A stretch of DNA of 16,955 bases, taken from NCBI GenBank assembly GCA_048939625.1, contig JBHLPH010000033.1, forward strand, positions 1 to 16,955. Direction: 5' to 3'. How positions within the stretch are numbered: the stretch's first letter is position 1; each line of letters begins with the position of its first letter. The DNA comes from Promethearchaeota archaeon (GTDB taxonomy: Archaea > Asgardarchaeota > Hermodarchaeia > Hermodarchaeales > Hermodarchaeaceae). Positions 1 to 16,955 of this stretch are shown here, piece after piece. The position numbers and the translations under genes were made by a program. Below the pieces are notes generated by a model, which made no database searches, was not told the origin of the DNA, and saw only the letters and a program-made list of their open reading frames with translations.

Positions 1-369
1 CAGGGCATCAGCATGGTATGTGATAACCAGAGGAATATGGGTGAGTTGACTGGCTGTAGCTGCGATATCGACAGTCAGGGGTGAGTTGATATGCGCATGG
101 AAAATATCGACTCGATCACGCAGGAGTGCAGGTAACAAACCGGGAAGGACCGGGTAATTGAAAGGGCGAGCGATGGCTCGGAATCTTCGGATTTGGATGC
201 CGTGATAATTTTCAGTGCTAGGTGTGTTTGGGAGTTGCGTTGTGAAGACTTTGACGGTGTGTCCGGCATCGACCAACCCTTTTGCGAGGTTGAAGGCGTA
301 AGTTTCGATGCCCCCGACGACAGGGTGAAAGTCATGGACGACCTGTGTGATGTGTAATGGACGTGGCAC
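1..369 (-). CDS. Glycosyltransferase family 4 (GT-B), N-terminal part; runs off the left edge; absent from the ORF track
   Basis: Manual translation from GTG at 369 is open to base 1: MPRPLHITQVVHDFHPVVGGIETYAFNLAKGLVDAGHTVKVFT...RVDIFHAH...IPLVITYH. It has the GT4 N-terminal motifs P-x-x-GG, GHxV, DIxHAH and PxVxTxH. A G-rich SD-like stretch lies upstream. Confidence 0.9.
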   Translation of the reverse strand, partial: MPRPLHITQVVHDFHPVVGGIETYAFNLAKGLVDAGHTVKVFTTQLPNTPSTENYHGIQIRRFRAIARPFNYPVLPGLLPALLRDRVDIFHAHINSPLTVDIAATASQLTHIPLVITYHADAL

Positions 370-387
370 TCCCTGTCCCCCTTTTTG

Positions 388-891
388 CTAGGGTCCTGTG
401 ACGTTCATGGGGAGATGGACCCATAAGCCGCGACCTAAGGCATCGCGAATCCAGACGATTTCATTGGTGTTGGGATCGTAGTGCCAGAGTTCGAAGGTGA
501 GTCGATAATTGATACCAGGAGTCGTCATGTTGAGGGTAACTGGGAAGCGCCAAGTGCCTCCATTAGCGACAAGCCTTTCGAACTGCTGCAGCGTGGGAGC
601 TGTGGAGGGAGTGGTGGTGGTAGTCATGGTGGTTTCATCGGCGAGTTTCATTCGGACATAGAAGTATTGGACTACGCCCATGTAATTAGAGACTTCGATG
701 TTGAGGGTGATGTTAGTATTAGCGGTGACGTTAGTGGGATAGGGTCCGGCTTGCATGGATTCGTTGAGGAGAGCAATTGAAGGGGTGTACTCAGCCGGGG
801 GGAGTAACCAAACGGAGACGAGAAGGGTTCCGGAGGCGAGGACGATGCCAAACATGAGGATGGTGAGGATCGTTTGTGTATATTTTCTCAT
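388..891 (-). CDS. Membrane-anchored protein resembling the C-terminal extracellular domain of DUF1616
   Basis: One N-terminal TM helix, then Y-x-x-x-IALL...YPTNV, EVSNYMG, YRLTFELW and WVHL segments like the DUF1616 C-terminal beta domain. Five N-x-S/T sequons and a Thr-rich tract. Confidence 0.65.
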   Translation of the reverse strand: MRKYTQTILTILMFGIVLASGTLLVSVWLLPPAEYTPSIALLNESMQAGPYPTNVTANTNITLNIEVSNYMGVVQYFYVRMKLADETTMTTTTTPSTAPTLQQFERLVANGGTWRFPVTLNMTTPGINYRLTFELWHYDPNTNEIVWIRDALGRGLWVHLPMNVTGP

Positions 892-1439
892 GATGTCTCC
901 TCCTGTTCATCGTCGGGGAGCCGAATTTCCATGCGAAGGAATTCTCGTCGACGTTTTTTGCGGTACTGTGCCAACTGCGTCACGACAAAGTAACTGGTAG
1001 GTAACGAAATCAACACCACGGCCACGACAACTACAATGAGTGATTGCGTCTGGGCGTTGGTGGTGAAACCTCGAAGCTGCGCTTCAGTGCTGACCGTTTG
1101 TGCCGTGGTTGCAGCGCCATCCGCCAAGGTGATAGCTGTGGAATAATCGGTCTGATTGTAAGCTTGCCGGGCTTGATTTAACTCAAAAATCGCATCGTTC
1201 AGTGTGCTAATCAAATCAGTGATTTCTGATCCAGCAGCATCAGCGAATGCTAAATTGAGGTAAGCGGTATTGATGTCAGCTTGTGCATCATCAATGGCTT
1301 GTTGAGCTTGATTTTGGGAGGGTTGGGTATACGACAGGCTAGGGTATGAATTAGCATTTTGAAGGGTGCTGCCGATGACGCATAAACTCAGAAAGAGAAA
1401 GGAGAATGTGAATAGCTGAAGAAAGTGCTTGCGTTGCAT
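888..1439 (-). CDS. Hypothetical type I membrane protein
   Basis: N-terminal signal-like hydrophobic stretch, Ala/Gln-rich helical ectodomain, C-terminal TM helix followed by RKKRRR. Its stop overlaps the next start (ATGA coupling). Confidence 0.75.
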   Translation of the reverse strand: MQRKHFLQLFTFSFLFLSLCVIGSTLQNANSYPSLSYTQPSQNQAQQAIDDAQADINTAYLNLAFADAAGSEITDLISTLNDAIFELNQARQAYNQTDYSTAITLADGAATTAQTVSTEAQLRGFTTNAQTQSLIVVVVAVVLISLPTSYFVVTQLAQYRKKRRREFLRMEIRLPDDEQEETS

Positions 1440-1463
1440 AGGCGTCGAAACAATAGGGGACTC

Positions 1464-1480
1464 AAAGGTTAAAAGAATCT
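1464..1480. promoter_or_regulatory. BRE/TATA-like element in a short divergent intergenic region
   Basis: AAAGGTTAAAA on +, AAAGATTCTTTTAA on -. The same 11-mer precedes eL20 (12694-12704, minus). Confidence 0.5.
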
Positions 1481-1511
1481 TTGCTTAATGGTCCGACGGG
1501 ACGGACATCTT

Positions 1512-2135
1512 ATGCTGCTACGTGAAAAGGATACTTATGTTCCTGAAACCGTTCGCGAGTTGATTCTTGATGCATTACGTAGTCGACGGTTCTCAACAGT
1601 ACAAGAAGTCGTCCAAGAATTACAGGGTAAAGGCGTTCCCGAAGACATCACGATGCGGATGATAAGGGATCTGGCGAACGAGGGGAAAGTACTGCTAAAC
1701 CTTCCTGGCGCTCGAGAAGAAACGGTGATGACGCCGGTATCCGGAATCCCCGCATATTTACGAAGTATGTTAGCACTCGATTTGTGGCTAACACTAATTC
1801 TGTTGATCTTGGGTCTCAGTACCACCTTATTGATCCCTGTGGAACTATACCCGTTGGTTATCCTACGCTGGGTTTTCGGTGGTTTATTGTTGGTATTTGT
1901 TCCCGGGTTTGCTTTTATCCGAGCCCTCTTTCCCTTTGAACGATATATCGACCGCTGGGAAAGACTTGCCTTGTCCTGTGGTCTTAGTATAGCACTAGCA
2001 GTATTGGTCGCCTTTGGACTGAACTTTACCCCATGGGGGATTACACTGGTTCCCACCGCAGCAGTGCTTGCAAGTATTAGCATTATCTGCATCTTGATTG
2101 CCACAATACGTCGGGCACGTGTCCTAATTGCCTAA
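1512..2135 (+). CDS. DUF1616-like multi-TM protein with an N-terminal putative winged-helix domain (alternative start 1488)
   Basis: LRWVFGGLLLVFVPGFAFIRALFP and ERLALSCGLSIAL...LNFTPWGI match the DUF1616 membrane region. ATG 1512 fits the TATA-like box at ~1468-1474 better than 1488. Confidence 0.75.
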   Translation: MLLREKDTYVPETVRELILDALRSRRFSTVQEVVQELQGKGVPEDITMRMIRDLANEGKVLLNLPGAREETVMTPVSGIPAYLRSMLALDLWLTLILLILGLSTTLLIPVELYPLVILRWVFGGLLLVFVPGFAFIRALFPFERYIDRWERLALSCGLSIALAVLVAFGLNFTPWGITLVPTAAVLASISIICILIATIRRARVLIA

Positions 2136-2145
2136 ACGTTGGGAC

Positions 2146-3216
2146 TTACAGGATAGGTAGGTTCTTCACGAAACAATGAGGTGCCTTGCAGTTTTTTTCT
2201 ATTCGATATTCAGGGCAGATGAGTGCACCGGGGGGGATTATAGCCCCGGAGTCTATTATCGCTTTATCCCCCACAATCGTGTAAGATTCTAGCCGGATAT
2301 CCTTTCCAATAATAGCGCCTTGACCAACAATTGAATGGTCAATAATTACACCTTGTTCGATGATAACATCATCAAAGATTACAGAGTTAGAGATTCGTGA
2401 ATGGGTTCCAATGGTTACCCGGTTGCCAATGGTGACATCCGGTTCGACTGTTACCTCAGTGGCGATTGTTGTGTCTGAACCGAGATATGGAGTTTTGTGA
2501 AGAGCTGTACGGAGGGCATGATGGGCTTCAAGAAAGGATAGGGGAGTACCTGTGTCAATCCACAGTCCATGATGTTCCCACCCAAAAACTGGTGATTTTT
2601 TACAAAGAAGTGGAAACACATCGTATTCGAGAGAGGCTGTTTGGTTGGGAGAGATGTAATCTAACACTGTGGGCTCGAGTACGTAACATCCCGCATTAAT
2701 CAAGTTGGTTGGAGCGTGGTCTGGATCTGGTTTTTCAATAAACTGGTGGATGCGTCCATTTGAAGCAATATCGACAACACCAAATCGAGTGGGATCTTCA
2801 ACTCTGTAGAGAGCAAGTGTTGCTGTGGCTTGGTGCTCTCGGTGATATTGTAACAGATGATGGAAGGGTAGATCTGAGACGATGTCACCATTCACTACAA
2901 GAAATGGAGCATCATCAGGGAGATAAGATTCAGCGAGTTTAATGGCACCTGCCGTTCCGAGTGGACGCTTTTCAATCGAATAGTGTATAGTGAGATCGTG
3001 TTTAGCACCATCGCTGAGATAGTCTTGGATTGCGGAGCCATTGGAACCGGTTGCAAGAATTATTTCAGTTATCCCCACTTGTTGGAGCTGCTTCAGGATG
3101 TAGCCAACAAGGGTTGAATCAGCTAAGGGAAGGAGTTGTTTGGGGCGACTGCAGGTGAGGGGGCGAAGGCGGATACCATATCCCCCTGCAAGTATCACGG
3201 CAATCATGGAGTGCAT
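2146..3216 (-). CDS. NDP-sugar pyrophosphorylase, probably mannose-1-phosphate guanylyltransferase (GMPP type) with C-terminal left-handed beta-helix
   Basis: ILAGGYGIRLRPLT..RPK, EKRPLGTAG, NGD, FIEKP, INAGCY, SLEYDVFP and WIDTG motifs, plus hexapeptide repeats. The start may be ATG 3207. Confidence 0.85.
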   Translation of the reverse strand: MHSMIAVILAGGYGIRLRPLTCSRPKQLLPLADSTLVGYILKQLQQVGITEIILATGSNGSAIQDYLSDGAKHDLTIHYSIEKRPLGTAGAIKLAESYLPDDAPFLVVNGDIVSDLPFHHLLQYHREHQATATLALYRVEDPTRFGVVDIASNGRIHQFIEKPDPDHAPTNLINAGCYVLEPTVLDYISPNQTASLEYDVFPLLCKKSPVFGWEHHGLWIDTGTPLSFLEAHHALRTALHKTPYLGSDTTIATEVTVEPDVTIGNRVTIGTHSRISNSVIFDDVIIEQGVIIDHSIVGQGAIIGKDIRLESYTIVGDKAIIDSGAIIPPGALICPEYRIEKNCKAPHCFVKNLPIL

Positions 3217-3357
3217 ATCCTGAGTTTTTTTGAGCCATAAGTATTTATGTGGACGTTGAGTCTTCTTTTCTATAGTTGGGGCTGCTTGTGGGTAAGACTT
3301 AAGAACAAAGCCTTATCAAGGCAGTCGCAGATTCCCTACTATAAGGGGTAACCAATT

Positions 3358-3705
3358 ATGGCACGAGATAAAGTCTATGGTTTCCTCATTCTCCTCTTCG
3401 CGATTCTAGTTCTTCTCTATTACACCTATTGGGCTCTCATCTATCCCTTCATGTTTTACAGCGTGTATACAACTATTACTGGTCCACCTGTAACTCATCC
3501 ATGGTGGCCATTCTTTGCCTGGATTCCACAACTGGGCTATGTTCCAGTTCTGTGGGAGCCCTATTGGGCTGTAGCAATTCCGGTGTGGCTGGCGATTGTG
3601 CTCGTACTCTTCATTGTGGCTTGGATTGGTTGGACAATGCTAACAACTCCACCCCCGATTCCCCTTGAAGAAATCGAGGAAGAAGAGGAAGCTAAAGAAG
3701 AGTAA
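3358..3705 (+). CDS. Two-TM small membrane protein, DPM2/PIG-P-like
   Basis: DKVYGF, YYTYWALIYPF, YWAVAIP and MLTTPP resemble recalled DPM2 and PIG-P motifs. Acidic C-terminal tail. SD-like AGGGGT upstream. The CDS is secure; the family call is by eye. Confidence 0.65.
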   Translation: MARDKVYGFLILLFAILVLLYYTYWALIYPFMFYSVYTTITGPPVTHPWWPFFAWIPQLGYVPVLWEPYWAVAIPVWLAIVLVLFIVAWIGWTMLTTPPPIPLEEIEEEEEAKEE

Positions 3706-3727
3706 ACAGCATCCCGTCAACATCGGC

Positions 3728-3762
3728 TGTCTCCCTTTACGGGGGACAACCTTTCTTTTTTT
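3728..3762 (+). terminator. Stem-loop plus T-tract, probable terminator
   Basis: TGTCTCCC-TTTAC-GGGGGACA (8 bp with one G-U) followed by TTTCTTTTTTT, between convergent genes. Confidence 0.6.
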
Positions 3763-3792
3763 AATTTCTAAAAGTCAAGGTAATTTTGTATT

Positions 3793-4026
3793 CTATGCCT
3801 CGGGTGGTTGATCCCCTGCTAACACTTCTCGCCATAATTCGAGGCTTTCTTCTGCTTCCTTTTGATCCATCTTTTGAATGGCATAACCTGTGTGAACGAT
3901 GACATAATCTCCAGGATTGAGTTTTTCCAGAAGAGCGATTGATACTGAACGTTTGACGCCACCAAAATCAACAATGGCAGTACTGCCTTTGACGCTGACG
4001 ACTTGAGCGGGAATTGCGAGGCACAT
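3793..4026 (-). CDS. hypC: [NiFe]-hydrogenase maturation chaperone HypC/HupF
   Basis: N-terminal MCLAIPA and GDYVIVHTGYAI signature; 77 aa; SD GGTGA. Confidence 0.96.
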   Translation of the reverse strand: MCLAIPAQVVSVKGSTAIVDFGGVKRSVSIALLEKLNPGDYVIVHTGYAIQKMDQKEAEESLELWREVLAGDQPPEA

Positions 4027-4108
4027 GAAGAGTCACCTAATATTTTTTTGTGTATAAGAAGTGGAATCGGATGCTTCTTAAGCCTTCCCGCATTGCTAGA
4101 AGAATAGT

Positions 4109-5074
4109 GTGGTCAGAGTGACAACTCCTGATGCCGAACGCCTAGCAAAGGAGTACGGATACAAGACGTTCATGATCGAGCGGTACTTGGCACTCTTTGG
4201 TGAGGAAACCGAACAATTTCTTCAGGGGAATGACCGAATTTTACCAAAGACTATTCGAGTAAATACGCTGGCTACAACAATCCAGAAGGAAACACAGCGG
4301 TTACAGGCAAAGGGATTCAAATTTGAATCCATTCCAGGTTTACCTTATGCCTTTCACGTCCTCGAAGCGCCTCTAACTTTAGGTGCCACAACAGAGTATC
4401 TATTAGGGCATTACATGCTTCAAAGTCCCGCGTCCATGTGGGCAGTAGAAACCATGGATCCACGTGACAAGCGTATGGTGGTGGATATGTGTGCCGCGCC
4501 AGGAGGTAAAACCACCCTCATCTCCCAATTAATGAACAATCAAGGTGCCATAATGGCTACGGATATTAGTCGAAATCGCATTCGGAGCCTTCGATCAAAT
4601 CTCTCGCGCATGCGCGTTGAAAACGCTTTTGTGATACGCATGGATGCCGCCCGATTACCAGCGATGGGCATTCAGGCGGAAGCAATTCTATTAGACGCCC
4701 CCTGTACTGGTGAGGGGTTAATTCCGTTGGACCCCTCCCGAAAACAGAGTCGTACCCCTCAGGATGTTGAGACGATGGCAAATGTTCAGCAGAAGCTGAT
4801 TCTTGCTGGATCACAATTACTCCGAGAGGGGGGAACTTTGATTTATTCTACCTGTTCTTTTGCTCCGGAGGAAAATGAAGAAATTATTGACTATGCGTTA
4901 CAGCAGTGCCCGTTAAAAATCATCGAGACTGGATTGCCCATTGGTGAACCGGGATTTACTTCGTTTTTTGGTTGTGAAGTCGATGAGAGCTTGCAATTAG
5001 CTCGACGATTCTATCCTCATAAACATGAGATGGAGGGATTCTTTATTTGCAAAATGGTAAAACTCGCCGCTTAA
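4109..5074 (+). CDS. NOL1/NOP2/Sun family RNA cytosine-C5 methyltransferase
   Basis: IRVNTL, DMCAAPGGKT, LLDAPCTGEG, YSTCS and EGFFI motifs; both conserved cysteines present. Confidence 0.95.
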   Translation: MVRVTTPDAERLAKEYGYKTFMIERYLALFGEETEQFLQGNDRILPKTIRVNTLATTIQKETQRLQAKGFKFESIPGLPYAFHVLEAPLTLGATTEYLLGHYMLQSPASMWAVETMDPRDKRMVVDMCAAPGGKTTLISQLMNNQGAIMATDISRNRIRSLRSNLSRMRVENAFVIRMDAARLPAMGIQAEAILLDAPCTGEGLIPLDPSRKQSRTPQDVETMANVQQKLILAGSQLLREGGTLIYSTCSFAPEENEEIIDYALQQCPLKIIETGLPIGEPGFTSFFGCEVDESLQLARRFYPHKHEMEGFFICKMVKLAA

Positions 5075-5589
5075 CTTATGCTCTGGCTAATACAAGGGAA
5101 ATCCAGATCATTCAGAAGGGAATAGCTGCCTACATCCCTGAGGATGTTGTCCAAGAATTGATTAAAGGAAAACACCTCATTATTGGGAAAGGGCGCCGGT
5201 ATGAAGTGTTTCTAATTTCTGACCCCTTATGGGAGCTGTTTCAGAGTGTGAAACCCCAGCATCCATATTTCATCGGGGTATTTCTGGGTGAACTGAAGGG
5301 ACACGAGTTTCAACCCAGTCTTCATATCCTCCAGCGCTTGGCAGACAATGCAAGACCAGGAGTAAAAATCATTGTATCGGCTTCAGGGGAACAACGCTTT
5401 CTTTATGGCCACTCTATAGATGCTCTCGAGTTTGCTACAGATGCACCTTCATCGGAAGGGAAGAAAACGGTCATTGTTGTAAACAAGGAAGAAGACGGGC
5501 TAGGGTATGGTTCCGTCGAAATACTCCCGGAAAGAACCACGCTAAAAAACCAACTCGATTTAGGATGGTACTTACGCCGAGGACAATAA
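5047..5589 (+). CDS. Nip7-like ribosome biogenesis protein (PUA domain)
   Basis: PYFIGVFLGE, GEQRFLYG, LGYG and C-terminal DLGWYLRRG. TTG start preceded by GGAGG at 5032-5036 inside the upstream gene. Confidence 0.85.
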   Translation: MQNGKTRRLTYALANTREIQIIQKGIAAYIPEDVVQELIKGKHLIIGKGRRYEVFLISDPLWELFQSVKPQHPYFIGVFLGELKGHEFQPSLHILQRLADNARPGVKIIVSASGEQRFLYGHSIDALEFATDAPSSEGKKTVIVVNKEEDGLGYGSVEILPERTTLKNQLDLGWYLRRGQ

Positions 5590-5672
5590 GATACTTTTTC
5601 AACACCTAATCTGGACTAGCTTAGATAAGAATGATAAGCGAAGAAAGGTTGAGCAGGTGCCCCTGGTATTGC

Positions 5673-5978
5673 TTAGCCAAAGAGGGCGCCGAGCCCAGCT
5701 ACTTCTTCAGGCTTTTCTTCCTCTTCCTTCTTAGGCTTCTCTTCTTTGGGCTTTGCCTCAGCAGGTGCTTCTGCAGCAGCTGCAGCTACGGGAGCAGCAG
5801 CAACGGGGACAGCTTTGACAGCTTCGTCAATGTCGATGTCCTTGAGTGTTGCAACGAGAGCTTTGATCCGACCTTCATCGGGTGTGACGCCTGCGGCTTC
5901 GAGCACCTTGGTTAGACCAGATGCGGAGACTTTTTTGCCCGCTTTGTGAAGGAGCATTGCACTGTATATGTATTCCAT
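5673..5978 (-). CDS. rpl12: 50S ribosomal stalk protein P1 (L12p)
   Basis: [11 protein letters not shown] start, Ala-rich hinge, acidic tail ending GLGALFG. Confidence 0.98.
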
Positions 5979-6052
5979 TTTGTGTTCGTCCTCCGTGTTT
6001 CGTGGGGAAGACAGGGGCGTTACCTGTGAGAGGGAACGCTTCAGTTGAGGCG

Positions 6053-6066
6053 TATTTTAATCTTTT
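6053..6066 (-). promoter_or_regulatory. Internal BRE/TATA-like promoter for P1
   Basis: AAAAGATTAAAATA on minus, in the 108-nt gap between P0 and P1. Confidence 0.5.
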
Positions 6067-6086
6067 GTCTTTTCGTTACGCCATGG

Positions 6087-7016
6087 TTAGTTGGGTAAAG
6101 CGTCTGGATTCTTGTTCCGGACGGCTTGAGCCAAGGCTGCGGCACTTTGTTCAGCCTGGGCAAGGATTTGATTGGTTGTTTCATCGGTGGGAATAGCGGC
6201 GAAGAGAGAGAGGCTCCGAGCCTCTTGTGCCGCTTGCTGTAACAAGAATGGCACAGTGTCTGCACTGACATAGCTCATCGTCAGAGCGAGAGCAAGGCTT
6301 TCTTGGGCAGCGGTGGTGAGTTGATCGACGACATCACCGCGCGAAATTGCAAAGACATCCGCAGAGAGAATGACGCCATTATCATAAGCTACTATAAGTT
6401 GGAGAAAGATTTCGTAGGGTTCCATTCCAAGACGAGACATGACTAGGGCTTGTTCACGTGTGACAGTTTCTCCGGCTTTAACAACAACGTGATCCTGAGT
6501 AATCCAAATGGATCCGCCTTGAATTCGAGTTTTTAGACCCACCTGCCCAAGCTCTGAGATGAGGGGACCTGGTGGGAAGCCCGTGTTACCCGCTTCAATG
6601 ATGATATCTTCGGGAGCTACCGTTCCAACCTTGGCAGGGGCCTTGGCTTTGTTTTGTTGTAAAAGGTCACTGAGTTCAAAGGGGCTGATGTCAGAGAAGG
6701 CAAAGGCACTGGAGCCTTCGATGAAAGGAATGAGTTTTTCTAAGTTCTTTTTCTTCGTCGCAGCTTGTTCGATGGCCCGAATCATGAGCGTGTTCCGAGA
6801 CATGTGGATCTTTGCGGTATCCCGTAGCACCTTCTTGATGGCCTGAAATTGCTTTGAACCGATTTGTTCCGTGCGGAGCAGCGAGATGTAATCATACTTT
6901 TCGAGAAGGGAAACTAGATGTGCAACCTCATCGAGTTTGGTTTGCGGAACTGGCCGTCCTTTGCTTGTGTGAGGTCTCTCGTCAGCGACTGGGGTTTGTT
7001 GTCCTGAGCTCATCAT
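6087..7016 (-). CDS. rplP0: 50S ribosomal protein uL10/P0
   Basis: RNTL, APAKVG..APEDI and NTGFPPGPLISELGQVG motifs; repeated C-terminal helices; SD GGTGA. Confidence 0.97.
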   Translation of the reverse strand: MMSSGQQTPVADERPHTSKGRPVPQTKLDEVAHLVSLLEKYDYISLLRTEQIGSKQFQAIKKVLRDTAKIHMSRNTLMIRAIEQAATKKKNLEKLIPFIEGSSAFAFSDISPFELSDLLQQNKAKAPAKVGTVAPEDIIIEAGNTGFPPGPLISELGQVGLKTRIQGGSIWITQDHVVVKAGETVTREQALVMSRLGMEPYEIFLQLIVAYDNGVILSADVFAISRGDVVDQLTTAAQESLALALTMSYVSADTVPFLLQQAAQEARSLSLFAAIPTDETTNQILAQAEQSAAALAQAVRNKNPDALPN

Positions 7017-7027
7017 GATTCACCGTC

Positions 7028-7681
7028 TCATGCTATTTCGATTTGAATAGGAGGACCCATAGTGGTCTTGGTAAAGATTTTGTCGATGTTATGGAAGCCA
7101 CGTTCTAGATTCGATTCAAGGGTTTTCACGACTGCTTCGATATTCTCTGCAATCAGTTTAGGCTTCATGGTGCGTTTTCCGACCTTAGCTTGAACTACTA
7201 AGTTTTTGCGCATTCGAAGCTTGACAGATGATGAGAATTCGGAAAGAAGTTTTCCAACATCCGTGTCTGGGGCAACGGGTCGGGGCATTTTGCCACGAGG
7301 ACCAAGAAAGGGTCCAAGGACACGACCAACCAGGGGCATTAGATCCGCTTGGGCAATGAAGAAATCCATCTCTTCGGCTATGGCTTTGGCTGCATCCTTA
7401 TCGGCATCTAATTGCTCAATTTCCTGAGGTTCTAGTACACGGGCAGCTCCGGAATCACGGGCTTTAAACGCAAAGTTACCTGAGCCAATAATGGCGACTT
7501 TGACTCCTTCTCCAGTACTGTGGGGAAGGGTGACATCCACATTGAGCTGTTTGCCGCCTTTTTTGAGGTCAATGCCTTTGAGGTTCACAATGACTTCCAT
7601 GGCTTCCTCGAATTTACGTTTCTTCGACTTGGATTGAGCTTCGCTGACCGCTGTAACTATGTTTTCTAGTTTCAATGACAT
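7028..7681 (-). CDS. rpl1: 50S ribosomal protein uL1
   Basis: KRKFEE, LGPRGKMP and KTTMGP. ATG 7681 follows SD GGTGA. Confidence 0.97.
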   Translation of the reverse strand: MSLKLENIVTAVSEAQSKSKKRKFEEAMEVIVNLKGIDLKKGGKQLNVDVTLPHSTGEGVKVAIIGSGNFAFKARDSGAARVLEPQEIEQLDADKDAAKAIAEEMDFFIAQADLMPLVGRVLGPFLGPRGKMPRPVAPDTDVGKLLSEFSSSVKLRMRKNLVVQAKVGKRTMKPKLIAENIEAVVKTLESNLERGFHNIDKIFTKTTMGPPIQIEIA

Positions 7682-7698
7682 CGTTGTATTCACCTTAG

Positions 7699-8181
7699 TT
7701 ATCCTTGTAGTTTCTCAGCGTATAGACCGGCATCGATTTCTTTTTGGACTTCACGTCCATCCTTACCCTCAATGGTGACCCCCATACTCACACACGTACC
7801 AAGAACTGACTTCACACGGTTTTGTAGTGAACTGCCGAGGAGGTCTTGATCCTTTGCCCGGGCCACCTTCAAAACTTGGTCTAGAGAAATATCTCCTGTC
7901 ACTTCAGTTCCTGTTAGACCGGTGCCTTTCTCAACTCCCACCTCTTTGATAATAAGCGCCGAGGTGGGAGGAAGCCCAATTGTAATTTCAAACTCTTTGG
8001 TATCATCATCTACAACAATGGTGACGGGTACTTTCAAGCCCTTCAAATCTTCAGTTTGTTTGTTGATTTCTTGGACGATTTGAAATAAATTCGCTCCAGT
8101 CGGTCCTAGAACTGGGGCGATAGGGGGTCCGGCTGATGCTTTTCCGCCTTCGACAAGGGCTTCACATACGACTTTACCCAT
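7699..8181 (-). CDS. rpl11: 50S ribosomal protein uL11
   Basis: EGGKASAGPPIAPVLGP, PPTSALI and GTCVSMGV. The true start is ATG 8181, not 8325. Confidence 0.97.
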   Translation of the reverse strand: MGKVVCEALVEGGKASAGPPIAPVLGPTGANLFQIVQEINKQTEDLKGLKVPVTIVVDDDTKEFEITIGLPPTSALIIKEVGVEKGTGLTGTEVTGDISLDQVLKVARAKDQDLLGSSLQNRVKSVLGTCVSMGVTIEGKDGREVQKEIDAGLYAEKLQG

Positions 8182-8275
8182 TGTTGGTATCTCCTCTAGA
8201 GATGGGTCAGCTTCAAGAGCTATACGCGATTTAAAAATGTTCTGCCTCAACTTAGCCGTTCTATGAGTTATGTCA

Positions 8276-8773
8276 CTAGAGTTCGAGGAGTTCTTCCTCT
8301 TCTTCGGGCTCTTCGCGGGCTGCACGTTCGACGATTCGTAAAAAGTCAGCGTGGACCTTAACTGGGATGGGGGAGGGGGCTTCGAAGAGTTCGAGGGTAA
8401 TTTCGTCTTTCGAGGTATCGATTCGCATCACTCGGGCACGTTCCCCTTTGAAGGGTCCACCTGTGATTTCGACGATGTCGCCGAGTTCCAAGTCTTCGGT
8501 GGGTGGTCGTGGGACGAGGATGTTTTCGATTTCATCAATGAGGATTTTGCCGGGTATGATGCCTTTGATGTGGGGAATTCCAGCGATGGCGAGTTCGACT
8601 TCGCGGGGGCTTCGGGCTTCGATGAAGATGTAGCCTTTGAGCGGTTCGGGAACGAGAATGGCTTTGAGGTCAACTTGGCGTTTTGTGACACGTCCTGAGA
8701 TAACGTGAGCAATTCCCTTCTCTTGTCCGATGGTGGTTCTCACGATGTAGATATTGGTTGTTTCTTCAGCCAT
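8276..8773 (-). CDS. spt5: Transcription elongation factor Spt5
   Basis: NGN domain (RTTIGQE, LKGYIFIE) plus KOW motif (GDIVEITGGPFKGERARV). Confidence 0.97.
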   Translation of the reverse strand: MAEETTNIYIVRTTIGQEKGIAHVISGRVTKRQVDLKAILVPEPLKGYIFIEARSPREVELAIAGIPHIKGIIPGKILIDEIENILVPRPPTEDLELGDIVEITGGPFKGERARVMRIDTSKDEITLELFEAPSPIPVKVHADFLRIVERAAREEPEEEEELLEL

Positions 8774-8814
8774 TCAGCGCACCTCCCTCGAATTGGATGT
8801 TTTGCGGTGTATGA

Positions 8815-9000
8815 TTAACCGGCAAATCGTCCCGTAACGACGATCATGATGAAGCGAATGAAGAAGCCAACGGCTCCGACGACGAATAGACCAAGCATGC
8901 TGAGCTTGAATTGCATCCAGATTTCTTGTCGTGAGGGGCGTTGGGAAAGTTGGACGATACGCTTGGTGTTCTCCCAGAATTCGGATACCCGGTTTGACAT
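8815..9000 (-). CDS. secE: Protein translocase SecE/Sec61 gamma
   Basis: RIVQLSQRPSRQE plus a single TM (GLFVVGAVGFFI). Position upstream of spt5. SD GGTGA before ATG 9000. Confidence 0.93.
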   Translation of the reverse strand: MSNRVSEFWENTKRIVQLSQRPSRQEIWMQFKLSMLGLFVVGAVGFFIRFIMIVVTGRFAG

Positions 9001-9089
9001 TTTTTTCACCTATGGTCGACTAGAGGTCTTGGGCAGTCTCATCTTTCCTGTCCTAATAAGTCTTTTCGCATTCGCACATCGGTTATAGA

Positions 9090-9932
9090 CTAATTTGTTT
9101 CGTCTCGAATGAGATGGCGGATCCGGGTGACCTGTAAGCCAAGTGCCTCTGCGAGTGCCGTAACTCGTTCTCGTTGTTCGCCTTTCATACCCTTCCAATC
9201 TATGGCAGCAATCGTAGGTTTTGGTCGACTTCGGTGGATTGCTTGAGTTATGAGCGTTTCAGATAATTGATCTAAATGGTATCGGGGCATCACATGGGAA
9301 ACTGCATATTTGGTTTCAGAATTTAAGCGAGTAAAGCCAGGGCAGTAGTGAGGACCTCCAAACCCTAAAACCGCAGGATACGAAGTCTGATATTGTTGTG
9401 CGGTAGTAACAATAGTGCGGGCTACGATTTCTGCTGCAAGTGGGTTTTGCCATTCGTGTTCAGTACTTCCAATTTCGATGAACAGGACAGGAGTGGACTC
9501 GATGAAAGGGCCGTGATGGGTGGCTTCTAATCCACAAGCCCAGTCCGTGAGCCCGAGTCGTTTCTGCTCAGAGAGGAGGGTTTGTAACGCGATTTTCATT
9601 GCAGATGGTGGAGCAATACATAGGGTGGAGGGTTTTCCTCCTAACTCCGCCTCTGCCCAGTTTCCAGGTACATGGGTGAGAAGAGCAGGTTTGAAGGCCG
9701 CAGATTTGTGTCGGGACGCAAAGATGAAGAGGTCGGCAGAAAAATGGTCATCTAGGTTATCTGCATTTATGCTGTCGGGTTCGATTGTGACAACTGATAG
9801 TTGGTCTAATTGATAGATTGGATGATCATCATAGGTGTCTGATGTTTCGGTGAAAGGGAATAGTGTGAGGAGTTGGCGTTTGATGTGTTGGGCTGCGAGA
9901 TCTTTTTGTGAGCAGAAACAAATCACTGACAC
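9090..9932 (-). CDS. dtdA: D-aminoacyl-tRNA deacylase (DTD2/GEK1 family)
   Basis: FASRHKS, THVPGN, EATHHGP, FIEIGS and GFGGPHY. Confidence 0.95.
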   Translation of the reverse strand: MSVICFCSQKDLAAQHIKRQLLTLFPFTETSDTYDDHPIYQLDQLSVVTIEPDSINADNLDDHFSADLFIFASRHKSAAFKPALLTHVPGNWAEAELGGKPSTLCIAPPSAMKIALQTLLSEQKRLGLTDWACGLEATHHGPFIESTPVLFIEIGSTEHEWQNPLAAEIVARTIVTTAQQYQTSYPAVLGFGGPHYCPGFTRLNSETKYAVSHVMPRYHLDQLSETLITQAIHRSRPKPTIAAIDWKGMKGEQRERVTALAEALGLQVTRIRHLIRDETN

Positions 9933-9955
9933 TGGGTCGGACCTCAGGGGAGGTG

Positions 9956-10885
9956 TTAAAGGAGCAGCGCGAGGACGGCTTTTTCGGTGTGAAGCCGATT
10001 TTCGGCTTGGTCCCAGACGACACTATGTGGACCTTCAATGACACCATCGGTGATTTCTTCATCCCGGTGGGCAGGGAGGCAGTGCATAACAATACTATGA
10101 GGAGCGGCGAGTTTCACAAGGGCTTCGTTGACTTGGTATTTGGGAACAAAAGTCGCGAGCCGTTTCTTCCTTTCGGCATCTTGCCCCATGGATACAAACA
10201 CATCCGTATAAATGATATCAGCATCTTCAACAGCAGCTTTAGGATTGTTCGTGATTTCGACTTGAGCCATATTTTCAGCTGCTCGTTCCCGAGCAAAGGT
10301 CGTCACCTCTGCATTAGGCTCAAAGCCAGGGGGCGTAGCTACGGTCACTTCGAGGCCCATGATTGCCCCACCTAGCATCAGTGAGTGACAAACGTTGTTG
10401 CCATCACCAACGTAGACGAGTTTGAGGCCTTCGAGTTCATGGAGTTTTTCTCGGATAGTAAGGAGGTCAGCAAGCCCTTGACAGGGATGGTACATCGGAG
10501 TTAGTGCATTGATAACAGGAATTGAACTGTGCTGGGCGAGTTCAACTACATTCTCATGGCTCGTTGCTCGAATAACGATACCGTGGAGATACCGGCTGAG
10601 CACACGTGAAGTGTCCGCAATGGGTTCACCTCGACTCAATTGCAGTTCCTGTGAACTGAGAAACAGCGCATCACCAGATAACTCGTTAATCGCGACTTCG
10701 AAACTGACCCTGGTTCGAGTGGAGGGTCGCTCGAAGACCATACCCACTGATTTTCCTAATAGGCTCGTTCCGAGCTCGCTTATGTAACGTTGCCGTTTGA
10801 GGTCCGCCGAGGTGTCTAGGATAAGTTGAATCTCCTCGCGGGTGAAGTCTTTCAGACTTAACAGATGGCGCCCTTTGAGTTCCAT
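9956..10885 (-). CDS. argF: Ornithine carbamoyltransferase
   Basis: STRT, HPCQ, DVFVSMG, HCLP and QAENR. Likely start is ATG 10885; TATA-like CTATAAAAG at ~10933-10941. Confidence 0.95.
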   Translation of the reverse strand: MELKGRHLLSLKDFTREEIQLILDTSADLKRQRYISELGTSLLGKSVGMVFERPSTRTRVSFEVAINELSGDALFLSSQELQLSRGEPIADTSRVLSRYLHGIVIRATSHENVVELAQHSSIPVINALTPMYHPCQGLADLLTIREKLHELEGLKLVYVGDGNNVCHSLMLGGAIMGLEVTVATPPGFEPNAEVTTFARERAAENMAQVEITNNPKAAVEDADIIYTDVFVSMGQDAERKKRLATFVPKYQVNEALVKLAAPHSIVMHCLPAHRDEEITDGVIEGPHSVVWDQAENRLHTEKAVLALLL

Positions 10886-10971
10886 TTTTACCACGCACTT
10901 AGAGGAAATCGTTTGAACTTGCAAGCACTGACACTTTATAGCCTTTGCGTCTCACAATTGCTACGAAAGAA

Positions 10972-11883
10972 TTAGTCGAGTGGGGCAATTTTTTGGGCAA
11001 ACCACTCTGGGTCAAAGGCTTTGAGATCAGAATATTCTTGTCCCACTCCCACAAAGATGATGGGTTTGCCTGTTGCAATAGCAATGGAAAGAGCGGCACC
11101 ACCCTTGGTATCTGCGTCGACTTTGGTAAGAATGGCAGCATCAATTCCGATTTTTTCATTGAAGGTTTTTGCTTGCTCAATAGCATCATTACCAGCGAGG
11201 GCATCTCCAACGAAGATGACAAGGTCAGGCTCTGCGACGCGGTGAATCTTCTGAAGTTCAGCCATGAGGTTTTTGTCCGTTTGCATGCGTCCAGCTGTAT
11301 CGATAAGAACCACATTGATTCCGCGAGCCCGGGCATGGTTGATTGCATCATAGCCTACTGATGCAGAATCTGAGCCGTAGGGTCGAGTGATGACTCGGAC
11401 ATTCAAGCGATTAGCGTGGGTTTGGAGTTGTTCAGCACTTCCGGCGCGAAATGTGTCTCCACAGGCTAAGACCACTGAATATCCTTTTTTCTGAAACATG
11501 TAGGTCATTTTAGCAATCGTCGTGGTCTTCCCGGTTCCGTTTACACCCAAAAACATGATAGTAAGAGGTTCTCCCACTTTTTTTCGCTGTTCCAAGAGAG
11601 CAAAAATGTCAACGGGTTCTTCAGGTGTTAATGCTTCAAGAATGGCTTGATAAAGAGCTTCCCGAATGAAGCCTTTTTTGCTTTGTAAGCGACCGAGTTG
11701 TTCGCCTTCTAAGGTTTCTTTGAGTCGATCATTGATTCTTTCAGTAGCTTCGTAGGCGACGTCATTTTCTAATAGTGCCAGCTGAAGGTCTGAATAAGCG
11801 TCCTCAAGGTTCTTTTCGCTAATAGATTTGTGAGTGACTTTGTGGACGAACCCGTCAACAGCCTTGCGAAGTTTTTCAAACAC
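10972..11883 (-). CDS. ftsY: SRP receptor FtsY (NG domain only)
   Basis: GVNGTGKTTT, DTFRAG, DTAGR, TKVD and GVGQ. Confidence 0.97.
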   Translation of the reverse strand: MFEKLRKAVDGFVHKVTHKSISEKNLEDAYSDLQLALLENDVAYEATERINDRLKETLEGEQLGRLQSKKGFIREALYQAILEALTPEEPVDIFALLEQRKKVGEPLTIMFLGVNGTGKTTTIAKMTYMFQKKGYSVVLACGDTFRAGSAEQLQTHANRLNVRVITRPYGSDSASVGYDAINHARARGINVVLIDTAGRMQTDKNLMAELQKIHRVAEPDLVIFVGDALAGNDAIEQAKTFNEKIGIDAAILTKVDADTKGGAALSIAIATGKPIIFVGVGQEYSDLKAFDPEWFAQKIAPLD

Positions 11884-11901
11884 CTGGAGTTCCCCTAAGT
11901 A

Positions 11902-12363
11902 TTAGTCATTCGATTCGGGCTTTGGTGGTTGTCCTTGGGTAGTCTGAATAAGTTGATTGAGCTGTGATCGGTAATCTTCAATTCGGGCTTGGGCGTTTTG
12001 GATTTGTTCTTGTTGGCGTTGGGCAATGTCAGTGAGCTGTTTCTGTTGTTCCTCAAAACGGATCAGGGCTTCATCAATGGTTCGTTGGGCAGCAAAACCT
12101 GCACCAACCGAGGTCACAACATGCTTGGGATCAGTGAGCTTGACATAAATATGAACTCCCGAGCCGATGTTAACCATGATTTCGTCACCGACCTTGTGAT
12201 TTTTCAGTTCCTGCACTGCCGTGGCCGTTTCGGCTAATCGTTGCAACTGAAGTTCAATCATCTGGAGATTGTTTTGACCACGAGCAATTTCCTCTTCGAG
12301 CGCTTGGACTGACATAATCAATTGTTGAGCGAGTTGCTCGGGATTGGGAGTTGGTTGCGCCAT
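11902..12363 (-). CDS. pfdA: Prefoldin alpha subunit
   Basis: Coiled coils flanking two beta-hairpins (IMVNIGSGV, VGAGF); conserved position between eL20 and ftsY. Confidence 0.92.
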   Translation of the reverse strand: MAQPTPNPEQLAQQLIMSVQALEEEIARGQNNLQMIELQLQRLAETATAVQELKNHKVGDEIMVNIGSGVHIYVKLTDPKHVVTSVGAGFAAQRTIDEALIRFEEQQKQLTDIAQRQQEQIQNAQARIEDYRSQLNQLIQTTQGQPPKPESND

Positions 12364-12408
12364 AATTATATTTCCCCCAGGGGATGACTGGATTGGTGTA
12401 TCTGAGTT

Positions 12409-12642
12409 CTATTCAATACCACTAAGTTTTCGGATGAGCTGCTTCGCAGCTTCTTCGGGTGGAATTACGGTGACAGTTTCAAGGGTAATTGCCTTGCGAT
12501 TCACTCGATGAAAGGAACCTAAGAGAGAATAAAGGTGTTCTTTGGCTGTCTCTTCACTAACAGCTCGAATTTCTTGAGAAAAGCGATACTCCCGTTTATT
12601 GCGCATATAGGTTCCTTCTAAGCGGTACACTTGTACTGACAT
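12409..12642 (-). CDS. rplX: 50S ribosomal protein eL20 (LX/L18Ae)
   Basis: YRLEG, FSQEIRA and LYSLLGSFHRVNR. Confidence 0.93.
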   Translation of the reverse strand: MSVQVYRLEGTYMRNKREYRFSQEIRAVSEETAKEHLYSLLGSFHRVNRKAITLETVTVIPPEEAAKQLIRKLSGIE

Positions 12643-12691
12643 TCTAACCAGCCTTCTAAAGATATGCAGACAACCATCGAATAGCCAGCGC

Positions 12692-12706
12692 TATTTTAAC
12701 CTTTTT
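12692..12706 (-). promoter_or_regulatory. BRE/TATA-like promoter for eL20-pfdA-ftsY
   Basis: AAAAAGGTTAAAATA about 50 nt upstream of the eL20 ATG. Confidence 0.55.
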
Positions 12707-12709
12707 GCC

Positions 12710-14117
12710 TTGAATAGAATGTCTTTCAAAGAAGATAGTTATCAACCTCCCTCCCATGAACTGAAAAATATTGGTCACCCTTCTATTCTTGCATGAAACC
12801 AATGCTATTAGCAAGGAAAATCCGCATCACACCTACAGCTGAGCAAGCTAATGTGTTATGGGCGTTATCCGAAAAATGTCGACTTCTCTATAACTTCGCT
12901 CTGGCAGAACGTAGACGCCAGTGGGAAACTAATCGAATTAATCCAGTGTCCAAACGTAACTACATAACATATTTCCAACAACAGAACTTCCTACCGGTCC
13001 TCAAGAAGCTGTATCCTGAATATACCTGGGTTTATTCGAAAGTCTTACAAATGACGTTAAAACGTCTCGATGACGACTACAAATCCTTCTTTGCTCGTTG
13101 GAGCTGTGGTGATAAGCAAGCGCGACCTCCAAGCTTCAAAGGTCAAAACTACTTCACAACACTGTGTTACAATCAATCCGGATTCACTCTAGATATAACC
13201 CATAAAACAATTCGTTTTTCCCACCGCCACCCATCCGGTGTTGAATTAAAATTCGCCTTGCCCTGGCTACCACCTGTTAATGGTCAAGTCAAACAAGTTG
13301 AAATATTCCAGGATAGGCAGTGTCGTTGGTTTGTTTCAATCACCATCGAGTATCTGTATCATGAATCTTCTGATAATGGCCAGTACCAAGCAATTGACCT
13401 GGGCATTATAAATTTGGTAACAGCTGTAAATCACAAAGGGAGATTTATTCAAATCCGCAATCGTCGCCCTGACCTCTATTGGAAAGACCAACTTCGAGAA
13501 GTGCAATCCCGTCGTGATCATTGTTTGAAGTACAGCAACAAATGGCATTTCTACCATAGAAAATTATTGAAAATGCAAAGAAAATTAGCAAATCAATTGC
13601 GTGATTTCCAGCATAAAATTTCCAAAGTAGTAGTAACGAATACTCGTGCTCACACATTGATTATCGGCAATCTCGAGATCAAACAAATGGTACGTAAAAA
13701 AAGGCATTCGAGGACTAGTCGGAAAGATAAGGCTAATAGAACTTTGAATTATTCGATGCAAAGCACGGGTTTTCTAGGGAGATTCGCCCAATTCTTGACC
13801 TACAAAGCTCAGAGATTAGGTAAAAGTGTGATAAGAATTGACGAATCGGATACTACGAAGATGTGTTGTGTATGTGGTAAAATGAAGAGACGCTATTTAT
13901 CAGAGCGTGTTATCCAATGCAATTGTGGAAATCCGTTTGATCGAGACCAAAACGCAGCGGTCAACATCATGATACGGTTTCTATTGCAGAAACCCCCTGT
14001 GAACGGGGAGCCATTACAAGCGTTCTTGAATGGCTTGCATCGACATACAGCCCTACCTCAGAACTTGCAGGTAGTGGATTCGATGGAAATACCTGCATAA
14101 ACGCAGGTGTAGTTCAC
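12710..14117 (+). mobile_element. Non-autonomous tnpB-only IS200/IS605-family element (IS1341-like); left end approximate
   Basis: No tnpA. Antisense to and separating eIF6 and eL20, which are normally adjacent. Subterminal hairpin ACCTGC-ATAAAC-GCAGGT followed by GTAGTTCAC is a typical right end. More AT-rich than the flanks by eye. Confidence 0.75.
12793..14100 (+). CDS. tnpB: RNA-guided endonuclease TnpB (IS200/IS605 type) with rearranged RuvC-II
   Basis: N-terminal OrfB-type helix region, RuvC-I AIDLG (D202), IIGNL in place of xEDL (G292), IDESDTT (E351), zinc finger CCVC...CNC and RuvC-III DRDQNAAVNI (D385). Confidence 0.95.
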   Translation: MKPMLLARKIRITPTAEQANVLWALSEKCRLLYNFALAERRRQWETNRINPVSKRNYITYFQQQNFLPVLKKLYPEYTWVYSKVLQMTLKRLDDDYKSFFARWSCGDKQARPPSFKGQNYFTTLCYNQSGFTLDITHKTIRFSHRHPSGVELKFALPWLPPVNGQVKQVEIFQDRQCRWFVSITIEYLYHESSDNGQYQAIDLGIINLVTAVNHKGRFIQIRNRRPDLYWKDQLREVQSRRDHCLKYSNKWHFYHRKLLKMQRKLANQLRDFQHKISKVVVTNTRAHTLIIGNLEIKQMVRKKRHSRTSRKDKANRTLNYSMQSTGFLGRFAQFLTYKAQRLGKSVIRIDESDTTKMCCVCGKMKRRYLSERVIQCNCGNPFDRDQNAAVNIMIRFLLQKPPVNGEPLQAFLNGLHRHTALPQNLQVVDSMEIPA

Positions 14118-14137
14118 CTCTTTCCACCCCCAAAGGG
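13990..14137 (+). ncRNA. TnpB omegaRNA (reRNA) scaffold plus predicted guide
   Basis: Four stems overlap the tnpB 3' end. Loop GTGAAC (13999-14004) is complementary to terminal GTTCAC (14112-14117). Guide predicted from 14118. Outer boundaries approximate. Confidence 0.75.
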
Positions 14138-14141
14138 AACC

Positions 14142-14819
14142 TTAGAAGAAGGCTTCAGTGATACGCATGAGTTCGGGGCCAGTCGTCTCGAATCCTGCTG
14201 CTGCTGCTTTCGAGGTGGCGATTAGTCCGATGGAGATGTAGGGGACGCCGCAGTTGATTGTGCCGATTTCAGCTTCGACTCTGAAAAATGATGCTAACCA
14301 GTCGAGTTCTTCTTCCGTGACATCTGTATGAGCAAGTAGGCCTCGATTGGTTACAACGCAATAAGACCCCACCAAATCTGATTCTGCGATGGTTTTCGCT
14401 TCAACTTCGACTCCGAGTGTATCACGGATACTTTTGATATCTTCCGTAGAGAATTTAGAACTTACAAGCGCAGCCTGGTCATTGGCTAGGATTAGATTCC
14501 CCAGCGCAGTGAGTTTTGAATCCAGTTGGAGTAGAGGAATTTCCAAAGACGTTTGGAGCGCATCCACTTCTTCATTGAGGATGATGTGGGGAACTAACAG
14601 CCCATTTTCATTTCCAGCCGTGAGAATGCCAACGAGTGTGCTTTGACCAATAGTGGTACGAGTAGGTTGCTGTTCGAAAAGGTCCACCAACCCTTTCGTT
14701 GTGGGTTCATTGCTTGGCGCTTGAAGAAGCCAATGATCAGTTGCCCGGCAAAATGCACCGATATTTGAACTGCCATTAAAATCGAAGCGTTGAATTTTGC
14801 CGTTCATCAGGAAAGCCAC
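14142..14819 (-). CDS. eif6: Translation initiation factor 6 (aIF6)
   Basis: NIGAF, ALGNLILAND, VGSYCVVTNRG, GTINCG and TTGPEL. The start may be ATG 14807. Confidence 0.96.
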   Translation of the reverse strand: MAFLMNGKIQRFDFNGSSNIGAFCRATDHWLLQAPSNEPTTKGLVDLFEQQPTRTTIGQSTLVGILTAGNENGLLVPHIILNEEVDALQTSLEIPLLQLDSKLTALGNLILANDQAALVSSKFSTEDIKSIRDTLGVEVEAKTIAESDLVGSYCVVTNRGLLAHTDVTEEELDWLASFFRVEAEIGTINCGVPYISIGLIATSKAAAAGFETTGPELMRITEAFF

Positions 14820-14859
14820 ACAGAGAAAATTCGCTTAATCCGGTTTGAAAATGTGGGTG

Positions 14860-15183
14860 TTATCCTTCAACAAGGAAGACTTTGACCAATCCATCTCGAT
14901 CTTTGGTTGCTCTGACGCGAACACGGCGTGGGGGTTTTTCGATACCGTAGGTCCAGAGGTATTCGTTGAGGGGGGGGTCGATGGAGAGGTTGGCTTCATC
15001 GTCGACTTTCATATGTCGGATTATGAAGGCTTTAACAAGATTAACGGCACGCTTGGCGCGTCTCTTGCGTACAGTATGGTAGGCTTTACCCAGGGGGATG
15101 GTGTAAAGTCGTTCAACTACGATTTCTTCTGTAACTTCAGGGACCCCGAGCGACTCGGCTACTGCATCGTCTTTTTCTGTCAT
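14860..15183 (-). CDS. rpl31e: 50S ribosomal protein eL31
   Basis: ERLYTIPL, RRAKRAV and LNEYLWTYGIEKPPRRVRV. Confidence 0.97.
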   Translation of the reverse strand: MTEKDDAVAESLGVPEVTEEIVVERLYTIPLGKAYHTVRKRRAKRAVNLVKAFIIRHMKVDDEANLSIDPPLNEYLWTYGIEKPPRRVRVRATKDRDGLVKVFLVEG

Positions 15184-15206
15184 ACCTGGGTAATCTCCTT
15201 TCAGTG

Positions 15207-15362
15207 TTAGGGTTTAAGCTTGGATTGCCGCCAGTTTCGGCGTTTGGGGTGGGTGCGGATTTTACCATTAGTCTTAACCATAATCCAGGCAGGAACGCTG
15301 ACATTGGATTTCAACTGACGGCCAAGCCGTAGTTTCTTTGCAAGTGGTTTGTTACGTGCCAT
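15207..15362 (-). CDS. rpl39e: 50S ribosomal protein eL39; absent from the ORF track
   Basis: Manual translation, 51 aa: [51 protein letters not shown]. Confidence 0.97.
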
Positions 15363-15375
15363 CATTGCCACCTTT

Positions 15376-15708
15376 TCATTTAAACTGGATTTTTGTATCG
15401 CGCTGCCGTCCTGCTACTTGAGCAAGCATAGTCTTCAGGGTCTTATCGGTAATTGGAATTTCAGGTAGTCGATTCGCAGATGCTAGGCGAATGAGCTCAT
15501 TTTCTAGTTGCTCAGCAAATTGGGGTTTTACCATGCGAAGATTGCTTAACCGTGATCTGGCCTCGGGTGAGAGAATCTGCCGTAGAACAGCGGCTCGTTG
15601 AGCCCGGACCTCGGCTTCTTGAGCTGTTACTTGTTCTTCAGCCATAGCCTGTTGTTGGAGTTCGGCCATTTTTCGCCGTCGCAGCTCATTTAGTTCATCT
15701 TCACTCAA
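15376..15708 (-). CDS. PDCD5-family DNA-binding protein
   Basis: [14 protein letters not shown] and [24 protein letters not shown] start after GGAGGT. Confidence 0.95.
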
Positions 15709-15729
15709 AGAGTTAACCTCCGTGTTCCT

Positions 15730-16158
15730 TTATCCAGCATCCTGCGTTCGCATCATGTGTGCTAATTTGTCCAGGAAAGATCGACCCTTACTGGAAAGTC
15801 GACGTCCTGTGCCTTTATCGTGTTCGACGAGTCCTGCTTTTTCGAGTTGTTGGAGTGCAGTTCGAATGATGGACCCACTCCCTTTCGAGAATTGGTTTGG
15901 ACGTGCGCCCCGTCGTTTCCGTCCTCCATAAGCGGTACGAAGACGGGCTACTCCGGTAGGACCTTTCACGTAGAGGCGTCGAAGAATCGAGGCACACCGA
16001 GTATACCACCAATCTGTATCGGTTGGGGGCTTTTCCTTATGAGCACCTGTCTTAACGTAGGCAGCCCAGTCTGGTGGAGTGACCTCTTTTGCTTTCTTGA
16101 GTTCCTCAGCGATGCGAGGAATCAGTTGTTCTGCAGGAACATCAAATACGGTAGACAC
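15730..16158 (-). CDS. rps19e: 30S ribosomal protein eS19
   Basis: PDWAAYVKTG, WWYTRCASILRRLY and GSGSIIRTALQQLE. Confidence 0.98.
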   Translation of the reverse strand: MSTVFDVPAEQLIPRIAEELKKAKEVTPPDWAAYVKTGAHKEKPPTDTDWWYTRCASILRRLYVKGPTGVARLRTAYGGRKRRGARPNQFSKGSGSIIRTALQQLEKAGLVEHDKGTGRRLSSKGRSFLDKLAHMMRTQDAG

Positions 16159-16266
16159 GATAAAGACCCCACGGCGGATAGAGAATCGACTCGCCGACGA
16201 GTCGGCTGAAGTACACGATGAGAGCCTTAAAATTCTTTCGTAGTTACTTTGGAAAAAGTACTGCCG

Positions 16267-16521
16267 CTAGCGGGCAAGAATTATAACAAAACCTCGCTGA
16301 CCCCAGACTTTGCTAGAGGTTTGAGCTGCCAGCTGTTTCACTAGCTCATCGAAACTTGCTGAATCGGTGGAGGCTTTGAGGAATTTGACTTTAATCACTT
16401 TGTGCTTTTTGAGTTGGCGATTAACTTCTTCAATTACACCCGGATCTAATCCGTCTTTACCGATGCGGACAGCCGGTTTCTCTTGAGCCCAGATTCGGGC
16501 TAGATCAGCTTTGGTTGGCAT
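16267..16521 (-). CDS. YhbY/CRM RNA-binding protein
   Basis: PAVRIGKDG and HKVIKVKFL. ATG 16521 is preferred over 16569. Confidence 0.9.
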   Translation of the reverse strand: MPTKADLARIWAQEKPAVRIGKDGLDPGVIEEVNRQLKKHKVIKVKFLKASTDSASFDELVKQLAAQTSSKVWGQRGFVIILAR

Positions 16522-16852
16522 GGTTGATTCCTCGTGTTGAGTTCCAAAGGAATTTTCGGCGATAACCACATGTAAGACAAGTTATTACCAGGGACTTATT
16601 CTTACCGGCGTTACGAAGGCGAATTCGGGCGTTAATGCCGGGACGCAGATAGTGCTCACAACGATGACAGAACTGATGCCGCAATTCGGGAGGTAACCGG
16701 ACCCGTGTACGCATCACGATACGCCGGGCGGATTGCACGTACCGCTGAGCCAGTGCAGGGTTCTGTGGTGCAACCACTTCAGCTCTCTGGAAGAGATTTC
16801 GGAGGTGCTGGACCACTGTGGCTCGCCATCGGCGACTCCCGCGCGCTCGCAT
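16505..16852 (-). CDS. rnp4: Ribonuclease P protein component 4 (Rpp21)
   Basis: LAQRYV, FCHRC...PG and ITCLTCG zinc ribbon. Alternative GTG start at 16861. Confidence 0.93.
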   Translation of the reverse strand: MRARGSRRWRATVVQHLRNLFQRAEVVAPQNPALAQRYVQSARRIVMRTRVRLPPELRHQFCHRCEHYLRPGINARIRLRNAGKNKSLVITCLTCGYRRKFLWNSTRGINHANQS

Positions 16853-16882
16853 GTTTAACACCGAATAGAAAAATGGGAAAGG

Positions 16883-16955
16883 TGGTGCGCTGTCCGGGAT
16901 TTGAACCCGGGCACCCAGCGTGGCAGGCTGGAGTCCTAGCCACTAGACCAACAGC
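16883..16955 (-). tRNA. tRNA-Gly(GCC), intronless, CCA encoded; about 2 nt at the 5' end lie beyond the window
   Basis: Reverse complement gives anticodon arm CCAGC-CTGCCAC-GCTGG, T arm CCGGG-TTCAAAT-CCCGG and 3' end ACAGCGC-A-CCA. Confidence 0.97.

Follow-up and report, generated by a model that had tools for sequence, protein, structure and literature searches.

The gene at positions 3358..3705 (+ strand) of the 16,955-nucleotide stretch of DNA analysed here (the window) is a real gene, and its 115-aa product, a two-helix membrane protein (P0001), is a true homologue, established by sequence-profile standards, of the eukaryotic endoplasmic reticulum (ER) subunits DPM2 and PIG-P. This kinship and its evolutionary meaning are already known, and what remains of interest is the archaeal partner of the protein. 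Our best reading is that the hairpin would be part of a split Dol-P-hexose synthase, together with a family 2 glycosyltransferase (GT2) of 229 aa encoded elsewhere in the same genome, and we consider the chances of this to be about evenly balanced. The window comes from a 2.31-Mb MAG, 87.6% complete and 6.3% contaminated, whose nearest named relatives and syntenic contigs belong to the Hermodarchaeia/Hermodarchaeota, that is, to the Asgard archaea.

A sequence-only reading of the window had placed at 3358-3705 an ORF of 115 aa with two TM helices and had quoted four motifs from it. The ORF is present exactly as claimed, with an ATG start and its stop codon within the coordinates, and all four motifs were found: DKVYGF at residues 4-9, YYTYWALIYPF at 21-31, YWAVAIPVW at 69-77, and GWTMLTTPP at 91-99. 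Two hydropathy peaks correspond to one two-TM hairpin. An AlphaFold2 model, based on a 48-sequence alignment of the family, had a mean pLDDT of 81.3, with confident helices at residues 2-34 and 69-95, a loop of low confidence at 35-68, and a short C-terminal helix (103-114) in the acidic tail, which spans residues 104-115. Four parts can be distinguished along the gene, all on the + strand. Residues 1-34 (3358..3459) hold the D4-K5-x-x-G8 motif and TM helix 1 (YYT-x-W...PF) and constitute the DPM2-like half. Residues 35-68 (3460..3561) form an aromatic- and proline-rich loop, presumably extracytoplasmic, whose length differs widely between family members; variant loops were also seen in related contigs. 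Residues 69-95 (3562..3642) make up TM helix 2, with YWAVAIP at its start and WIGWT at its end (W89, I90, G91, T93). Finally, residues 96-115 (3643..3702) carry TTPPP-x-P-L-E-E and the acidic tail, a signature of the archaeal family, and would act as a cytoplasmic docking segment.

In the alignment of 48 members, G8 and G91 were invariant and D4, P75, I86, W89, I90, T93, T96, T97, P98, and P100 were conserved at 90% or more. Because the same residues recur in this way, the motifs are more than chance. The protein bears the complete family signature, namely a M-x-[KR]-D-[KQ]-x-x-G start, WA-x-AIP at the beginning of helix 2, the WIGWT-x-x-TTPPP-x-P end, and the acidic tail. The archaeal family profile recognised it with E values of 9.6e-34 to 1.4e-32, and among the 16,245 six-frame segments of the genome, this ORF was the sole match (E 1.4e-32; next best 3.6). 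Contigs of two wetland metatranscriptome libraries, which are sequences of relatives, covered 3279-3735 at ~96% identity. In one such contig (~96% identical), 9 of the 11 differences inside the ORF fell on third codon positions and the other two in the variable loop. Expression of the ORF is at most weakly hinted by these contigs, since RNA libraries can contain DNA and the contigs stem from ~96% identical relatives; stretches lacking RNA coverage carry no weight.

The sequence-only reading had proposed a check against the Pfam profiles of the two eukaryotic families. The protein scored above the curated cut-off of DPM2 (PF07297; 33.4 bits, E 5.3e-8, cut-off 27.3) and weakly, below the cut-off, with PIG-P (PF08510; 18.5 bits, E 0.0019, cut-off 39.3). 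The DPM2 match was broken into two stretches by the loop 35-68, the best of them aligning residues 4-32 with profile positions 2-30. The PIG-P alignment extended over residues 5-111 (profile 3-85) and thus spanned the segment that follows helix 2. Helix 1 is DPM2-like and the segment after helix 2 PIG-P-like, and the mixture of features first noticed by eye agrees with a family that sits between both eukaryotic ones. In relatives with short loops, the DPM2 match is in one piece and colinear over profile positions 2-71. Some relatives also gave higher scores: the short-loop relative P0053 matched DPM2 at 52 bits (E 8.5e-14) without a gap, residues 4-73 aligning with positions 2-71 of 75, and relative P0045 cleared both cut-offs (PIG-P 39.8 bits, DPM2 32.6 bits). 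Among the 48 diverse family members, 31 matched DPM2 and 34 matched PIG-P. The archaeal family resembles DPM2 and PIG-P about equally, as expected for a descendant of the ancestor that preceded their duplication.

Matches between short hydrophobic proteins call for controls of TM composition bias, and the sequence-only reading had tied its proposal to a profile hit persisting under such control. The DPM2 profile proved specific: the 14 control genomes yielded no match, and in the 2.31-Mb genome of the window this ORF was the only one matched. Across Asgard archaea, 52 of 201 genomes had a match, in each case to one small ORF, with 30 of these ORFs scoring above the cut-off; where both coordinates were listed, they were the ones picked by the archaeal family profile. 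We regard homology as established because the same genomes contain, as natural decoys, thousands of further TM-rich frames, which do not score. We weighed these results against the view that the likeness to DPM2 and PIG-P is due to convergence or to TM composition, the gene encoding an unrelated small membrane protein. It is true that short two-TM proteins yield spurious profile matches. Phage_holin_3_6, a family of two-TM holins, was weakly matched by 24 of the 48 members (best E 2.4e-6), so hairpin profiles cross-react at about that level, and the PIG-P profile, at E up to 1, gave weak matches in 9 of the 14 control genomes. Besides, fold searches were unspecific. However, the clean DPM2 controls with their one ORF per Asgard genome, the colinear full-length matches with equal spacing exemplified by P0053, the scores of up to 52 bits, and an independent published phylogeny that uses the same family (PMC12872463) all speak against convergence, which we consider largely refuted and hardly credible.

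In a representative search (199 hits) and a permissive profile search (120 of 772 matches listed), the matches listed were all archaeal-family-type sequences, a few of the records being labelled bacterial. Among solved structures, neither the single protein nor the family profile had a sequence relative; with Foldseek, the hairpin found no PDB entry below E 5, and an Atlas search by shape lacked specificity, the query being a helical hairpin. A second weak PIG-P match in the genome, on contig C29, was discarded as an unrelated multi-TM protein (−5 bits on the family profile).

The hairpin family is near-universal in Asgard and Thermoproteota and far wider than Asgard. It was present in 174 of 201 sampled Asgard genomes (81 of the 86 high-quality ones), mostly as a single copy, and in 234 of 251 Thermoproteota genomes, often in 2-4 copies; a first scan had matched at least 408 species genomes. 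The suspicion that shorter forms ending in TTPPP occur in TACK archaea under vague names was right, given these Thermoproteota counts and the vague or wrong labels met in the family; source names among the matches listed were "hypothetical protein," "transcriptional regulator," "fatty acid desaturase," and "FliL." A short "KPIEEI" subtype corresponds to Bathyarchaeia.

Two kinds of unusual forms were noticed. Four proteins of 166-185 aa (P0166, P0172, P0173, and P0236) have two tandem hairpins of SYWALA-x-PV...WIGW type, hence four TM helices, and lack the TTPPP tail; by eye, they are rich in alanine, glycine, and arginine. From their sequences, they look like a duplicated, fused form of a related hairpin. 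The rare long forms P0141 (289 aa) and P0221 (163 aa) extend the hairpin by a long linker, acidic or proline-rich, that leads to a C-terminal tail which by eye resembles a helix-hairpin-helix-type domain. They were considered as enzyme fusions and rejected on account of these tails. It may be, and this is speculation, that such tails are the source of the "transcriptional regulator" names.

The link of the archaeal family to DPM2 and PIG-P, which the sequence-only reading implied to be new, is already in print and in databases. A 2025 study in Nature traces "DPM2 and PIGP" to an archaeal origin and to a duplication before LECA, and its supplement lists for PF07297 (whole tree) the origin "Asgard" and one duplication at 2.51 Ga (2.06-2.88), with the LECA nodes DPM2 and PIGP (PMC12872463). 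The shared ancestor suggested by the sequence-only reading agrees with this dated tree. Most close relatives carry the precomputed Pfam labels PF07297 and PF08510, and automatic naming has assigned two ESM Atlas clusters to the DPM2 family; one is commonest in Thorarchaeota, the other in Bathyarchaeota. Both DPM2 and PIG-P are specific to the ER, where they take part in making Dol-P-Man and in initiating GPI anchor synthesis, and their Asgard ancestry adds to the archaeal root of the eukaryotic endomembrane system, a point likewise already published. The point of interest is the task of the hairpin in cells that lack an ER; the family has near-core status in Asgard and Thermoproteota. At stake is whether the eukaryotic design of a catalytic subunit combined with small membrane subunits is an archaeal invention.

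A comparison with DPM2, the regulatory subunit of type-II Dol-P-Man synthase and an accessory subunit of GPI-GnT, revealed both likeness and difference. Both proteins are two-TM hairpins of similar core length. They have in common an N-terminal D-x-x-x-G, YYT-x-W...PF in helix 1, and A-V-A-I-P at the start of helix 2, and the ungapped spacing of the archaeal motifs is presumably that of human DPM2. The parallel extends to the archaeal genome, which also holds a TM-less, DPM1-like GT2. In contrast, the archaeal loop of 35 residues is far longer than in the short-loop relatives that match the 75-position profile ungapped, and the archaeal protein carries the C-terminal TTPPP-x-PLEE acidic tail, whereas DPM2 ends in a short basic stretch. 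A DPM3 profile had no match in the genome, an uninformative result since the control genomes were likewise without any match.

We then considered the genes around the hairpin gene. Most of the window surroundings are typical archaeal core genes (ribosomal L10, L1, L11, and P1, Spt5, FtsY, prefoldin, eIF6, S19e, Rpr2, NIP7, and an RsmB-type methyltransferase). In this otherwise housekeeping stretch, a TnpB/IS605 OrfB-type gene (12793-14100, +) with HTH_OrfB_IS605, OrfB_IS605, and Cas12f1-like TNB domains lies between the prefoldin and eIF6 genes, and the GC content falls to 0.40 there. A tRNA-Gly (GCC) gene (16883-16955, −) runs past the window end.

On the upstream side, the hairpin gene faces a divergent gene (2146..3216, −) for a GMPP-like sugar-1-phosphate nucleotidyltransferase with a hexapeptide C-domain; its best match was mannose-1-phosphate guanylyltransferase, at 260.7 bits, below the cut-off of 440. 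Beyond it lies the edge of a glycosylation cluster (1..2135), composed of an N-terminal fragment of a GT4 (1-369, −), a DUF1616 ORF (388-891, −), a 183-aa ORF without family match (888-1439, −), and a second DUF1616 ORF (1488-2135, +). The two DUF1616 ORFs, which flank the 183-aa ORF, match different parts of the profile, one 151-289 and the other 4-120. The same DUF1616/183-aa ORF arrangement is kept in a syntenic Hermodarchaeota contig (L005), beside GT4 and Polysacc_synt genes, the cluster extending there with the flippase-type Polysacc_synt gene. We take the nucleotidyltransferase gene and the cluster as context only.

Over ~80 loci, the neighbours of the hairpin gene were lineage-specific, with SAH hydrolase in Bathyarchaeia, PGM/PMM and ETF in Thorarchaeota, and the GMPP-like gene in Hermodarchaeia, and no universal neighbour or operon partner was found among them. 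In 10 loci, mostly of Hermodarchaeia type, a GMPP-like gene and the hairpin gene were arranged head to head, and a PGM/PMM-family gene adjoined the hairpin gene in 19 loci, mostly from Thorarchaeota; in Asgardarchaeia, the PGM/PMM-family gene was 2 kb off. This recurrence of sugar-nucleotide activation genes beside the hairpin gene in separate lineages is new here. Because GMPP-like and PGM/PMM-family genes recur in this position, the gene context points toward sugar-nucleotide supply, plausibly of GDP-mannose. In a Lokiarchaeia contig, the hairpin gene lies directly downstream of, and on the same strand as, a Polysacc_deac_1 polysaccharide deacetylase gene (L007:4921-5784, +).

Which glycosyltransferase might such a hairpin serve? 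Only three GT2 matches were found in the genome, one of them marginal and below cut-off. The best, of 229 aa, is encoded on contig C36 (G000:C36, L002:1291-1980, −) and belongs to the polyprenyl-phosphate sugar synthase class. Its closest solved relative is the Dol-P-Man synthase of P. furiosus (5MLZ, E 5e-20), and the alignment is confined to the catalytic domain (query 1-193 against chain 23-222 of 374). Hydrophobic segments are absent from the 229-aa protein and from 119 of its 120 orthologues (221-233 aa, at least 48% identity), which span Hermod-, Thor-, Odin-, Hod-, Jord-, Frey-, and Baldrarchaeia. On these alignments, the genome's closest relative of Dol-P-Man synthase is thus a TM-less GT2 conserved across Asgard, which is also new here. 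NCBIfam placed it with PpgS (its best match, 125.8 bits), AglJ, and dolichyl-phosphate hexose transferase, all below cut-off. The second GT2 (232 aa, contig C71) is of the same class and has one borderline hydrophobic stretch. A PMT_2 GT-C enzyme that could use Dol-P-sugars is encoded in the genome as well. In line with a TM-less catalytic subunit, Lombard proposed that the TM-less Dpm1 is of "proteoarchaeal" origin (PMC4973528).

In the GT2 neighbourhoods, a small membrane gene was not found. The gene of the 229-aa GT2 lies directly downstream of an Elf1-type zinc-ribbon gene (L002:2042-2353, −), near a gene for an RPA-like OB-fold protein; this order is repeated in a Promethearchaeota contig (L092), and the 3' end of the GT2 gene overlaps the convergent gene of a 324-aa membrane protein. 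In Jordarchaeales, the GT2 gene has as neighbours the genes of an AA_kinase and of a DUF92 membrane protein; each of these two families has isoprenoid-phosphate kinases among its members. None of the GT2 orthologues matched the hairpin profile, hence no fusion was seen. A 310-aa GT2 homologue (P0409) was examined as a Rosetta-stone fusion and set aside, as it has an N-terminal extension only, which probably reflects a mis-called start. Prediction of a complex between the 229-aa GT2 and the hairpin, both supplied as alignments, returned a score of 0.00, which carries no weight either way.

Eukaryotic DPM2 and DPM3 support DPM1, and PIG-P, PIG-Y, and DPM2 support PIG-A; the eukaryotic relatives are thus membrane hairpins serving catalytic glycosyltransferases that have no firm anchor themselves. 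DPM1 works with DPM3 and DPM2 (PMC5526996), and an AlphaFold3 model of GPI-GnT placed the peripheral PIGA on the PIGP/PIGY/DPM2 hairpins (PMC12182360). We propose that both termini of the archaeal hairpin point toward the cytoplasm, with the D-K-x-x-G motif meeting the WIGWT-x-x-TTPPP end of helix 2 at the cytoplasmic membrane surface and the acidic P-L-E-E tail extending from there into the cytoplasm. This face could serve as a platform at the membrane on which a peripheral glycosyltransferase without its own anchor is recruited, oriented, or stabilised. The likeliest client would be the 229-aa GT2, which the conserved cytoplasmic face and the acidic tail of the hairpin would dock, and together they would make up a split, eukaryote-type Dol-P-hexose (probably Dol-P-Man) synthase. 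This reading, which we judge might equally well prove right or wrong, is drawn from the roles of the eukaryotic relatives, the TM-less GT2, and the sugar-nucleotide context. That Asgard and TACK archaea already run a split eukaryote-type Dol-P-sugar synthase, in which a TM-less, DPM1-like GT2 is docked via the TTPPP-x-PLEE acidic tail, is a more doubtful proposition that we advance tentatively. If this wider proposition is true, the multi-subunit architecture seen in glycolipid synthases of the ER is older than the eukaryotes, and a later duplication fitted the hairpin to two different enzymes, DPM synthase and GPI-GnT.

Some observations go against the split synthase. The hairpin gene and the 229-aa GT2 gene sit on different contigs, the lineages examined share no operon partner, and mammalian DPM1 is tethered by DPM3, not by DPM2, a point against DPM2-like docking. 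Furthermore, the sugar handled by the nucleotidyltransferase and PGM/PMM neighbours need not be mannose.

Known enzymes offer two comparisons for the split synthase. Mycobacterial PpgS, a TM-less polyprenyl-phosphate sugar synthase, works with a small membrane partner, which belongs to an unrelated GtrA-like family of small membrane proteins. The underlying logic is shared, with a small integral membrane protein helping a soluble GT2 to act on a lipid phosphate, yet the comparison with the archaeal hairpin is an analogy only. Type-III Dol-P-Man synthase (P. furiosus DPMS, 5MLZ) has an equivalent topology, a catalytic GT2 domain plus TM hairpins, whereas the archaeal hairpin is a separate gene. 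Gandini et al. noted that TMH1 and TMH3 of PfDPMS resemble human DPM2 in sequence (PMC5526996); the family profile matched none of the PfDPMS chains at E up to 10.

The type-III enzyme also bears on a different view, according to which the hairpin is a homologue without a dedicated glycosyltransferase and, for instance, forms oligomers that bind dolichyl-phosphate sugars or assist in their flipping, or serves as a general small membrane adaptor. Type-III TM hairpins have been proposed to join in product flipping (PMC12992685), although the same authors expect the TM domains of DPM2/DPM3 to differ from those of type III. The near-universal and mostly single-copy occurrence of the hairpin gene, usually among housekeeping genes and without a conserved operon partner, would suit such a general function, and the eukaryotic role of DPM2 is itself poorly defined (PMC5526996); the archaeal hairpin might help to clarify it. 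Nevertheless, all characterised members of the superfamily are subunits of glycosyltransferase complexes, and the conserved, presumably cytoplasmic tail resembles a docking peptide. We therefore look upon a role without dedicated glycosyltransferase as unlikely, albeit worth keeping in mind.

The hairpin might alternatively serve a glycosyltransferase of another kind. PIG-P (Gpi19), an essential subunit of the GPI-GlcNAc transferase, is like the archaeal protein a two-TM hairpin with a YWAVA-type start of helix 2 and a T/S-rich, proline-containing conserved segment after helix 2 that leads into a cytoplasmic extension. In a PIG-P-like role, the archaeal protein would be one subunit of a GT4 enzyme transferring GlcNAc to an inositol lipid, a precursor of GPI-GnT in archaea. 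The continuation of PIG-P profile similarity through the tail that follows TM2 and the passage of relative P0045 over the PIG-P cut-off are in favour of such a role, and so are a GT4 gene ~3 kb upstream of the hairpin gene in the same cluster and the presence in the genome of myo-inositol-1-phosphate synthase and PIG-L-family deacetylases. Conversely, the 115-aa protein itself reaches 18.5 bits of the 39.3 demanded by PIG-P and scores higher on DPM2. A search for the PIGA domain, which matched one control genome below cut-off, had no match in this 87.6% complete genome. GPI2 (PIG-C) and Gpi1 (PIG-Q) had no match in it either, and since the control genomes had none, this is weak evidence. The only GT4 and PIG-L gene pair found, on contig C70, was tried as a GPI-like module and rejected, as it is of BshA/BshB type and belongs to a soluble thiol pathway (BshA 373.6 bits, above the equivalog cut-off of 273.7). 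Collectively, these data make a GPI-GnT-like role less likely than the split Dol-P-hexose synthase, and we hold it to be decidedly improbable. As to the gene pair on G000:C70, BshA (L174:2998-4104, −) is divergent from the BshB-like, PIG-L-family deacetylase (L174:4219-4893, +); bacillithiol-type biosynthesis genes are unexpected in an Asgard MAG and could stem from gene transfer or from the 6.3% contamination of the assembly.

Follow-up and report, generated by a model that had tools for sequence, protein, structure and literature searches.

RNA-guided nucleases of the TnpB family in which the RuvC active site is rearranged were described in 2023. One member of the "TnpB2" class (Jiang et al., 2023, Sci Adv; PMC10530073), TvTnpB of Thermoplasma volcanium, is an archaeal nuclease that is active, depends on a TAM, shows no collateral activity, and is associated with an IS605 TnpA. 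In the branches named "RIIr" (Altae-Tran et al., 2023, PNAS; PMC10691335), the RuvC-II glutamate is located on strand 5 instead of strand 4; the glutamate is replaced by a glycine in the largest of these branches, and some of them are confined almost entirely to archaea (PMC10691335). TnpB-only elements are the commonest form of the TnpB family in the same study. Among the Fanzors, the cryo-EM structure of Fanzor2 shows a catalytic triad of D324, E467, and D501 (PMC11832414), and the substitution E467A abolishes its cleavage activity (PMC10530073). Fanzors have been tied to IS607 TnpBs that combine a RuvC-I DPG motif with the alternative glutamate (Yoon et al., 2023, NAR; PMC10711439). The ISDra2 TnpB of Deinococcus radiodurans (structures 8h1j and 8exa) has the canonical glutamate, E278, on strand 4 and is encoded by an autonomous element that also carries a Y1 TnpA.

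Here, we analysed a window of 16,955 nucleotides (the whole stretch of DNA under study) from a host genome of 2.3 Mb, assembled in 83 contigs and 88% complete. We consider it likely that this window contains a 1418-bp non-autonomous insertion of the IS200/IS605 type in an Asgard chromosome, encoding a TnpB of the rearranged (Ealt) class together with its omegaRNA. The genes around it in the window have archaeal housekeeping functions (prefoldin alpha, FtsY, eIF6, S19e, and Rpr2). FtsY shares 96-98% identity with proteins from MAGs that carry the label Thor- or Promethearchaeota, and 87% with proteins under the label Hermodarchaeota; all of these labels are Asgard. The Asgard host, on which the first-pass annotation of this DNA had made part of its reading conditional, was thus confirmed.

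The tnpB open reading frame (P0001; 12793-14100, forward strand) encodes a product of 435 amino acids and is free of stops. Its translation agreed with all the motifs and residues previously listed for it, namely D202 in AIDLG (codon 13396-13398), G292 in IIGNL (13666-13668), E295 (13675-13677), E351 in IDESDTT (13843-13845), and D385 in DRD (13945-13947), whereas the description of the nuclease as compact did not hold, 435 amino acids being an ordinary size for a TnpB. The zinc finger is formed by cysteines 358, 361, 376, and 378 (13864-13926). The database entry for the same protein has 432 amino acids and begins at the second methionine, so that all residue numbers would move by -3 in that numbering. 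The protein gave a full-length match of 211 bits (residues 9-394) to the NCBIfam model guided_TnpB (NF040570), whose curated cut-off is 100 bits, and Pfam recovered all three of the domains expected of a TnpB (HTH_OrfB_IS605, OrfB_IS605, and Cas12f1-like_TNB). The AlphaFold2 model, obtained from an alignment of 125 sequences (mean pLDDT 92.3, pTM 0.85), has a WED/REC/RuvC/ZnF fold. The closest structure recovered by Foldseek was the ISDra2 TnpB 8h1j (TM 0.83 by target), which has the same WED-REC-RuvC-ZnF layout at a structure-based identity of about 20%; the other top matches were Cas12f structures and the mimivirus Fanzor2 9b0l (TM 0.61 by query).

Conservation of the active site was assessed on 110 full-length homologs sharing 55-76% identity. 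The RuvC-I aspartate D202, in the motif DLG, was invariant in all 110 homologs and in the 125-sequence alignment, as were the four cysteines C358, C361, C376, and C378 of the zinc finger. A glycine was present at position 292 in 109 of the 110 homologs and the RuvC-III aspartate D385 was kept in the same number (109/110), while E351 was invariant (110/110). The latter residue lies 59 residues after G292, against about 45-60 in the rearranged class, and six residues separate it from C358.

To place these residues in the superfamily, we built an alignment of 96 proteins, consisting of our protein and 95 diverse representatives. A glutamate was present only at the canonical position (xxxEDL) in 61 of them, in which position 351 was usually a proline (VDPxxTS), and only at position 351 in 34. 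No protein had a glutamate at both positions (0/96), and the only one with a glutamate at neither was the relative P0173, in which the RuvC-I aspartate was lost as well. In the alignments, the canonical motif xxxEDL-x-x-K-x-M paired with IIGNL-E-I-K-Q-M of our protein, such that G292 occupies the position of the canonical RuvC-II glutamate, since canonical TnpBs align the E of xxxEDL there. A single phmmer pairing with ISDra2 TnpB was shifted by one residue. The 96-protein alignment and the alignment to Fanzor2 agree on the position of G292, which settles its register. In a quick ML tree (LG+G4) restricted to prokaryotic or metagenomic proteins, all the proteins with the alternative glutamate (Ealt) were located on one side of a single branch with an SH-aLRT support of 98%, and the distribution of the glutamate can thus be explained by one change of state.

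In the model, D202 is located within strand 198-203 (strand 1), G292 close to the end of strand 288-293 (strand 4), and E351 directly after strand 345-350 (strand 5), while D385 opens helix 384-398. This predicted topology fits the arrangement of rearranged TnpBs, with the glutamate on strand 5 instead of strand 4. When the RuvC half was used as a phmmer query, the best solved relative was Fanzor2 (9b0l_P, E = 5.7e-13); G292 paired with the glycine of ICIGKL, E351 with E467, and D385 with D501 of the mimivirus ApmFanzor2. As judged from this alignment, E351 and D385 are the equivalents of Fanzor2 E467 and D501. The assignment of the protein to the rearranged RuvC-II class (TnpB2, RIIr, or Ealt), with a non-acidic Gly292 and E351 as the alternative glutamate, is supported by these comparisons of sequences. 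The first-pass annotation had proposed this class, had placed G292 at the canonical glutamate position, and had pointed out that Fanzors and a subset of TnpBs use a relocated glutamate. All three statements were borne out, and the chemistry was right but not new, as the class had already been published in 2023.

The limits of the element were determined from the empty sites of congeners and from the end of similarity among eight elements. The gene for ribosomal protein LX (L18Ae; 77-aa ORF, 12409-12642, reverse strand) is the left neighbour and the gene for eIF6 (14142-14819, reverse strand; Pfam eIF-6, E = 7.5e-62) the right one, and the two genes adjoin in all eleven congener loci that we examined. 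The start of the LX gene is 58 nt away from position 12700, which directly follows the predicted TAM. The eIF6 gene is convergent with tnpB, and its stop codon lies 24 nt past the right end. In ten of the eleven congeners the site is free of the element and reads ...TATTTTAA|CTCTTTCC..., the spacer at these uninserted sites having the sequence ...TATTTTAACTCTTTCC... Its length is around 80-90 nt in nine congeners and around 370 nt in one, the sequence of which was unexamined. The empty site, TTTTAA|CTCTTTCC, thus compares with an occupied site in which TTTTAA is followed by the element and then by CTCTTTCC, and the same flanks are found 1418 bp apart in the window. No target-site duplication was seen in this comparison of empty and occupied sites. 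In one congener (G009), the eIF6/LX site is occupied by a deletion derivative, in which a short left end is fused to the omegaRNA.

The eight elements are independent and come from different genomes and contexts. All eight have a TTTAA-like motif, mostly with a C after it, directly before the left end; left-hand similarity begins just past this motif and right-hand similarity stops exactly after GTAGTTCAC. The best reading of these sequences is a predicted TAM, or insertion motif, TTTAA at 12695-12699 (forward strand), directly 5' of the left end, an element at 12700-14117 (forward strand), and a guide from 14118 onwards. This boundary could equally be shifted by 1 nt, in which case the motif would be TTTAAC and the element would span 12701-14118. 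The left end and the 5' untranslated region of tnpB (12700-12792, forward strand) contain blocks conserved among elements (TTTTTG..., TAGTTATC..., and GACTGAAAAA), and folding of 12688-12800 as single-stranded DNA recovered no significant hairpin at the left end (z = 0.44 against shuffles). At the right end, a covarying hairpin is located 8 nt before the terminus. There is no transposase gene inside 12700-14117, tnpB being the sole gene.

Nucleotide conservation at the 3' end of the element begins at about position 13979, and over the last ~140 nt the nucleotides are more conserved than the protein that they encode. An omegaRNA scaffold of ~125 nt is predicted there (13994-14117, forward strand; the terminal ~125-140 nt of the element). 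It consists of nested stem-loops and possibly a pseudoknot, overlaps tnpB codons ~401-435, and ends in GUAGUUCAC, with GTTCAC directly before the guide. The similarity among elements likewise ends exactly after GTTCAC. The fold comprises 36 nested pairs in five helices, with compensatory changes in 26 of the 36 pairs. The cells of the alignment were paired in 94.3% of cases, against about 40% when the partners were slid, and none of 500 shuffles reached the observed values. A pseudoknot between the GUGAAC loop and the terminal GUUCAC was paired in 97.8% of cells; both motifs are nearly invariant and show no covariation, so the pseudoknot is compatible with the alignment and not proven by covariation. 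No Rfam family matched the omegaRNA, the sole Rfam match in the window being a tRNA at its edge. The predicted guide segment (14118-14137, forward strand) lies in the flank past the right end, where similarity stops; its sequence matches the one that follows TTTAA at the empty sites of congeners, and we took ~20 nt as its length after the example of known TnpBs.

Within the Asgard phylum, we found the family in 36 of the 201 genomes searched, with 1-7 copies each at differing places, and in 8 of 14 congeners; the neighbouring genes differed in each of the three loci for which they were read. The empty site in ten of eleven congeners and the differing sites of the family indicate that the element behaves as a transposon and not as a fixed host gene. 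The host genome contains one intact copy and two internally deleted copies that retain the omegaRNA part, besides three distant TnpB matches; two of these could be aligned, and both have the canonical glutamate. No Y1_Tnp or Resolvase (IS607 serine recombinase) match was detected in this 88% complete genome, nor any Y1 TnpA in four other Asgard genomes with close copies, in which Y1_Tnp only was searched. The element may therefore be stranded, there being one intact copy and no transposase found in the genome. The only relative found beside a transposase is P0133 (43% identity), which lies directly behind a Y1_Tnp gene and overlaps it. This places the family in the IS200/IS605 world rather than in that of IS607. 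Some close homologs in other genomes carry premature stops, which shows part of the family to be in decay. In public sequencing runs, the element was found as DNA only. The same right junction was recovered in an independent study, the junction being present in samples of three studies, and no empty-site joint was seen in the contigs of four runs.

Taken as a whole, the proposed mechanism would be the following. The element is inserted 3' of TTTAA, between the genes for eIF6 and ribosomal protein LX. The TnpB would cleave through a catalytic triad made of D202 (strand 1), E351 (end of strand 5), and D385, with Gly292 at the position of the strand-4 glutamate. The omegaRNA scaffold is encoded by the terminal ~125-140 nt, and transcription would run on into the flank to yield the guide. 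The ribonucleoprotein would cut TTTAA-flanked DNA matching the guide, which corresponds to the empty or excised donor site, as has been demonstrated for other TnpBs. A strong collateral cleavage of single-stranded DNA would be absent, as in TvTnpB and the Fanzors.

This reading has to be weighed against others. The protein could be a nuclease-dead RNA-guided DNA binder similar to TldR, G292 being then a true loss and E351 a purely structural residue. The absence of the canonical glutamate, the single intact copy in a genome where no transposase was found, and the presence of the same junction in samples of three studies would all suit such a binder. However, E351 is invariant, excludes the canonical glutamate across the superfamily, and corresponds to E467 of Fanzor2, a residue shown by experiment to be essential; this is difficult to reconcile with a structural role. 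In addition, our protein retains D202, D385, and an intact zinc finger, whereas P0173, in which all three positions are lost, shows what inactivation looks like. The gene is also missing from the site in 10 of 11 congeners, the family is found elsewhere in other genomes, and the guide is simply the flank. The intact catalytic and zinc-binding residues and the covarying omegaRNA thus distinguish this TnpB from TldR. We rejected the dead binder on the conserved residues and mobility and regard it as distinctly improbable; the view of the first-pass annotation that the protein is not a dead TldR is upheld by the conservation of the triad and the zinc finger, the covarying omegaRNA, and the evidence for mobility. 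The same annotation had named E295 as another candidate for the RuvC-II carboxylate, which would make E351 non-catalytic. E295 is indeed located just past strand 288-293, and the pairwise alignment with ISDra2 TnpB brings it within one residue of E278, but its position is occupied by D, N, A, K, or E among the 110 homologs, with E in only five, and aligns with the N of EDLN in canonical TnpBs and the N of GKLN in Fanzor2. The variability of position 295 indicates that E295 is not the catalytic residue. This candidate was rejected on conservation and is, in our opinion, extremely unlikely, E351 being the conserved alternative glutamate.

The possibility that an intact gene persists in a stranded remnant concerns another aspect of the element. 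The nuclease would then have no partner transposase and no present role, and would be drifting to decay. The host genome lacks a Y1_Tnp or Resolvase match and contains two internally deleted copies, the corresponding site of one congener is occupied by a deletion derivative, and homologs elsewhere have stops, all of which would be expected from a remnant. Against this, the present copy has no lesion and its conserved residues and RNA stems are intact; the genome is a draft of 83 contigs at 88% completeness, and repeats and mobile elements often remain unassembled; and an element with tnpB alone has the commonest form of the family (PMC10691335). We consider this scenario unlikely, and it bears in any case on mobility and not on the nature of the active site. 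An active nuclease with a relocated glutamate, distinct from TldR, thus remains our preferred reading and is well supported by comparison of its sequence with those of its relatives.

The comparison with described systems identifies this TnpB as a well-resolved but ordinary new example of the known rearranged class. It has in common with the TnpB2 and RIIr proteins the glycine at the canonical glutamate position, the alternative glutamate on strand 5 just ahead of the zinc finger, the preserved aspartates of RuvC-I and RuvC-III, an archaeal host, and an omegaRNA at the right end. We treat it as a separate sequence family. It shares with TvTnpB a link to Y1 (IS200/IS605), here through the one relative beside a Y1 TnpA, but the predicted TAM is TTTAA instead of NTGAC and there is no tnpA in cis. 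The overlap of the omegaRNA with the 3' end of the gene and the guide derived from the flank are also found in ISDra2 TnpB, which differs by its strand-4 glutamate and by the autonomy of its element. The single copy, the absence of an adjacent transposase, and the loss of the canonical RuvC-II glutamate are shared with TldR and other inactivated TnpBs; in contrast to these, our protein keeps its three functional carboxylates and its zinc finger, the gene lies within a bounded mobile element that is missing from congeners, and the guide corresponds to the element's own flank and not to a host promoter.

The active-site arrangement is the same as in Fanzor2, including a spacing of six residues between the glutamate and the zinc finger, and the omegaRNA may be of the pseudoknot type, whereas the N-terminal half of our protein matched ISDra2-type TnpB in the sequence search. 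Unlike Fanzors, the protein has neither an N-terminal extension nor an NLS. Of the features by which Yoon et al. (2023) define Fanzors and pro-Fanzors, the alternative glutamate (E351) was found here. The RuvC-I motif is DLG instead of the DPG of Fanzors and pro-Fanzors, position 203 being a leucine in 103 of the 110 homologs, with proline not among its five commonest residues. No IS607 association was found either, the element containing no transposase, the 88% complete host genome giving no match to an IS607 serine recombinase, and one relative lying beside a Y1 TnpA. Furthermore, a TAM precedes the insertion, and an analysis not aimed specifically at the dinucleotide crossover reported for IS607 gave no sign of it. 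Finally, the host is an archaeon, and not a eukaryote, a eukaryotic virus, or a cyanobacterium. DPG variants do recur several times inside the alternative-glutamate clade (P0126, P0133, and others), P0133 being linked to Y1. In a scan of viral contigs with the family alignment, the matches with readable motifs (58 of 80 loci) were all canonical-glutamate TnpBs, and a scan with the DPG+Ealt relatives gave no match.

The relevance to Fanzor origins suggested by the first-pass annotation is therefore unsupported, since the signature combining DPG and IS607 is missing and the transposase link is to Y1. We regard it as very unlikely that the Asgard-wide Ealt TnpB family represents an archaeal branch ancestral to at least some Fanzors. 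If this were true, Fanzors would derive from an archaeal ancestor at eukaryogenesis, and not from a transfer of cyanobacterial IS607 elements. In the same, very unlikely reading, the TTTAA motif of the family may double as an archaeal TATA box, which would make these elements promoter-seeking. The element alone says nothing on this question, and the wider clade is where proteins combining DPG and Ealt are found, one of them beside a Y1 transposase.

The locus provides a clean Asgard example of TnpBs with a rearranged active site, for which the ends, the predicted TAM, the omegaRNA scaffold, and the guide are defined. The class is of interest to genome editors because its characterised members, the Fanzors and TvTnpB, lack collateral cleavage of single-stranded DNA.

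The spacer between the genes for eIF6 and ribosomal protein LX, which holds the window's element, was also occupied in the congener G009, where a deletion derivative of about 215 nt (locus L099, 1258-1473) lay at a site identical to that of the window element and consisted of a short left end joined to a complete omegaRNA and right end. The same eIF6-LX site was empty in G003, the closest congener examined. The same-site derivative and the empty site point to one of three histories: the insertion is old and was precisely lost elsewhere, a single site was targeted repeatedly, or there was exchange among strains.

Deleted copies were also present in the window's own genome. Two internally deleted or decayed members of the family, at positions 51540-51969 of contig C12 (loci L002/L004) and 115129-115536 of contig C9 (L003/L008/L009), retained the N-terminal end and the part with the omegaRNA and right end; their RNA stems still pair, and these copies look like MITE-type derivatives of the window's element. 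A fraction of the TnpB family is pseudogenised, because in-frame stops or frameshifts were found in close homologs of 64-72% identity (L014, 3001-4295; L027, 3001-4308; L016; and several copies in genome G005). In-frame TAG codons, which could in principle be read through, were among these stops.

A different combination of features was observed in P0133, a relative with 43% identity encoded on a metagenome contig. This TnpB combines a DPG RuvC-I motif with the alternative Glu, the published "pro-Fanzor" signature, which has been reported for cyanobacterial IS607 elements only (PMC10711439). In contrast to these published pro-Fanzors, P0133 is encoded directly behind a Y1_Tnp gene, with which its own gene overlaps.

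On the left, the window's element is separated from the prefoldin alpha gene by the gene for ribosomal protein LX (L18Ae, 77 aa; 12409-12642, minus strand), a small and readily overlooked gene that was a conserved neighbour of eIF6 at each of the eleven congener loci inspected. On the right (14118-14144), tnpB and the omegaRNA are convergent with eIF6. The eIF6 stop codon is found 24 nt past the element's right end, so that the predicted guide, like any transcript reading through the right end, would be antisense to the final bases and 3' UTR of eIF6. The window ends within a tRNA gene (16886-16955, minus strand; Rfam RF00005, 54.7 bits).

In two independent elements, the TTTAA insertion motif preceded the start of a leftward housekeeping gene by 56-58 nt; the gene is rpLX in the window (12643-12700) and SRP54 at locus L010 (3830-3887). 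For five further elements, a gene start was found 11-145 nt past one element end. Read on the opposite strand, the window's motif is TTAAAATA, which resembles the TATA box of archaea; an A-rich stretch at the position expected for the BRE is contributed by the element's left end. Promoters may be insertion targets of this element family.
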